Source: Leucoraja ocellata (lineage: Eukaryota). From it: DNA of 64,000 bases. Location of the stretch: the NCBI GenBank assembly GCA_036785375.1, contig JAWMAR010000034.1, positions 1,798,001 to 1,862,000 on the forward strand. The letters are read 5' to 3'. Position numbers and translations under genes: made by a program. How positions within the stretch are numbered: position 1 is the stretch's first letter; each line of letters begins with the position of its first letter. The notes under the pieces were generated by a model, which saw only the letters and a list, made by a program, of their open reading frames with translations, did no database searches and was not told the origin of the DNA. This document shows, in pieces, positions 1 through 64,000 of the stretch.

Positions 1-111
1 GATGCTGCCTGTCATGCTGATTTGCTCCAGCATTCTGTGTCCATCTTGAGTGTGAACCAGCAGTTGCATACATCATAAATGGTTATCTTCATCCAGGGGC
101 TGTGTGTATCC

Positions 112-456
112 CTGGCATGGCTAGCATTTATTGCCCATTCATAATTGCCCAGTTTTAAGTGGAACTGATTAACTTGTTGGGCCATTTCAGCAGACAGTTA
201 GGTATCAATCTGGTGGGCGATGCACACAGGCCTGTCATGTTAAGGAAGCAAATATCCTTTCCTCAAGGACATCGGTGAACCAAATGGATTTGTCCAACAA
301 TTGGCTCATATCAAGGTTTCTTTACTGAGTAGACATTTTGTTTCGTTTAATCTTAACTCAGTTACGTGAATTTAAATTTCCCAGATGCCTTGGTGGATTT
401 GAAGTCGCTACTCCAGCTCAATAGTCTAGACCAGTGAATAGTACAGCAACTTAACC
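112..456 (-). mobile_element. Old tRNA-headed SINE (MetaSINE/SlmI-like) with L2/CR1-type GGGCAATAAATGC tail, decayed
   Basis: Minus strand reads ggttaag...ttcaaatccacca..ctgggaaatttaaattca...catttggttcaccgatgtccttgaggaaagga...gggcaataaatgctagcc. Related pieces at about 35205-35330, 36705-36770 and 40033-40145. Family name is from recalled consensus. Confidence 0.55.
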
Positions 457-795
457 CGGTGGTGCAGTGGCAGGGTTGCAGCCTGACAGTGCCTGAGACC
501 CCGGTTCAATCCTGACTACAGGTGCTGTCTGTACGGAGTTTGTACGTTATCCCAGTGACTGCATGGGTTTTCTCTGGGATCTCCGGTTTCCTCTCACACT
601 CCAAAGACACACAGGTTTGCAGGTTAATTGGCTTGGTATAATTGTAAATTGCCCCTGGTGTGTATGGGAAAGTGTTAGTGTGCGGGGATCGCTGATCGCA
701 ATGGACTCAGTGGGCCGTAGGGCCAGTTTCCGCGCTGTATCTCTAAACTAAACCAAACTAAACCAAGCTAGACTAAACTAAACCATACCAAACCA
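457..795 (+). mobile_element. HE1-like tRNA-derived V-SINE, near full length
   Basis: A-box-like GGTGGTGCAGTGG, B-box GGTTCAATCC, V-domain GGAGTTTGTACGTT..CC, CR1-derived tail GGGCC...CTGTATCTC followed by (AAACT/AAACC)n. Confidence 0.9.
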
Positions 796-1061
796 CCATG
801 CTGGAAGGATAAGTGAACCAATGTCAGCATCCTCTCCCAGGCCAATATCCCTAGCACTGCAATCCTAGTGACTCAGCTGGCACCTAATGACAGGCAAGGC
901 CATTCACACTCCCCAAACTCACATTTCATTCTGGGCTACATCTTGGGGGGGATAGCTAGGAGGACAGGGGAAAAGATTGAAGCCTGCGCTGAAAGCCTCA
1001 TGAGAGAAGTCCAATATCCACACTGGCCCCTGAGAATCCCTGGACAAAGACCATTCAATGT

Positions 1062-1632
1062 GAGGTAGAGACCATTTGGAATGAAGTTGAGAAGATCTAG
1101 TCACCCCATTACAGGAAGGATGTGGGGTATTTGGGGAAGATGCACGAGGTTTGCCAGGATGCTGCCTGGATTCGAGGGTATTAGCTGCCAGGAGAGGTTG
1201 GACAGACTTGGATTATTTTCTCCAGAGCACCAAAAGTTGAGTGGAGACCAGACAGGAGTAAATAAAATGAACAGGGCCACAAATAGGGTAGATAGTCCAA
1301 ACCTTTTCCTCGGGGTGTAAATGTCAACCACTAGAGAGCGCAGTTTTAAGATAATAGGAGTAATGTTTAATGGAGATGTGCGGGGCAAGTTTTTTTACAC
1401 AGAGGGTGGTCGGAGCCGAGAACACACGCTGTCAGGGGTGGTGCTGGCGACAGATAAGATAATGGCGTTTAAGAGGCTTTGAAATGGGCATGGATATGCA
1501 GAGAATGGAGGGATGTGGATGAGGTGCAGGCAGATGAGATTAGTTTATATTGGCATCATGCCTGGCACAGACATTGTGGGCTGAAGGGACCATTCCTGTT
1601 GTGTAGCGTTCTATGTTCTACTATGTTGTATG
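1062..1632 (+). mobile_element. CR1/HER1-type LINE 3' fragment
   Basis: Decayed RT C-terminal peptide RFARMLPGFEGISCQERLDRLGLFS, TTTTTTACACAGAGGGTGG motif and CR1 3' UTR. Confidence 0.85.
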
Positions 1633-1684
1633 AGAAGCTAGAGCACAGGCCACAGCGTCCCTGCATCAACAGCAGAAGGAGCCC

Positions 1685-1978
1685 ACCATGGCTCAGCGGT
1701 AGAGTTGCTGCCTTTCTGCGCCAGGGTCCCAGGTTCGTTCCTGACGATGGATGGTGTCTCTACGGAGTTTGCAAGTTCTGCCTGTGACTGCGTGGGTTTT
1801 CTCCAGGCACTCTGGTATCCTCCCACACTCCAAAGAAGTACAGACTTGTAAGTTAGTTGGTTGTGTTAAAATAGTAAAATGCCCCTCGTGTGTAGGATAA
1901 TGTTAGCGTCTGGGATGATTGCTGGTCTGCGCAGACACATTGGGCCAAAGGGCCTGTTTCCGTGCTGTATCTCTAAAG
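1685..1978 (+). mobile_element. HE1-like V-SINE
   Basis: GCTCAGCGGTAGAGTTGCTGCC head and CTGTATCTCTAAA tail; homologous to 457-795. Confidence 0.9.
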
Positions 1979-2804
1979 TCGAAAGACCGTACCACACACC
2001 TCATCCAAACACTCCATCCAGATCAAACTGCATCACGCAAGGGCACTGCAGTGTGGTACTCCCCCAGAACATCACTGCAGTGTCTGTATCGCAGATGAGG
2101 TTGAATCATTGCACAAACACACAGCATTTTGATTCAATTCTGAGCGAAACTCAAATTAGCGCAAGGTCAGCAAAAACGAAAGCAGCTCCTGGGATAACGA
2201 TATTACAGTAAGTATCAAATGACAAGGACCATCCTACACACTGCCTTCAAAAGGATAAACACATCCGTCTCACACGAACCTTATCTCTGCTACAAAGGCC
2301 CACATAATGTGGCAAACTTTCACACAGGCGTTCAGTCATTAATCCCCTTCTCCGCACTGATGCAAGCGTTGCGGTGCAAGCATCACCAGGCGGTTTAGAG
2401 TGGATTATGCAGACTCAATCCCTTCAGCCTTTGAGGGAGGAAAATGGTTCTTCAAATCTCATTTTCTGCCACAAGCATTTAGCAAATAATCACATCGCAA
2501 ATCCCTCTCCTTAAGCTCAAGACAAGAAAAGACAACAAGCAAAAAAAAAAAAAAAAAGGTTCGATTCGAGGTGTTAAAAGAATTAAGCAGAACAGATAGT
2601 TGTGCACTGATCCCGAAACATCACAGGGAAGCAGCAAGTCAGGCGGAGAGGCCATGCCACCATCTCGGAAGATGTCACAAACTTGTGGGAGGCAGGATAT
2701 TTGTTCACAAATCTTTTGGACAATCTGGGATGGGGGTTGTTTTCCATCGGCATTGTTTTTTTGGATACCATAAGTAGAATAGCGTAGTACCAAGTACCAT
2801 AAAT

Positions 2805-3106
2805 GGGCAGCATGGTGGTGCAGCACGTAGAGCGGCTGTCCTACAATGCCGGAGACCCAGATTTGAACCTGACCACGGGTGCTGTCTATACGGAGTTTGT
2901 ACGTTCTCCCTGACCTGTGTGGGTTTTCTCCAGGAGCTGCGTTTCCTCCCGCACCCCAAAGACGTACAGGTTTGTAGGTTAATTGGTTTGGCAAAATTGT
3001 AAATCGGTCCTCGTGTGTGTAGGATAGTGTTAGTGCACGGGGATCGCTGGTCGGCGCGGACTCGGTGGGCCAAAGGGCCCGTTTCCGCGCTGTATCTCTA
3101 AACCAA
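2805..3106 (+). mobile_element. HE1-like V-SINE, full length
   Basis: Head, V-domain and tail all match the other copies. Confidence 0.92.
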
Positions 3107-3340
3107 AGTGCCAAACATCACTGTATATGCTGCTACAGATTATTCTTCAATCATATCTCCTTGCCCTGGCATTACTACAACACGGGGAATCATGTCAGAA
3201 CCTCCTCGTGGAGATCCCGGAAACAACGACACCATGCACTTCGTGCGATCAATTCTGTCAACATGTTGGACGACGACGGAAGCCAACAGCGAGCTACGCT
3301 TCGTCTGACACACGAGAGAACGAACTACAACTCGGGCTTC

Positions 3341-3650
3341 AGTCAATCCTGACCTCGTCTGCTGCCTGTATGGACTTTGCACATTCTCATTGTGACTCCA
3401 TGGGTTTCTTCTGGGTCAACGTTACGTTTTCCACCCACACCCCAACAACCTGTTGGTTGGCCGGTTAATTGGCCACTCCAAATTGGCCTCGTATAGGCGA
3501 GTGGTAACGTCAGCAGTGGGCGACGTTGATGGAAACGCAAGGAGAATAAAATGGTGTTAGAGTAGGATTATTGAAAATGGGTGCTTGGTGGTCAGCATGG
3601 ACACGATAGGCTGAATGGCCTGTGTGCATCCTGGAACTCTTGATGACTCA
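3341..3650 (+). mobile_element. Older, 5'-truncated HE1-like V-SINE
   Basis: TCAATCCTGACCTCG...GGACTTTGCACATTCTC...GGTTAATTGGCC...GGCTGAATGGCCTGT. Confidence 0.7.
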
Positions 3651-4254
3651 ATGAGCTGCAGGGTGGAAAGAACATTGCAGGCAATGTTACAAACTTCCAT
3701 GTGCTGGTGATGATCTGATCTGATCAGTCAGCCTCGGCAGCGTCTGACATTTTCAAACTGATTGTTATCATATTGAATGATTTGATCTCTGTAAACCTCG
3801 GGGGCTGTGGGTGAATCACAACAATCTGTTGCGGGGTTAATTAAAACAGATTGGATGAGCCACTTTCTCCAAAGCTGTGCAGGCAGCTCCTTTACACATC
3901 AGATCTCAATCGCACGGAAGGTAAACTTATTAATGTGACCCTTGATCTAGGAATCTCATTCTTGTCGGGATGGCAACTGTAAAGCTGCTCCTGGTGACAC
4001 AGGATGCTACTGGCTTCAGCCGATAAATTAAACCTGGATTCCTGAGACGGAGATCCCAACAGCAGACAACATCTTTGGTCTTACTGCTCCCTATCATTCA
4101 AAGTGTTTGGAATGAAATCCAAATGAAAACGTTACAATTTATTTCCCCCCTAACTACCAGGCCAATGAGAATCTCAACGGTGGAGGCCACCTGCTGTTGT
4201 CATTCAGTGGAGACTGATGGAGATGGAATCTTAGTCATTTTTTCCATTCTTTAT

Positions 4255-4660
4255 CGAATGAAGTTGAGGGGAGACTGTGTAAAACTATGAGAAGCACAGA
4301 TGCGGTAAACAGTCAGAACCTTTCTTCCAGGGTGGAAATGTCAAAGACCAGAGGGCATAGCTTTAAGGTAAGAGGAGGAAAGGAGATGCAAGGGTGGGTA
4401 TTTTATACAGAGAGGGGCAGGTGCTGGGAACATGCTGCTAGGAGTGGTGTAGAGGCAGGGACGAGAGGGGCTTTTAAGGGGCTTGTAGATGTTAAGGGGC
4501 ACATGGAAATGCAGGGAATGGAGAGCTATGGATCACATGCAGGCAGAGGAAATTGGTTTAACTTGGCATCATGTTCGGAATGAACATTATGGGTCAAAGG
4601 GTTCGTTCGTGAGCTGCAATGCTCCTGACCTGTAAGGGTTCATTCCTGAGCTGTTCTATA
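4255..4660 (+). mobile_element. CR1 LINE 3' fragment
   Basis: Peptide SQNLSSRVEMSKTRGHSFKVRG and CR1 3' UTR. Confidence 0.8.
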
Positions 4661-4687
4661 TAATGATCCAATAATTTGGATTCAAAT

Positions 4688-5530
4688 TAGTTTATTGTCA
4701 CATACACCAGGATGCAATGAAACTCGGTGTTGGCGTGAAGCTGATAGTGTACATGGTAATGACAGATGCAACTATAAACTCAATGACAGATGCAAAGCAG
4801 CAGAACCGTGCAGGGTTGCAGTGCAATCTGAGGCAGTGCTGAAGTGCAACAATGGGACAAGCAAATGGGTGGAGTGATGTGAGTAAGAGTAGGTGGCAGC
4901 ACCCCAGGAAAGGAGGTGGGAAAGAAGTGAGCGGCTCAGGGGTCTGATAGCAGAAGGTGTTCTTAAATCTGGGTCTTAAGTCTAAGTTCTTAAGGCTTTC
5001 AAGCTCCTGGATCTTCTCCCAAACAATAGAAGAAGGAAAATGGGATGGGCTGGTGGCAGGGAGTCTTGCCGACAACTCCAGCCATCCTGATGCAACTGAC
5101 CGTGAAGTTGGAGTGGATGGAAAGAAGTGGTGAGCCTGTGCTGGACTGGACAGTGGTCTAGGCGTCTAGTGTCGTTTACTATTGTCACATGATACAGTGG
5201 TACAGTGAAAAGCTTTTGTTGCGTGCTATCCAGTCAGCAGAAAGACAACACATGATTACAATCGAGGTGATCAAAGCAGTTGCCATAGCAGACCGAGATG
5301 CATCTCATCAGAATTTACTTTCTATGGCGTATCTGTGGAAGCTCGAGGGAATCCTCATGATTAGCCAAATCCTCTCAGATACAGTACCTCAGAAAGTATA
5401 TACACTGATGTGCTTTCTTGATCACTGCATCGATGTGAAGAGACCAAGTTAGGTAGCTGCTAATAAGGTTATCTAGTTTCTTGAAGCTGTTGACCATGTC
5501 TGCAGCAGCTCCATTGATGAGGACAGGGCA
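4688..5530 (-). mobile_element. Rex1/Babar-type LINE 3' fragment, interrupted by a second Rex-type tail at about 5168-5265
   Basis: TTTATTGTCA tail signature and decayed RT C-terminal sequence homologous to 11125-11360. Confidence 0.6.
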
Positions 5531-5549
5531 TCAGTCAGATTTTAAAGTA

Positions 5550-5985
5550 TCAGTTTAAATTATTGTTATTATGTACTGAGGTACAGTGAAATGCTGCTGC
5601 ATGTTAACCAGTCAGTAGAAAGACAAATACATGATTGCAATTGAGTCATTTACAGTGTATAGATACATGATAAGAGAATATACCATAGTGCATAGTAAAG
5701 TCTAATTAATGATAGTCCGAGGGTCACCAATGTGGTAGATAATAGTTCAGGACTGCTCTCTAGGTGTGGTAGGATGATTCAGTTGCCTGATAACAGCTGG
5801 GAAGAAACTGGCCCTGAATCTGGAGCTGTGCGTTTTCACACGTTTGCCCGATGAGAGAGGGGGGAAGAGGGTGTGACTTGTCCTTGATTATGCTGCAGGC
5901 CTTGCCGAGGCAGCATGAGGTATAGATGGAGCCAACGGAAGAGAGGTTGGTTTGTATGATGGTCTGGGATGCATTCACCAACTCT
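5550..5985 (-). mobile_element. Rex1/Babar-type LINE 3' end
   Basis: GAGGTACAGTGAAA...GGATGATTCAGTTGCCTGATAACAGCTGGGAAGAAACTG; matches 63677-63925 in the opposite orientation. Confidence 0.7.
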
Positions 5986-6549
5986 ACACTCCCACTCCCT
6001 CAGTCAATGGACACACAGAATAGAATGCAGGGTAATTCAATGCAGGACTTGGGGAGTTGTGCAACACCAATGCATTACACAGATCTTGCAGCTCATAAGC
6101 AAACCAGCAGATCCATATGCAGTTCCGTTCCATATGAAATTCCTCGATAATTAATGGAGCTCTAACAAATTATCTTGCAATTCTCTTTGCCTTCTTGGAA
6201 AAGGTTAACTTCTACTTAACCTTAATTTGCCTTGGAAATTGGCTCAGTCGTAAAAGTTCCAATTTGACCGGGTCTAATCTAAACTTGGTTTATGCCTGAG
6301 TAATTAGAGAGAGATTCAGCACTGAATCCATGTCAACAATCAATCATTTCGCTTTTAGATATTTTAGAGATACAGCGTGGAAAGAGGCCCTTTGGCTCAC
6401 CGACCAGCGATCCCCGCACATTAACACAATCCTACACACACTAGGGACAATTTACATTTATACCAAGCCAACTAACCGACAAACCTGAGGTAGACACAAA
6501 ATGCTGGAGTAACTCAGCGGGACAGGGAGCATCTCTGGGGAGAAGGAAT

Positions 6550-6584
6550 GGGTGACGTTTCAGGTCGAGACCCTTCTTCAGACT
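6550..6584 (-). ncRNA. Minimal type I hammerhead ribozyme motif (GUC site) in the PLE terminal repeat
   Basis: Minus strand: AGT-CTGAAGA-A-GGGT CTCG ACCT-GAA-ACGT-C-ACCC. Confidence 0.8.
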
Positions 6585-6690
6585 GATGTCAGGGGAGTGG
6601 GCTGTACAGAGATAAAATGTAGTCGGAGACGGTAAAACTGGTGGGAAAACTGGGAAGAGGGAGGGGATGGAGAGAGAGAGAAAGCAAGAG

Positions 6691-7017
6691 CTACTTGAAG
6701 TTAGAGAAATCAATGTTCATACCGCTGGGGTGTAAACTACCCACGCAAAATATGAGGTGCTGTTCCTCCAATTTGCGCTGGGCCTCACTCTGACAGTGGA
6801 GGAGGCCCAGGGCAGAAAAGTCAGATTGGGAATGTGAGGAGGAGTTAAAGTGCTGAGCAACGGGGAGATCAGGTAAATTGAGGCAGACTGAGCAGAGGTG
6901 TTCAGTGCAACGATCGCCGAGCCTGCGCTTGGTCCCGTCGATATACAGGAGTCGACAGCTGGAACAGCGGATACAGGAGATGAGATTGGAGGAGGTGCAA
7001 GTGAACCTCTGCCTCAC
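6691..7017 (-). pseudogene. Penelope-like GIY-YIG endonuclease domain, decayed
   Basis: FTCTSSNLISCIRCSSCRLLYIDGTKRRLGDRCTEHL...PVAQHFN...H...RKLEEQHLIFCVGSLHPSGMN; the YIG motif is mutated to YID. Confidence 0.88.
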
Positions 7018-8283
7018 CTGACAAGACTGTAGGGGTCCTTGGACGGAGGGAAAGGGACAGGTGTTGCATCTCCTGCAGTTGCAGGGAAAAGTACCTGGGG
7101 GAGGGGGTGGTTTGGGTGGGAAGGGACGAGTTGACCAGGGAGTTGCGGAGGGAATGGTCTCTGCAGATAGCGGAAAGAGGTGGAGATGGGAAGATGTGGC
7201 CAGTAGTGGGATCCCGTTGGAGGTGGCGAAAATGTCGGAGGATTATGTGCTGTATGCGATGGCTGATGGGGTGGAAGGTGAGGACATGGGGGACTCTTTC
7301 CTTGTTATGAATGTGGGGAGGGGGAGGGGGAGCTAGAGCGGAGCTGCAGTATATCCAGCAGACTCTAGTGAGATCCTAATTTATAATGGAAGAGGGGAAC
7401 CCCTGTTCTCTAAAGAATGAGGTCATCTCCGATGACATGGTAGGAAAATCCTTATCCTGGGCACAGATGTAGCGTAGACGGGGGAATTGGGAGTAGGGGA
7501 TAAAGTATTTACAGGAAGCAGGATGGGAAGAAGTGTATTCTAGTTAACTATGGGAGTCAGTGGGTTTGTAATAGATGCCAGTCGATAGTCTGTCTCCTGT
7601 GATGGAGACGGTGAGATCTTGAAACTGTAGGAAGATGTCGGAGATTCAGATTCAACTTTAATTGTCATTGTCAGTGTACAGTACAGAGACAACGAAATGC
7701 AGTAGTCCAAGTGAATTTGAGTGCAGGATGGAAATTAGTCGTGAAGATGACGTCAGTGGGGTCTACTTTGAAGAAGTTCTCCTCATCTTTTCGACGAGAG
7801 TTCAGATTCCTACACAACCTACAAACTTATACATCTTTGGAGTTTTTTCACAAGGCTTTCTATAAGCCTTCTTTATAAACCTGCCCCAAAGACATTTGCA
7901 GAAATGCAGAGAATGTCTTGCTGTCCTGATTAAGAACAGCGAACATATGTCAATATGGCCTAGATAAAGAGCTGAGACAGCCAAAAATAAGCCATGTAGA
8001 TGGGCCTACTCCCACTCCTAACTCCTATGTTTGTATGCACCCACACAAATGCAAGGTGGACTTCAAAAAAAGAATTCAGGGAAGGATAATAAATACTAGC
8101 CCTCATTCGGCATAATAATTCGAAGAAAAAGATGCATTTAGTTTGTTTCCTCCTGACAAGTGTCTATAGACATTACCCAGCCAAGAGCACTACATAAATG
8201 CTAATTGTGCTTCAGCAGTGTACTCTCTGCGATTGCCAAATTCAGTCAGGCCAGATCCAAAGCATCCATGTTTTTTGCTTGAT

Positions 8284-8582
8284 TGAAAGATACAGTGTGG
8301 AAACAGGCTCTTTGGTCCACTGAGCCCATTCCGGCCATCGATCACCTGTTCATACTAGTTCACTTGTTATCTCACTTTCCCATCCGCTCGCTACACGCTA
8401 GGGGCAATTTGCAGAGGCCAATTAACCGACAAACCTGCACGTCTTTGGGATGTGGGTGGAAGCCAGAGCACCCATGCGGTGATGGGGGAGAAGTTGCAAC
8501 GTCCACATGGACAGCACCCAAGGTCAGGATCGAACCCTGGTCTCTGATGCTGTCAAGTAGCAAACGTGTCACTGTGCCACCT
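8284..8582 (-). mobile_element. HE1-like V-SINE
   Basis: Reverse complement of head, B-box (GGATCGAACC) and tail. Confidence 0.85.
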
Positions 8583-8585
8583 AGT

Positions 8586-8908
8586 TCATAGGTCACAGGT
8601 GATAGGAGCAGAATTAGGCCATTCGACCATCATCCACTCCGCTATTCAATCATGGTTGATCTAACTTTCCCTCCTAACCCCATTCTCCTGCCTTCCTCCC
8701 ATAACTCCTGACACCCATACTAATGAAGTATCATACTATCTCCGCCTTAAAAATATCCATTGACTTGGCCTCAACAGCCTTCCACAGATTCCACAGATTC
8801 ACCAGCCTCTGGCCAAAGAAATTCCTCCTCATCTCCTTCCTAAAGGAAGGGCCTTTATTTCTGAGGCTATGACCTCTAGTCCGAAACTCTCCCACCAGTG
8901 GAAACAAT
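8586..8908 (-). mobile_element. CR1 LINE 3' fragment
   Basis: GGAGCAGAATTAGGCCATTCG...TTCCACAGATTCACCA. Confidence 0.85.
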
Positions 8909-9254
8909 GGAGTGAATCGTTATGTGCCCTGAGTTCATTATACTCTATTTTTCCAGAAAATATGATGACTTTCCATGTGCTCTGCTAGCAGTGATATTGC
9001 AGTGAATAATTTCCAATGGTGTTTCAGAGGGCACCCAGTCTAAGCATCAATCATTCTTTACTCCAGTGTAATGTGATTCAAGACAGTGTAATGGTTTCTT
9101 TATTATTGTCCCCGGGGATATGGTTAATTGTTCATCCTGCCGCCACCGCTGTGATATTGTCCTCCAACTCGAACAGTCAGTGGATTTCAGGATTAAAGTT
9201 TAACAATGATGATAGCTCAGGGTTTACCGGGGCCACTGAGAATGAAGGAGCGAT

Positions 9255-10084
9255 CTGGGGTATAATGTGGATAAATGTGAGGTTATCCATTTTGGTGGCA
9301 AAAACGGGAAAGTAGACTATTATCTAAATGGTGGCCGATTGGGAAAGGGGGAGATGCAGCGAGACCTGGGTGTCATGGTACACCAGTCATTGAAGGTAGG
9401 CATGCAGGTGCAGCAGGCAGTAAAGAAAGCGAATGGTATGTTAGCTTTCATTGCAAAAGGATTTGAGTATAGGAGCAGGGAGGTTCTACTGCAGTTGTAC
9501 AGGGTCTTGGTGAGACCACACCTGGAGTATTGCGTACAGTTTTGGTCTCCAAATCTGAGGAAGGACATTATTGCCATAGAGGGAGTGCAGAGACAGTTCA
9601 CCAGACTGATTCCTGGGATGTCAGGACTGTCTTATGAAGAAAGACTGGATAGACTTGGTTTATACTCTAGAATTTAGGAGATTGAGAGGGGATCTTATAG
9701 AAACTTACAAAATTCTTAAGGGGTTGGACAGGCTAGATGCAGGAAGATTGTTCCCGATGTTAGGGAAGTCCAGGACAAGGGGTCACAGCTTAAGGATAAG
9801 GGGGAAATCCTTTAAAACCGAGATGAGAAGAACTTTTTTCACACAGAGAGTGGTGAATCTCTGGAACTCTGCCACAGAGGGTAGTTGAGGCCAGTTCATT
9901 GGCTATATTTAAGAGGGAGTTAGATGTGGCCCTTGTGGCTAAGGGGATCAGGGGGTATGGAGAGAAGGCAGGTACGGGATACTGAGTTGGATGATCAGCC
10001 ATGATCATATTGAATGGCGGTGCAGGCTCGAAGGGCCGAATGGCCTACTCCTGCACCTAATTTCTATGTTTCTATGTTTCTATG
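9255..10084 (+). mobile_element. Young HER1-like CR1 LINE, 5'-truncated, with (TTTCTATG)n tail
   Basis: Peptide DKCEVIHFG...RDLGVMVHQSLKV...LVRPHLEYCVQFWSP...EERLDRLGLYS, frameshifting into EFRRLRGDLIETYKILKG; 3' UTR and octamer tail present. Confidence 0.95.
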
Positions 10085-10315
10085 GGTGGGGGGGCGCATA
10101 CGGCCGCGGCAGCGGCAGGCCTGGATCACGGTGTGAGCAGAAGATAACACTGTTCGATTAATATTTTGTAACCTTATTGGTGCCAGAACCGTAGCGACTC
10201 TCGTCTCCTGCTGCTTGGGGAGGTCTGCTGTACGATGTTACCGGGTTGTATACAAAACAAAGATTTTCACTGCACCTATGTAGATGTGACAATAATTTAT
10301 CATAGCATCATTGAA
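10085..10315 (+). mobile_element. Non-autonomous element fragment with Rex-type 3' tail
   Basis: TGGTGCCA...TTTTCACTGCACCT..ATGTGACAATAA; related to 28960-29235, 31180-31461 and 35350-35712. Confidence 0.5.
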
Positions 10316-10532
10316 TCACCCCATGGTGTGTGACATGGGATGTTTGCATGTAATAGCAGTGTTCTTAATGGTGGCGGAGACCACAGAATAGGAATGTCTT
10401 GACATTATAACCTTATTGCGTCAGTGGTAGGTGATACGCCATGGGTAACCCAGCAGAGGCATCGTCAAGGAGGGAACTTTTCCATTCTACTTGTCCCTCA
10501 GTCCCAGCAACAACAGATTGTTCCCAACTGCT

Positions 10533-10935
10533 GCAGCCACAGTGGCGCAGAGATAGAGATGCTGCCTTACAGCGCCAGAGACTCGGGTTCGATCCTGCCT
10601 ATGGGCGCTTGTCTGTAAGGAGTTTGTGCCTTCTCCCCTAGACCTGCGTGGGTTTTCTCCGGGATCTCCAGTTTCCTCCCACACTCCGAAGACATACAGG
10701 TTGGTAGGTTGTTTAAGATGGAACTGCAGATGTTGGAAAATCGAAGGTAGACAAAAATGCTCGAGAAACTCAGCGGGTGCAGCAGCATCTATGGAGCGAA
10801 GGAAATAGGCAAAGTTTTGGTCCGAAACATTGCCTATTTCCTTCGTTCCATAGATGCTGCTGTACCCGCTGAGTTTCTCCAGCATTTTTGTCTACCTCAG
10901 GTTGGTAGGTTAATTGGCTTGGTATAATTGCTAAG
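10533..10935 (+). mobile_element. HE1-like V-SINE interrupted by a PLE fold-back insert
   Basis: Head CACAGTGGCGCAG and B-box GGTTCGATCC; the SINE resumes after 10897. Confidence 0.88.
10711..10897. mobile_element. Fold-back (palindromic) Penelope terminal-repeat mini-element with 14 bp target duplication
   Basis: Arms about 10745-10819 and 10822-10897 are near-perfect inverted repeats; CAGGTTGGTAGGTT at 10697-10710 and 10898-10911. Confidence 0.9.
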
Positions 10936-11124
10936 CCTAGCAATCTTCCCTCTTTCCACACTCTCCCTCTTCCTCCTTTCCTCTTCTCGCAATCGGAGCA
11001 GGGTTACCAATTGGCTAAATATTTAGAGTATGGTTTTGTTCCATATGCTTCTGGGGATCTGTGTTGAGAACTCTGAAGGAACTGCAGATGCTGGTTTACG
11101 GAAGATAGACAATGAAATTGGATG

Positions 11125-11360
11125 ATGCCGAAGTAGAGATGGTCAAAAACTTTAAATTACTAGGAGTCAATATCACCAACAAACTTCCCCTGGACCACCC
11201 CTATTGATGCAACGGCCAAGATGGCACACCAATGCCTCTATTTCCTTAGAAGGCTTACAATTCTCACAAACTTCTGCAGATACACCATAGAAAGCATTTT
11301 ATCAGGATGCATCACAACTTGGTTTGGGAACAGCTCCATCCAGGACCGCGAGAAATTGGA
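11125..11360 (+). mobile_element. Rex1/Babar LINE RT C-terminal fragment
   Basis: EVEMVKNFKLLGVNITNKL / AKMAHQCLYFLRRL...CRYTIESILSGCITTWFGNSSIQDREKL. Confidence 0.8.
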
Positions 11361-11553
11361 CCATTGTTGGCTCCACCTTTCCTTGGCCATCGATGCCGGC
11401 TCCTGATTTGTTCTTTACCTTTTCATGCCTCTAGTGTCCCTCTCTCCTGACTCCCAGTCTGAAGAAGAGTCTTGCCCCAAAATATTATCTATTCCTTTTC
11501 TCCAGAGATGTTGCCTGACCCGCCGAGCTACTCCAGCATTTTGTGTCCATCTG
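11361..11553 (+). mobile_element. PLE terminal-repeat element with degenerate hammerhead
   Basis: CAGTCTGAAGAAGAGTCTTGCCCCAAAA...CTCCAGCATTTTGTGTCCATCT; same subtype as 57029-57290. Confidence 0.75.
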
Positions 11554-12129
11554 GAGAACGCTCAGGTCCGTTTCACATTGGAAACCGTACAGATCAGACT
11601 ATCAGTCAGGATCCAAAGGATAACAGCTGAATTTCCAAATGTAAAATATAGTTATATAACTATGCATTACCACAACTGACTAAGTGCATTGCAGCTGAAC
11701 TGTGTAATCATAGTGTCAAGATCATAAAATTATTTTAATACCATAATGTTTTACCCCAAATACTAAACAAACGCAAGTAGGGATGTTATAACAATAAAAC
11801 AATGAGTCATTTATCTCAGTAGAGTTACAGCCAGGGCCAATATTTGATTATCTCTTCACATACAGTATCAGCTCAGAACAAACACCACTGTAGGTTCCTG
11901 TGGCGTATGTTTGATAGTTGCTAAGGAAAGTGTTACCTTAAGGATGGTGCATTGTTCCTAACTAAAGTGATCACGTTGCATAGTAACGCTGTTTGTGCTG
12001 CGCTTGCAGTTTAGTCGCAGATGGATGGCTATGATAAATCCTTACGTTTACTAGATGATCCATGCCTAAGTGAGTGAATGAGTGAAAGTAATATTTAGTA
12101 CTCGACCCGCTCAGAAAGTGATGATTATA

Positions 12130-12983
12130 GGGGGCGCTGCTCTGGCACCAGCCGTGTCAGCAGCGCGTCAGTTTTTTTCAACTTTTTTTATTTTTTAGTA
12201 TGTTTTAAAGTATGTATTTAATGTTCCTTCGTGTGTCTTGTGTGGGGGGTGGTGTGGGGGAGGGGGGGGTAAGGGGGAAACCGCTTCGGTCGCCTCCTCC
12301 ATGGAGAGGCGAGTTTTTCCAGGTCGCCTCCCCCGTGGCCTAACATCAAGGATCGGCGCGGCCTTTCCCGGAGACACGCCCGAGGATTCAGCGGCGGGCG
12401 CAGCGTGGACTCTCGGCGTGGAGCGGGTGAGTCCTCGCTGGGGCTCGCTGGAGGGGAGCGCTCCTTTTCGCTGGCCCGGGGCTGCCGGCAGCCTGAAGCC
12501 GCGGTCTGCAGAGTTCCAGCTGGCGCGGCGCTTACAGCCCGGGATCCCTCGTGGGGGACCCGGGGGAAGAAGAAGCCATCACTGCCGGCCCTCGGCCAAC
12601 TTCTACCGCGGGCCCGGCATGGACTCACCATCACCCCTGGAGGGGAGCTTCGACCACCGGCCCTGCAGTCTACGGTGCTTCTGGCTGCGGCGGAGCCTTT
12701 AAATCTCGACCGATCGGCCTACACCATCTTAAAGCCGCGGTCTCCGGTGAGGAAGAGCCGATCCTGGACTGACTCTGGACTCTGGTCCTGTCCACGGGGG
12801 GGAAATGGAGGAGGACTGGACAAATTTTGTGCCTTCCACCACAGTGATGAATGCTGCGGTGGATGTTTGTGTTACAGTTTTATTGTGGTTGTGTGTTCTT
12901 TATTATTGTACTGCTGCTGACAACCCAAATTTCCACCGACCCTGGTTGTGTGGCAATAAATTATATCTTATCTTATCTTATCA
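12130..12983 (+). mobile_element. GC/CpG-rich non-autonomous retroelement ending in AATAAA plus (TCTTA)n
   Basis: CpG-rich body; the 3' part AAATGGAGGAGGACTGG...GCCTTCCACCACAGTGATGAAT recurs at 50305-50400; microsatellite tail. Confidence 0.75.
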
Positions 12984-13701
12984 GCAGTAGACTGCGGCTC
13001 CTAATGCTCATAAACTAACGCACGCTCAAGAACAACTGGGTAGAAATAAGGTGTCACGTACTTTCAGGAGCGCAAAGGATAATGAAGCCAATGGGATGAA
13101 TTTATCCGTAAGCAGAGAATAAACAAGCCCTTTGCTATTCATTTTGGGCATTTGGGCATCATTGGCAAGGCCAGAATTTAATTCCTATCCCTAATTTGCC
13201 CCCCGGGGAAAGTGGTGGTGAGGTGTTTACTTGAACCACTGTTGCCCTTTTGGTGAAAGTGTTCCACGGTGTTTTAAGGTAAGAAATCCCAGTATTGAGA
13301 TCCGGTGACAAAGAAGGAATGGTGATATAGTTCCAGGTCAGGATGGTGTACAACTTATAATGGTAGAGTCTAGAACTGGACAGAGGACCAGGAAGCAGAC
13401 CGGCTGCAGAGGGAGTGCACGGCCTGGATGGGAGAGTGGGCTGCTGGAGGCCTTACAGCAGCCTGGGGCTCGGCTGGACCGGGTGCCGCTCCAAGAGGCC
13501 GAGTGCGTGGACCGGACGCTGCCCACAGTGGTGGAGGCCTGCAATGGCTACGCTTAGTCAGGCCAACCCCACAATGCCACCAGGACAATGGGCCTTCAAT
13601 GGGCAACACACAACAACTGGCGCCAAATCTGGTGACTCTGTATACTGTCTCAGTGTACAACAACTAGACGCTTGCACTGTGGCTGAGATGCTTATCTAGT
13701 A

Positions 13702-13975
13702 CTAGACCAAGTGGGACCAGTTGGGTCTCTGTCACATGGGAGGGCTGGTCCCCGAACGCAATATTCCACCACTCACCCATAGCCCCCAACTGCACAGGCA
13801 TGGCTGACTAGTTCCCGTCGTAACACCAGAGATCCCCGTCATGACTCGAGTCACAACAACCCTCCCCAAGTGCACCTCGCCCTCCCTCTTCCTACCCCTA
13901 TCCTCCTCCATTCCTCCTCATCCCCAGCACATCCTCCCCCTCCTCTTCATCCTCCCTCTTCTTTCCCCTCTCCTT
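13702..13975 (-). mobile_element. Putative non-autonomous Helitron 3' end
   Basis: Minus strand ends GAGACCCAACTGGTCCC (hairpin)-ACTTGGT-CTAG followed by T. Confidence 0.5.
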
Positions 13976-14067
13976 TTAAGTGGTGGTGTTCTTGCTTCCT
14001 TGTCTTCTAGATGGAGAGGTGGTGACACTAAGATGGAGTAGCATGGGCAAGTCACTGTTAAGCATTT

Positions 14068-14328
14068 TGTAGAGTCATACAGCATGGAAACCGGCCCTTC
14101 GACCCAACGCCCATGCAGACCAAGATGCCCCATCTGCATTAGTCCCACCTACCCACATTTGGCCCTTATCCCTCTCAAACCTTCCAATCCATGTACCTGT
14201 CCAAATGTCTTTTTAATGTTTTCATTGCACTTGTCTCTACTTCCTCCTCTGGCAGCTGGTTCCATGTACTCAGCACCCTCTGTGCGAGAACGGGTACTGC
14301 CCCTTGGGAACATGTTCAATCCCCTCTC
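14068..14328 (-). mobile_element. CR1 LINE 3' end
   Basis: GAGTCATACAGCATGGAAACCGGCCCTTCG...CCATGTACCTGTCCAAATGTCTTTT. Confidence 0.85.
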
Positions 14329-14786
14329 ACCTTGAAGATGCCACACTCTGCAACCACTATGCAGCAGTGTTGGAGGGAATGGATGTATAGGGAGATTGAT
14401 GGAGTGCAAGTCAAGCAAGTGGCTTTGTCCTGGATGGTGTTGGGCTATTTAAGAATGATTGCACTGCATTCATTCAGGCAACTGGAGAGTATTCCACCTC
14501 ACTGCTGTCTTGTGCCTTGTAGATGGTGGAAAGGCCTTGAAGTGTCAGCAAGTGAGTCATTCACTGCAGGTTACTGAACTGCCCTCACGCCCACAGTAGC
14601 TATTTGGTTGTCTGGGTGAGTTTCTGATCAAGAGTGACACTCAGGCTATTGATGGTGGAGTATCAGCATGCCAGTGACTGTCAGGGGCAGGTGGTTAGAT
14701 TTGCTCTTGTTGGGAAAGGACATCACCTGCCATTTTGCAACATTAATATTATTTACCATTTATCAATCCATGTCCTAATGTTGTTT

Positions 14787-14885
14787 TGGGTCTGAAGAAG
14801 GGTCCAGCCCTGTAACGACACATATGCATGTTCTCCAGAGATGCTGCCTGGCCCGCTGAGTTACTCGAGCACTTTGTGTCCTTTT
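14787..14885 (+). mobile_element. PLE terminal-repeat monomer, degenerate hammerhead
   Basis: GGGTCTGAAGAAGGGTCCAGCCC...GATGCTGCCTGGCCCGCTGAGTTACTC. Confidence 0.75.
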
Positions 14886-15054
14886 GGCTGGGTTCGTGCT
14901 GTGTGCAGGCATAATCTGCTGCATTTGTTGAGGAATGCAAATGGAATTAAATCATCATTTCCTATCTTGTGGTTGAAGGAAGGTCATAGTCAAAGCAATA
15001 GTGGATAGTTGGGTCCAGGACCTGCCCCAAGGGACAAATACTGAGGATTTGTCA

Positions 15055-15425
15055 GAGGGGGTAAAGTTTAAAGGAGATATGCCGGGCAAGGTTATTTTTT
15101 AATACAGAGGGTAGTGGGCGCCTGGAGCAAACTTACGGTGGAGTGGTGGAAAACGATACAAGACTGGTATTTTAAGAGAGTTTTAGATGGACAAATAAAT
15201 ATGCAAGGAATGGAGGGATATGGCTCACATGAAGGCAGAGGCGATTAGTTTAACATGGCAAGATGTTAGTGGCATTTAAACGACTTTTGGATCGGCATAT
15301 GATTATACAGGAAATTGAGAGATATGGGTTCTGTGCAGATAGTTCAGTGATGTTCTTGGCATCATGTTCAGCACAGACATGCAGGCTGAAGAACCTGTTC
15401 CTGTGCTGTACTTTCCATGTTCTAC
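15055..15425 (+). mobile_element. Two tandem CR1 3' fragments
   Basis: AAGTTTAAAGGAGAT...; the UTR segment is repeated from about 15262. Confidence 0.75.
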
Positions 15426-16662
15426 AACTAACCCATGGGAGTTGAATCTTGGTCTTAGATGATCAAAACTGAAAACAGAGCCTGTCAATTCTCCTCCCAC
15501 ACCATTTCCCACCCAAAAGGCAACAAAAAAAAAAGGGTTATTCGTGCGTTTTCTCCAAAATGGTAACAAACTCTGTGGGCAATTTGGGAGATGTTCCTCC
15601 TTCATTTCGACGACAACTCTAAAGACTATCGAAAAGATGAGCTTTAAACAATGCAATAACTTAGCTTTAAAATATATCCCAAACATTCATTATTGTATAG
15701 TAATTGCACGTCATGTAATTACAGTCTTATCAAATATTAATGAACAGGTTATGGTCCTGAAATTACAGGAGGTTTTATTAATTCAGTACTACAGCCAAGC
15801 AACTGTCTGATCGTCAAGTGGTAATTAATAATTTAGGACAAAGGTAGAACAGTTTTACCAAAAGCTAAACACTTCCCCCCGTCGCTCAATCACCAAATGC
15901 ACAGGTTTCTCGTGGCAGGGACCAGACGGACTAGGTGACTCCCACATTAGATATCCTGGGTTGGACCTAAGCCAGAATTCCCACTCAAGATCGCCTTTCT
16001 AGAATCTGAAAATGGAACCAGGCTACGGGCAAAAGCTGACGGTGGAATTGTTGAGCAATAACATTTTACTCATGTGTCTGGGCAAGAACTGATGGGCAAT
16101 GTTAGAGGCCTATCATCCTTACCTCCACTCCACACAGTGAATTCACCTCCACACAGACACCACCCGAGGTCAGGACGGCTTAGAGGGATATGGGCCGAAT
16201 GCAAGCAGGTGCGACTAGCGTAGAAGGGACAACCTAATCGGCATGGGCAAGTTGGGCCATAGGAGCTGTTTCTATGCTGAGTGACTATAAATAAGACAAC
16301 ATAAATGCAACCTACTCCATGCACCATTTCCAGCAATCTAATATTTTCCTAAACCCAAATTTGTTAAAAGAAAATCAGGAAACGTACAACTATAAACATA
16401 ATATTCAATCAAGCACTTACGATATACACACTGTCCACTGAACACCCCAATATGTAATTATTTATTTCCCATTGGGAAATTATTATACAAAAGTTCAAAA
16501 AAAGGTTTTTTGAAAAATAAAGATGCAAAGATTTTGACTCCATAAAATTGTGTAACAATAAAAATGTTTTAATTAGGACTTTAATTTCAGGGTTCAAAGA
16601 ACCTAAGCCCTGAAACTCTGCTCCCACAGATGATGGCACTGTTGAGCCAGTTGACTCACTAC

Positions 16663-16891
16663 AGGTAGACAAAAGTGCTGGAGAAACTCAGCGGGTGCAG
16701 CAGCATCTATGGAGCGAAGGAGATAGGCAATGTTTCGGTCCGAAACTCTTCTTCAGACTATGTTTAAGAAGGAACTGCAGATGCTGGAAAATCGAAGGTT
16801 GACAAAATTGCTGGAGAAACTCAGCGGGTGCAGCAGCATCTATGGAGCGAAGGAAATGGGCAACGTTTCTGGCGGAAACCCTTCCTCAGAT
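16663..16891 (-). mobile_element. Tandem dimer of the PLE hammerhead repeat (133 bp period)
   Basis: Two head-to-tail copies; hammerhead motifs at about 16726-16758 and 16859-16891. Confidence 0.88.
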
Positions 16892-17311
16892 AGTAATTGC
16901 CTTCTGATGGATCTGCCCATTCCAGTAATGGCAAGCCCCCCACTTCTGTGTTTCGGTGCAGTCTTTGCTCACGCAGATGACTGATTGGAAGATAAGATGA
17001 GAGGTCATCTCACTCTGTTCGTAGCCACTGTCAGCATCCAGGACCGTGGGTGTGCTGCAAACGCAGTCTACTGACCTCATCTGCTCAAGCATTCAATCTG
17101 TACTCCAGATAAGGCTTGTGCATGAGTCAGTATTGCACTGTCATGTTTTATGGTTCTGCACAAAGCCAATTATCCCCATTGCAGCAGATGGCATTCACTA
17201 TACAATCAGGGGAAAAAGAAATGTTAACCTCCCCCTTGAATATTAAACAAAAGGTCTTCAAAAGTTCCCGAACTGTAAGCAATAGGTCACAGCATAAGTT
17301 CAGTGCAAGTG

Positions 17312-17411
17312 AAGATGGACACAAAATGCAGAAGTACATTAACTCAGCGGGACAGGCAGCATCTCTGGAGAGAAGGAATGGGTGACGTCTCGGGTCACGA
17401 CCCTTCTTCAG
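17312..17411 (-). mobile_element. PLE hammerhead monomer with 13 bp direct flanking repeat
   Basis: TTCAGTGCAAGTG at 17299-17311 and 17407-17419; hammerhead core GAAA mutated to GAGA. Confidence 0.85.
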
Positions 17412-17504
17412 TGCAAGTGCCTGTGTTTGCTGCTTTTTGATATGCAGCCGGAGGTTTGCGACATTAGCTCTTTTCCAATGACTTTATCAAAATAAATGCA
17501 GGGA

Positions 17505-17793
17505 CCTCAGGACGGCAGCGAGAAAGTGCTGCAGTGGGAGAGGTGCCATCTTCCTACATTGACATCAAACCAAACACTCTCATCAACTCTCGGAAAGTTA
17601 CTAGGACACACTATGCTCATATCTATCCTTCAGCTCAAGGTACATACATTACTATTAGTGGAGCTTTCTCTGCACATATTCACTGTTAACCTCCTTACAG
17701 TATAATCATGCCCATGATTCAAAACTTCTCTGGTTGTAAAGCTCATTTGGAATGTCCCAAAGCTCTGAAAGGCACTATATAAATGCAAATTTC
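17505..17793 (+). mobile_element. Deu-domain SINE relic (AmnSINE1/SacSINE1-like)
   Basis: GTGCTGCAGTGGGAGAGGTGCCATCTTC..GACATCAAACC and tail TGAAAGGCACTATATAAATGCAA resemble the recalled DeuSINE consensus. Confidence 0.65.
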
Positions 17794-18433
17794 CCCTTTG
17801 ATATATGTATTCTAGATGAACAATTCAATGTACCAAGTCAAAGTGTTTTAATCATTAAATTATTTTAATACCACAATGACTTTGTTGCCATCAGTAAATG
17901 TGCTTAATTGGATTTTGAGTTATGGCTATAAAATAATGAGTCCGGACGAATTATAAGTAGGGCCACCACTTAGTAATGTCTTAACATGCATTATTACTCT
18001 GTCACAAACACTGTTCCTGGAACTATTACTAATGAGTTGCTCACATATTCATGTCCAGCGAGGTCTCCGTGGAACCATATTTCTTCATTTTAAATGTTAT
18101 GCACATTCTGGGTAGAGCACGTGGATATTTCCACTGCTGGGAACAAGACAATAGGATGAAAGCTTTCTGCGTAATGGCGCGAATGCTAAGTACTCGACGT
18201 TCTTGACATGGTACCGCGGGAGTGCTCGCAGCTCAGAGCAAGGGGCTATTGCATCCAGGTGTTTAAAATACAATCTTTGCTTCTAACAAGCCCCACAGCT
18301 CAGAAACACAGTTGCTTTGTATTGTTTTCTTTACCACTGTTCTGCAATTTAAAATCAATTTTTACACGACTGAAAAACTGTGATAACTATTTAGAAAACA
18401 TACAAGGAAAAATTAAGAGAAGTAGGCCACTTA

Positions 18434-18660
18434 TGCCACTGTCCCACTTAGGAAACCTGAACGGAAACCCCTGGAGACTTTGCGCCCCACCCAAGCTTTT
18501 GCGTGCAGTTATCGGAGGTTTTTGTCAGTCTCCCTACCTGCTTCCACTACCTGCAACCTCCGGCAACCACCTGCAACCTCCGGGAACCGCACGGAAACCT
18601 TGGGTGGGGCGCAAAGTCTCCAGAGGTTTCCGTTCAGGTTTCCTAAGTGGGACAGGGGCA
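18434..18660. mobile_element. PIF/Harbinger-like MITE with long TIRs and TTA target duplication
   Basis: TGCCACTGTCCCACTTAGGAAACCTGAACGGAAACC... pairs with ...GGTTTCCGTTCAGGTTTCCTAAGTGGGACAGGGGCA; TTA at 18431-18433 and 18661-18663. Confidence 0.88.
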
Positions 18661-18857
18661 TTAGTCTCTCACCAGGATCAATGCAACTTTTTCCACATTT
18701 CCCCATCGACTGTATCTGCTGCAAACTTTCATTTCCATGCTTATCAAATATCTATCTACATCTGCCTTAAACCGTTTCAGAATTTCTTCCTCATAGGGTA
18801 GTTGAAGCTGGGTTCCAAAGACTTGCAGCCTTCGAAAGTATTGTTTTATTTTTTTGT

Positions 18858-19312
18858 GTAGTTGAGAGATACAGCGTGGAAACAGGCTCTTTGGCCCACT
18901 GAGACCATGCCGACCAACAGTCACCGTCGACTAACATATACTACATTTTAGAGACAAGTTAACTACCAACCTGTACCTAGAAACATAGAAACATAGAAGC
19001 ATAGCAAATTGGTGCAGGAGGAGGCCATTCGGCCGTTCGAGCCAGCACCGTCATTCATCGTGATCATGGCCGATCGTCCCTAATCAATAACCAGTGCCTG
19101 CCTTCACTCCCATATCCCTTGATTCCACTAGCCCCCTAGAGCTCTATCTAACTCCTGTTTGGAATGTGGGAGGAAACCAGAGCACCCAAAGAAAGCTCAC
19201 GTGGTCACAAGGAAAGCTCAAGGACCATTCAGACAGCACCCATAGTCAGGATCAAACCCAGGTCTCTGACACTGTAAGGTAGCAACTCTACTGCTGCACC
19301 AGTGTGCCGCCC
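18858..19312 (-). mobile_element. HE1-like SINE split by a CR1 tail (about 18978-19152)
   Basis: SINE tail, then a CR1 end with (TAGAAACA)n, then the SINE head. Confidence 0.85.
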
Positions 19313-19479
19313 TAGTCTTAAATGGGTCACCCCCTTATTTTTAAACAGTGACCCTCAGTTCTCCACAAGGCAACAAACACCCTGTATGCACCCTTTCAGG
19401 ATCCTACATCTTTTAATCGAGTCAGTGGATGCAAGCCAAACCTTTTTCCTGGAAGTTATCCTGCTATTCCAGACACACT

Positions 19480-19975
19480 TCGAAGAAACCTTTTTTGAAC
19501 TGAATCCAATACATTAAATCTCCGTTAAATTTGGAGCCATCGATGTATGCTGCTCTCCAGATATAGTCTCACTGTTGCCCTATATAACCGGAGCATAACC
19601 TCTCCATTTTTGCATTCAATTTGCTAAGTAATAAACAATAACATTCTGTTAGCTTCCCTAATTACCAGGTGTACCTGCACATTAGCCTTTTGTGAATCAT
19701 GCACAAATGATCATGCATCTCTCTCTGCATCTCCCTGCATCTGCAATTTCTCATCACTTAGAACCTTTTTGTTTTTCCTTCTAAACTGGACAAATTCACA
19801 TTTTCCCACCTTGTTCCACATTTACTATTTCTTTGCCCGCTTATTTAATGGGTGTCATTAAATCCTCTTCACAACTCACTTTTCTTCCTATCTTTGTACC
19901 ACCTGCAAATTCATCAGCCATTACTTCAGCTGATATTATCTCAAAAATATTTAGATAAATAGTAAAAAGTTTTGA
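19480..19975 (-). mobile_element. Old CR1 RT fragment
   Basis: Reverse of the C-E-x-x-H-F...DL...HDSQKANVQV...KANRMLLFI region. Confidence 0.6.
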
Positions 19976-19984
19976 TTAAATTGA

Positions 19985-20432
19985 TTGAAAGAGGCAGCCT
20001 TTTGGCCCACCAGGGCCATGCCGACTAACAATCACACATTCACACTAATTCTATGTTATCTCACTTTCTCATCAACTCCCTACTCAGTACAGGGCATTTT
20101 CAGAGGCCAATTAACCTACAAGCAAGCACATCTGTGTGATGTGGGAGGAAAGCAGACCACCCAGAGTCTCACAGTCATACCCCCACCGACTACGTGCCAA
20201 CCAGAGATCACCCCATACACTAGCAGAATCTTGCACATTATGGATAATTAAGGCAATTAACCTACAAACCTGTACGTCTTTGGAGTGTGGGAGGAATCCA
20301 AGCACCCAGTGAAAACCCATGCGGTCACGGGTAGAAGATACAAACTCCCTACAGACAGCACCCGTAGTCACAATCGAACCCGGATCTCTGGTGCTATGAG
20401 GCAGCAACTCTAATGTTGTGCCACCATGCCAT
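19985..20432 (-). mobile_element. Two adjacent or nested HE1-like SINE pieces
   Basis: Two AATTAACCTACAA segments; head at 20380-20432. Confidence 0.8.
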
Positions 20433-20728
20433 CGTTAGAACAGTGAGGTTACAGCACCCAAATCAGCATAGCTTGACCTCTCAGCACTGACCTGGGACAC
20501 CTGCAATGTTAGTTAAATACTGATCTGAAACTTTATTAAACGCTTCCTCCAACATTAAAGCTACCCCATCGCACAAGCACAGTTCTCTCTGGCTCCTGCC
20601 GATTGCATTCTATCCCCTGGTCCCTTCCCTCCAGCCAATTTCATGTCCCCCAATCACATGTCTATTTCTACTCTTACTCTCTGATCCTGGTTTTCACCCA
20701 TCCCCACAGCAATACATGTGCATCCTAA

Positions 20729-20958
20729 AAGGCCTCTCCCACTTAGCGATTTTTTCGGCGACTGACAGCATCATATCAGTGTCGCCAAAAGATTTTGAAC
20801 ATTTCAAAATCCAGCGGCGACAAAAAAAAATGTTGCGACACTTGAAAAAATACCGTGCGCCAAATGTCATCATGCCGCGTCACGCCGTGTCACGACACAT
20901 CACGCTACATCACGTCAATGATGCCGGCAGTAAAAAATCGCCAAGTGGGACAGGCCCT
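20729..20958. mobile_element. PIF/Harbinger-like MITE with TAA target duplication
   Basis: AAGGCCTCTCCCACTTAGCGATTTTTT pairs with AAAAAATCGCCAAGTGGGACAGGCCCT; TAA at 20726-20728 and 20959-20961. Confidence 0.85.
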
Positions 20959-20991
20959 TAACACCAGCGCCCCTAACTATCTCCAAGTTAT

Positions 20992-21295
20992 GGTTTAGTA
21001 CAGAGATACAGCGCAGAAACAGGCCCTTCAGCCCTCTGAGTCGGTGCCGAGCAGCAATCCCCGCCCACTAACACCATCCTACACGTACAAGGGACTAATT
21101 ACATTTATACCAAGTCAATTAACCTACAAACCTGATAGTCTTTGGAATATGGGAGGAAACCGAAGACCTCGGAAAAAACCCACACAGGTCACAGGGAGAA
21201 AGTACAAACTCCGTACAGACAAGCACCCATAGTCAGGATTGAACCCGGGTTGCTGACGCTGTAAGCCACTAGTTCTACTTCTATCACGGTGCCAT
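20992..21295 (-). mobile_element. HE1-like V-SINE, full length
   Basis: Tail, V-domain and B-box GGATTGAACCC. Confidence 0.9.
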
Positions 21296-21507
21296 TCCCA
21301 ATCATGCTATGCTGTTATCTTATGATAACAGTAAGTCCTTATCCTTTTCAATCATCGTTCCCAGGAACTACAACACCCTCCCCCCATCACCTCCATCCAT
21401 CAGCCAACCTCAAGAACCTGCTCTAAAAGTGACCATAGCCGGCACGGTTTTGAATGTGATGTGACTCCAAACCATATATATTATGCTATACTACGTTTAA
21501 TGTCATA

Positions 21508-21870
21508 AATCATACAGCCCAACACATCCATGTCACCCAAGAAGGCCAACCAAGGCCAATTCCAATGATCCATATCCAACTAAATCTCCTGCCATTTCTT
21601 TTAAATGGTGTTTGTGTACCTGTCTCAATTATGTCATCTGACTGATCGTTCCATACATGGTGGAGGTATGGAAAAAGTAGCCAGAGGTGGTAGTTGAGGC
21701 AGGGACTATCCCAACGTTTCAGAACATGGTACATGATTTTGTACACCTTTATAAGATCACCTCTCGGCATCCTATGCTCCAGAGAATGAATTCCTAGCCT
21801 GCCAAACCTCTGCCTATAACACAAGCCCATGAGTCCTGTTAATATTCATGTAAATCATCTCTGCACTATT
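21508..21870 (-). mobile_element. CR1 3' fragment with an internal inverted segment (about 21659-21735)
   Basis: Minus peptide RLGIHSLEHRMPRGDLIKVYKIM; a plus-oriented UTR piece lies inside. Confidence 0.7.
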
Positions 21871-22214
21871 AACAAAAAAATGTATATATTTCCTCTTTCA
21901 GAGTCTCATATAGAGTTCTGGGCGATTTTCAGTATGGCATGAAAAAGCAGCCTTATTCAAGTCATACTCAACTGGATATCTGTAAAATAAGTCTCAAATT
22001 TAAGGACCAAAAGTTGTAGCCAAGTACATGGACTTCAGTTGCAAATGGATTTTGCTGTTGTTGAAAAATTGATTCATTTTCTAGCTAACTGTGCTGTGAG
22101 CAAAAAATCCTAAGTACCTGTATATGAATAAAGGGATGACAAGGTGTATGTCTGGCATAAAAACATGCATGTACAAGATGCAATGAATGGGAATGCAAAT
22201 TCTACATAGTTCTT

Positions 22215-22988
22215 GGGTGGCACAGTGGCGCAGCTAGTAGAATCACTGCCTCATGGTGCCAGAGACCCAGGTTCAATCCTGACCTCAGGGGCAATCTATG
22301 TGGGGTTTGCATGTTCTCCCTGCGACAACTTGTACAGATACATGGATAGACAATAGACAATAAACAATAGACAATAGGTGCAGGAGTAAGCCATTCAGCC
22401 CTTCAAGCTAGCACCGCCATTCAATGTGATCATGGCTGATCATCCCCAATCAGTACCCCGTTCCTGCCTTCTCTCCATATCCCCTGACTCCGCTATTTTT
22501 AAGAGCCCTACCTAACTCTCTCTTGAAAGCATCCAGAGAACCTGCCTCCACCACCCTCTGAGGCAGAGAATTCCACAGACTCACCACTCTCTGTGAGAAA
22601 AAGTGTTTCCTCGTCTCTGTTCAAAATGGCTTACTCCTTATTCTTATTCAGGAAAGGTTTAGAGGAACATGGGCCAAACACAGCCAGGTGGGACTAATGT
22701 AGATGGGGCAATACGATTGGCACGGGCAAGTTGGGCCGAAGGGCCTGTTTCTGTGCTGTATGACTATGACCTTGGATTTCCCTTGGGTGCTCTGGTTGTC
22801 TCCCACAACTGAAAGGTGTATGGATGAGTGAGTTAATTGAACACTGTAAACTGTGTAGGTGAGTGGTGAAATTTGGGGAGCCAGCAGAGGGCAGAATAAA
22901 AAGAATTGGATTAATGTGGATTTAGTGTAAGTGAGTTCTTATGGTCAATGTGGCCAGATGGCCTGTTTCTCCATTGTATCTCTCTCTG
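22215..22988 (+). mobile_element. HE1-like SINE with nested CR1 ends (22348-22648 minus, (ACAATAG)n tail; about 22650-22768 plus)
   Basis: SINE head 22215-22325; SINE resumes at about 22770. Confidence 0.82.
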
Positions 22989-22992
22989 AGTA

Positions 22993-23180
22993 CATAGAAA
23001 CATAGAAAACAGGTGCAGGAGTAGGCCATTCGGCCCTTCGAACCAGCACCACCATTCAATACGATCATGGCTGATCATCCAAAATCAGTACCCCGTTCCT
23101 GCTCTCTCCCCATATCCCTTGATTCCGTTAGCCCAAAGAGCTCTATCTAACACTCTCTAGAAAATGTCCAGTGAATTGGT
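22993..23180 (-). mobile_element. CR1 3' end
   Basis: CATAGAAACATAGAAAACAGGTGCAGGAGTAGGCCATTCGGCCCTTCG. Confidence 0.9.
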
Positions 23181-24162
23181 CCCCATGACTCTAAACAAAG
23201 AAGAGTTTACAACGGTAGAGAAAAGGATTCACACAGAGGTAAACATTTCGGGTTCCCAACCAAATCTACATCGATTCAGTAGATTGGGTTACTGAATGAT
23301 GGAAAGAAAATGGGATTTGAGCAAATAATGCAATTGGCACTCACACGGAGGGGAAGCAATGAGATTGATTGAATGGGCAACATACACAGAGTCATTTCTT
23401 TGCACCTGAATATGTGTTCCTTCCCTTTCTACCTGATGAACCTTTGAGGGGGGGGGGGGGGGGGGGAGGGGAACCTACTGCAGTTTTTGACAGATATAAA
23501 AGATGCCAAGCTCAATGAGTTGTCTCAGCTGACAGCGTGCTTCACTGAATGCTGTTGTCAGAAACAGAATTCAGAGGCAGACAAAAGAAAGTGGAGGTTT
23601 GTCACAAAGAATAGTGAAGTACAGGGGGATGGATGTGTGCAGGGGGCTAGGACTGGAAGAAACAATCAGCTGGGCAGCCTGATGAGCTGCAGCAGGATTA
23701 ATACATCTCCATCATTAGGAGAGGCAGGTAAAAGCTCCTGACAGAGCCGATTAAGCAAGCGTGAAGAGAGGTTTGAGTACAGACTGCGCTGTGCCGAGGC
23801 TGTCCCGGGGCAGCCCGAAGGCACTGGCTGTAACCTTGCATTTGCATAACTGAAGTGAGTGGCTACATGAAGCGAAGGGGTGCAGACTGCTGAATCCTCC
23901 ACCACTGCCCTAACCTGATGAACCCATCAGAACCACTCAACCGTCAGTGCCTGACGGGGGACGGGAGACGGGAAATGGCGGAGGGAGAACGCTTCTCAAC
24001 CCACAGGCTGATCTAACTCCCCCCTCACTAACCCATCCCCTCAGGCCCTACATCCCTATTCCTTACAATTAACAACTGCCTGCCTGCCTGCCTGCCTGCC
24101 ATGCACAGTTGATTGGCCCTGGAGTCGTGGTTCACTTGGCTCTGCGCAATTTATAGACACAG

Positions 24163-24893
24163 TCATAAGTTCATAAGTTCTAGGAGCAGAATTAGGCCAT
24201 TCGGCCCATCAAGTCTACTCTGCCATTCAATCATGGCTGATCGATCTTTCCCGCTCAACCCCAGTCTCCTGCCTTCGCCCCATAACCGCTGACATTCATA
24301 CTAATCAAGAAGCCGTTAATCTCCATCTTAGACATATCAATTGTCGTGGCTACCACAGACTTTTCTGTGGCAATGAATTCCACAGATTCACCACCCTCTG
24401 ACTAAAGAAATTCCTTTTTATCTCCTTTCTAAAGGTACGTCCTTTTATTCTGAAGCTATGGTCTCTGGTCTTAGACTCCCACTAGTGAAAACATCATCTC
24501 CACATTCACTCTAGCCAGGCCTTCCACTATTCGGTAAGTTTCAGTGAACACACCCCTCATCCTTCTAAACTCCAGTGAGTACTGGCCCAGTGCCGTCAAA
24601 CGTTCATCATATGTTAACCCCATCGTGCCTGGGATCATTCTCGTAAACTTCCTCTGAACCCTCTCCAATGTCATTACATCCATCCTCAGATATGGGGCCC
24701 AAAACTGCTCACAATACTCCAAATGCAGTCTGACCAGTGCCTTATAAAGCCTCAGCATTACATCCTGTTTTTGTATTCTAGCCCTCTAGAAATAAATGCT
24801 AGCATTGCATTTGTCTCCTTAACATCGATTTGACTTGAAACTTAACTTTTTGAGAATCCTGTACCAGCACTCCCAAGTCCCTTTGTACCTCTG
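24163..24893 (-). mobile_element. CR1 LINE 3' fragment
   Basis: MLRLYKALVRLHLEYCEQFWAPYLR...LEFRRMRG; (CATAAGTT)n tail. Confidence 0.92.
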
Positions 24894-25290
24894 AAGTCAT
24901 ACAGCACAGAAATAGACCCTTCGGCCCACCTTGCCCCTGTACAAATGCCTATATTAATACAATTTGCCAGCCCCTGTTCCATAGTCCTCATCCTTTGCCA
25001 ATTTAAGTGCTTTGCAAAATTAAATTTGGGGAATAAAGTAAAAATCCACACCCGTTCCCATCATCAGATTTGCGATGGTCTGGATCCTATCTTTTGTGAT
25101 GTGAGAAAGATCAGTCGTGTCTTAATGATAATCACCGTAGGGATTTTACTGCAAGAACAGCCAGACAAGCGTTGAAGAGCAATTAATTCAAACGTTGTTT
25201 TACACCAGGACTAACTCCTGAAGTTGGGTCTTAAGAGATGGGGGAGCAGTTGAACAAAATTAAAGAGTGTGAAAACCAAGTCTCAAGACT

Positions 25291-25576
25291 GGGTCTGAAG
25301 AAGGGTCCTGACCCGAAACATCACGTGATGTATTCAAGAGAGAGTTAGATAGATGTATTCAAGAGAGAGTTAGATATAGCTCTTAGGGTTAACTGAATCA
25401 AGGGATATGACGAGAAAGCAGGAACAGGGTACTGATTGTGGATGATCAGCCATAATCATATTGAATGGCGGTACTGGCTCCTGCACCTGTTTTCTATGTT
25501 GCTAAGTCACCCATCCTTTCTCTCCAGAGATGCTGCCTGACCTGTTGAGGTGTGCCAGCACTTTGTGTCTATCTTG
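25291..25576 (+). mobile_element. PLE hammerhead monomer split by a CR1 3' end (25325-25505)
   Basis: GGGTCTGAAGAAGGGTCCTGACCCGAAACATCAC, then CR1, then GTCACCCATCC...GTGTCTATCTT. Confidence 0.85.
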
Positions 25577-25614
25577 AACAAAATTAAACAAGTGCCAATT
25601 TGAGTCATGATTTG

Positions 25615-26030
25615 CTTTAAGCCCAGCTCAGCTCAATAACAACCTCTTTGCCCAAGTCAATAATCCTAGGGATGAGGAGGATACTCTACAGGACATCAAT
25701 AAACTATCAGTACAGGCACTGTGGTCCTGCATTGTTGAAGTCACCATCTCTCAGATGCAACGTTAAACCAAAACAGCATTGATCCAGCTAGCTGGATTCC
25801 ACTCTGCTGAATATTGTTACCATGAAAGAGGAAAAGCAAGGATCGATCTCCCCACGTCCTGGCTAACTTTTAACCCCCAAAAAACAAAATAAATAGCTGG
25901 TGATTCACTATATTGGCGTTTGTAGATTGGTCAAATTGGCTGCCCACAAAATGTTAAAAAAATGCACACTTCATAGGTTATTTATCGGTGGAAAAAATAT
26001 CAGAAGGATGCTGGATGCTCTATTTCTTTC
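25615..26030 (+). mobile_element. Deu-domain SINE relic
   Basis: CTGCATTGTTGAAGTCACCATCTCTCAGATGCAACGTTAAACC...GTCCTGGCTAAC...CAAATTGGCTGCC. Confidence 0.65.
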
Positions 26031-26107
26031 AAGTTGCAGGAGACTCAGGTTTGTCTAGTTTACTTGCGACAAGAGAAAAGTGCAATGTTCTGATTCAGAG
26101 TGGGGCA

Positions 26108-26335
26108 GGATCGATGTACACCAGCAATATCCTACACACTAGGGACAATTTATAATCTTTACCAATTAACCGACAAAGCTGTATGTCATTGGAGTGTGGG
26201 AGGAGACCGGAGCATCCGGAGAAAAACCATGCAGTCACAGGGAGAACGTGCAAACTCCATACAGACAGCACCAGTAGTCGGGATCAAACCTGGCGCTGTA
26301 AGGCAGCAAATCTACTGCTGCGCCACTGAGCCATC
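26108..26335 (-). mobile_element. HE1-like V-SINE
   Basis: CCTACACACTAGGGACAATTT...GGCGCTGTAAGGCAGC..CTGCGCCAC. Confidence 0.88.
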
Positions 26336-26867
26336 CGTTTAACAGGTGCTGTGCAGCCAGATTTCTGAGCCTACAGGTTACAACTGAATAAGGAATTCAG
26401 GTCGGAATCCACCAAACATGTGGGCTAATGTGAGACAAATGCGTCCATTCTGGATGAATTTCACGGACTTGCATTGAAGTGATGAAAACTAAATATCACG
26501 TACTACTGTGGATGTACCATGATCAAAGGTGACACCTCATGAACAATAACCACGTTACAGACTGTTCCTAGTCAAACTTTGCCAGTAGCTTACTGTTCCC
26601 CAAAACAGGGAATTTTCCTTTGACTGATTTAGCCACAGTCGACTTTGATGAGACTGCAACGTGCAGTGTTCTTCTTGCGCATGGCATGCACAGCCTAAAG
26701 TTGTTGGACAACTTGTTCTATTTGATCTTATTTGATAGTGCACACCAGGTTGATTGCATTAGTCGAAACCACATAAAGGTTGCAATCTCCCACCCCCAAC
26801 ATGCAGTAAGACAACCCCTTGGAATTTATTTTTAACTGTAGGATTATTAAATTTTTTTTTTTTAATT

Positions 26868-27170
26868 GGCAGCACAGTGGTGCAGCTTGTAGAGCTGCCG
26901 CCTCAGCGTCAGAGATCCGTTTCGATCCTGAAGTCAGGTACTGTTTGTGTGGAGTTTGCATGTTTTTCTCGTGAATGCGTGGATTTCTTTCAGTTTCCTC
27001 CCTCATCTCAAAGATGTGCAGGCTTGTCAGTTAATTAGCCTCAATAAATTCCCCCTAGCGTGTAGGGAGTTGATGAGAAAATGGGACAACATAGAACGGC
27101 TGTGAACGGGTGTTCGAGGGTCGGGGTGGACTCGACGGGCCGAAGGGCCTGCTTCTGGTGCTGTGTCTTT
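26868..27170 (+). mobile_element. HE1-like V-SINE
   Basis: GGCAGCACAGTGGTGCAGC head through GGCCGAAGGGCCTG tail. Confidence 0.88.
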
Positions 27171-27209
27171 ACAAAATATATAGCTGCTGTGTTTCATTTG
27201 CCTGGCTTT

Positions 27210-27520
27210 CATAGAAACATAGAAACATAGAAAATAGGTGCAGGAGTAGGCCATTCGGCCCTTCGAGCCTGCACCGCCATTCAATATGATCATGGCTGAT
27301 CATCCAACTCAGTATCCTGTACCTGCCTTCTCTCCATACCCTCTGATCCCTTTAGCCACAAGGGCCACATCTAACTCCCTCTTAAATATAGCCAATGAAC
27401 TGGCCTCAACTACTTTCTTTGGCAGAGAATTCCAGAGATTCACCACTCTCTGTGTGAAAAATGTTTTCCTCATCTCGGTCCTAAAAGATTTCCCCCTTAT
27501 CCTTAAACTGTGACCCCTTT
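27210..27520 (-). mobile_element. Young HER1-like CR1 3' end
   Basis: Near-identical reverse complement of 9778-10084. Confidence 0.95.
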
Positions 27521-27987
27521 CCTTGGCTTTGTCCAGCAAACATCGCTTACTGTAAGCACATTGTACAGTAAGGTACAGAGGCGGAACCTCCTTCAGATAG
27601 GCGAGGTTCTCCCGATGCGTGATCCAGCACCGGAATAATGCGATTTGTTCCCAGTCACCCTGTGGGAATGGGCTGACTGCTGGAAATTACCCCATAGGTA
27701 ATTCTAGTGATAGGTTAACTGTGACCAAAGCTGACAGCCCAGCGCAGCGCAGTGGTGGACCGAGTCTCTTGACCTTTTCAAAATGGGCCGCGTTGGGAAA
27801 GTATAAATAAGCTGATCAACTGCAGCAACTCTTCATGTGTGGAGTTCCCAAACGCTTTAACAGCCAGTGTTGATGATGTCAGCAGCAATTAGGTATAGAG
27901 TTTGACATCACTGTCGTAAAAGGGTCAATTCTGTAAAAGAAAAACCTTGTGCAGTTGACAACCCTCAAACACCTGCACAGCAAAAAC

Positions 27988-28325
27988 TACTTGCATTTGC
28001 AGGGCACCTTTAATAGAACAACATGTCCTGAGGCACCTCACAAGATTACCACCAAACACAATTTAAATCCAATTCAGATAAGACTATCGGGCAGGCGGGC
28101 AGCACAAAGTGGTTGGTTTAAGGAACATCATCAAGGAAGGAAAAGGCTGAAACTCCAATTTCTAAATCTTTTGAAAGGGGAAATTCCGGACCTTAAAAAC
28201 CCGGTAGCTTGGCCTACATTGGTGAGGTGATATACAAGATATTCAGGGATATACAAGTAACCAGGATTTGAGAAGTGCTGCTACATTACAGCAACAGGGT
28301 TTCCAGAAATGTGGAGGATGAAGGA
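27988..28325 (-). mobile_element. L2-type LINE 3' end, old
   Basis: ACTTGCATTTGCAGGGCACCTTTAA...ATGTCCTGAGGCACCTCACA is the reverse of the same tail type carried by the Deu-SINE relics. Confidence 0.55.
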
Positions 28326-28550
28326 GAGTGACTTCTTTACTACATCAGCCTTACTATACCTTACAAAATGGATCCACTCCTGCCTCAATGTCATTAGTTC
28401 TTGTGTACATGCAAACAGAATGCTTGAATGAAGTATTATCATTGGGTGAAAGTTAAACTTACTTTTAGTTTGTTAGTAGCTGTGGTGAACTGCATACAAG
28501 GTATATGTATATATATATAAGTGTGCGTGTATATATGTGTGTGCGTGATA

Positions 28551-28861
28551 NNNNNNNNNNNNNNNNNNNNNNNNNNNNNNNNNNNNNNNNNNNNNNNNNN
28601 NNNNNNNNNNNNNNNNNNNNNNNNNNNNNNNNNNNNNNNNNNNNNNNNNNNNNNNNNNNNNNNNNNNNNNNNNNNNNNNNNNNNNNNNNNNNNNNNNNNN
28701 NNNNNNNNNNNNNNNNNNNNNNNNNNNNNNNNNNNNNNNNNNNNNNNNNNNNNNNNNNNNNNNNNNNNNNNNNNNNNNNNNNNNNNNNNNNNNNNNNNNN
28801 NNNNNNNNNNNNNNNNNNNNNNNNNNNNNNNNNNNNNNNNNNNNNNNNNNNNNNNNNNNNN
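28551..28861. other. Assembly gap (311 N) following a TA/TG microsatellite
   Basis: N run. Confidence 1.
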
Positions 28862-28959
28862 CTCTAGTTAAGGATGGGTTATGCTGAGTAAACTAGCAAG
28901 GGCAGCTATAGGATCTTTAGCCGTCATGAAGCATTGCTGGACGTCCTGCAGTGGCACGG

Positions 28960-29235
28960 AGTGGCGTAGCAGTGGTGGAGGACACCAACAACATGGCCAA
29001 CCCTGCAACGCCGCCACGGCAACGGGATCTTCTGACGAGCTGCACTTAAAGTTAACTTGGACTTTGAAAATGGCGCCAACACCTGGTGACTCTTGTACAT
29101 TGTCGCAGTGGACCATTTCTATGCATTTTGTACTTAACCTGGGATAATGTTTATGTATAGTGATACTTTACTGAACTGTACGGCAACAAAGTTATTTCAC
29201 TGTACCTCTGTACTTGTGATAATATTGCACCATTG
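28960..29235 (+). mobile_element. Non-autonomous element with Rex-type tail
   Basis: AAAATGGCGCC..CTGGTGACTCTTGTACA...TTTCACTGTACCTC..TGTGATAAT; homologous to 31180-31461, 35350-35712 and 13560-13690. Confidence 0.6.
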
Positions 29236-29717
29236 ATATCCCGCAAGGTGTGATAATCCCATCATAAAAAATTCACAACACACATCTATGATAAACAGTG
29301 GAAGTGCAGAGCAGCGAGTAGTTGAATGAGAATCCACTGCACCTGACTCAAGTCTACCATCCATCAAGCAATAGCTGAAGACAGGTTAAGATGCAGATGG
29401 AGAATGGGATTTGCTCTCACTGAGAACAGAGGATGACACGTCCCTGAACATATCCCTAGTTGAGTGCGACAGATTTTTCATCTTCAGGAGAGTCATTATG
29501 AAGTTGAGGTGAAATCCAACTTCACAACAGATCCAGTAAGATATTGTGTTCGAGCAGGCCCCAGGGGTCATGTACCCTCATTCTGTCCTTTGTTATCACG
29601 TCCTTATGTTCAAAGCCATAACTTAACATCAGAATCTGGGCATATTAAACACTGGGGATCTAATTGCCACGGGTGGCACAGCTGTCTTCAGCTCCACTGG
29701 GCTGGGAGAGCAGAAAT

Positions 29718-29875
29718 AGTGAGTAAAAGACTACTGGATTACCATGTGGATACGCAGGGAATGGAAGCATGTGGGTTATGTGCAGGGAGCTAGGTGATGG
29801 TCTTGGCATTATGTTCAGAACGGACAATGTGGGCCACGAGGTCCGTTCTTGTGCTGTACTGTTCTATGCTCTATG
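29718..29875 (+). mobile_element. CR1 3' UTR fragment
   Basis: ATGTGGATACGCAGGGAATGGA...GTGCTGTACTGTTCTATG. Confidence 0.75.
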
Positions 29876-30935
29876 TGAGTTGCTGGCAGATGAGGAGGAC
29901 ATCAACCAGGGTTTGTGCTCATTGACATTATTAATGGGAGACTGCTGAAAATTGTGCAACTACACAAGTATAATGTCAGCGTAGCAACACCCATAGCCAG
30001 AATTCCCTCCCATTCGCTTCCTGACTTCCTGGGTGAACATCTAACCGATCCTTGAAACCTTTACTTCCACTGAGGGCAGGTTTTGAGAAGCAGTCAGAAC
30101 AGAACAGGAAGAGTGCCAAGAAGAAAAACAGACACAAGGAAAGATATTTGCATGAATCTTATTTAATTACCAGCACAAAATAACCACTCCAGTTTCACTA
30201 CTAGCCTTTAACAATACCTTGAAAGGAATATTACATTTAAAAATAAACTATTGACAAATTGCAACCTGGCCACAAAACACGCAATCAATACCTTTATGGA
30301 CACGGTTTCAGAAATATTTGTCACTATTTAAAAAAAGCAATGACATTGGGATTGCATCTCTTATGATTTTCTTTCTGAATATCTATTTTTTCTTCTCCAC
30401 ATGCATATTTTCTGTTCATATAAATCGTCCCCTTTATCTTCCACTCATGTTTTCGGGACACATGTGCTCATTGCAAACCTCACAAGTTGTACCTCACAGA
30501 ATACTTGAACAATCATTAGTAAAAAATACTTTTTTCTTCCCCCCCTCAAACTAGGGTATTTTGCATTTCTCTTGAGATTGTGAAAATCCTGGATGTAATG
30601 TGTGGGATCTACAGAAGACATGCATTATTCACAAGCTCGCAAATAACTCCATTTCCACAGAATGAATATATTCAGACCGTGATTCACACGCAGGAGTTTC
30701 ATTAGATGGCTGCCTGCCTCATTCAAATGCCCAATATTGGTAATTTGAAATGAAATTGCATACCCGGACAGGAGTCGACGGTGCTATCTGCCCTTCCCCT
30801 GACAACGCTGTTCACTTATCTAGCAGACTCCCACACAGCAGCCAGAGCCTATTTGAAATCCAGACACATAAATGCTGACCTACAAAACGTACAAAAGCAG
30901 CGTCTTTAAAATGGCTGCACAAGATCCTTCATCCT

Positions 30936-31150
30936 GGGTAGCACCTTGGCACAGTGGTAGAGTTGCTGCCTCGCAGCGCATGAGACCCAGGTTCAATCCT
31001 GACCGCGGGTGCTGTACGGAGTTTGTACATTCTCCCTGTGACCAAGTGGGTTTCCTCCGAGTGCTCTGGTTTCCTCCCACACTCCAAAGACGTACAGGTT
31101 AGTCGGTTATTTGGCTTTGGTAAAATTGGAAATAGTCCCTAGTGTGTTGG
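30936..31150 (+). mobile_element. HE1-like V-SINE, 3'-truncated
   Basis: Head, B-box and V-domain present. Confidence 0.88.
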
Positions 31151-31179
31151 ATATGTAGCACAGTCTGCACCCTCAATGT

Positions 31180-31461
31180 CGGCCACAGGAGGTGCCCCGG
31201 TTCATGAAGGTTGAAGATGGCAAGGCGAGCGTCAACAGTTTGGGGGGGGGGGGGGCAACTGGATGGAGGTGACAGCTGCAACAGCTGCGATTGAGACTGC
31301 TAAATGGTGCCAAAATCTGGTAACTCTTGCACAAGAGACTCAGTGGGCTGTTTCTGTGCAGTGTGTACTCAACCAGAGCTTGTACTTATGCATGGCAATA
31401 GTCCCACTGAACTGTTTGCACAAAATGTGTTTCACTCTACCTTGGTAATAAATGAACCATT
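31180..31461 (+). mobile_element. Non-autonomous element with Rex-type tail
   Basis: GGAGGTGACAGCTGCAAC...AAATGGTGCC...GACTCAGTGGGCTGTTTCTGTGCA...TTTCACTCTACC. Confidence 0.6.
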
Positions 31462-31489
31462 AACTACATCACCCTTTCCGTTTATGTTG

Positions 31490-32505
31490 CCAATTTCAAG
31501 GAGCTATGGACTTGCAGCCTTTGTTCCCTCTGTGTCTCTCCTCCAAAGGGTCCTGCTATTTACTGTTTACTTTCCCCTTGCATTTGACCTCCCAAAATGC
31601 AACGTCACACACTTGTCCAGGTTAAACTCCTTTTGCCAAATTTGCAACTGATCTATATCCTGCTGTATTATTTGCAATAAAAAAAACATACAGTGCTGGA
31701 AAAATTCAACGGAGGCAGCATCTGTGGAGGGAATGAATAGACGACGTTTCGGGTCAGGCCACCTTCTTCAGACTCAAGACTCAAGTCTGAAGAAAGGTCC
31801 CGACCTGAAAAGTCACCTATTCATTCCCTCTAGAAATGCTGCTTGACCTGCTGAGTTCCTCCAGCACTTTGTGTTTTGCTCAAGATTCCAGTATATGCAA
31901 TTCCATGTATCTCATTTGCCAACTCTCAACGCCATCAATATTTGTGTTGTTTGCAAACCTACTGATCAGACGACCTACATTTTCATCCAAATAAATGTAG
32001 CCTGGTCCAGAAGATTGTGAGATGGGATTCATATGTACAAGGTCCCAGTACTGATTTTTCAACAGACTACTGGTCACAGACTTCCAGTCAGAAAAAGATT
32101 CTACTAACATAATTGTATGCCTTCTACGGCCTAGCAAATTGTGCCTCCAATTTACCAGTGCACTGTGGATCCCATCTCATAATCTTCTGGATCAGACTAC
32201 CACAAGTGACTTTGTCAAATGCTTCACTAAAGTTCATGTAAAGTCTACTGTCCTACCATCACCATCAATCATCTTGACCACTTCCATCAAAGTTGTGAGA
32301 CATGACCTTCCCTGCTTAAAATTATGCTGACTATCCCTGAGAAGTCCACAATTTTCCAAATCCCAGTAAATCCCTTCACAAACATGTGTTTCCAATAATT
32401 TCCCTACCCTGATGTAAGGCTCATTGGCCTATGATTGCTAGGTTTGTCCCTGTTGCCCTTCTTAAACAATGAACAACATTTGCTATTCTCCAGTCTTCTC
32501 GAATG
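31490..32505 (-). mobile_element. Old CR1 RT-region fragment interrupted by a PLE inverted pair
   Basis: Minus peptides SFSDWKSVTS and DENVGRLISRFANNT (FADD remnant); CTTTGTCAAATGCTT encodes KAFDK on the minus strand. Confidence 0.75.
31688..31905. mobile_element. Inverted pair of PLE hammerhead repeats
   Basis: Minus motif 31743-31774 and plus motif 31784-31817, back to back. Confidence 0.85.
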
Positions 32506-32647
32506 CTCGTCATGTCCTCAGCAAGGAAGTTGGAATCACAACTCATTTGATTTTCTTTCCCAAGAATAGCATATAGAGGTATGAATATATTTTCAATTTC
32601 TCCGAATACATATTCTCACAAAGCAAGTGTGCAAGTTTATGGCACAT

Positions 32648-32752
32648 AGAACTGCAGATGCTGGTTTACAAAAAAAAGGCACAAAATGTTGGAGTAACTC
32701 AACAGGTCAGGCAACTTCCCTGGAGTTTCTGGTTGGGACCCATCTTCAGATG
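32648..32752 (-). mobile_element. Degenerate PLE terminal repeat
   Basis: GAACTGCAGATGCTGGTTTAC...GGAGTAACTCA...CCCATCTTCAGA. Confidence 0.7.
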
Positions 32753-32929
32753 GGTTGCAGTCTGCCAGGACCCACTCATGTTCAGACATGACTTAGGTGA
32801 ATGTTGACAGGGTAGAAGGAGGGGCATTAGTTTAGTTTAGTTTAGTTTAGGTTAGTTTCTGAAGGCATATCCCCCGGGGACCAAAGGCTGAAGAGGGCCA
32901 GAGGTGTAGAGGGACATCAGATAGCGTGA

Positions 32930-33140
32930 CGGTTGTGGGTAGATGGAAGTAGCTGCCAGAGAAGGTATTTGAAGCAGGTACTATAACAAAATAAAAAGAC
33001 ATTTGGACAGGTACATGGATAGGAATGGTTGAGTGGGATATTGGCCAAACACAGGCAGGTGAGACTAGTGTAGATGGGGCATCTTTGTCAGCATGGCCAA
33101 GTTGGGCCAAAGGGCCTATTTCCATGCTGTATGACTCTAG
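32930..33140 (+). mobile_element. CR1 3' end
   Basis: AAAAGACATTTGGACAGGTACATGGATAGG...TGCTGTATGACTCTA. Confidence 0.85.
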
Positions 33141-35349
33141 AAGGATGGTTGGACCAGTAGATATGAAATAATGTTTAATTGGGTCATCTACAAAAGTTTT
33201 TAAGTTTAAAAGAGTGGCAGAAGTTATCTAGGGCAGTGAAGAGGTTACTGTCATAGTATCCCTCCCTATGCTGCTGGCAAGTAGTCAGTATTTCATGCCT
33301 ACAGCAAGAACGCTCTATTAAATAAATGCCTACAGTGTGACGACAACATTTTTCTTACTGTTGCATTTCTACAGAGACAATAGAACAATACACATTATTG
33401 TCAGAACATAGAGAGCAGGAGTTACACAATAATTCCAATCTAATACTGAGGACTGTCAGAGATTCAGGTGATTGATTGTTAAAGTAGATCTGCTTCAGCA
33501 GTGTCATCAGGAAGGAAGTCTACTCTCAAATAATCAGACCTGCCAGGATTATATAGAATCACACCTCATTTCCATTTAATATCCCATTGTCACAAACATT
33601 GGGACAGAGTCACAGGAGGAGCAATCCAGTCAGAAATAGGTTTAAAGAAGGGATGGTGAGCAGAATTTCTCCAATTCTTTAAGATAATGGTAAAGAGGTA
33701 GGTGTGTTGTCCACGCATTCAAATATTTAAACATTCAGTTTAGTATTAGTACAAAACCGATGGCTGCCGAGTAAAGTCTCGTTCTGTCGTCTGCTGCACC
33801 CCATCACCTGACCACCCAGATCGGCGTTGATTATTCGGCCCAGATCACGCCAGCTGACCCGAGAGTTCGAGCTCGACAAACAACGGTTCGAGACCAAAGT
33901 GGCTTGGCCACAAGAGATAACTTCTTAAAAATAAAACGGGAGAGGGGGCAGGTCTTTCCACCCAGAGGGAGGTGGGAATAAAAGACATTTGGAGAAGTAC
34001 ATGGCAAATGGGACGAGCTCAGTCAGGCAGCTTGTATAGTGTGGGTGTGTTTGACATTGTATTTATGACCAGCTTTATGGCCTAGTGACTCTTCTGCTGG
34101 GGTATGTCGAGCTTTGAATGAATATTGATTAACCATGATCTTACTGAATGATAGAACAGGTCATAAAACAGAATGACCTTCTCCCACCCCAATCTCATTT
34201 TTTCCCCTGAAATGTATATGCACATAGGACAGACATTACTGGCAATGCCAGGATATAAGATCCATCCTGAATTGCCCTGAGCTGAGGAGCCAAATCTGAG
34301 GCAGGAATATTGACAGGCGGCAAGTCGAGCAGAGGCCAGACATCTCAGTCATTCCAGGTGAGCCTTTGCACCAAACCGAGGATTTCATGGTCACCTATCA
34401 AGATCACGTGGCTAACCTGGACTTGGAGCCCCGAGAGCCCACAGAATCCCAACTTCCCCAACATATGGAGCGCACCACCTCCCAAACCAACGCAAGGCAC
34501 CTCCTGCCTCATCCATGGAAGAGACTGCAGATGCTTGAATCCGAAACCAAAAACTGAAGAACTTTTCTGACCCAAAATGTGGCCTATTCATTTGCCTCCA
34601 CAAATGCTGCCCGACCTGTTGAGTTCCTCCAGCATGTTGATTTCTTTTCGCTCTTCTGTGGAAGAGTCCGCAGCAGCCGCAGTGCTCTCATCAGCCATCT
34701 CAGAACCCATTAACCCTGAGTGGAAGTGAGTCCTCCTCAATCCTGAGGGATGTCTGGGAAGATGGATACTGATTTAATTAATTACTTGTATTGTGACAAT
34801 GGGATTCAGAAAGCCGTCCGGATCAAAGGTCTCATATTCTGCCTGCATAGCTTAACCACTGAACTACAATAACCATTGAAGCTCTTATTTTAACCCTGAC
34901 CTCCCAGTTTTACATAGGGTGGTTGATGTGTAGGGCAGTGAATACTTGTTTGCTAACACAGCAAGGAGGTGTGATTCAATGCAGTTTATATCCTTAGCTA
35001 CTCTAACTCCTGGACTTGTGGAAGTGTTGAGAGGACACTTGTACTAATGAGATCATTAAGCATTGGTTGCAGGCCTTATTAAAACAATTGCCGGCAATTA
35101 CAGCACTTCCAGTGGGCAAATGACAGTAACCAAAGCAGATCATTACAGACTAGGAGTCGTGCAGCCCAAATATCGCAGGGTAAAAGTCGTGTATTTCTTC
35201 TAATTCATTCACGAGTTGTGGGTAACTATGGCAAGGCCAGACAGAGATCAGCCACAGATATTCCAGACGAGGTCAGGTGGGCAGATTTCCCTTGCTGAGG
35301 AACATGGATTTTTGGGACAATTTCTGTGAAATTGGAGCAACATTTGGGA

Positions 35350-35712
35350 TAAAGGGCCCGTGGTGAGAGGGACCGGGGTGGGGGGGGGGGGGGTTTACCT
35401 TCCACACCCTTGATGTCGGCTGCGGGAGGGGATTTCCCCCGGGGACGAAGGGGTGAAGAGGGCCAGGCATGGAATGGGACATCAGATGGTGGGACGACCA
35501 AAATGGAGGTGACGGCTGCAACGGGCCTTTGTGGCTAGCTGCAGCCTGGACTGTAAAATGGTACCTCTTGCATATGGACTCAGTGGGCTGTTCTCTGCAT
35601 ACTGTACTGACTAGGGCGAATGTGCTTATGTACGTGGATAGCTTTGCTGAGCTGAATGTAAAATATATATTTCACTGTAGCTGGGTCAGGTGACAATGAT
35701 AAAACCATTCAA
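35350..35712 (+). mobile_element. Non-autonomous element with Rex-type tail
   Basis: Shares CCCCCGGGGAC.AAGG.TGAAGAGGGCCAG with 32871-32930 and its 3' half with 31260-31461. Confidence 0.6.
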
Positions 35713-35885
35713 CCATCATGTTTGGTGGACTCAGTAGGGCATCATTGTTATGTGGGTTTCAGCTCTACTATAGGGTGACAGAGTGACATAACTCTGGCTT
35801 CTAGGTTCAATTCCAACCTCGGGTGCTGTTGATGTGGTGTTTGCACCTTCTCTCGGGTATTGTGTGAACAACACAAAGACTGTGG

Positions 35886-36205
35886 GTTAGTTTGGTCTAG
35901 TTTAGTTTAGAAATACAGGGCGGAAACAGGCCCTTTGGCCCACTGAGTCCGCACCGACCAGCGATCCCTCCACATTAACACTACCCTACTCACACTAGGG
36001 AGCATTTTACAGTTACACCAAGCCACTGAACATACAAACCTATCATTCTTTGGATGTGGGAGGAAACGGAAGGTCTCGGAGGAAACCCAAGCAGGTCACG
36101 GGGAGGACGTACAAAGTCCGTACAGATGAGCACCCGTAGTCAGCAGCGAACCCAGGTCTCTGGCGCTGTAAGGCAGCAACTCTAGCGCTGCACCACCATG
36201 CCTCC
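35886..36205 (-). mobile_element. HE1-like V-SINE nested in an older plus-strand SINE (about 35800-36660, which also holds CR1 at 36262-36520)
   Basis: (TTAGT)n tail through head; the host SINE resumes at GTTAATTGGC near 36210. Confidence 0.88.
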
Positions 36206-36997
36206 CCAAGTTAATTGGCTGCTGTAAGTTGCCCATATTGTAGATGTACCCTTTCCTCCAGTCTCAGACTAGAGGGCATAGTTTTAAGTTGAGAGGGGAA
36301 AAGTTTAAAGGAGGTGTGTGGGGCAAATGTTTTACATGGAGAGAGGTGGGTGCCTGGAACATGCTGCCGGGGGTGGTGGTAGAGGCAGACACAATAGTGG
36401 CATTGAAGAGGGAGTTGGATAGACTCATGGATATGCAGGGAATGGAGAGATATGGTGGACAATTCATTTAACTTGGTATGTTCGACGTGGCCATTTGAAT
36501 CGAAGGGCGGCACTGTCCTACATTTTATATTTTGGAGGAGAATCTCGGGAGTTGATGGAAATGTGAGGACAAAAAAGTGCGATTAATGAAGAATTAAATG
36601 GGTGGTTGATGGTAGGCACGGACTCCATCGGCTGAAGGTTCTATATCCATGCGATATGAGTTTGTGCTAGCTCTTTCCCCCCAAATTTATTTTATAATGT
36701 AAAGCATTGTTGTGATGAGATTTGAACTTACGACCTGGGACCAATGATCCAAGTGTCTTGATGCCAGTACAGACACATAGTCTGCTTCGGCTGGAGATAG
36801 GCATAATGGAGTGACTCAGGCAACACCACTGGATGGAAGGAATGCGTGATGTTTTGGATCGAGACCCTTTTGCAGACATCTGGATATGAAATGTGATCTC
36901 ATGGCCCAGGGAGATAGTCCTCCCAAGATCCTATCAACTATTTAACTCCAGCCAATACCATAAAATAAAGATTACCTTATTATTTGGAAAAGAAAAA

Positions 36998-37145
36998 TAA
37001 CCATATAACCATATAACAATTACAGCACGGAAACAGGCCAACTCGGCCCTTCTAGTCCGTGCCGAACACTTATTCTCCCCTAGTCCCATCTACCTGCACT
37101 CAGACCATAACCCTCCATTCCTTTCCCGTCCATATAACTATCCAA
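36998..37145 (-). mobile_element. CR1-type 3' end with (ACCATATA)n tail
   Basis: AACCATATAACCATATAACAATTACAGCACGGAAACAGGCC. Confidence 0.8.
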
Positions 37146-37157
37146 TTAATTAAATGA

Positions 37158-37335
37158 ACTGCTGGAGAAACTCAGTGGGTCAGGCAGCATCTGTGGAGGA
37201 AATGGACAGGCAACAGACTGATCAGTCTGAAGAAGGGTCCCAACCCAAAATTTTCACCTGATCATTCCCTCCACAGATGCTGCCCGACCCGTTTAGTTCC
37301 TCCAGCAGTTTGATTTTTGCTCAAGATCCTAGCAT
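37158..37335. mobile_element. Fold-back PLE terminal repeat
   Basis: ACTGCTGGAG..GGGTCAGGCAGCATCTGTGGAGG pairs with CCTCCACAGATGCTGCCCGACCC..CTCCAGCAGT; CTGAAGAAGGG lies inside. Confidence 0.8.
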
Positions 37336-37639
37336 TCTATGATTTAATGACACCCTATGTACCTCACATGTACCTAGGTGCAGTGAAATTCTTTGTTTTT
37401 GCGTACAATACAGTAAAATCACTCCGCAGACATCACCCAGGCGGTACACAGAGTCTCCATGTTTCAGGAGCTGACAATGTTTCAAAAGCTCTGAGCACAG
37501 TCCTGTCTTCCCGCAGTGATGAACCAGGTCCCGACGGGTCCCTCTTCATCCTCAGCATCTGTGGTTTTGTGTGACCACATCATTATTTGATTGCTGTTAG
37601 TGGGAGCTTCCTTGTGACTACACGTTGAAAATACTCGCG

Positions 37640-37922
37640 TTCACAAATTATAGGAGTGGAATTAGGCCATTCGGCACATCGAGTCTCCTCCGCCATTCAA
37701 TCAGGGTTGATCACTAGCTCCTAATCCCATTTTCCTGCCTTCTCCCCATAACCCTAATAATCAAGAACTTGTCTAATCTGCGTTAAAAATATCCACTGAC
37801 TTGGCCTCCACAGCCCTCTGTGGCAATGAGTTCCACAGATTAACTACCCTCTGACTAAAGAAGTTCCTCCTCACCTCCTTTCTAAACGTGCGCCCTTTAA
37901 GTTTGAGGCTATGATCTCTTGT
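37640..37922 (-). mobile_element. CR1 3' end (followed by HE1-like SINE 3' half at 37925-38085, plus)
   Basis: GAATTAGGCCATTCGG...TTCCACAGATT. Confidence 0.85.
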
Positions 37923-38431
37923 CCGAGCATTCCGGTTTCCTCCCACACTCAAAAGACGTACAGGTTTGTAGATTTGGCTTTGGCAAAAAAATTAAATTGT
38001 CTGCAGGATAATGCTAATGTATAGGGATCGCTGGGTCGGATTAGTTGGGTCAAAGGGTCTGTTTCTATGCTGTATCTCTAAATAAAATGAATGTGCAGTT
38101 CCTTGTCTCTCCAAGTAAAATATCTGGGTGCATTCAGACACTCTTATTCAGCAGTAATTAATGATGATGGCAAATGCACACACAAAAATTAATGAAGAGA
38201 TTACTTCACTGGTCACGGTTATTCTTTCATTGGGATCTCTCTGCTGGTTAGGGCAGTGAACAGCTGGAGACTGAGTGAATTCTCTTTTCCTCCAATAATG
38301 CCATGTAATCTTTTGCATCCATCTGACTAGCCAGATGGGAGCTCAATCGAGCCATTATATTGGACAATGCAGGGTCTTTCCCGTGCTGTTTTGAAGGGAG
38401 CTCCTGGATGAATTGCTTTGGGTTTTGCTTT

Positions 38432-38697
38432 TGAGCAGCATAGGGGGGCAGCTGGTAAGAGCTGCTGCCTCACAGCGGGTTCAATCCTGACCTCGGCTGA
38501 CATCCGTGTGGAGTTTGCACGTTCTCCCTGTGACCGTGTGGGTTTCCTCCGGGTGCTCCAGTTTCATCCCAAAGCCATGCGGGTTGTTGGATTAAATGTA
38601 AATTTGTTGGGAATGGGCGAATATAAATGGGTGATCGATGGTCAGTGTGGACTCAGGTGAGCCGAAAGGCCTGCTTCCATGCTGTTCCTATAAACTA
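38432..38697 (+). mobile_element. HE1-like V-SINE with deletions
   Basis: B-box GGTTCAATCC and V-domain. Confidence 0.8.
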
Positions 38698-38981
38698 TAA
38701 GCTAATACACAACCTGCACAGGTAATTCCCAGCCTGCGAGCCAAGCTGGGATTTAAATAAAAGTAGGAGAAACTGAGGTCTTCCATCTGCTGGTCTCTGC
38801 CAGCATTTTCTATTTCTCTTTCGGGTTTTCTGCATCTGCAGTTCATTTTTTCAGGCATTGATTGACTCCCTGGAAATATATTTATGTTAAATCTTAAGTC
38901 ATAGTATGGAAACAGGCCCTTCGGCCCAACTCATCCATGCCAATCAACTTGCCCTATCTGAACCCATATCCCCATAGATCT

Positions 38982-39085
38982 GAAGATCGGTCTGAAGAAG
39001 GGTTTCGGCCCGAAACGTTGCCTATTTCCTTCGCTTCATAGATGCTGCTGCACCCGCTGAGTTTCTCCAGCTTTTTTGTGTAACC
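38982..39085 (+). mobile_element. Young PLE hammerhead monomer with 13 bp target duplication, inside a minus-strand CR1 end (about 38897-39347)
   Basis: TCCCCATAGATCT at 38969-38981 and 39086-39098. Confidence 0.9.
38989..39022 (+). ncRNA. Minimal type I hammerhead ribozyme motif, intact core (GUU site)
   Basis: GGT-CTGAAGA-A-GGGT TTCG GCCC-GAA-ACGT-T-GCC; stem I GGU/GCC; stem II capped by UUCG. Confidence 0.85.
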
Positions 39086-40162
39086 TCCCCATAGATCTTT
39101 CCTACCCATGTACTTGTCCAAATGTCTTCTAAATGCTGTTACAGTGCCTGCCTCAACTACCATCCAGTTTTTCCCTTCCCCCACGACAATCAGTCGTAAA
39201 AAGCATCCCAAACCTAAACGTCAGCTGCCCACTTTCTCCAGAGATGCCTCCTGACCCGCTGAGTAACTCCAGTATTTTGGGTCCATCCACCACCCCTTGC
39301 AGCTATTTCTATAATCCCACCACCCTCTGAGTGAAAAAGTTGCCTCAGGAAAATCTCTCACCATCCCTTTCAAAAACCCAGGCCTCGGAATCATTTTGGA
39401 AGAGCAGGAACTTGAAAAGTGTAACTCTGCTACTGACAAGTCAGACCTCGGAGAGACTTTGGTCCTGGATTCTACCTCTCTAATCTCAGTTGCCGATCCA
39501 TTAAACAATATTTTTATTCATCATTTCCATGCAACAAGTATACCTAAGTGCCCAAAATCTAATAAATTATAAATACAGATTAAAACTTCCTTGACTAAAC
39601 CCACTCGAGCGTTCATACAAAGCCACATAAACGTTCACACGATATACCTTGCGGTTGCATTATTTATTAGGAACTGAAACATTTATGTACAGACAAGAGA
39701 AACAGTGGTTTCAGGAGAATATACCATTTTAATGCTATTTAGGTGTATTTGTCCCTGGGAGTTTTTTGGATCCCAAACAATCTGCAATGCCTGGAGCCAC
39801 AAGTTCACAGAACCACACTCCTAAGGCCAAGTGTTGTAAATGCACTGACTTTCTTCACAATTGCACTCAGTATCGAGCCTCTATATCGACAAAGACAAAC
39901 AAAGACCTTGCAGGAATATGGCTATTTAACTTTCCTTTTTGCTCCCCACATACAGAGATAGGGAAGAAATGGCCCATTGCAGTCCAGCCCACAAATAAAT
40001 AATGACCCCATCGATTCATATGTGACTGAGATAGCATTGTGGTTAAGTCACCGGACTAGCAGGCAAAATTGTAGATCATTGATCCACAGACAACAGGTCA
40101 AATCTCCCCGCAATAGCTGGGGAGTTTAAATGTGAGCAATTAAATCAATTTGTACCTTTGAA

Positions 40163-41790
40163 GCAACACGGTGGTGCAGCTGATAGAGCTGCTGCCTCAC
40201 AGCGCCAGAGACCCAGGTTTGATCCTGACCTCGGGTGTTGTCTATGTGGAGTTTACCACAGGGGTTGGTGTTGGGCCAGTTACTTTTCACATTGTATATT
40301 AATGATTTGGGTGATGAAATGTATGGATTTGTGGTCATTATTGTGGATGATGCGAGGATAGGCTGGTAATGTTGAGGAAGCAGGGAGTCTGCGGATGGCC
40401 GGACAGGTTGGCAGAATGCGCAAAGAATTGGCAAATGGAATAGAGCGCTGCAAAATGTACGGTCATGCACTTTGGGAGAAGGAATAAAGGCGTAGACTGT
40501 TTTTTAAATGAGGAGAGGATTCTCTGTCTGTGGAATTCTCTGCCTGAGAGGGTGGTGGAGGCAGGGTCTCTAGATGCTTTCAAGAGAGCTAGATAGGGCT
40601 CTTAAAAATAGCAGAGTCAGGGGATATGGGGCGAAGGCAAGAACGAGGTGCAGGAGTAGGTCATTCGGCCCTTCAATCTGTTGTTCTTGGACTTGAAAAG
40701 AGGAGAAAGGTAACAGGGTAATAGAAGATTTAAAACAGAGGTAGCATGTTACAAAGGTTCTCTATTCATTGTGTGATGTCTCAACCACGTACATTACAAT
40801 GATATGGGGAGAAGGCAGCAACGGGGTACTGATTGGGGATGTTCAGCCATGATCACATTGAATGGTTCGCTGGCTCGAAGGGCCGAATGGCCTGCTCCTG
40901 CACTTATTGTCTATTGTCTATTGGTTCAGAAACAGGAGGTGCCAAGGGAATTGGGAGTACTGGTGCAGGGTTTCCTAAAGGTTGATTTGCAGGTTAAATC
41001 GGCAGTGAAGATGGCAAATGCAATGATAGCATTAATTTCAAGAGGACTAGAATATAAAAGCAAGAATGTAATACTGAGGCTTTACAAGGCACTGCTCAGG
41101 CCAAATTTGGAACATTGCAAGCAGTTTAGACCCGGTACCTGAGGAAGGGTGTGTTGGCATTGAAGAGGGTCCAGGGGAGATTTACGAGAATGATCCTGAG
41201 GATGATTGGGTTAATGTATGAGGAGCCTTTGATGGCGATGGGCCTGTTCTCACTGAAGTTTAGAAGGATGGGGGTCTCATTGAAACCTACTGAATAATGA
41301 AAGGTCTAGAATGGATGTGGAGAGGATGTTTCCAGTAGTGAGAGAAAGCCTCCGATCTGAGGGCAGAGGCTCAAAATTAAAGGATGTACCTTTAGAATGG
41401 AGATGAGGAGGAATTTCTTTAGCCAGAGGCTGGGGAATCTGTGGAATTCATTGCCACAGACAGCAGTGGAGGCCAAGTCATTGGGTGTTTGTAAAGCAGA
41501 GATTGACATATTCTGGGTTAGTAAGGGTGTCGAGGGTTACAGGGAAAAAGCAGAAGAATGGGGATGAAAGGGAGAAATAGATCAGCCGTGATCAATTGGC
41601 AGAGCAGATCGATGGGCCAAATGGCCTCATTCTGCTCTTACATCTGATGATCCTTGCACATTCTCCCTGTGACCATGTGGGTTTCCTCCGGGTGCTCGGG
41701 TTCCCTCTCACGTCACAAAGATAGGCGGGTTTGTAGATTAATTGGCCTCTGTAAAATTTCCCCAATGGATGGAAAGTGGGATAAGTTGTG
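40163..41790 (+). mobile_element. HE1-like SINE (40163-40255, 41655-41790) split by composite CR1 fragments (40256-41648)
   Basis: CR1 peptides PQGLVLGQLLFTLYINDL and ANAMIALISRGLEYKSKNVILRLYKALLRPNLEHC; the SINE V-domain resumes at TTGCACATTCTCCC. Confidence 0.85.
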
Positions 41791-42010
41791 ACACAGCGGT
41801 AGAGTTGCTGCCTTACAGCAAAATGCAGCACTGGAGACCCGGGTTCGATCCCGACCAGGGGCGCTGTCTGTACGGAGTTTGTACGTTCTCCCCGTGACCT
41901 GCGTGGGTTTTCTCCGAGTTCTTCGGTTTCCTACCACATTCCAAAGACGTTCAGGTTTGTAGGTCAATTGGTTTGATTAATTGGCTTGATAAATGTAAAC
42001 ATTGTCCAGT
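41791..42010 (+). mobile_element. HE1-like V-SINE
   Basis: CAGCGGTAGAGTTGCTGCC head and GGTTCGATCCC B-box. Confidence 0.88.
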
Positions 42011-43444
42011 ATAAAATGGCCCAACTTCCAGTATAGTCCCTGGTGGACACTTCGGAAGGTACAAGCTAACAGAGTTCCAATCACCAACTGGTTCACCCAC
42101 CATCTTGGATTCGCAAGCTTATGAACGATGCATCTCAGGCTCTGATTTCATAAGACCGTTAACAAGTGCACTATGAGCTTTTATTTAATGACGTAGTAGC
42201 ACATTTGATCTACTGAGGGATGAAGCCAGGCTGGTGCCTACAGCCCTCAGCACTACTTGGTTGCCACCAAGAGGGCATTACATCTTACCAGGAGACTCAA
42301 TGATATTGTGCAGAGCCTCCAACAGTCCTAAATCACGATAGAGATCGTGCAGCAAAAGCAATGTGTTAGCAGCAAACTGCTATGGACATCCTAAAACTGG
42401 AAGCATTTTCCATACAAGTACATTAGCGCAGAATAGGTACACAGGAAACTGGATATAATTACAGATCCCATCAGCTCTTACAAATGAAACAAACTCTAAC
42501 TGCACAGAACCTGCATACAAAGGTCATAAACAGACCGCAAAAATAATCACATTGCCTATTTAACTTTTGTAGGGGCATTATAATGAATGGTTAGTAGTCG
42601 AGGAAATAATACATTTATTTTGGGACACCAATTATTTCCAACTAACCAATTAACAGCTTTTATGTCTGTCTGCCTTGTTAAAAAGAACAGGCCATTCTCA
42701 CAGTTCAAGGCAATCTGTGTATAATGAATGGGTTCCCATTCATTTCCCACCGCCCCAAATCTACTCAGGTCTAATGATACTTGTGGATGATTAAGTGATA
42801 CCTTATAATGAAAAGTTGGTAGCACTATGAAAATTAGACCAATTGACATAAATTTGTTTCTCCAGACTCTAATTTGATGGAAGGAGAAGCCTCAGAGGTC
42901 CATGTTCTCCCGCAATGAAGATTAGTCTCGTTCCGTCTTCAGTGGCTAGTTATTGTTCGTTTCTTCAGCACCAGCTGAGTCCGTCCACAATCTAACCTTA
43001 TTTGCAATAACGCAGGGTACTAGGCAGCTGTGGCCATAAATCAGTTCAGCTCCAGGCACTCACACGGGCTGGAGATCACTCAACGTTTCATTAAAAGAAA
43101 CCAACTACTGTCTTCTGAGCCTGAGGATGAAAGTAAGCATTCTTCCTGACCAGCATCTACAAATATTGACTGCATCTGAAATCCGGAGGTGCAAACCTTT
43201 GTTGATGTCTTCTTGGAATGACAAAAGGATAAAGGATGACAACAGATTCTTTGCTCAACTCTACATCACCAGGTTAAAGGAAATGGACCAATGGATCTAG
43301 TCTACCCAGGTTGCCTGCTTTATCAATCCTCTCATATTCAAACATGACCACAATAAAGCATATTCACTGCAATTGCTGGAAGTGTTTAGCAGGCCAGGCT
43401 ACATGTGAGAAGAAAGAAACAGTTAACAATTCAAAAGGTTTTCA

Positions 43445-43861
43445 TCATAGAGGCATACAGCAGAGAAAGATGACCTTCAGCCCACCTCTATGCCAACCAA
43501 GGTGCCCCACTAGGCTAGTCTTATTTGCCCACATTTAATCCATATCAATTGGAACCTCTCCTGTCCGTGTGCCCGTCCATGTATCTTTGAAACGCTGTTA
43601 TAATACCTGCCCCAACTACTTCTTGTTTGACTGATTGATTCTGGCAACTCATTACAAATACCCAGCACTCGCCAAGTAAAAAGGTTGGCCTTCACGTTCT
43701 GATTAAATCTTGCCCCCTCACCTTAAGCCTATGCCCGCCGGTTCTTGATTCCCCCAACCCGAGTGAAATACTTTGTGCATTCACCCTATCTATTCCCCTC
43801 ATGATTTTATACAGCTCTATAAGATCACCCCTTAGCTTCCTGCGCTCCAAGGAATAAAGTC
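43445..43861 (-). mobile_element. CR1 3' fragment
   Basis: LYSLERRKLRGDLIELYKIMRGIDRVN...TGGHRLKVRG. Confidence 0.88.
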
Positions 43862-43864
43862 TTA

Positions 43865-44660
43865 AGGGCCTGTCCCACTGTGGCGACCTAATTTGCGAGT
43901 TTAGACGAGTTTGCGCTCGACTCAAACTTGCAGCCTGGTCGACATGTGGTCCTAGGAGGTCACTGTAAAGGGCCTGTCCCACTGATGCGACCTTTCAGCG
44001 ACTGCCTTCAACCTTCACCTTGTGGGCACTCGCCTGAAAAACCTCGAGCTGGATCGACCGTCAGCGTTGAAACCGCGAGCTGGATCGACCGACTGTGCNN
44101 NNNNNNNNNNNNNNNNNNNNNNNNNNNNNNNNNNNNNNNNNNNNNNNNNNNNNNNNNNNNNNNNNNNNNNNNNNNNNNNNNNNNNNNNNNNNNNNNNNNN
44201 NNNNNNNNNNNNNNNNNNNNNNNNNNNNNNNNNNNNNNNNNNNNNNNNNNNNNNNNNNNNNNNNNNNNNNNNNNNNNNNNNNNNNNNNNNNNNNNNNNNN
44301 NNNNNNNNNNNNNNNNNNNNNNNNNNNNNNNNNNNNNNNNNNNNNNNNNNNNNNNNNNNNNNNNNNNNNNNNNNNNNNNNNNNNNNNNNNNNNNNNNNNN
44401 NNNNNNNNNNNNNNNGGAAAGCGGGGGAGTGCTGTCTGAAATTCACACCCGCGGTGAAGAGGAAGGTAAAAGACGGCTGCACAGTGTACGGTAAGTCCTT
44501 TAGAGAGCGGGGGGAGAAGGCAAGAGAGGAGGAGAGGAGGAGAGAGAAGGGAAGGGGGGAGAGAAGAGGGGGGGGGGATGGGGGGAGAAGGGGTGGAGGG
44601 GGAGAAGGAGTGGAGCCAATTTTAAGAAGCCAGCCAACTTATAATAAAGTTTAGCGAGCA
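43865..44660. mobile_element. Nested PIF/Harbinger-like elements (two left termini), spanning an assembly gap
   Basis: TTA|AGGGCCTGTCCCACTG at 43865 and TAA|AGGGCCTGTCCCACTG at 43969; right termini not seen, so the end coordinate is uncertain. Confidence 0.65.
44099..44415. other. Assembly gap (317 N)
   Basis: N run. Confidence 1.
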
Positions 44661-44819
44661 AATCAAACAAAAAGAACAAGGTGTTGCCTAATGCTTTCCA
44701 AAAATAACCAAACTGGCATTATAAAAGTCAAAGATTGGTGCAGTTTGATAGACATGGAACCTTTGCTTAGTTACACTTCTTTCAATTATCCCACTGTGGG
44801 ATGAACAGTGTATATTTGC

Positions 44820-44986
44820 AGATAGACACAAAAAGCTGGAGTACCTCAGCGGGGCAGGCAGCATCTCTGGAGAGAAGGAATGGGTGATGTTTTGGCTTGA
44901 AACCCTTCTACCCGTCCCGCTGAGTTACTTCAGTTTTTTGTGTCTATCTTCGGTTTTAACCAGCATCTGCGGTTCCTTCCTACACA
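44820..44986. mobile_element. Fold-back PLE terminal repeat
   Basis: AGATAGACACAAAAAGCTGGAGTA.CTCAGCGGG pairs with CCCGCTGAGTTACTTCAGTTTTTTGTGTCTATCT; extension to TTCCTACACA. Confidence 0.85.
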
Positions 44987-45413
44987 TATATTTGTAGATA
45001 ATATTAACCGGATAGAGAACAATATTTATTTGATCCTGAGCCCTGAAAGACCACAGTTGGTTTAAAGAATCAATGTGTTCAATCAAAAATCCTGCCACCA
45101 CCTCACAGACCGGACAGCTTGAGTGGAGAAAAAAAGTTAACATTTAAGGTGCTGACCTTTCACCTGTTCTGATGAAAAATTATCGACCTGTTCCCTGCTT
45201 GACAGGTGTGCTCTGACATACTGAGTGTTTCCAGCAATTTTTTATTTTTATTTCAGATTTCCAGCATCAACCAGATTTCACTTTTGAATCATTTGCTGTC
45301 AGATTCCGTTTGACGATTTTCACAAGCACTCACCTTGGTACAGTGAAGCTCCACTATATTCTGCTAGCCACACCGTATAAATGTACTGTGATACACGTTA
45401 TAGTTATCGAGTC

Positions 45414-45731
45414 TAGTTTGGTTTAGTTTAGAGATGTAGCGGGCAAATAAGCCCTTCGGCCCACCGGGTCCGCGCCGACCAGCATTTCCCGCTAAGTTAT
45501 ACTGATGTGCACACTTTAGGGACAATTTTTACATTCACCAAGCTAACTGACTTACAAACCTGGACGTCTTTGGAGTGTGGGAGGAAACTGAAGATCTCGG
45601 AGAAAACCCAGTCACGGGGAGAACGTACAAACGACGTATAAACATCACCCGTAGTCGGGATCGAACCCGGGTCTTTAGCGCTGCACGAGCTGTACAGCAG
45701 CAACTCTAACGCTGCGCCACCATGCCGCCCT
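45414..45731 (-). mobile_element. HE1-like V-SINE, full length
   Basis: (TTAGT)n tail, GGATCGAACCC and GCTGCGCCACCATGCCGCCC head. Confidence 0.92.
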
Positions 45732-46230
45732 TCGGAGAGTCGAACAACTCTTTTTTTAAGGATATAAACAGCTACTCGTTACTCCAGCTGAAAGTGGAGA
45801 TGATTGGGTCATTCGCCTGCTAATCATTAATTGGTCAGCATGGACAATGTGGGCCGAGTGGCCTGTTTCCATGTTGTATGACTATCTATGACTATAATGT
45901 ACCTCAGGTACTGGAATCTACAGCTAAATGCAAACTGTTCGAGGAACTCAGCTGGCCAGGCAGCATCTAGTTGGGGTAAGGATGCTGTTTGATCTGCTGA
46001 GTTCTTCCAGCATTCACACAGAGGGTGGTCGGCACATAGAACCAGCAGTCTCCGGAAAGTAGTAGAGGCAGGTACTATAACAACATTTAAAAGATATTTG
46101 CACAGGTACATGAATTGGAAAGATTTAGAAGGATATAGGCCAAACACAGGCATGCAAGACTGGTGTAGCTGGAAAAGTGGTGGGGGTGTGACACCTGGTT
46201 AGTCATAGTGGGAGAAACAAGGTACTGTGG

Positions 46231-46339
46231 AGGTAGACAAACATGCTGAAGAAACTCAGCGGGTGAGGCAGCATCTATGGAGCGAAGGAAATAAGCAATG
46301 ATTCGGGACGAAACCCTTCTTCAGGCGGATGCTTCAGAC
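46231..46339 (-). mobile_element. PLE hammerhead monomer nested in another PLE repeat
   Basis: AGGTAGACAAAC...ACCCTTCTTCAG flanked by GGTACTG(T/C)GG repeats. Confidence 0.75.
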
Positions 46340-46989
46340 GGTACTGCGGATGCTGGTTTACAAAAAGAGAAGATAGTCAGTTACGGGGGAGGAAGAGATC
46401 AGCAGATTGGGCGGACAAAGTGAGTTCTTCCAGCAGTCTGTTTTTGCTACTAATTTTTCAAAACAAAGCATTGGAAGTATTTCTGTATTACAACCTGCAA
46501 CCAAAATTGGCAAAGAAACACAATGTTTTCAATGATAGAGAAAGAGTTTTGTGTGAATCCTGCATTGGACACGTATGTTTAACACAGCATTTGAGTCCAA
46601 ATCCTCATGCACAGAATCCCGGCTTGAAAGCTTGATGTTCATCTTCAATTTTTGAAAATCTAAATAAATATGTCGGAAAAAAAAGAAAGCATTGCTTTGG
46701 AAATAATTTTTAATGCATCCTTAAACATGGAACCAGCTGTTTAATTTGCATCTATAGGAGCTGGTGCTTCAAATAGACAAGGTATCATAGGATATGCGGG
46801 CTCCAATAATGTGACACTTTCACAGATACTTTGCACCAACAGTTTAAGATGCAACATGCATTGTCCTGAAAATACAACATTGCCTCCACATGCAAATATA
46901 AGCTCGCAATGCAGTCTTGAATGCATTATAGTTTTCATGAAAAATCATGAAAATTTAATAAAATCATGAATGCCCATGGACTGAAAACA

Positions 46990-47082
46990 TGAAGAAGGGT
47001 CGCGACCCAAAACGTCACACATTGCTTCTACCCAGAGTTGCTGCCTGTCCCTCTGAGTTACTCCAGCATTTTGTGTCTATCT
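46990..47082 (+). mobile_element. PLE hammerhead monomer (GAAA decayed to AAAA)
   Basis: TGAAGAAGGGTCGCGACCCAAAACGTCAC...GTGTCTATCTT. Confidence 0.8.
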
Positions 47083-47639
47083 TACAGGCAACATGAGGCA
47101 TTTTCAAAATGTAAATGCAGAGAGATTGGAGAATATTTAGCAGGTCAACAGATTCAGACAGCAGAGAGGTGTTTATTGACATGGGCCAGTACCCCATTTA
47201 AGTTTCCTTAAAAATGAAGCTTCACCAATTGCCTCCCTTGTAAGGAGTTTAAGCAATGAGTTGAATGAATGGTTTAGCTGTAGCAGGCATGTGTTAGATC
47301 AGAAGATTATACATGTTTTTGTTCCTCTCTGCCCCACAATGGCTTTGCTGGTATAAATTCTCTTCATCCCGCAGCCTTTATCCACTCACCGTGTGCCTGG
47401 CTCACGTATGGATAGGAGCTGATCAAGTCACGTGTGCGCACACGCACACAGTCCAGTAAGCACTCAGGATAATAGTCCAATCTGAAAATTGTAGGTTGGC
47501 ACACAATCGCAGATTATACCCACAGGATGCGTGGTGATGTCAGTGGCAGTTGTTGGACATTTGGACATGACTTCCAGCTTGTGATCGACCATGGAGAGGG
47601 ATATTCAGCCCATCATTCCCATGCAAGCTCTTTGAAAGA

Positions 47640-47812
47640 GTTAGAACATAGAACAGTACAGCACAAGAAGAGTCCACAGTACCAAACATAATACCAAGAA
47701 TAATCCATATCCCTCCATTACCTGCATGCCGACATGTTTATCCAAAGGTCGTATAAATGCCACTAGAGCATCTGTTTCCAGCTTGACCCAAGTAGTGTGT
47801 TCCAGGCACTCC
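47640..47812 (-). mobile_element. CR1 3' end
   Basis: TAGAACATAGAACAGTACAGCACA...CCATATCCCTCCATT..CTGCAT. Confidence 0.7.
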
Positions 47813-48459
47813 CCCCCCCCCCCCCCCTTATCTATGCCTCTCTTAATTTTATATACTTGAAGATATATATGTATATATCTTCAATATATATATATATATA
47901 TTTCAATTATATATATTTCCTAATTGACCCTACTTTCCCTTTCCAAGTGCAACAAGACTTGGCAGATTATCACAACCCACAACATGAAAGATGTTCTCAA
48001 GTATTTTTGTAACCAACTTGAACATGTGATCTGTTTACTGACAATCCCACAGCAAGACATGAGAACAATCCATGAGAATTATTCATGATATTGAACACGT
48101 GGTATTAAGTCTTTTTTTAACTTCATTGTTCAAAGAGAAATATCCGAGGTTCGCCTGTCATGTTGTTCGCGGCAATGCAGTGCATCTCTCGCTCATCTTC
48201 TCCAAAGTGAGAACCTTCCCCTATATATTGACCCTTCTGCAAAGAAAGGAAAGCTACTCATGGGTGAAAATGTTAAGGCAAAGCAGGGTTGTCCTCCACT
48301 ACTTGTGAGTTTACCATTGGATGCCAAGTTGTAATCATCCAATTTTAAGCATCTCCACCACTGTTCGTGTAAGACAAGTCCTGTTGGTGACTTGTCCTAA
48401 TGTCTTCAGCTAATGTGCCTGTAACGCTGCAATAGGTAAGAGTTTCACTGTTCCCATTT

Positions 48460-48650
48460 AGGATTAGGTTTATCATTGCCATACGTACCGAGGTCCAGTG
48501 AAAAGCTTTATTCTGCATGCCATCCAAACAGATCAGATAACACTATACATCAATACAATGACATCAAACTCATGTGCAATAGATAGAGCAAAGGGGAAGA
48601 TACAGAGTGTGCAGAATATGTTATGTGATGGATAAAGGCTGCAGGATAAA
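48460..48650 (-). mobile_element. Rex-type 3' end
   Basis: TTTATCATTGCCATACGTACCGAGGTCCAGTGAAAAGCTTT. Confidence 0.65.
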
Positions 48651-50207
48651 TGGAAAGAACAATAACACATTAGTTCCATAGACAATGGGGTGGAGTCATA
48701 TCTAGTGTACATCACACATATACACTCTTGACTCTTTGTAATGTTAAAGGTGCTGCCTAAATGTTGTTAGACTGCTACAGTGTCTTCACCGCATGTACAA
48801 GATGCTAACTTCAGTCGAATAGGAATGATGCTGACTGCTGACTTCATCATTAAGCACTTATCACTTTAATGTGCTGATGCATCAAATAATGCATGAATTT
48901 AATGAATGTCCTGAAATATAGTTCAAATCATGCAGCAATAAGGAATGTAGAAGCCGCACATCAGTGCACAGACTCTCTCATCTTTGCCTCGGCCTTAATA
49001 AGTATTAACAACAAATCCCTGGTTCTCGTGTTACGACGGCTTGATTTGATGTCTTGCTGAGGGTACAAGCTAATTAAACCAACACAGACAGCCCTAACAC
49101 AGCCCCGTGACCTTGCTGCTCCAAAGGCCACACATTTATCCCTGCAAGCCAGCCATTTGTGATTCTCCTGGATCAGTCCCTGCTGTCGCTGCCGAAACAT
49201 AGCACAAGCTCCGAGCCACTGCCGTCTCCTCCCCCACCTCCCTGTTCTGACCATTAAGCCTTCTCTATGCACCAGAGCCAAACAGAGGAAAAGCTCCTTA
49301 ATTCAGTGGGAGATTAGGGGACCTGCCGCTTGCATGTAGCCAGCGCTGGGAGGCTGGTGCTGGGAGGCTGCAAATGAATAAGTCCATGTGCAAACTTTAA
49401 CACACCAGGAGTGCATTAACATTATTGATGGCTTGTCACTTAAGCAAAAGAAGCTTGTTAAATGAAAAACCTCTCAGGAACATGCCCCGAAGATTTACAA
49501 TGAACAGCTCAAGCTCAACTGCTCAAACACGTTTCCTGACGTGATGAGATGTAAAACATCGCCCTCATTGTTTTCTCAATAATGCCAACGGGAGAACATA
49601 TCGATGGCTTTGTGGCCTGAGCCCAGAACTGTCGAGCGTGTGGCGAATTGTGTTCTGTTGGTGAATTCACTGATTAGCAAATGCCTCGCCATGGAGAGAA
49701 GGGAGTCTCTCCGTGCAACGTCCGTCTCTGTCTCAGAGTGGTGTCTGTTCAATATCAGGACCGCTGTCGGTCTTTGGGAATTGAAGAGTAACCCAGCCAA
49801 TGTTCCTCCTTCTCATCGCACTTCATAGTGTCTTCATGAGGGATGACATAATAGGGGCAAGAATCTAAAGTGTTCAACTGCCTTATGTACCGGAAGCACA
49901 ACAATGACAATTCTTACTTGCTGCAACTTAACAAGCAAGTAAACGCAATAACATGCAGATTATACGCACAGATAAATATATAATAAAGTAATAGCTAGAA
50001 CTCTCATTCCATATTGGGTCAGAAAAAATAGAATAATCTTATAATCTTTATTAGAGTCATATTGACAAGCAGCAAGCAGGAGACTTTACATTGCATTTGG
50101 CTCATGTTTGTTGTGGGTTTAAGAGATCTCACAGCGTGTCACAATATAATACAGAGATTGTAGCAACTCATTTGTACACAGCAAGCTCCCACTAACTTTG
50201 GGCTCTA

Positions 50208-51245
50208 TAGTTTAGTTTAGTTTAGAGATACAGTGCGGAAACAGGCCCTTCGGCCCACTGGGTCCGCGCCAACCAGCGATCCCCGCATATTAATACTATC
50301 CTATAAATGGAGGAGGACTGGCCAAATTGTGTGCCTTCCACCACAGTGATGAATCCTGTGGTGGATGTTTATGTTAAAATTTTATTGTGTTTTTGTGTGT
50401 GCCCTTTATAAGATAAGATAAGATAAGATACATTTATTGTCATTTGGACCCCTTGAGGTCCAAACGAAATGCCGTTTCTGCAGCCATACATACAAACACA
50501 TAGACCCAAGACACAACATAATTTACATAAACATCCATCACATTGCTGTGATGGAAGGCCAAATAAACTTATTTCTCCACTGCACTCTCCCCCCCCCCCC
50601 GATGTCAGAGTCAAAGTCAAAGCCCCCGGCTGGCGATGGCGATTGTCCCGCGGCCATTAAAGCCGGGTGGTGCGAGGTCGCACACCGGGTCTTGGTGTTA
50701 GAGCCCCCGGCGTGCGCTCGCAGAGTCCCGTGGCCATTCCAAGCCGCGCGGGGCAGTGCTGTCAGGCCCCGCTCCAGGAGCTCTTCAACCCCGCAACTCG
50801 GGCGGGGGAAGTCGCCGTTGCAGGAGCCCTGAAAAGCGGTCTCCCTCCAGGGAGCCGCGGGCTCCCGGTGCCGCCGTCCACAGACCTGTCGTTGGAGCCT
50901 CCGACTCTCCGGTCGGGCCGCAGCAGCATTGTATCATTGTATCGCTGCTGACATATCATTTCACTTGCACTTCTTGTGCAATGTGACAAATAAACCGTTG
51001 TATTGTATTGTATTGTATTGTACCCACTAGGGACAATATTTACATTTACCAAGTCATTTAACCTAGAACCCTGTACGTCTTTAGAGTGTGGGAAGAAACG
51101 GAAGGATTTGGAGAAAACCCACGCAGGTCATGGGAGAACGTACAAACTCCGTATAGACAGCACCCGTAGTCGGGATCGAACCCCGGTCTCCTGGCGCTGC
51201 ATTCGCTGTAAGGCAGCAACTCTACCGCTGTGCCACCGTTCCGCT
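50208..51245 (-). mobile_element. HE1-like SINE (50208-50303, 51023-51245) hosting two nested non-autonomous retroelements
   Basis: SINE tail and head are separated by element A (plus, 50304-50406 and 50929-51022, (TTGTA)n tail) and element B (minus, 50407-50928, (TCTTA)n tail, CpG-rich). Confidence 0.82.
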
Positions 51246-51351
51246 CTTGTTCTTTTTATTCATTATACAGGAGTAGCTGACAAGGTTGGCATTTATCGCA
51301 CATCCCTATATGCCCCAGAGTAGGTGATGATGAGAGACCTTCTTGAACTGC

Positions 51352-51518
51352 TAGACACAAAATGTGGGAGTAACTCAGTGGGTCAGGCAGCATCTCTGGT
51401 GAAAATAAATAAGTGACATTTTGAGTCGGGTCCGGTCTCCAGGGATGCTGTCTGACCCGCTGAGTTACTCCAGCATTTTGAGTCTATCTTAGGTTTAAAC
51501 CAACATCTGCAGTTCTTG
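51352..51518. mobile_element. Fold-back PLE terminal repeat
   Basis: TAGACACAAAATG..GGAGTAACTCAG pairs with CTGAGTTACTCCAGCATTTTGAGTCTA. Confidence 0.8.
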
Positions 51519-51966
51519 ATTAGATTAGGTGTCAAGGGTTATGGAGAGAAGGCAGGAAATTGGGATTTGGAGGCAGAGATCAGCCATGATTGAATGGCGG
51601 AGTGACTCGATAGGCCAAATAATCTAATTCTACTCATATAATGTGAACTTTTGCAGATCTGCTATATATTGAACTGCTTCGTCCCTTCTGGTGAAGATAG
51701 TCCTAGAGAGCCTTTGTAGTTAGTCCCAGAGTTTCGACTCAGATATGGTGAAGTGGTAAAATACATATCAGAATAGTACACTACGGGTAGGGTGGTGTTT
51801 CCATGTATCCAAACCCCCTGTCTTGGTGGTAGAAGTGAAGTTCAGCAGATCCTATGGAAAAGCTAATATGGGTAACTGAAGTGCATTGTCTAAATAGTAT
51901 TTGCTGTACCAGTGGAATATGGTGGTGGGGGGCTGACACTTAGATTGAATCATGGGGTCAAAAGAG

Positions 51967-52336
51967 TTTCAAGTTCAAGTCAGTTTATTGTCATGTGTCC
52001 CTGTATAGGACAATGAAATTCTTGCTTTGCTTCAGCACACAGAAAATAGTAGGCATTTACTACAAAACAGATAAGTGTGTCCATATACCATAATATAAAT
52101 ATATACACACATGAATAAATAAACTGATAAAGTGCAAATAACAAATAATGGGTTATTAATAATCAGAGTTTTGTCCGAGCCAGGTTTAATAGCCTGATGG
52201 CTGTGGGGAAGTAGCTATTCCTGAACCTGGTTGTTGCAGTCTTCAGGCTCCTGTACCTTCTACCTGAAGGTAGCAGGGAGATGAGTGTGTGGCCAGGATG
52301 GTGTGGGTCTTTGATGATACTGCCAGCCTTTTTGAG
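51967..52336 (-). mobile_element. Rex1/Babar LINE 3' end
   Basis: TTCAAGTTCAAG tail, TTTATTGTCA, AGCCTGATGGCTGTGGGGAAGTAGCTATTCCTGAACCTGG. Confidence 0.75.
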
Positions 52337-52339
52337 TTT

Positions 52340-52562
52340 ACAAGCTATAGCAGTAGAATTAGGCCATTCGGCCCATTGAGTCTACTCCTCCATTGAATCA
52401 TGGCTGATCTCTGCCTCCTAATTCCATTTTCCTGCCTGCTCCACAGAACCCTTGACACCCGTTCTGATCAAGAATTTGCCTATCTCTGCCTTAAAAATAT
52501 CCACTGACTTGGCCTCCACAGCCCTCCGTGGCATTGCGTTCCATAGATAACTTCCCTCTGAT
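52340..52562 (-). mobile_element. CR1 3' end
   Basis: GTAGAATTAGGCCATTCGGCCCA...AAAATATCCACTGACTTGGCCTCCAC. Confidence 0.85.
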
Positions 52563-53051
52563 TAAAGAGACTATAGATGCTGGAATCTTGACCAAAATAT
52601 CAAGGTGCTGATGGAACTCAGCGGGCCAGACAGCATCTGGGGAGGGAGTGGGCAGACGACGTTTCAGATCGAGACCCTGCTTCAGACAGATTGGGGGTGG
52701 AGGGTGGAGGGGGAAGGTGTCAGAGGATGGGAAGGGGTTTGTGGAAGTAACAAAGGGTTGTGGATTGTGGAATCTGACAAGAATAAGGTGATGAGTGAAA
52801 ATGGGAAAGGGAGGAATACTGGACAGATGGAAACAGGATGGGTTGGGAAAGCAAGTGTATAAATTGTGAGCACGAAAGATAGATGGAGTTTGCGGGAGAA
52901 TGGGAAGAAACTGAGTTGCAGGAGGATGGGGAGAAGTTGTTTTTGGAAAGAAGGTGTGTGTGTGTGTGAGGAGTTGGCTGGATAGGAAGGAGAAGGAAAG
53001 AGACAGAGAAGGTGCAGAGTACCACAAATTGGACAATTCAATGTTCATGTC

Positions 53052-53428
53052 GTTTAAGAGGGAACTGCAGATGCTGGAGAATCGAAGGTTACACAAAAAT
53101 GCTGGAGAAACTCAGCGGGTGCAGCAGCATCTATGGAGCGAAGGAAATAGGCAACGTTTCGGGCCGAAACCCTTCTTCAGACTGATCGGGGGTGGGGGCG
53201 GGGGTGGGTGGGGACAAGAAAGGGAAAAGGAGGAGGAGCCCGAAGGCTAGGGGATGGGAGGAGACAGCAGGGGGGCTGAGGAAGGGGAGGAGACAGCAAG
53301 GACTAACAAAATTGGGAGAATTCGATGTTCATGCCCCCGGGATGCAGACTCCCCAAACGGAATATGAGGTGCTGTTCCTCCAATTTCCGGTGCTGCTCGC
53401 TGTGGCCATGGAGGAGACCCAGGACAGA
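53052..53428 (-). mobile_element. Young Penelope-like 3' fragment with 9 bp target duplication
   Basis: SVLGLLHGHSEQHRKLEEQHLIFRLGSLHPGGMNIEFSQFC then stop; GTTCATGTC at 53043-53051 and 53429-53437. Confidence 0.9.
53150..53183 (-). ncRNA. Minimal type I hammerhead ribozyme motif, intact core
   Basis: Minus strand: AGT-CTGAAGA-A-GGGT TTCG GCCC-GAA-ACGT-T-GCC. Confidence 0.85.
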
Positions 53429-53545
53429 GTTCATGTCATTGGGTTGCAGCCAATGCATGTGGAATATGAGATGATATTCCTCTAGCTTACATTTGGCTTC
53501 ACCCTGGCAGTGGGAGAGGCAGAGAACAGGCAGGTTGAGTGTGGG

Positions 53546-53644
53546 GAGGAACTGCAGATGCTGGTTTACACCGAAGATAGACACAAAATGCTGGAGTAAC
53601 TGAGAAACCCACTGAGTTACTCCAGCATTTTGTGTCTATCTGCA
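53546..53644. mobile_element. Short fold-back PLE repeat with 12 bp target duplication
   Basis: GTTGAGTGTGGG at 53534-53545 and 53645-53656; AGATAGACACAAAATGCTGGAGTAACT and its inverse. Confidence 0.85.
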
Positions 53645-53711
53645 GTTGAGTGTGGGAACGGGGAGGGGATTTAAAATGGCTTGAAATTGGAAGCTCAAGA
53701 TACCCAAGAAT

Positions 53712-53903
53712 GACACAAAAAACTGTAGTAACTCAGCGGGACAGGCAGCATCTCTGGAGGGAAGGAATGGGTGGCATTTCGGGTCCGGACCCATCTTCAG
53801 TCACCCATTCCTTCTCTCCAGAGATGCTGCCTGTCCTGCTGAGTTACTCCAGCTTTTTCAGTATCTTCGGTTTAAGCCAGAATCTGCAGTTTCTTCTTAC
53901 GCA
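53712..53903. mobile_element. Fold-back PLE terminal repeat
   Basis: Inverted arms around a degenerate hammerhead at about 53768-53800. Confidence 0.82.
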
Positions 53904-54437
53904 GCTCAAGGTACCCATTGCAGACAGAGGACAGGGTATGTGACAAAGCATCTTGCCTTTTGTATGCAAGCATCTGCTATGGGACTTGAACCTAGAAACA
54001 TTGGACTGAGAGTCAAGGGTGCTAACAATTGAGCCAATATAGATGTTCTCTCAGGTAATGTCAAGCTTGCTGCAAATAAGTATTTGATGTAAAAAGAATC
54101 CTGTTAAGACTGGGAAACATCACCCTCAACCCAGCACTGCCCCTTGTGATTTCATTCTTGCCCCCAGGCCATCAAGGGCATCATGAAGCCTTTTGTTCAT
54201 CAAACGTTCTTTGTGATTTCAAACTGAATCCACTTATCATCATACAAATGCTACCTTTTAAATAAAGGGTCCTTTCAGAATGTCTTGGCTTCTGAGTTTT
54301 GTGTTTAGACAGTCTAGGGGGCTGGAGGCTGCATGCTTCCACCACTTATTAACACCCAGCTGACCTCCACTGTAACAGTACATGGGAGATGTAACATACT
54401 CACACTATATAAACACACAACACAGTTGTGAATAAGG

Positions 54438-54992
54438 ACACAAGTGATAGGAAGAATTAAGCCATTCGGCCCATCAAGTCTACTCCACCATTCAATCATG
54501 GCTGATCTATTTCTCCCTCCTCATCCCATTCTCCCCATAACCTCTGATACCTGTACTAATCAAAATCTATCTATCTCTGTCTTAAAAATATCCACTGACT
54601 CAGCCTCCGCAGCCTTCTGTGGCAAAGAATTCCACAGATTCACCACCCTCTGACTAATGAATAACCTGAAATGGAAAATACATGTTTGCAATAGAAGAGG
54701 TATATAACACAGAACAGCAGAGGAAAAGGCCATTTGGTCCACAATGACTGTACTGAACATCATGCCATGTTAACTGATCTCCTCTGTCTGCGTAAATCCT
54801 TCCATTCTCCGCAGACCCTTGTGCCAAAGTAACACCTTCTTAAACACCACCGTCGTATCTGCCTCCAACACCAGCCATGCCAGCACCCCGCACCCCGCAC
54901 TCTGCATGAAAGACTTGCCCCCCACATCTCCTTTAAACTTTCCACCTCTGACCTTAAACCCATGCCATCTAGTCTTTGCACTTTCCCTGACG
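54438..54992 (-). mobile_element. Two CR1 3' ends (54438-54655 and 54700-54992)
   Basis: QRVVNLWNSLPQKA and TRWHGFKVRGGKFKGDV. Confidence 0.85.
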
Positions 54993-55847
54993 CTCATTTT
55001 GTTTTAATTTCCTTTCTATGCAACATTTTTGAATACAAGTGTTTAGTTTCTAGGTTCCTGGATGTGCTATATTAGTGCAGCTGCTAATGTGTTTAAGATA
55101 AATTGGCCAATGATCCCAAATGGGAAGCTTGCAGTTATATGAAGCAATGCTGCAAAAGCAGGGCACAGAGGAAATGAAACCCTGCTGTTATGTTTGGCCT
55201 CTTCTTTAGATGCTATCTATTTCTCTCTAGTTGAAAAAATCTACTTACTTAGCTTATCTATGTTATATCCCTCAGTGTTCTTATTAAATCCCCCTTGTAC
55301 CTTGAGGAAATACTGTAGATGCGGACTAAGGCCTCATAATTACAGTAGCTCTCAGATATTTTTAGTGTGCTAAGTAGGTGCCCTATTCTGCCATTGTGTC
55401 CTTCAGAAATTGCCAATGTGTTTTCCCAATTGGTAAAGATTGGGGCAACACAATGGTACAGCGGTAGAGTTGCTGCCTTACAGCTCCAAAAATCTCTTAA
55501 ATGCTACCATCATGTCCACTGCAACCACCGACCCTGGCAGCACGTTCCAGGCACCCACCACCCCTCTGTAAAAACAAAAACCTCTGTGTAAATATGCTCT
55601 GGATGATTGAAGTGAAAGGTTGCCTCGTTAAACAAATGCTCTTCTGGCCCATCCCAGCCCACCCTCTCGCCAAGCCTGGAGCCTCCACCAGCCCCAGAGT
55701 TTGGACCTCTTGTGCGTCGTGAATGTCCTCCCTTCCACCGTCGAATGTACGACGTCAGCTCTCTGTGCTCAAGGTTCCAGAATTTTGCTTCCAGAAAATG
55801 TCCTCTCGCACTTTCCACACCTGCCAGTCCAATCCAAGTCACCCTTC

Positions 55848-56122
55848 CACAGCAACAAGGTCAGCCATTTAGGACTGAGCTGAGGAGATCTTTCGTCATT
55901 CGGAGCGTAGTGAATCCTAGCGATTTTCATCCCTGAGGCCTGTGGAGATTCAGCCGTTGAACTCATTCAGGCATGAGGTCAACTGGTTCGGGTATTCAGG
56001 AAATCAAGGAATATGGAAAGAGCGCAGAAAAGATAGCGATGATGTGGATCAGCCGTGATCGTGAAGACTGGCTGGCGAGGCTCAATGGCCAAATGGCCTA
56101 CTCCAGTTCCTATTTCCTATTT
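55848..56122 (+). mobile_element. Old CR1 3' end
   Basis: CCATTTAGGACTGAGCTGAGGAGA...AATGGCCTACTCC. Confidence 0.7.
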
Positions 56123-56869
56123 ATCACCTAACCCAAGCTCTCCACCATTTACTTCCCGAGATGACACTGTGGAAAAGAACAATGTCAAGTGAAGCAGACA
56201 AATCACACGGCTTGCTACACCCATCCAAATGCTTTAGTACCTTGAGTTACAAAACCAGAGCACTTCCCCTGCAACTGGTTCCTCTGAGCCTTGGTTCCAC
56301 AGGCTAGCAATATGATGCAGAGCATCTGAGAACAAGCGGCTAATCCATATACTGGGGACTGGAAAACTTCTTGAGGCTAAGCACCAGCTTCTCAAGAACA
56401 AATCTATTTCTCCAACTGTGTCTTTTGCTGTGGACGCCATTGATTATTTCAACTGAGCTACCACAGTAACATCAGCTCACTTCTTCTGTTCCCATCCTGG
56501 AACTTGGGACTAGAGTTATCTGTGATGGGCACAAGGCCTGGGGCCTAGTCCTGAAGTAAGCCTCCTCTACCACCCCCTTGTCTCGGATTTGCTTCCGTTG
56601 GCAAGTGATTAGATTACAGGCTCTTTGCCTGTTACAATTAAGAGGATAAACCAGATTATGGAGGGATTAATTTGTTGGTTTGGCAAACTGACAATAGCCC
56701 AGAGTCTGACAAGAAAACCATCGAGATTCCCCAACCTGATTTGTGCTTCAAGAAGGAGAGCCATCACTTTTTGAAATTCTAGTAATTTTCTTTTTGTTCA
56801 AAATCAATAAAATCAAATTCCATTTGTTTTTCCTGGCAATCAATTGAATGAAACTAATGTCAGACATAA

Positions 56870-57390
56870 AACAAATAGGGTGAACGCATAGTTGTTTACC
56901 CAGGAGAGGGAGGGGAATCAAGAGCCAGCGGTCTAACGTGAGAGAGGAAAGAGTTAACAGGGACCTGAGGGGCAACTTTTTCCACACACAAGGTGATGGT
57001 TGTATGGAATGAGCTGCCAGTGGAGGTATGTGTGTAGGAAGGAACTGTGGATGGTGGTTTACACCGAAGATAGACACAAGAAGCTGGAGTAACTCTGGGG
57101 GTCAGGCAGCATCTCTGGAGAAAAGGAACAGGTGATGTTTTGGGACAAGACCCTTCCTCAGACTGAGAGTCAGGGGAGAGGGAAACGAGAGAGATAGGAG
57201 TTGCATTGAACAAATGAATGAACGATATGCAAAAAGCAACGAAGATCCAGGAAAAGTGGAGCCCACAATGGTCCATTGTTGGCTGTGGGGAAGGTAGTTG
57301 AGGCAGGGGCTATAGCAGTATGTAAAGAACACTTGGACAGGTACATGGATAGGAAAGGTTTAGAGGGATAGGGGCCAAACGCAGGCAAAT
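56870..57390 (+). mobile_element. CR1 3' fragment split by a PLE terminal-repeat element (57029-57290, minus)
   Basis: CR1 GAGGTA / AGGTAGTTGAGG flanks; insert reads TGTGTAGGAAGGAAC...ACCCTTCCTCAGACTGAGAG. Confidence 0.85.
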
Positions 57391-57901
57391 GTTCTGAGAT
57401 TAGTTACCATGTTGAGATTGAAGTATGGCTACAGAGGGCAGAATGTGCTTGAGGGGCTGAATAATCTACTGCTGTATTTGTGGTGATGGGGGAAGTTTGT
57501 TAAAGTTGCACAACATGGAAGGATATCCTGTTGCTGGTGGTAGATAACAAAGATCCTATTGCAAGCAAGATAGTGCACTCCTGCTAAAACCAATGGGCTG
57601 ACGTGTAGTACGCAACCAAGGCGTAAGTGAGTGGAACGTAGCCTTTTTGTCGGCCATTTCAGTAAACCCGACCCCACCCGACTTTGTGGGCTATCTTGCT
57701 TGCTATAGGATCTTTGGTAGATAATGTTCACAGCTCCATCTTCAATTGATCCGGGGCAGTAATTGGGAGTTGACTATTTTGAAGCTATATGCGCACGTTG
57801 ATAGCATGTTAATGGCAGACTAGTGTAGATGGGGCACGAGTTAGGCCTTGGGGCCTGTTCCCATTCTGTACCATTCCATGACTCTGCATGGTTAGTTTTG
57901 A

Positions 57902-58199
57902 GGGCATCACGATGGCGCAGCTGAAGTGTTGTTGCCTTACAGCGCCAGAGATCCGGGTTCGATCCTGAGCACGGGTGCTGTCCGTACACGGTTTGCACAT
58001 TCTCCCCGTGACCGCGTGGGTTTTCTCCAGGCCCTCCAGGTTTCACCCACATCCCAAGGACGTGCATGTTTGCAGTCAATTCGCTTCTGTAAGTTGCCCC
58101 TGGTATGTGGAATAAAACTACTATACCGGTGATCAATGGTCAGCATGGATTCGATGGGCTGAAAGGCCTGTTTCCGCACCGTATCTCTAAAACTAAAAC
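57902..58199 (+). mobile_element. HE1-like V-SINE, full length
   Basis: Head, GGTTCGATCC and tail TCTCTAAAACTAAAAC. Confidence 0.9.
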
Positions 58200-59031
58200 A
58201 CACAGAAAACCCATTGGAGGCAGAGAACTGGAGCTCATTAAAGTGTGTTTTCAGAACACTCCAACCCCATTCTGTAATCTGGACAGAGCGGAATACAATC
58301 ATCATCTTTTCATTTGTAACAGTGAGGCACAGTCAGATTGATGGGATCTGAAATTTTCAATTAGTAATGCCCTCAAAACAGCTTTCAACTGATGTATGCC
58401 TTGACAGAGTTAAACCTGATTGAAATGGAGTGGTGGAATAAATGTCAGCCTGCAGTGCATTACAAGGCTGACAGAAAATGGATGTCAGACAACAAAAACC
58501 GGGGAGTGGGTGATTGGAAGCAACGCTCCTCTCCCATTAACAAGTCGGTGGCTCCACTGAAGGAAAGGTGGACGCGTTTACATGCTGCCTTCCCTCTCAC
58601 GTTAGATCAAGGCCCCATCATCTCCCTCGGCTGCAAAACACAAACGTACTGGAGTTACTCAGCGGGTCAGGCAGCATCTGCAGAAGGGAAATGGACACAT
58701 GGAGGGTCCCAACCTGAAACATCGTCTGTCCATTCCCTCAACCTGACCTGCTCTCTTGCCCCATATCTCTCCAAACCTTTCCGACCCTTTTATGTGAAAT
58801 AGTAGTAATTGTATCCACTTGCGGATGTGTTAGGAGCTACAATGGACATGTACGAAGATCAAAGAACATGTTATAACACAAAGAAGGCCATTCTGCCCAT
58901 TGTTTGCTGATCCCAACAGTAAGTAGTTGTGAGCACACAGGCATAAATTGACAGCAGGGTCAAAAAAGTTACATTTCCTTTGAAGATCTTTTTTTTTCCA
59001 TTTGCAATTAACCCAGATGCATACATACAAT

Positions 59032-59160
59032 AGTCTGAAGAAGGGTCTTGACCCAAAACGTCACCCATTCCTTCTCTCCAGAGATGCTGCCTGTCCCGCT
59101 GAGTTACTCCAGCGTTTTGTGTCTATTTTCGGTTTAAACCAGCACCTGCAGTCCCTTCCT
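59032..59160 (+). mobile_element. PLE hammerhead monomer with tail extension
   Basis: AGTCTGAAGAAGGGTCTTGACCCAAAACGTCACCC...CTGCAGTCCCTTCCT. Confidence 0.85.
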
Positions 59161-59495
59161 GCTCATTGTAGAACCAGTTGCTCAAGTGTAGCTAGAGCTA
59201 TGAAGGGCATATTATCAATCTGGGTCAGAGGACTCCATCTGTGAGGCACAGCCGACACACAACCTCAACAGTTACTGAAGTCAGGTGTGTGCAAAGCATT
59301 TGGATTTTTGTCAAACAAATGACCATTTAAAAGCCCGTTGCACGGAGGACAATATTTTCTCCAAACTAATCCTTTTTTTACGATCAATACCTGAATAATC
59401 TATGGTGTCTGTGTGTGAGTGAATTCACAAAGATTTAGTACATCCCACAAGATTCCTTTAGTTATACTCAGAGATGAGTTTCTGCTCTGTGAGTG

Positions 59496-59655
59496 NNNNN
59501 NNNNNNNNNNNNNNNNNNNNNNNNNNNNNNNNNNNNNNNNNNNNNNNNNNNNNNNNNNNNNNNNNNNNNNNNNNNNNNNNNNNNNNNNNNNNNNNNNNNN
59601 NNNNNNNNNNNNNNNNNNNNNNNNNNNNNNNNNNNNNNNNNNNNNNNNNNNNNNN
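59496..59655. other. Assembly gap (160 N)
   Basis: N run. Confidence 1.
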
Positions 59656-59950
59656 GGGCGAGAGAGAGAGAGAGAGGGGACGTGAGAGAGGGGGGTGAGA
59701 GAGAGGGAGGTGAGAGCGAGGGTGAGAGAGGGGGGAGGGCGAGGAGAGCGTGGGGAGCTAGAAAGAGAGGGAGAGAGAGTTTGGGGCAAGAGAGAGAGGG
59801 GGCGAGAGAGAGAGATGTGTGAAAGAGGAAGGGGGTGAGAGGGAGAGGGTGAGAGAGAAAAAGGGGTATGAAAGAGGGAGGGGGTGAGAGAGGGGGAGGA
59901 GGTGAGAGAGGGGAAGGGATGGGAGGGAGAATTGGAGGAAGTGGGAGAGT
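59656..59950 (+). repeat. GA-rich polypurine low-complexity tract
   Basis: Almost entirely G and A. Confidence 0.9.
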
Positions 59951-60879
59951 ATGTTGTGTCAGAAAGGGAGAAAGAAAATGTTTATGCATGTGTGAGTGAC
60001 AGAAAGAGAGACAGAGAGAGTTGTGTGTGCAGTCTCTTCCATTGACACAGTACATTTCGTTGTCACCCTTGGACTTGTTCTGTCCACAGGCACTCCAAAA
60101 TAACTAAAATTATTTTTAATACTTGCATATGGAGCGGAAGAAGTAGACTAGGTGGGTGAAGAGTGGAGGGAGGAGAGAGGTGGGAGGAGAGAGCCTGGAT
60201 TTCCATATATACTCAAATTGCCAAAGATCAACTAAACTAGTAAAAAAAGAACATTTGGTTGATCCTTTTATGGAGATAAAGACTTTCCCGAGTTCAAATG
60301 CCACGGATATTAACGAGGTTTAAAATCCTAATTAGGATTACAAAAACACAGGGTTCAAGATACGTGCAGACTAATAAAAGACTAAATGACAGACTTTGAC
60401 TGGAGGAGAGCAAAGAAATATTCGATGGGAGCTGGCTGAAAGATTTCTGCAACATCACACAGTGATTGCCCACATTATGTGGCAACTACTGTTCAGTGAA
60501 TGCATCAGCGGCTTTGAGCAGGATACAAAGTACTTTCCTTCTTAACAATGTCAATAATTGCTTGAACATTACCTTGAACATGATGAAATATACAAGCGGG
60601 TACCAACAGGAAAAAGATAACACAATATAATGTAGCATCGAGACACAGAAGTAGGCTTTAAGGCAGATGCCCAAAGAATTGGTCAAAAGCTAGATTGTAA
60701 CTAATGAAGAACTCTTAAAGAAGAGCAAGAGGCACAAGAAAAAAGATGGTATTTAAAAGTTTAGAATTGCCCTATTAACAAGTAAACATTTTGCTGTCTA
60801 TGAAACAAATTCCTATATTCAGGGTCTGCCGTGCACTGATCAATGGATAGATGATAATGATTAGCAAGTATTAGCTCAG

Positions 60880-61148
60880 TATTTTAAGGTGAGGGGAATT
60901 ATTTAATAGGATCCTGAGGGGCAGCTTTTTCACACAGAGGGCGGTGGGTAAATGGAATGAGCTGCCAAAGGAGGTAGTTGAGGCAGATACAATAACAATA
61001 TTATAAGACATTTAGACAAGTACATGGATTGGAAGGGTTTAGAGAGATATGGGCCTATTGCGGGTATATGGGATTATGGGGCATGTTGGTCGACTTGGAA
61101 GAGTTGGGCTGAAGAGCCTGTTTCCGTGTTGTATGACTCTATGACTCC
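60880..61148 (+). mobile_element. CR1 3' end
   Basis: CTTTTTCACACAGAGGG...TGTATGACTCTATGACTC. Confidence 0.88.
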
Positions 61149-61601
61149 ATTAAGTGACTGCAAGTACTTTATCAATTGTCTGGCAATTCCAATATTTGTA
61201 GAATGGCAGGGTGGGCGTATGAGGATAACGATATATGTTGTTGTGTATAGCTGTGGCTATTTGATTGATCAAATATCTCCCCACCAAACACGTACAAAAA
61301 AGGCAGTGCATCAATCTCACAGCACTAATGAGACAAACAGTTACTGGTGACATTTTACCACAGATGGGGGTTGTACACCCTCAAGACACAAGTGACATAA
61401 AAAAAATAATCACAGTAAGAAGTTCCAGTTTTGTAATACGAAATTGAACAAGTTGTTCTGGGGAATGCTCAGTAGATTCAAGTTGTCTCAGAGAGAGAGA
61501 AATACATTTAATATTGTCGGCTGGGTGTGGTCCAAAAAAACATAGCTTTATGCAAAGACAAAACCCATTTTTGGTTTCTTAAACATTGGGTCTAGCAAAC
61601 G

Positions 61602-61710
61602 TTAGACACAAAATGCTGGGGTAACTGCGCGGGTCAGGCAACATCTTTGCCTGAGTTACTCCAGCACTTTGTGTTTTTCTTTGGTAGACCAACATCTGCA
61701 GTTCCTTGTG
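61602..61710. mobile_element. Fold-back PLE repeat lacking the hammerhead
   Basis: GACACAAAATGCTGGGGTAACT pairs with AGTTACTCCAGCACTTTGTGT. Confidence 0.75.
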
Positions 61711-62148
61711 CTTCAGATATTGACAGAGACTGAAGTTTCTGGACCTTGTTAAACCAATCCGACAGAGGAGCAGGTGAGACAATAAAAACTCACATTTTAA
61801 TCATCTCTTTTGACTCAGCTTACCTCTAACTTTCTCTTCACAATAATTTAAAATTATAGAACATTGTATGGCAATAACATACCCTCATTCAATTAAAGAA
61901 TTTAAAAGCACCATTCGACGCCAAACCTAAAATACATAAGGTGCATTCTGGGGAGGTCTAGGGAGGAGTCAAATCAAGGGTCCCTTCTCCCGATGGAGAT
62001 GAGGGTGATGGTATTGGAGGATTGGTGATCAATAAAACCCAAGGGTTATTGTTAAATTCTCAAATCCTGTCAAAATAGGAGTGCAGATCCCACTAGAGTT
62101 AAAGGCAGACCTGTTGATGTGTCGATCAATTCTACCGTACATTTACAG

Positions 62149-62463
62149 TGCATGGTGGTGCAGTGGTACAGTTGCTGTCTCACAGCCAATGCAGCGCCGG
62201 AGACCCGGGTTCAATCCCGACTACAGGTGCTGTCTGTATGGAGTTTGCACGTTCTCCCCGTGACCGTGTGGGTTTTATCCAAGATCTTCGGTTTCCTCCC
62301 AGACTCCAAAGACGTACAGGTAAGTAGGTTAATTGGCCTAGTGTATGTGCAAATTGTCCCTAGTGTGTGTAGGATGGTGTTAATGTGCGGGGATCGCTGG
62401 TCGGTGCGGACTCGGTGGGCCGAAGGGCCTGTTTCCGCGCTGTATCTCTAAACTAAAGTAAAC
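62149..62463 (+). mobile_element. HE1-like V-SINE, full length
   Basis: Head, B-box, V-domain and tail present. Confidence 0.92.
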
Positions 62464-62484
62464 AAAATCTGTGCAACTCAGACA

Positions 62485-62800
62485 TGCGGGAATGAGACTG
62501 AGGTTTGAAGCAAGGTGGAAAGGATGGTGGACTTTACTAGGGAGAGAGGCACGTATGGTGAAGGTGAAACTGTGATCACTAAGTCAAAGAAAGAACATCA
62601 AGAATAGAAGTCCAAAAAAGCCAGGCAGTTTTTGTAGGTGGGACTAGAAACTCCTCAGGGAGAGATTTATTCTGCAAGAGCAGAGGCAGAAGGAAGTGGG
62701 GTTCAAGCAAACACATCAACGAGCTTGCAAGGCCAAGGCAGTGATCATCATGTGAGAACAGCCCTGAGATTATATGGTGTGAAATAGTGTCAGAATAATA
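62485..62800 (-). mobile_element. Old L2-type LINE fragment (related pieces at about 60480-60730 and 61985-62055)
   Basis: Decayed sequence resembling the L2 RT N-terminal region. Confidence 0.4.
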
Positions 62801-63437
62801 AATCAGAAATTGTCAGCCTTCTGTAACAGGGTTTTGCCCAACACACTCACACACTCCAACGGCCAAGGTCAACAAACATGCACCGTCCTTGAATTCACTC
62901 CCACACACTTCCAATAGGCCACTAGCATAGACTCTATATAATGTTTCCGGACATATGTTCCCACCTACCCATCCACAATCGACACACCTTTGGGGTCTCT
63001 ACGGATGCCTGCCACAAAAAGCTGAACACAAAACCCATCCCTGTCCTTGTCCAGGTTTTAAAGCCAGTGCCCACCAGGAATCCTGGCCACATCAGCATTC
63101 TCCCAGAGACCCTACACCTCCAATACCAAAATACCATCAGTTACCACCAACAATATTAACGTCTTCCTAGGAAGCCAGTTCCAGAGGCCCCTGTAATATT
63201 ATCGGCTCTGCAGATCCTAACTTCAAAATATATAGTACAGTTTAGTTGTCACATGGACCGAGGTACAGTATAAAGCTATTGTTGCGTGCTAAGCAGTCAG
63301 TGGAAAGACTATACATGACTACAATTGAGCCATTCACATCAAGTGACACAAACCCAGTGCTTTCAGTGCAAGTTTTACTTTAGGTCAGCACTCATTAATA
63401 GGCAATAATGTGCAGGGAAGTCACCAGATAAGGAAAC

Positions 63438-63676
63438 CTTCATAAGTTCAGAAGTTCGAGGAGCAATATTAAGCCATTCGGCCCATCAAGGCTACTCTGC
63501 CATTCGATCATGGCTGATTTATTTTTCCCCTCTCAATCCCATTCTCCTGCCTTCTCCCCATAACCCCGACACCCATGCTAATCAAGAATCTGTGAATCTT
63601 CGCGTTAAAAATATTTATTGACTTGGCCTCCACAACTGTCTGTGGCAATAAATTCCACAGATTCACCACCCTCTGA
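63438..63676 (-). mobile_element. CR1 3' end
   Basis: CATAAGTTCAGAAGTTC tail through TTCCACAGATTCACCACCCTCTGA. Confidence 0.88.
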
Positions 63677-63925
63677 TGACAGGCAACTGAATCATCCTAC
63701 CACAACTAGAGAGCAGTCCTGAACCACTATCTATCTCATTGGTAACGCTTGGACTACCTTTGATCGGACTTTACTGACTTTACCTTGGACCAAACGCTAT
63801 TCCCTTATCATGAATCTGTAAACTATAAATGTAGTCATGCATTGTCTTTCCACTGACTGGTTAGCACGCAACAAACGCCTTTCACTGTACCTAGGCACAT
63901 GTGACAATAAACTAAACTGAACAGA
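63677..63925 (+). mobile_element. Rex-type LINE 3' end
   Basis: CAGGCAACTGAATCATCCTACCAC...TTTCACTGTACCT..GTGACAATAAACTAAACT; a further minus copy at 63240-63338. Confidence 0.75.
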
Positions 63926-64000
63926 ACAGACCGCAATCTGAGGGCGGGCAGAGTTCCTGTGACCTTGTATCCCCCCCCCCCCTCAACCTCAGCCGACCCT

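Follow-up and report, generated by a model that had tools for sequence, protein, structure and literature searches.

Two Penelope-like insertions at one 14-bp site of a tRNA-headed SINE: a lead towards a probable, modest nested-insertion hot spot

Described Penelope-like elements and reused landing sites

The way in which Penelope-like elements (PLEs) choose their targets in vivo is poorly known. In the EN+ PLEs of the Neptune and Nematis type, a C-terminal GIY-YIG domain follows the reverse transcriptase (RT), with a CX2-5CxxC linker, and copies of these elements show 5' truncation, an inverted pLTR and a 30–40 bp tail at one end; the Cys linker of Neptune has been proposed to bias insertion to microsatellites, and rDNA targeting has been reported for nuclease-less PLE families (PMC8557442). 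For PAc, a Poseidon element of Anolis carolinensis, biochemical work showed nicking of both strands, RT starts at two fixed internal positions on either side of the tail, priming that needs no primer-template homology, and a loose ATT/AT-rich target preference in vitro (PMC11167929). Repeated use of one position is documented in human repeats, where 654 of 799 insertion types were non-uniform and single-position, orientation-biased hot spots are the rule, often with the canonical motif absent; these data comprise about 300,000 events of Alu, L1, MaLR, ERV1 and hAT, with no PLE among them (PMC2836564). As for possible hosts, the HE1 V-SINE and its HER1 LINE partner occur in sharks and rays (PMC3747384, PMC4824008). 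Among the papers listed by literature searches, which covered mainly openly accessible texts, we found no description of PLE hot spots in elasmobranch SINEs.

Here, we analyzed two PLE inserts, A and B, in a 64-kb window (the whole stretch of DNA under study) of a genome that looks batoid (ray or skate). As in the Neptune/Nematis copies described, A and B have pLTRs, 5' truncation, an inverted 5' copy and a tail (in B a probable one), and B encodes CX4CxxC and GIY-YIG; in contrast to the proposed microsatellite bias, PLE targets in the window lie outside microsatellites and carry clear 9–15 bp duplications. PAc belongs to another clade, and its reported ATT/AT-rich preference is invisible in 11 sites of the window, which are not AT-rich (53.6% vs 54.1%). 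Similar to the human hot spots outlined above, one consensus position was reused in one orientation, but by PLEs and in only two events. Reuse of a position in a multicopy target is likewise a feature of the site-specific elements R2, Utopia, Dada and Selaginella PLE-X (28S rDNA), which are reported to be confined to their own target, whereas the PLEs in the window lie at many unrelated sites.

Anatomy of the two inserts and their hosts

Using a SINE consensus derived from 8 intact copies in the window, we determined that inserts A and B each duplicate positions 164–177 of one tRNA-headed SINE, this segment being present twice in both hosts, one copy on each side of the insert. The coordinates and sequences of the original prediction were right, and the consensus alignment agrees with its claim that both inserts have the same orientation along the SINE. 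The host of A (plus strand) comprises a 5' part at 10542–10710 (consensus 11–177, 88.2% to the consensus) and a 3' stub at 10898–10930 (consensus 164–196, 93.9%), with an upstream duplication copy at 10697–10710 that matches the copy after the inner end, 10898–10911, at 14/14 positions. The host of B (minus strand) comprises a 3' part at 6360–6487 (consensus 164–302, 83.5%) and a 5' stub at 7816–7843 (consensus 150–177, 89.3% over 28 bp, E 1e-4); its duplication copies lie after the inner end at 6474–6487 (consensus 164–177) and upstream at 7816–7829 (placed by consensus alignment) and agree at 11/14 positions, so that the three mismatches predicted earlier are confirmed. Each host is truncated on one side, after 196 in A and before 150 in B, and in the SINE site the duplicated segment is directly followed by AATT. 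A tRNA was called by ARAGORN at the SINE head at 1681–1753, the sole copy to pass in the window, and SINE 3' ends match positions 5–80 of the profile of a LINE-tail-like family that may be HER1. With its tRNA-like head, central body and LINE-like tail family at the 3' end, the host SINE may be similar to HE1.

Insert A (10711–10897) is non-coding and consists of a 34-bp inverted tail (10711–10744, minus strand; A positions 1–34), which lies outside the palindrome and matches the pLTR profile end, and a head-to-head pair of 5'-truncated pLTRs of the A-type subfamily (10745–10897), a 153-bp palindrome with arms 92.8% alike that ends in GTCTACCT. For this palindrome, the Rfam matches were all to generic hairpins and below gathering.

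Insert B ends in the same GTCTACCT, at the inner end of a direct pLTR (6488–6584, minus strand) that matches the pLTR profile and belongs to the B-type subfamily (91.8% to a copy at 59032). Hammerhead-like core words, CTGAAGA and GAAA, are visible in this pLTR with a short stem; the Rfam search gave no hammerhead ribozyme match. A decayed, 5'-truncated ORF at 6691–7745 (minus strand) retains the RT end, the CX4CxxC linker and the GIY-YIG endonuclease and lacks the RT core. In three frames it matches residues 37–369 of the Mobula protein P0001 at 60–69%, with which it has the CX4CxxC linker in common. A Pfam search with B's own three fragments gave zero matches and the GIY-YIG match of P0001 is weak (E 5e-4, below cut-off), while the full-length relatives P0009 and P0013 carry RVT_1 and GIY-YIG. 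From ORF content and linker, insert B is putatively assigned to the Neptune-type PLEs of the EN+ class. The first ~55 nt of B (7761–7815, plus strand) align weakly to tails in the window: the match to the tail outer end extends over 9 nt only, and alignment to the two best-matching tails, out of six in the window, scores above 99.3–99.7% of random 58-mers, with weak values for the remaining four (2–22%). This piece gave no sense RT match, nor did its inverted frame match any of 154 proteins; we read it as a probable divergent tail/ORF-start segment in inverted orientation, with a tentative tail of ~47 bp. The proposal that both inserts start with the outer end of the terminal repeat is qualified in B, where the match is limited to these 9 nt.

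The common end predicted for both inserts is present, but GTCTAYCT is the usual inner end of the family (element ends account for 8 of 13 exact matches), and the shared GTCTACCT lies outside the coincidence. Target duplications of 10–15 bp are likewise routine among PLE inserts in the window (clear ones, 9–15 bp). Because inner end and duplication length are both normal for the family, there is one coincidence to explain and not several.

Phylogenetic analysis of 21 pLTR copies placed A in a clade of seven (100% bootstrap) from which B is excluded, and the two are further set apart by diagnostic indels, size and structure. That they belong to different pLTR subfamilies supports independence of the two insertions. 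The flanks of the A and B hosts are identical at 29/33 and 22/28 positions, as different as unrelated copies, and in the unique DNA beyond the hosts no long match was found between the two loci. These results bear out the earlier view that the pair is not a local duplication.

A shared site and its possible origins

On balance, we consider it probable that two independent target-primed insertions by Neptune-type PLEs of two subfamilies hit a modest hot spot of the ordinary kind known for nested insertions, rather than the target of a SINE-targeting element. In this model, built on the anole PLE work, the GIY-YIG nuclease would nick each strand once, with a stagger of 14 nt; copying from a fixed inner start would be primed at one nick, so that the element ends in GTCTACCT, while the other would prime an inverted segment that starts at the tail. 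Tail, inverted repeat and 14-bp duplication make up the observed anatomy, to which nicking and priming of this kind would give rise. The common site may reflect a loose, degenerate nuclease preference, with a high-copy SINE offering one favourable position over and over, tens of times in 64 kb.

A first alternative is pure coincidence, i.e. near-uniform target choice by some twenty insertions in a window of which the SINE occupies about a tenth. An exact same-site, same-orientation pair is expected in 0.14–0.73% of windows on the BLAST homology map and in 0.6–3.1% on a wider map (1 in 54–158 for 27–16 inserts); since chance supplies one in 0.1–3% of 64-kb windows, a large scan would meet many. 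In line with coincidence, PLEs are not enriched in the SINE (2 of about 16–27 inserts vs 9.9% of the window), and 18 other copies of the site in the window are free of any PLE. Likewise, 11 target sites yielded no common motif (total information, P=0.24; B omitted as a duplicate of A, inserts lacking a usable duplication left out), in a test with 59% power for four columns at 80% and 8–22% for weaker motifs. Against it, the same position and orientation has a probability of about 0.0016 under uniform use, given two inserts in the SINE, and the window holds a second PLE pair, no more than 1 bp apart, in a different repeat family (a LINE-like tail), which duplicates profile positions 178–184 and 177–185 of that family. 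Under uniform use, at least two such close pairs (within 1 bp) are expected in 0.02–0.4% of windows; the second pair alone has P 2–14%, was recognized post hoc, and has short duplications with one inner and one outer end mixed. Uniform use is, moreover, the exception among human nested retroelement insertions (PMC2836564). We regard coincidence as rather unlikely. The second near-same-site pair tilts the interpretation towards a real but mild site bias; if target use were concentrated 12–25-fold, one exact pair would have a probability of 20%.

A strong form of targeting, in which nuclease or priming of these PLE lineages recognizes the SINE site as a dominant target conserved across subfamilies, appears improbable to us. 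Both PLE inserts in SINE bodies (2/2) lie at one position, and two divergent subfamilies used the same 14-nt stagger. Recognition might lie in the GGTT words of the site, echoing the element's own tail: 5/8 bases of the site match the B-type tail in register, and one duplication copy at 53530 has CAGGTTG, offset 1 nt from the SINE site (noted post hoc). Against this reading, the A and B subfamilies are both found at unrelated sequences too, and each of the 10 other targets departs from the SINE site at 9–14 of 14 bases. Where site-specific retrotransposons place most insertions at one target, only 2 of the 19 PLE inserts examined lie at this site. Microhomology between targets and RNA tail, seen with A and B included (34/96 vs 24.5, P=0.018), disappears without them (27/88 vs 22.4 expected, P=0.16; 14/55 vs 14.0, P=0.55). 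Priming of the anole PLE was non-homologous in the in vitro assays described (PMC11167929), and a hairpin or unusual DNA fold at the site was rejected, four 101-nt folds being ordinary (z 0.13–0.30). Dedicated targeting is thus not supported: nearby, these elements also sit in many sequences unrelated to the site. As for the original prediction of a GIY-YIG nuclease or priming preference for this SINE site, it is not supported as a statement about the nuclease's target, in view of 2/19 inserts, 18 empty copies and no motif, and is likely in the milder form of a site bias, given the conditional probability and the second pair.

There is a slim chance of a broader version, in which several subfamilies of skate/ray Neptune-type PLEs have one dominant oriented landing position in the commonest SINE, with a few others in LINE tails, and in which a conserved GIY-YIG recognition rule other than microsatellites or AT-richness determines these positions.

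Least probable is a single ancestral PLE-in-SINE composite that was copied, converted, rearranged or joined in assembly: it would accommodate the identical right-hand junctions, the hosts truncated on opposite sides and facing opposite ways 2.9 kb apart, and the 3/14 differences between the B duplication copies, but is largely refuted by the pLTR tree, with the indels, structure and host divergence described above and a separate duplication and unshared unique flank at each locus.

Implications and related observations

Modest reuse of a site is general among nested insertions, and the present observation, with its two events, is a lead only. If real, a hot spot of this kind, in a SINE of high copy number, would allow the cleavage rule and the 14-nt stagger to be derived cheaply from a single genome; were one position dominant, thousands of nested events would reveal how a vertebrate PLE nuclease chooses its targets in vivo and how it spaces its nicks. 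Shared PLE-in-SINE junctions also call for caution in their use as homologous markers. Outside the window, two translated-junction protein searches gave one match in all, which does not cross into the SINE, and scanning contigs of prokaryotic genomes for the DNA pattern gave 0, both in collections ill-suited to finding a copy of the junction.

General fragility of this SINE position was also considered and found unpersuasive, with 1/4 non-PLE interruptions nearby. Three of these interruptions lie at consensus 92–93, about 111 and 215–217. In a third SINE copy, a LINE-like fragment is located 3–6 bp upstream of the site.

Duplication of one SINE segment around two inserts

The window consists of vertebrate-type DNA that is rich in repeats and contains assembly gaps. 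A ~310 bp SINE with a tRNA-like head, a candidate HE1 element, occupies 9.9% of it. The V-SINE listed for sharks and rays is HE1, with HER1 as its partner (PMC3747384; PMC4824008). Using a consensus derived from 8 intact copies of the SINE within the window, we aligned the hosts of two Penelope-like element (PLE) inserts, insert A (10711-10897, plus-strand SINE) and insert B (6488-7815, minus-strand SINE). The host of A covers consensus positions 11-177 and 164-196 on either side of the insert, and that of B positions 150-177 and 164-302, so that positions 164-177 occur twice around each (duplication identity 14/14 for A and 11/14 for B). Both inserts share one orientation relative to the SINE, as originally predicted.

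A search of the window with a profile of the PLE terminal repeat (pLTR) gave 42 matches, which represent about 27 loci of Penelope type. A tree built from 21 pLTR copies places A, but not B, in a clade of seven with 100% bootstrap, which bears out the assignment to different subfamilies; the closest copy is 92.9% alike for A and 91.8% for B. The flanks of the two host SINEs also differ (29/33 and 22/28), and both hosts are truncated on one side, as are further SINE copies in the window. Taken together, the different pLTR clades and differing host flanks indicate two separate events, and A and B are real, independent insertions at the same site.

Structure of the inserts

Standard PLE anatomy comprises a tail, an inverted pLTR and 8-10 bp duplications (PMC3846280). 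Insert A (187 bp) opens with a 34-bp tail, and its remaining 153 bp form a palindrome of two truncated pLTRs; insert B (1328 bp) carries, in this order, an inverted ~55-bp piece, a decayed ORF and a direct pLTR. The ORF aligns at 60-69% with a Mobula protein (residues 37-369). The best named relatives come from the rays Mobula hypostoma and Rhinoraja longicauda, which makes a batoid fish the likely host. A CX4CxxC linker precedes the GIY-YIG region of the ORF, a hallmark of Neptune/Nematis-type PLEs (PMC8557442). RVT_1 and GIY-YIG are present in full-length relatives, and B's own ORF fragments gave no Pfam matches. In a gene model for neuromedin-U receptor 1 of Rhinoraja longicauda (P0003), the last 65-80 residues are PLE endonuclease sequence, which probably reflects an error of the gene model or exonisation of a PLE.

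The inner end GTCTACCT is common to A and B. The window has 13 exact occurrences of TGTCTAYCT; at 8 of them the element ends, and at 5 it continues into the tail. In vitro, an anole PLE is reported to nick both strands, with ATT preferred, and to begin reverse transcription, without target homology, at two internal points bounding the tail (PMC11167929). Such fixed starting points would account for the shared inner end. The original statement that B begins at the element's outer end is based on 9 nt; the 55-nt piece of B shows fair likeness to two of six tails tested and weak likeness to four. The reading frame of the pLTR end continues as an open frame through this piece (7761-7815), which may represent the tail or ORF start of a subfamily otherwise absent from the window.

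Chance and site preference

The 19 PLE inserts scored include, apart from A and B, nine flanked by clear duplications. These measure 9-17 bp, and in some the length is increased where duplication and element end overlap. Four more inserts have weak or short duplications and four have none. A stagger near 14 is thus common and, the inner end being fixed, the sole coincidence is one oriented position. Under uniform use, two inserts in the SINE share it with P 0.0016. An exact pair in any window repeat has a chance of 0.14-0.73% (12-27 inserts, BLAST map), or of 0.6-3.1% on a wider map that may over-count (16-35 inserts); it is unusual in a single window but routine across a scan of many.

A second pair was spotted post hoc in a LINE-like tail family, where inserts 39165-39289 (+) and 57030-57292 (-), unlike in length and in presence of a tail, have duplications of profile positions 178-184 (first insert) and 177-185 (second), no more than 1 bp apart and in the same orientation within the host family. 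For one such pair at a distance of 1-2 bp or less, P is 2-14%; for at least two pairs within 1 bp it is 0.0002-0.004. If target use were concentrated 12-25-fold, as a degenerate preference of the nuclease might bring about, one exact pair would be a 20% event. On balance we favor a modest hot spot of an ordinary kind; chance is a less likely account of the shared site.

The original prediction invoked a preference of the GIY-YIG nuclease or priming step for this SINE site. As a mild bias this fits the second pair; as strong targeting it is improbable. The site has 24 window matches at ≤3 mismatches: the four copies of the duplication, 18 further SINE copies free of PLEs, and two left unassigned. 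Ten other PLE targets differ from it at 9-14 of 14 bases, and both subfamilies have inserted elsewhere in the window. Alignment of 11 target sites gave no information above expectation (P=0.24; power 59% for a strong four-base motif, 8-22% for weaker ones) and no AT enrichment. Target-to-RNA-tail likeness disappears once A and B are left out, and folding at the site is not unusual. Protein searches with the translated junction, and a scan of prokaryotic contigs for its DNA pattern, yielded no second PLE-SINE junction, blanks that weigh little. A common origin of A and B is highly improbable, given their clades and flanks.

Of 799 types of nested insertion in human, 654 are reported to be unevenly distributed along the repeat that hosts them; the hot spots occupy single positions, are biased in orientation and often have no canonical motif (PMC2836564). 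Hot spots for PLEs within a SINE would add another case. Literature searches listed no account of elasmobranch SINEs as hot spots for PLE insertion, and target choice is not treated in the relevant portions of a retrozyme preprint (10.64898/2026.07.22.740005) or a killifish Neptune paper (PMC12602865).

Other interrupted repeats

The LINE-like tail family holds four PLE inserts, counting those at 45.9 kb and 57.1 kb; a single copy (38897-39335) contains two, ~80 bp apart. The host word CTACCT at the second-pair site is identical to the end of the PLE pLTR. PLEs at 53052-53430, 53540-53641 and 46231-46338 lie inside older PLE copies with their own 10-15 bp duplications, one copy of which, near 53530, has the CAGGTTG of the SINE site shifted by 1 nt. 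The PLE at 25264-25574 has a perfect 14-15 bp duplication and is interrupted by a LINE-like 3' fragment beginning with a 25-bp tandem repeat.

Another SINE copy is split at consensus 157-161 by a LINE-like 3' fragment (18978-19156, minus strand), 3-6 bp upstream of the PLE site and with no clear duplication. Further SINE interruptions lie at 40254-41654 (consensus 92-93), 22326-22767 (about 111) and 50303-51022 (215-217), the last an insert of ~700 bp that is rich in GC and bounded by microsatellites. Overlapping open frames occur in GC-rich stretches at 12200-12920 and 50420-50950, and since the latter sits within this SINE-splitting insert, these stretches are probably a repeat family.

Follow-up and report, generated by a model that had tools for sequence, protein, structure and literature searches.

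The short hammerhead-bearing unit that recurs throughout the window (the whole stretch of DNA analysed, 64 kb in length) is the terminal repeat, or pLTR, of a young, autonomous, endonuclease-bearing Penelope-like element (PLE) whose protein motifs make Neptune its most likely clade. The initial annotation of this DNA had read the unit as a Penelope-like terminal repeat carrying a minimal hammerhead, and that reading was borne out. The explanation that we favor as a whole, and regard as probable, is that the unit is the pLTR of an autonomous PLE, likely of the Neptune clade, and that its short copies are cDNAs of this element that ended early or folded back on themselves.

Positions on the unit are counted from C3 of CUGAAGA (0, window 38992), which puts the predicted cut between +27 and +28. 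In the copy on which the initial annotation centered (the focal copy), rechecked coordinates confirmed the hammerhead core: CTGAAGA (38992-38998) is followed by an extra A (38999), stem II (39000-39003 paired with 39008-39011, with a TTCG loop between), GAAA (39012-39015) and CG-T-T (39016-39019), and the cut is predicted between 39019 and 39020. The 13-bp direct repeat reported around this copy, enclosing about 100 bp, is also real. Elsewhere in the genome sample, copies of the host repeat carry the target site at 38969 single and uninterrupted, so the 13-bp repeat is a true target duplication; a deletion in the left flank of the window gives an apparent offset of +11 in place of -13. The three bases at the 5' junction probably arose by slippage on microhomology between the target end and the element. 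The focal copy is 96% identical to a natural young copy linked to an open reading frame (ORF). Its 3' hairpin, in which 93.5% of cells are paired among 18 copies and two-sided changes are absent, is a candidate part of the structure at which the reverse transcriptase (RT) would bind or initiate. The features of the window are collected in Table 1.

Table 1. Copies of the PLE terminal unit and related features in the window (window positions; a dot marks inverted pairs)
Feature	Position	Strand	Remark
Left copy of 13-bp target-site duplication	38969..38981	+	within older host repeat
Three extra bases, 5' junction	38982..38984	+	
Short copy of PLE terminal unit	38985..39086	+	-7 to +94
Minimal type I hammerhead	38989..39022	+	stem II 39000-39011, palindromic CG, without loop III, stem I 2-3 bp
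Conserved 3' hairpin	39056..39071	+	directly upstream of first 3' terminus
Right copy of 13-bp target-site duplication	39086..39098	+	
3' half of unit	1..41	+	at window edge
Older 5'-truncated PLE copy	6487..7745	-	end of RT region, Cys linker, GIY-YIG end (stop 6691), 3' UTR, unit 6587-6491
Head-to-head inverted pair	10708..10898	.	pivot is stem II palindrome, CUGANGA half lost
Decayed unit	11455..11547	+	pyrimidine-rich sequence upstream
Decayed short unit	14789..14879	+	
Two short copies, direct tandem	16666..16890	-	unit and tail, then unit
Short unit	17318..17411	-	12-bp duplication
Unit in two pieces	25292..25571	+	25292-25324 and 25504-25571
Head-to-head inverted pair	31686..31874	.	older units
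Head-to-head inverted pair	37157..37311	.	
Head-to-head inverted pair	44823..44946	.	
Inverted pair of 3' halves	45932..46014	.	
Short unit	46234..46328	-	
Decayed short unit	46990..47079	+	
Head-to-head inverted pair	51352..51486	.	
Old unit	52602..52690	-	after pyrimidine-rich UTR of older PLE end
Young 5'-truncated PLE copy	53048..53429	-	endonuclease C-terminus (stop 53303), pyrimidine-rich 3' UTR, unit 53186-53090, tail
Two adjacent inverted pairs	53578..53862	.	53578-53638 and 53713-53862
Unit	57071..57165	-	pyrimidine-rich UTR upstream, tail downstream
Inverted pair, partial units	58638..58739	.	
Short unit with tail	59030..59125	+	G12 mutated
Inverted pair of 3' halves	61603..61674	.	
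Further decayed copies	32680-32750, 34554-34638, 36807-36878, 39190-39281, 45187-45241		

A profile built from five window copies gave 41 matches at 29 sites of the window, 34 of them at E<1e-4 and 23 near full length, and no match in the reversed window used as control. The earlier estimate of about 25 copies was therefore fair or slightly low, but many of the items counted are not separate copies: they pair up as the arms of a single head-to-head inverted insertion. The unit also lies, as the initial annotation had it, directly after the ends of GIY-YIG-like frames at 6691 and 53303. The young copy that includes the latter end is nested within an older PLE end and has a 9-bp duplication at its flanks, and the unit in two pieces was probably split by an insertion. 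The suggested Rfam check turned out otherwise: no hammerhead family matched the window up to E=10, and the matches were microRNA-like models on inverted repeats, every one below its gathering score, most of which are accounted for by the head-to-head pairs. Pfam gave no match on five window frames. The top sub-threshold Rfam match falls on a long imperfect inverted repeat at 18434-18660 that resembles a miniature inverted-repeat element and is unrelated to the hammerhead unit. Three other fragments of the window (9246-9677, 24471-24785 and 40777-41142) we take to resemble the C-terminal RT region of CR1-type LINEs; Pfam gave no match on two of them. A preference of the element for its own sequence is possible, given that the 53048-53429 copy lies in the endonuclease end of an older PLE (to 53635) and another, at locus L164, lies in PLE coding sequence.

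The link between the unit and an autonomous element was seen at several levels. Of the 30 best genome matches to the copy at 53080-53200, most extend 65 to more than 1500 bases upstream, through a pyrimidine-rich UTR to a GIY-YIG-like frame; the upstream bases contained in this query favored long copies. Frames in longer stretches of the genome combine the YIDD motif of RTs with a CX4CxxC linker and a GIY-YIG-like endonuclease end. Pfam matches on the element frame were weak, both below cut-off (GIY-YIG, E=0.004; RVT_1, E=0.06). The element protein has 1928 homologues, which carry RVT_1, and the named homologues of highest identity (62-72%) are shark and ray proteins. A query from the N-terminal part of the RT gave at least 150 genome matches; among the matches listed, most show 99% identity and many lie in frames of more than 1000 codons, repeatedly 1233 from stop to stop. 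On two contigs (C8 and C95) the element is repeated in tandem with a spacing of 3946 bp, which is its period. The order at the C8 junction is ORF stop, a pyrimidine-rich UTR of ~115 nt, hammerhead, 3' hairpin, tail, ~35 nt and the ATG of the next ORF, the first of that frame, 164 nt after C3. In the random sample 21 of 27 endonuclease ends have a unit within the following 300 bp. Five of six full-frame copies are preceded by UTR and unit; the sixth locus did not map. The element thus has the single ORF with RT and C-terminal GIY-YIG, the tandem pLTRs, the tail and the inverted 5' copies of an endonuclease-bearing PLE. It is the linker that points to Neptune, since CX4CxxC matches the CX2-5CxxC between RT and endonuclease described for that clade, a feature common to Nematis too (PMC8557442).

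Some further properties of the element were noted along the way. The N-terminal half of the 1233-codon frame (L141:410-2299) consists of a conserved-looking first 170 residues and then a stretch of ~330 residues in which proline, glycine and serine abound, and the whole protein is much longer than most homologues listed, among which lengths up to 1070 were considered. A pyrimidine run ending in AG at L141:425-448, three bases before the first ATG, looks like the acceptor of a 5' UTR intron as in Penelope; no splice joint supporting it was present among the joints listed from RNA of related species. At L061:905-6430, three 5'-truncated and nearly identical PLE copies are clustered in tandem and inverted arrangement, and a 227-bp inverted fragment separates two of them.

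The ribozyme core has been kept in the lineages of this family. All five large subfamily consensuses contain CUGAAGA, the extra A, a 4-bp stem II, GAAA, CG and UH, and with them the CUGANGA, GAAA and UH motifs, the extra base, the G10.1-C11.1 pair and the palindromic 15.2-16.2 of minimal type I hammerheads. Loop II varies among subfamilies, and the stems show only one-sided compatible changes. Across 18 natural copies 85.3% of the cells of stems I and II are paired, a value that 163 of 500 shuffles also reached; slid-pairing controls were well below it, at 28-55%. The short stem I described earlier holds for 2 bp in the usual sequence and in the masters, but pairing extends to the third position in no more than 3 of 18 aligned copies. 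A one-base change gives the focal copy its 3-bp GGT/GCC stem, and in the window this copy alone passes a strict descriptor. Neither for the monomer nor for the co-folded dimer is the hammerhead form the minimum-energy fold. Related minimal hammerheads cleave weakly as dimers (PMC4209133), and the minimal hammerhead of an anole PLE cleaves only with the element's protein (PMC11167929). Self-cleavage of the present ribozyme is plausible; it would need a dimer or help from a protein, and the ends of copies would not be set by it.

The abundance of the unit was estimated from 77 stretches of 10 kb (770 kb), taken at arbitrary places on the larger contigs and unweighted by length. They hold 402 matches, 197 of which are full units, with no match in the reversed control. 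Extrapolation gives ~0.88 million full units per genome (Poisson range 0.76-1.01 million, clustering ignored), and full units by themselves account for ~2.5% of the DNA sampled. These counts, together with the shark and ray homologues of the protein, bear out the SINE-like density in an elasmobranch-type genome that had been proposed. Every core base is kept in 60 of 215 near-full units; core, stem II, palindrome and 2-bp stem I are all intact in 22 (~100,000 per genome), and a 3-bp stem I is present in 6 (~27,000 per genome). The youngest subfamily holds 15 of the 22 intact-looking units. Mismatch to the subfamily consensus is 26% at CpG positions (G12 included), 10% at other non-core positions and 6% at non-CpG core positions, a pattern that fits neutral decay of copies from core-keeping masters; base composition and profile bias may also contribute to the lower rate in the core. 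In a comparison of haplotypes, 9 units of the random sample were matched.

For an unbiased view of the 5' ends of young copies, the query was limited to the 65 bases after the cut site and gave 40 exact matches; 38 of them form the set used for 5' ends and 34 of these the set used for 3' ends, with 2 left out. The 3' ends of the 34 fall at +92 to +95 (25 copies) and at +128/129 (7 copies), with 2 more at +101/103 by alignment overrun; these two fixed sites, ~37 nt apart, correspond to the known PLE tail. No copy in the random sample runs into the downstream main body, and genomic copies form a series from ~65 nt to full length. The 5' ends are markedly uneven. Twenty-six of the 38 lie between -8 and +12, a zone of 21 nt at the 5' edge of the ribozyme; none lies at +13 to +27 or in the 63 nt from -9 to -71, and 11 lie further upstream, counting as running on 3 of the 34 that align to -72 or -79, near the fetched edge at -82. 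A single copy, an inverted one, starts at the cleavage site (+28). Cleavage does not define the ends of copies. A flat truncation rate is rejected at P ~1e-12 after allowing for the choice of window. The initial annotation had named random 5' truncation of autonomous PLEs as the observation that would count against a distinct family, and the 5' ends do not have that distribution. The young family has the same pattern of 5' ends in the random sample, and among 209 classified units of all subfamilies 144 begin at the hammerhead edge (100 solo and 44 inverted), 54 run into UTR or ORF and 11 are uncertain; false UTR calls were 0 of 150.

Inversion is frequent and directional, with 82 head-to-head and 4 tail-to-tail pairs among 437 matches. 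Of the short young copies, 12 of 27 are head-to-head inversions, and 4 of these pivot exactly at +10, in the stem II palindrome. The other 15 are not inverted; 11 of them start between -5 and 0, and 7 have abutting duplications of at least 7 bp (7-14 bp). Target duplications of their own, claimed for most copies, were confirmed for the focal copy but are not shown for the majority: 14 of 100 solo copies, many of which are old, have a duplication of at least 9 bp, against 1 of 100 in the control. An upstream repeat that stops at the hammerhead edge was found in none of five mapped full-frame elements, in each of which that repeat reaches into the UTR, compared with 26 of 37 terminal units (Fisher p=0.005). 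This contrast, drawn from five full-frame loci only, suggests that the stop depends on the extent of synthesis and not on sequence alone.

Short and linked copies do not appear to belong to separate lineages within subfamilies. Each of the five large subfamilies has copies joined to the 3' UTR or endonuclease end as well as short copies, and within the four subfamilies tested the two kinds are intermixed on trees (47-257 of 300 shuffles were as low). On a tree of 198 units the labels are more clustered than in shuffles (39 changes against a mean of 47.6; 0 of 300); the linked share differs among subfamilies, and the UTR library favors two of them. The trees are low in power, since each row holds ~90 nt. 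Two kinds of tandem array were also observed. Repeats of 66 bp consist of the 3' half of the unit from G12 onward, without CUGANGA and stem II, and occur at L105:6936-7580, L136:8000-8470 and L004:2620-3015 (duplicated in L005) with 96-98% identity. The presence of the same junction at three unrelated loci indicates that noncoding derivatives can spread without the catalytic 5' half. Arrays of 34 bp (L136:7013-7252, L157 and L158) extend from stem II through the pyrimidine run that follows the cut, have a normal 3' part at their end, and possibly reflect recurrent template slippage.

RNA was represented by three raw runs of related species and one contig set, aligned at 88% likeness. In this weak test no common start or end of molecules was found on the unit, with both strands covered, and 74-94% of the reads continue into unlike sequence. 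Libraries of the polyA and single-cell types are ill suited to detecting 5'-OH ends, so these reads have no bearing on cleavage or start sites. At L141:271-360, the single-cell reads of two runs (X23 and X24) are about four times more numerous on the minus strand of the unit, and those of the polyA run are balanced; the bias may come from oligo-dT priming on the A-rich antisense strand.

The mechanism that we propose for the short copies builds on a related system. The protein of an anole PLE makes a nick in the target DNA and begins reverse transcription at two internal sites, those that define the tail; it uses uncleaved RNA, with cleavage dispensable (PMC11167929). By the same route, the protein of the present element would make short copies from element RNA. 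About 70% of new cDNAs would go no further than their first 80-135 nt, when the enzyme is completing the hammerhead, and two palindromes, one across stem II and one at the 5' edge, would let the cDNA end fold back. The ended cDNA could then be joined to the target, giving a solo copy with a target duplication, or prime itself, giving a head-to-head pair; palindromes at inverted junctions are known from other PLEs (PMC3846280). Those cDNAs that pass the stop zone would continue into the UTR and ORF, and the short copies would be mostly dead on arrival and then decay.

The sharp 5' boundary, and with it the rejection of a flat hazard, would also be expected if the short copies formed a SINE-like nonautonomous family, an alternative that we consider unlikely. 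Transcription would start at the 5' edge of the unit (~-3), either on the short copies or as the 5' end of element transcripts, and the PLE enzyme would copy the RNA in trans to its end, so that 100-135 nt would carry both a start site of their own and, at the 3' end, the site of RT initiation. Target duplications that abut the start of the unit, the majority of classified units beginning at the hammerhead edge and the dispersal of the 66-bp arrays all agree with it. The tight cluster of non-inverted starts, whose sequence we take to fit an initiator consensus, suggests an RNA 5' end over enzyme fall-off and counts against early termination. There are precedents in the internal promoter of the Penelope pLTR (PMC2377424) and in a rotifer, where pLTRs are enough for mobilization in trans (PMC3846280). 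On the other hand, no short-only lineage exists among the five large subfamilies, the ends are confined to a 21-nt zone and not to one base, a cap-templated G before the unit is not in excess (5 of 34), and the RNA reads of related species have no common start. The anole enzyme needs ~55 nt downstream of its initiation sites (PMC11167929), which short copies lack. Element transcripts that start at the edge predict full-length copies that do so as well, and none of the five does. In its fullest form this alternative would make the unit a self-sufficient minimal retroposon with its own 5'-edge transcription, copied in trans by the PLE, of which there would be ~0.9 million copies and ~100,000 intact-looking cores; we find this doubtful.

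Early ending and fold-back of cDNA also has to be set against three explanations in which the short form arises at the level of RNA processing or DNA. The initial annotation had inclined toward a retrozyme-like family, in which short units would be transcribed as multimers, self-cleaved, circularized and reverse transcribed. The core kept in all five consensuses accords with that idea, as does the report of tandem pLTR-derived non-LTR retrozymes in one chondrichthyan (bioRxiv 10.64898/2026.07.22.740005), but the copies are not permuted at the cleavage site, where a single start among 38 lies, and on the 3' side they stop at one or other of the two PLE initiation sites. Moreover, stem I has only 2 bp and the monomer misfolds, the tandem arrays found (66 and 34 bp) lack CUGANGA, none has a ribozyme in each unit, and direct neighbors with two complete cores are rare (window 16666-16890 is one example; the 770-kb sample leaves room for rare arrays elsewhere). 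For these copies the retrozyme reading is largely refuted, and we give it very little weight. Splicing is similarly improbable as the origin of the short form. The pyrimidine-rich UTR and the CAG before the core do fit a 3' splice site at which spliced RNAs would lose the UTR, and an intron of D. virilis ends at the 5' side of helix I (PMC4209133), but the ends are spread over 21 nt, several of them 3' of the site, and no GT..AG joint was present among the joints listed from three RNA runs of related species. Target duplications that abut the unit, with no upstream exon, disfavor it further. Deletion or recombination between repeats of longer insertions, which is how solo pLTRs without duplications were read in a rotifer (PMC3846280), would leave pLTRs of variable length that include UTR, as upstream repeats do; here shortness is already seen in near-identical young copies, with abutting duplications on 7 of the 15 non-inverted ones, so that we regard a DNA-level origin as highly unlikely too.

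The scale of the family and its sharp, position-dependent 5' boundary make it worth following. The insertion ends described here bear on the transposition cycle of PLEs and the role of the hammerhead in it: with many near-identical full-frame copies and very many products, the cycle becomes readable from the ends of insertions. They place a testable constraint on it, namely that most reactions end at the 5' edge of the ribozyme only when synthesis has just begun. Head-to-head pairs also put many perfect hairpins of 150-200 nt in host transcripts. If the SINE-like reading were true, the family would represent, in a cartilaginous fish, a class of SINEs that has its promoter in the ribozyme and is mobilized by a PLE, and the sharp 5' boundary would record in the genome where PLE RNA starts or where initiation gives way to elongation.

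Compared with known hammerhead-bearing repeats, the family resembles metazoan non-LTR retrozymes (Cervera and de la Pena 2020, PMC7229834; Li et al. 2026, bioRxiv 10.64898/2026.07.22.740005) in its type I ribozyme, its noncoding nature, its derivation from or relation to pLTRs and its dispersed monomers. Non-LTR retrozymes are described as tandem repeats of 150-450 bp with a ribozyme in each unit and a circular RNA; the present copies, in contrast, are single or inverted pieces of 65-135 bp with minimal cores, bounded by PLE initiation sites. The Sm-alpha repeats of Schistosoma are likewise short, very numerous, retroposed and hammerhead-bearing, but they have a canonical active hammerhead, a Pol III promoter and a tandem organization (PMC6765202), none of which we found here. 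The Poseidon element PAc of Anolis carolinensis (Frangieh et al. 2024, PMC11167929) shares with the present one two 3' termini ~90-130 nt after the hammerhead, which define a tail, and copies that hold an uncleaved ribozyme; no RNA ends were seen at the cut site of PAc. It belongs to another clade, and its ORF starts in stem II, whereas the first ATG of the present element lies beyond the tail. In the parts of its main text covered here, no accumulation of 5' ends at the edge of the ribozyme is described.

The likeness to Neptune PLEs, as far as these are treated in the parts of PMC4209133 and PMC8557442 used here, extends to the single ORF with RT, Cys linker and C-terminal GIY-YIG, the tandem and partial-tandem copies, the inverted 5' copies and the optional tail of 30-40 bp. 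It also includes the minimal hammerhead, in which stem II is preceded by an extra base and the 15.2-16.2 pair is palindromic, and motifs that are mostly dispersed singly. Unlike described Neptune PLEs, the present element has a 1233-codon frame with a long proline-rich N-terminal part. Stem I (2 bp) and stem II (4 bp) are shorter than in Schistosoma (4-5 and 7-8 bp; PMC4209133), and we estimate 60,000-150,000 intact-looking motifs here, against ~4,000 in coelacanth and ~9,000 in Xenopus, counts obtained with different descriptors (PMC4209133). No cartilaginous fish was found in the text covered of that paper or in one supplementary file, and a search of mainly open-access literature found no paper that describes the family, its copy number or the 5'-end pile-up. 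Dispersed minimal hammerheads that occur singly had been reported earlier as "probably related to truncated PLEs" (PMC4209133), and in the sources covered pLTR hammerheads, dispersed single motifs, tails, inverted pLTRs with junction palindromes and chondrichthyan pLTR-derived retrozymes are already in print. The family is mostly an element of the expected kind, ordinary except for its scale and its sharp 5' boundary.
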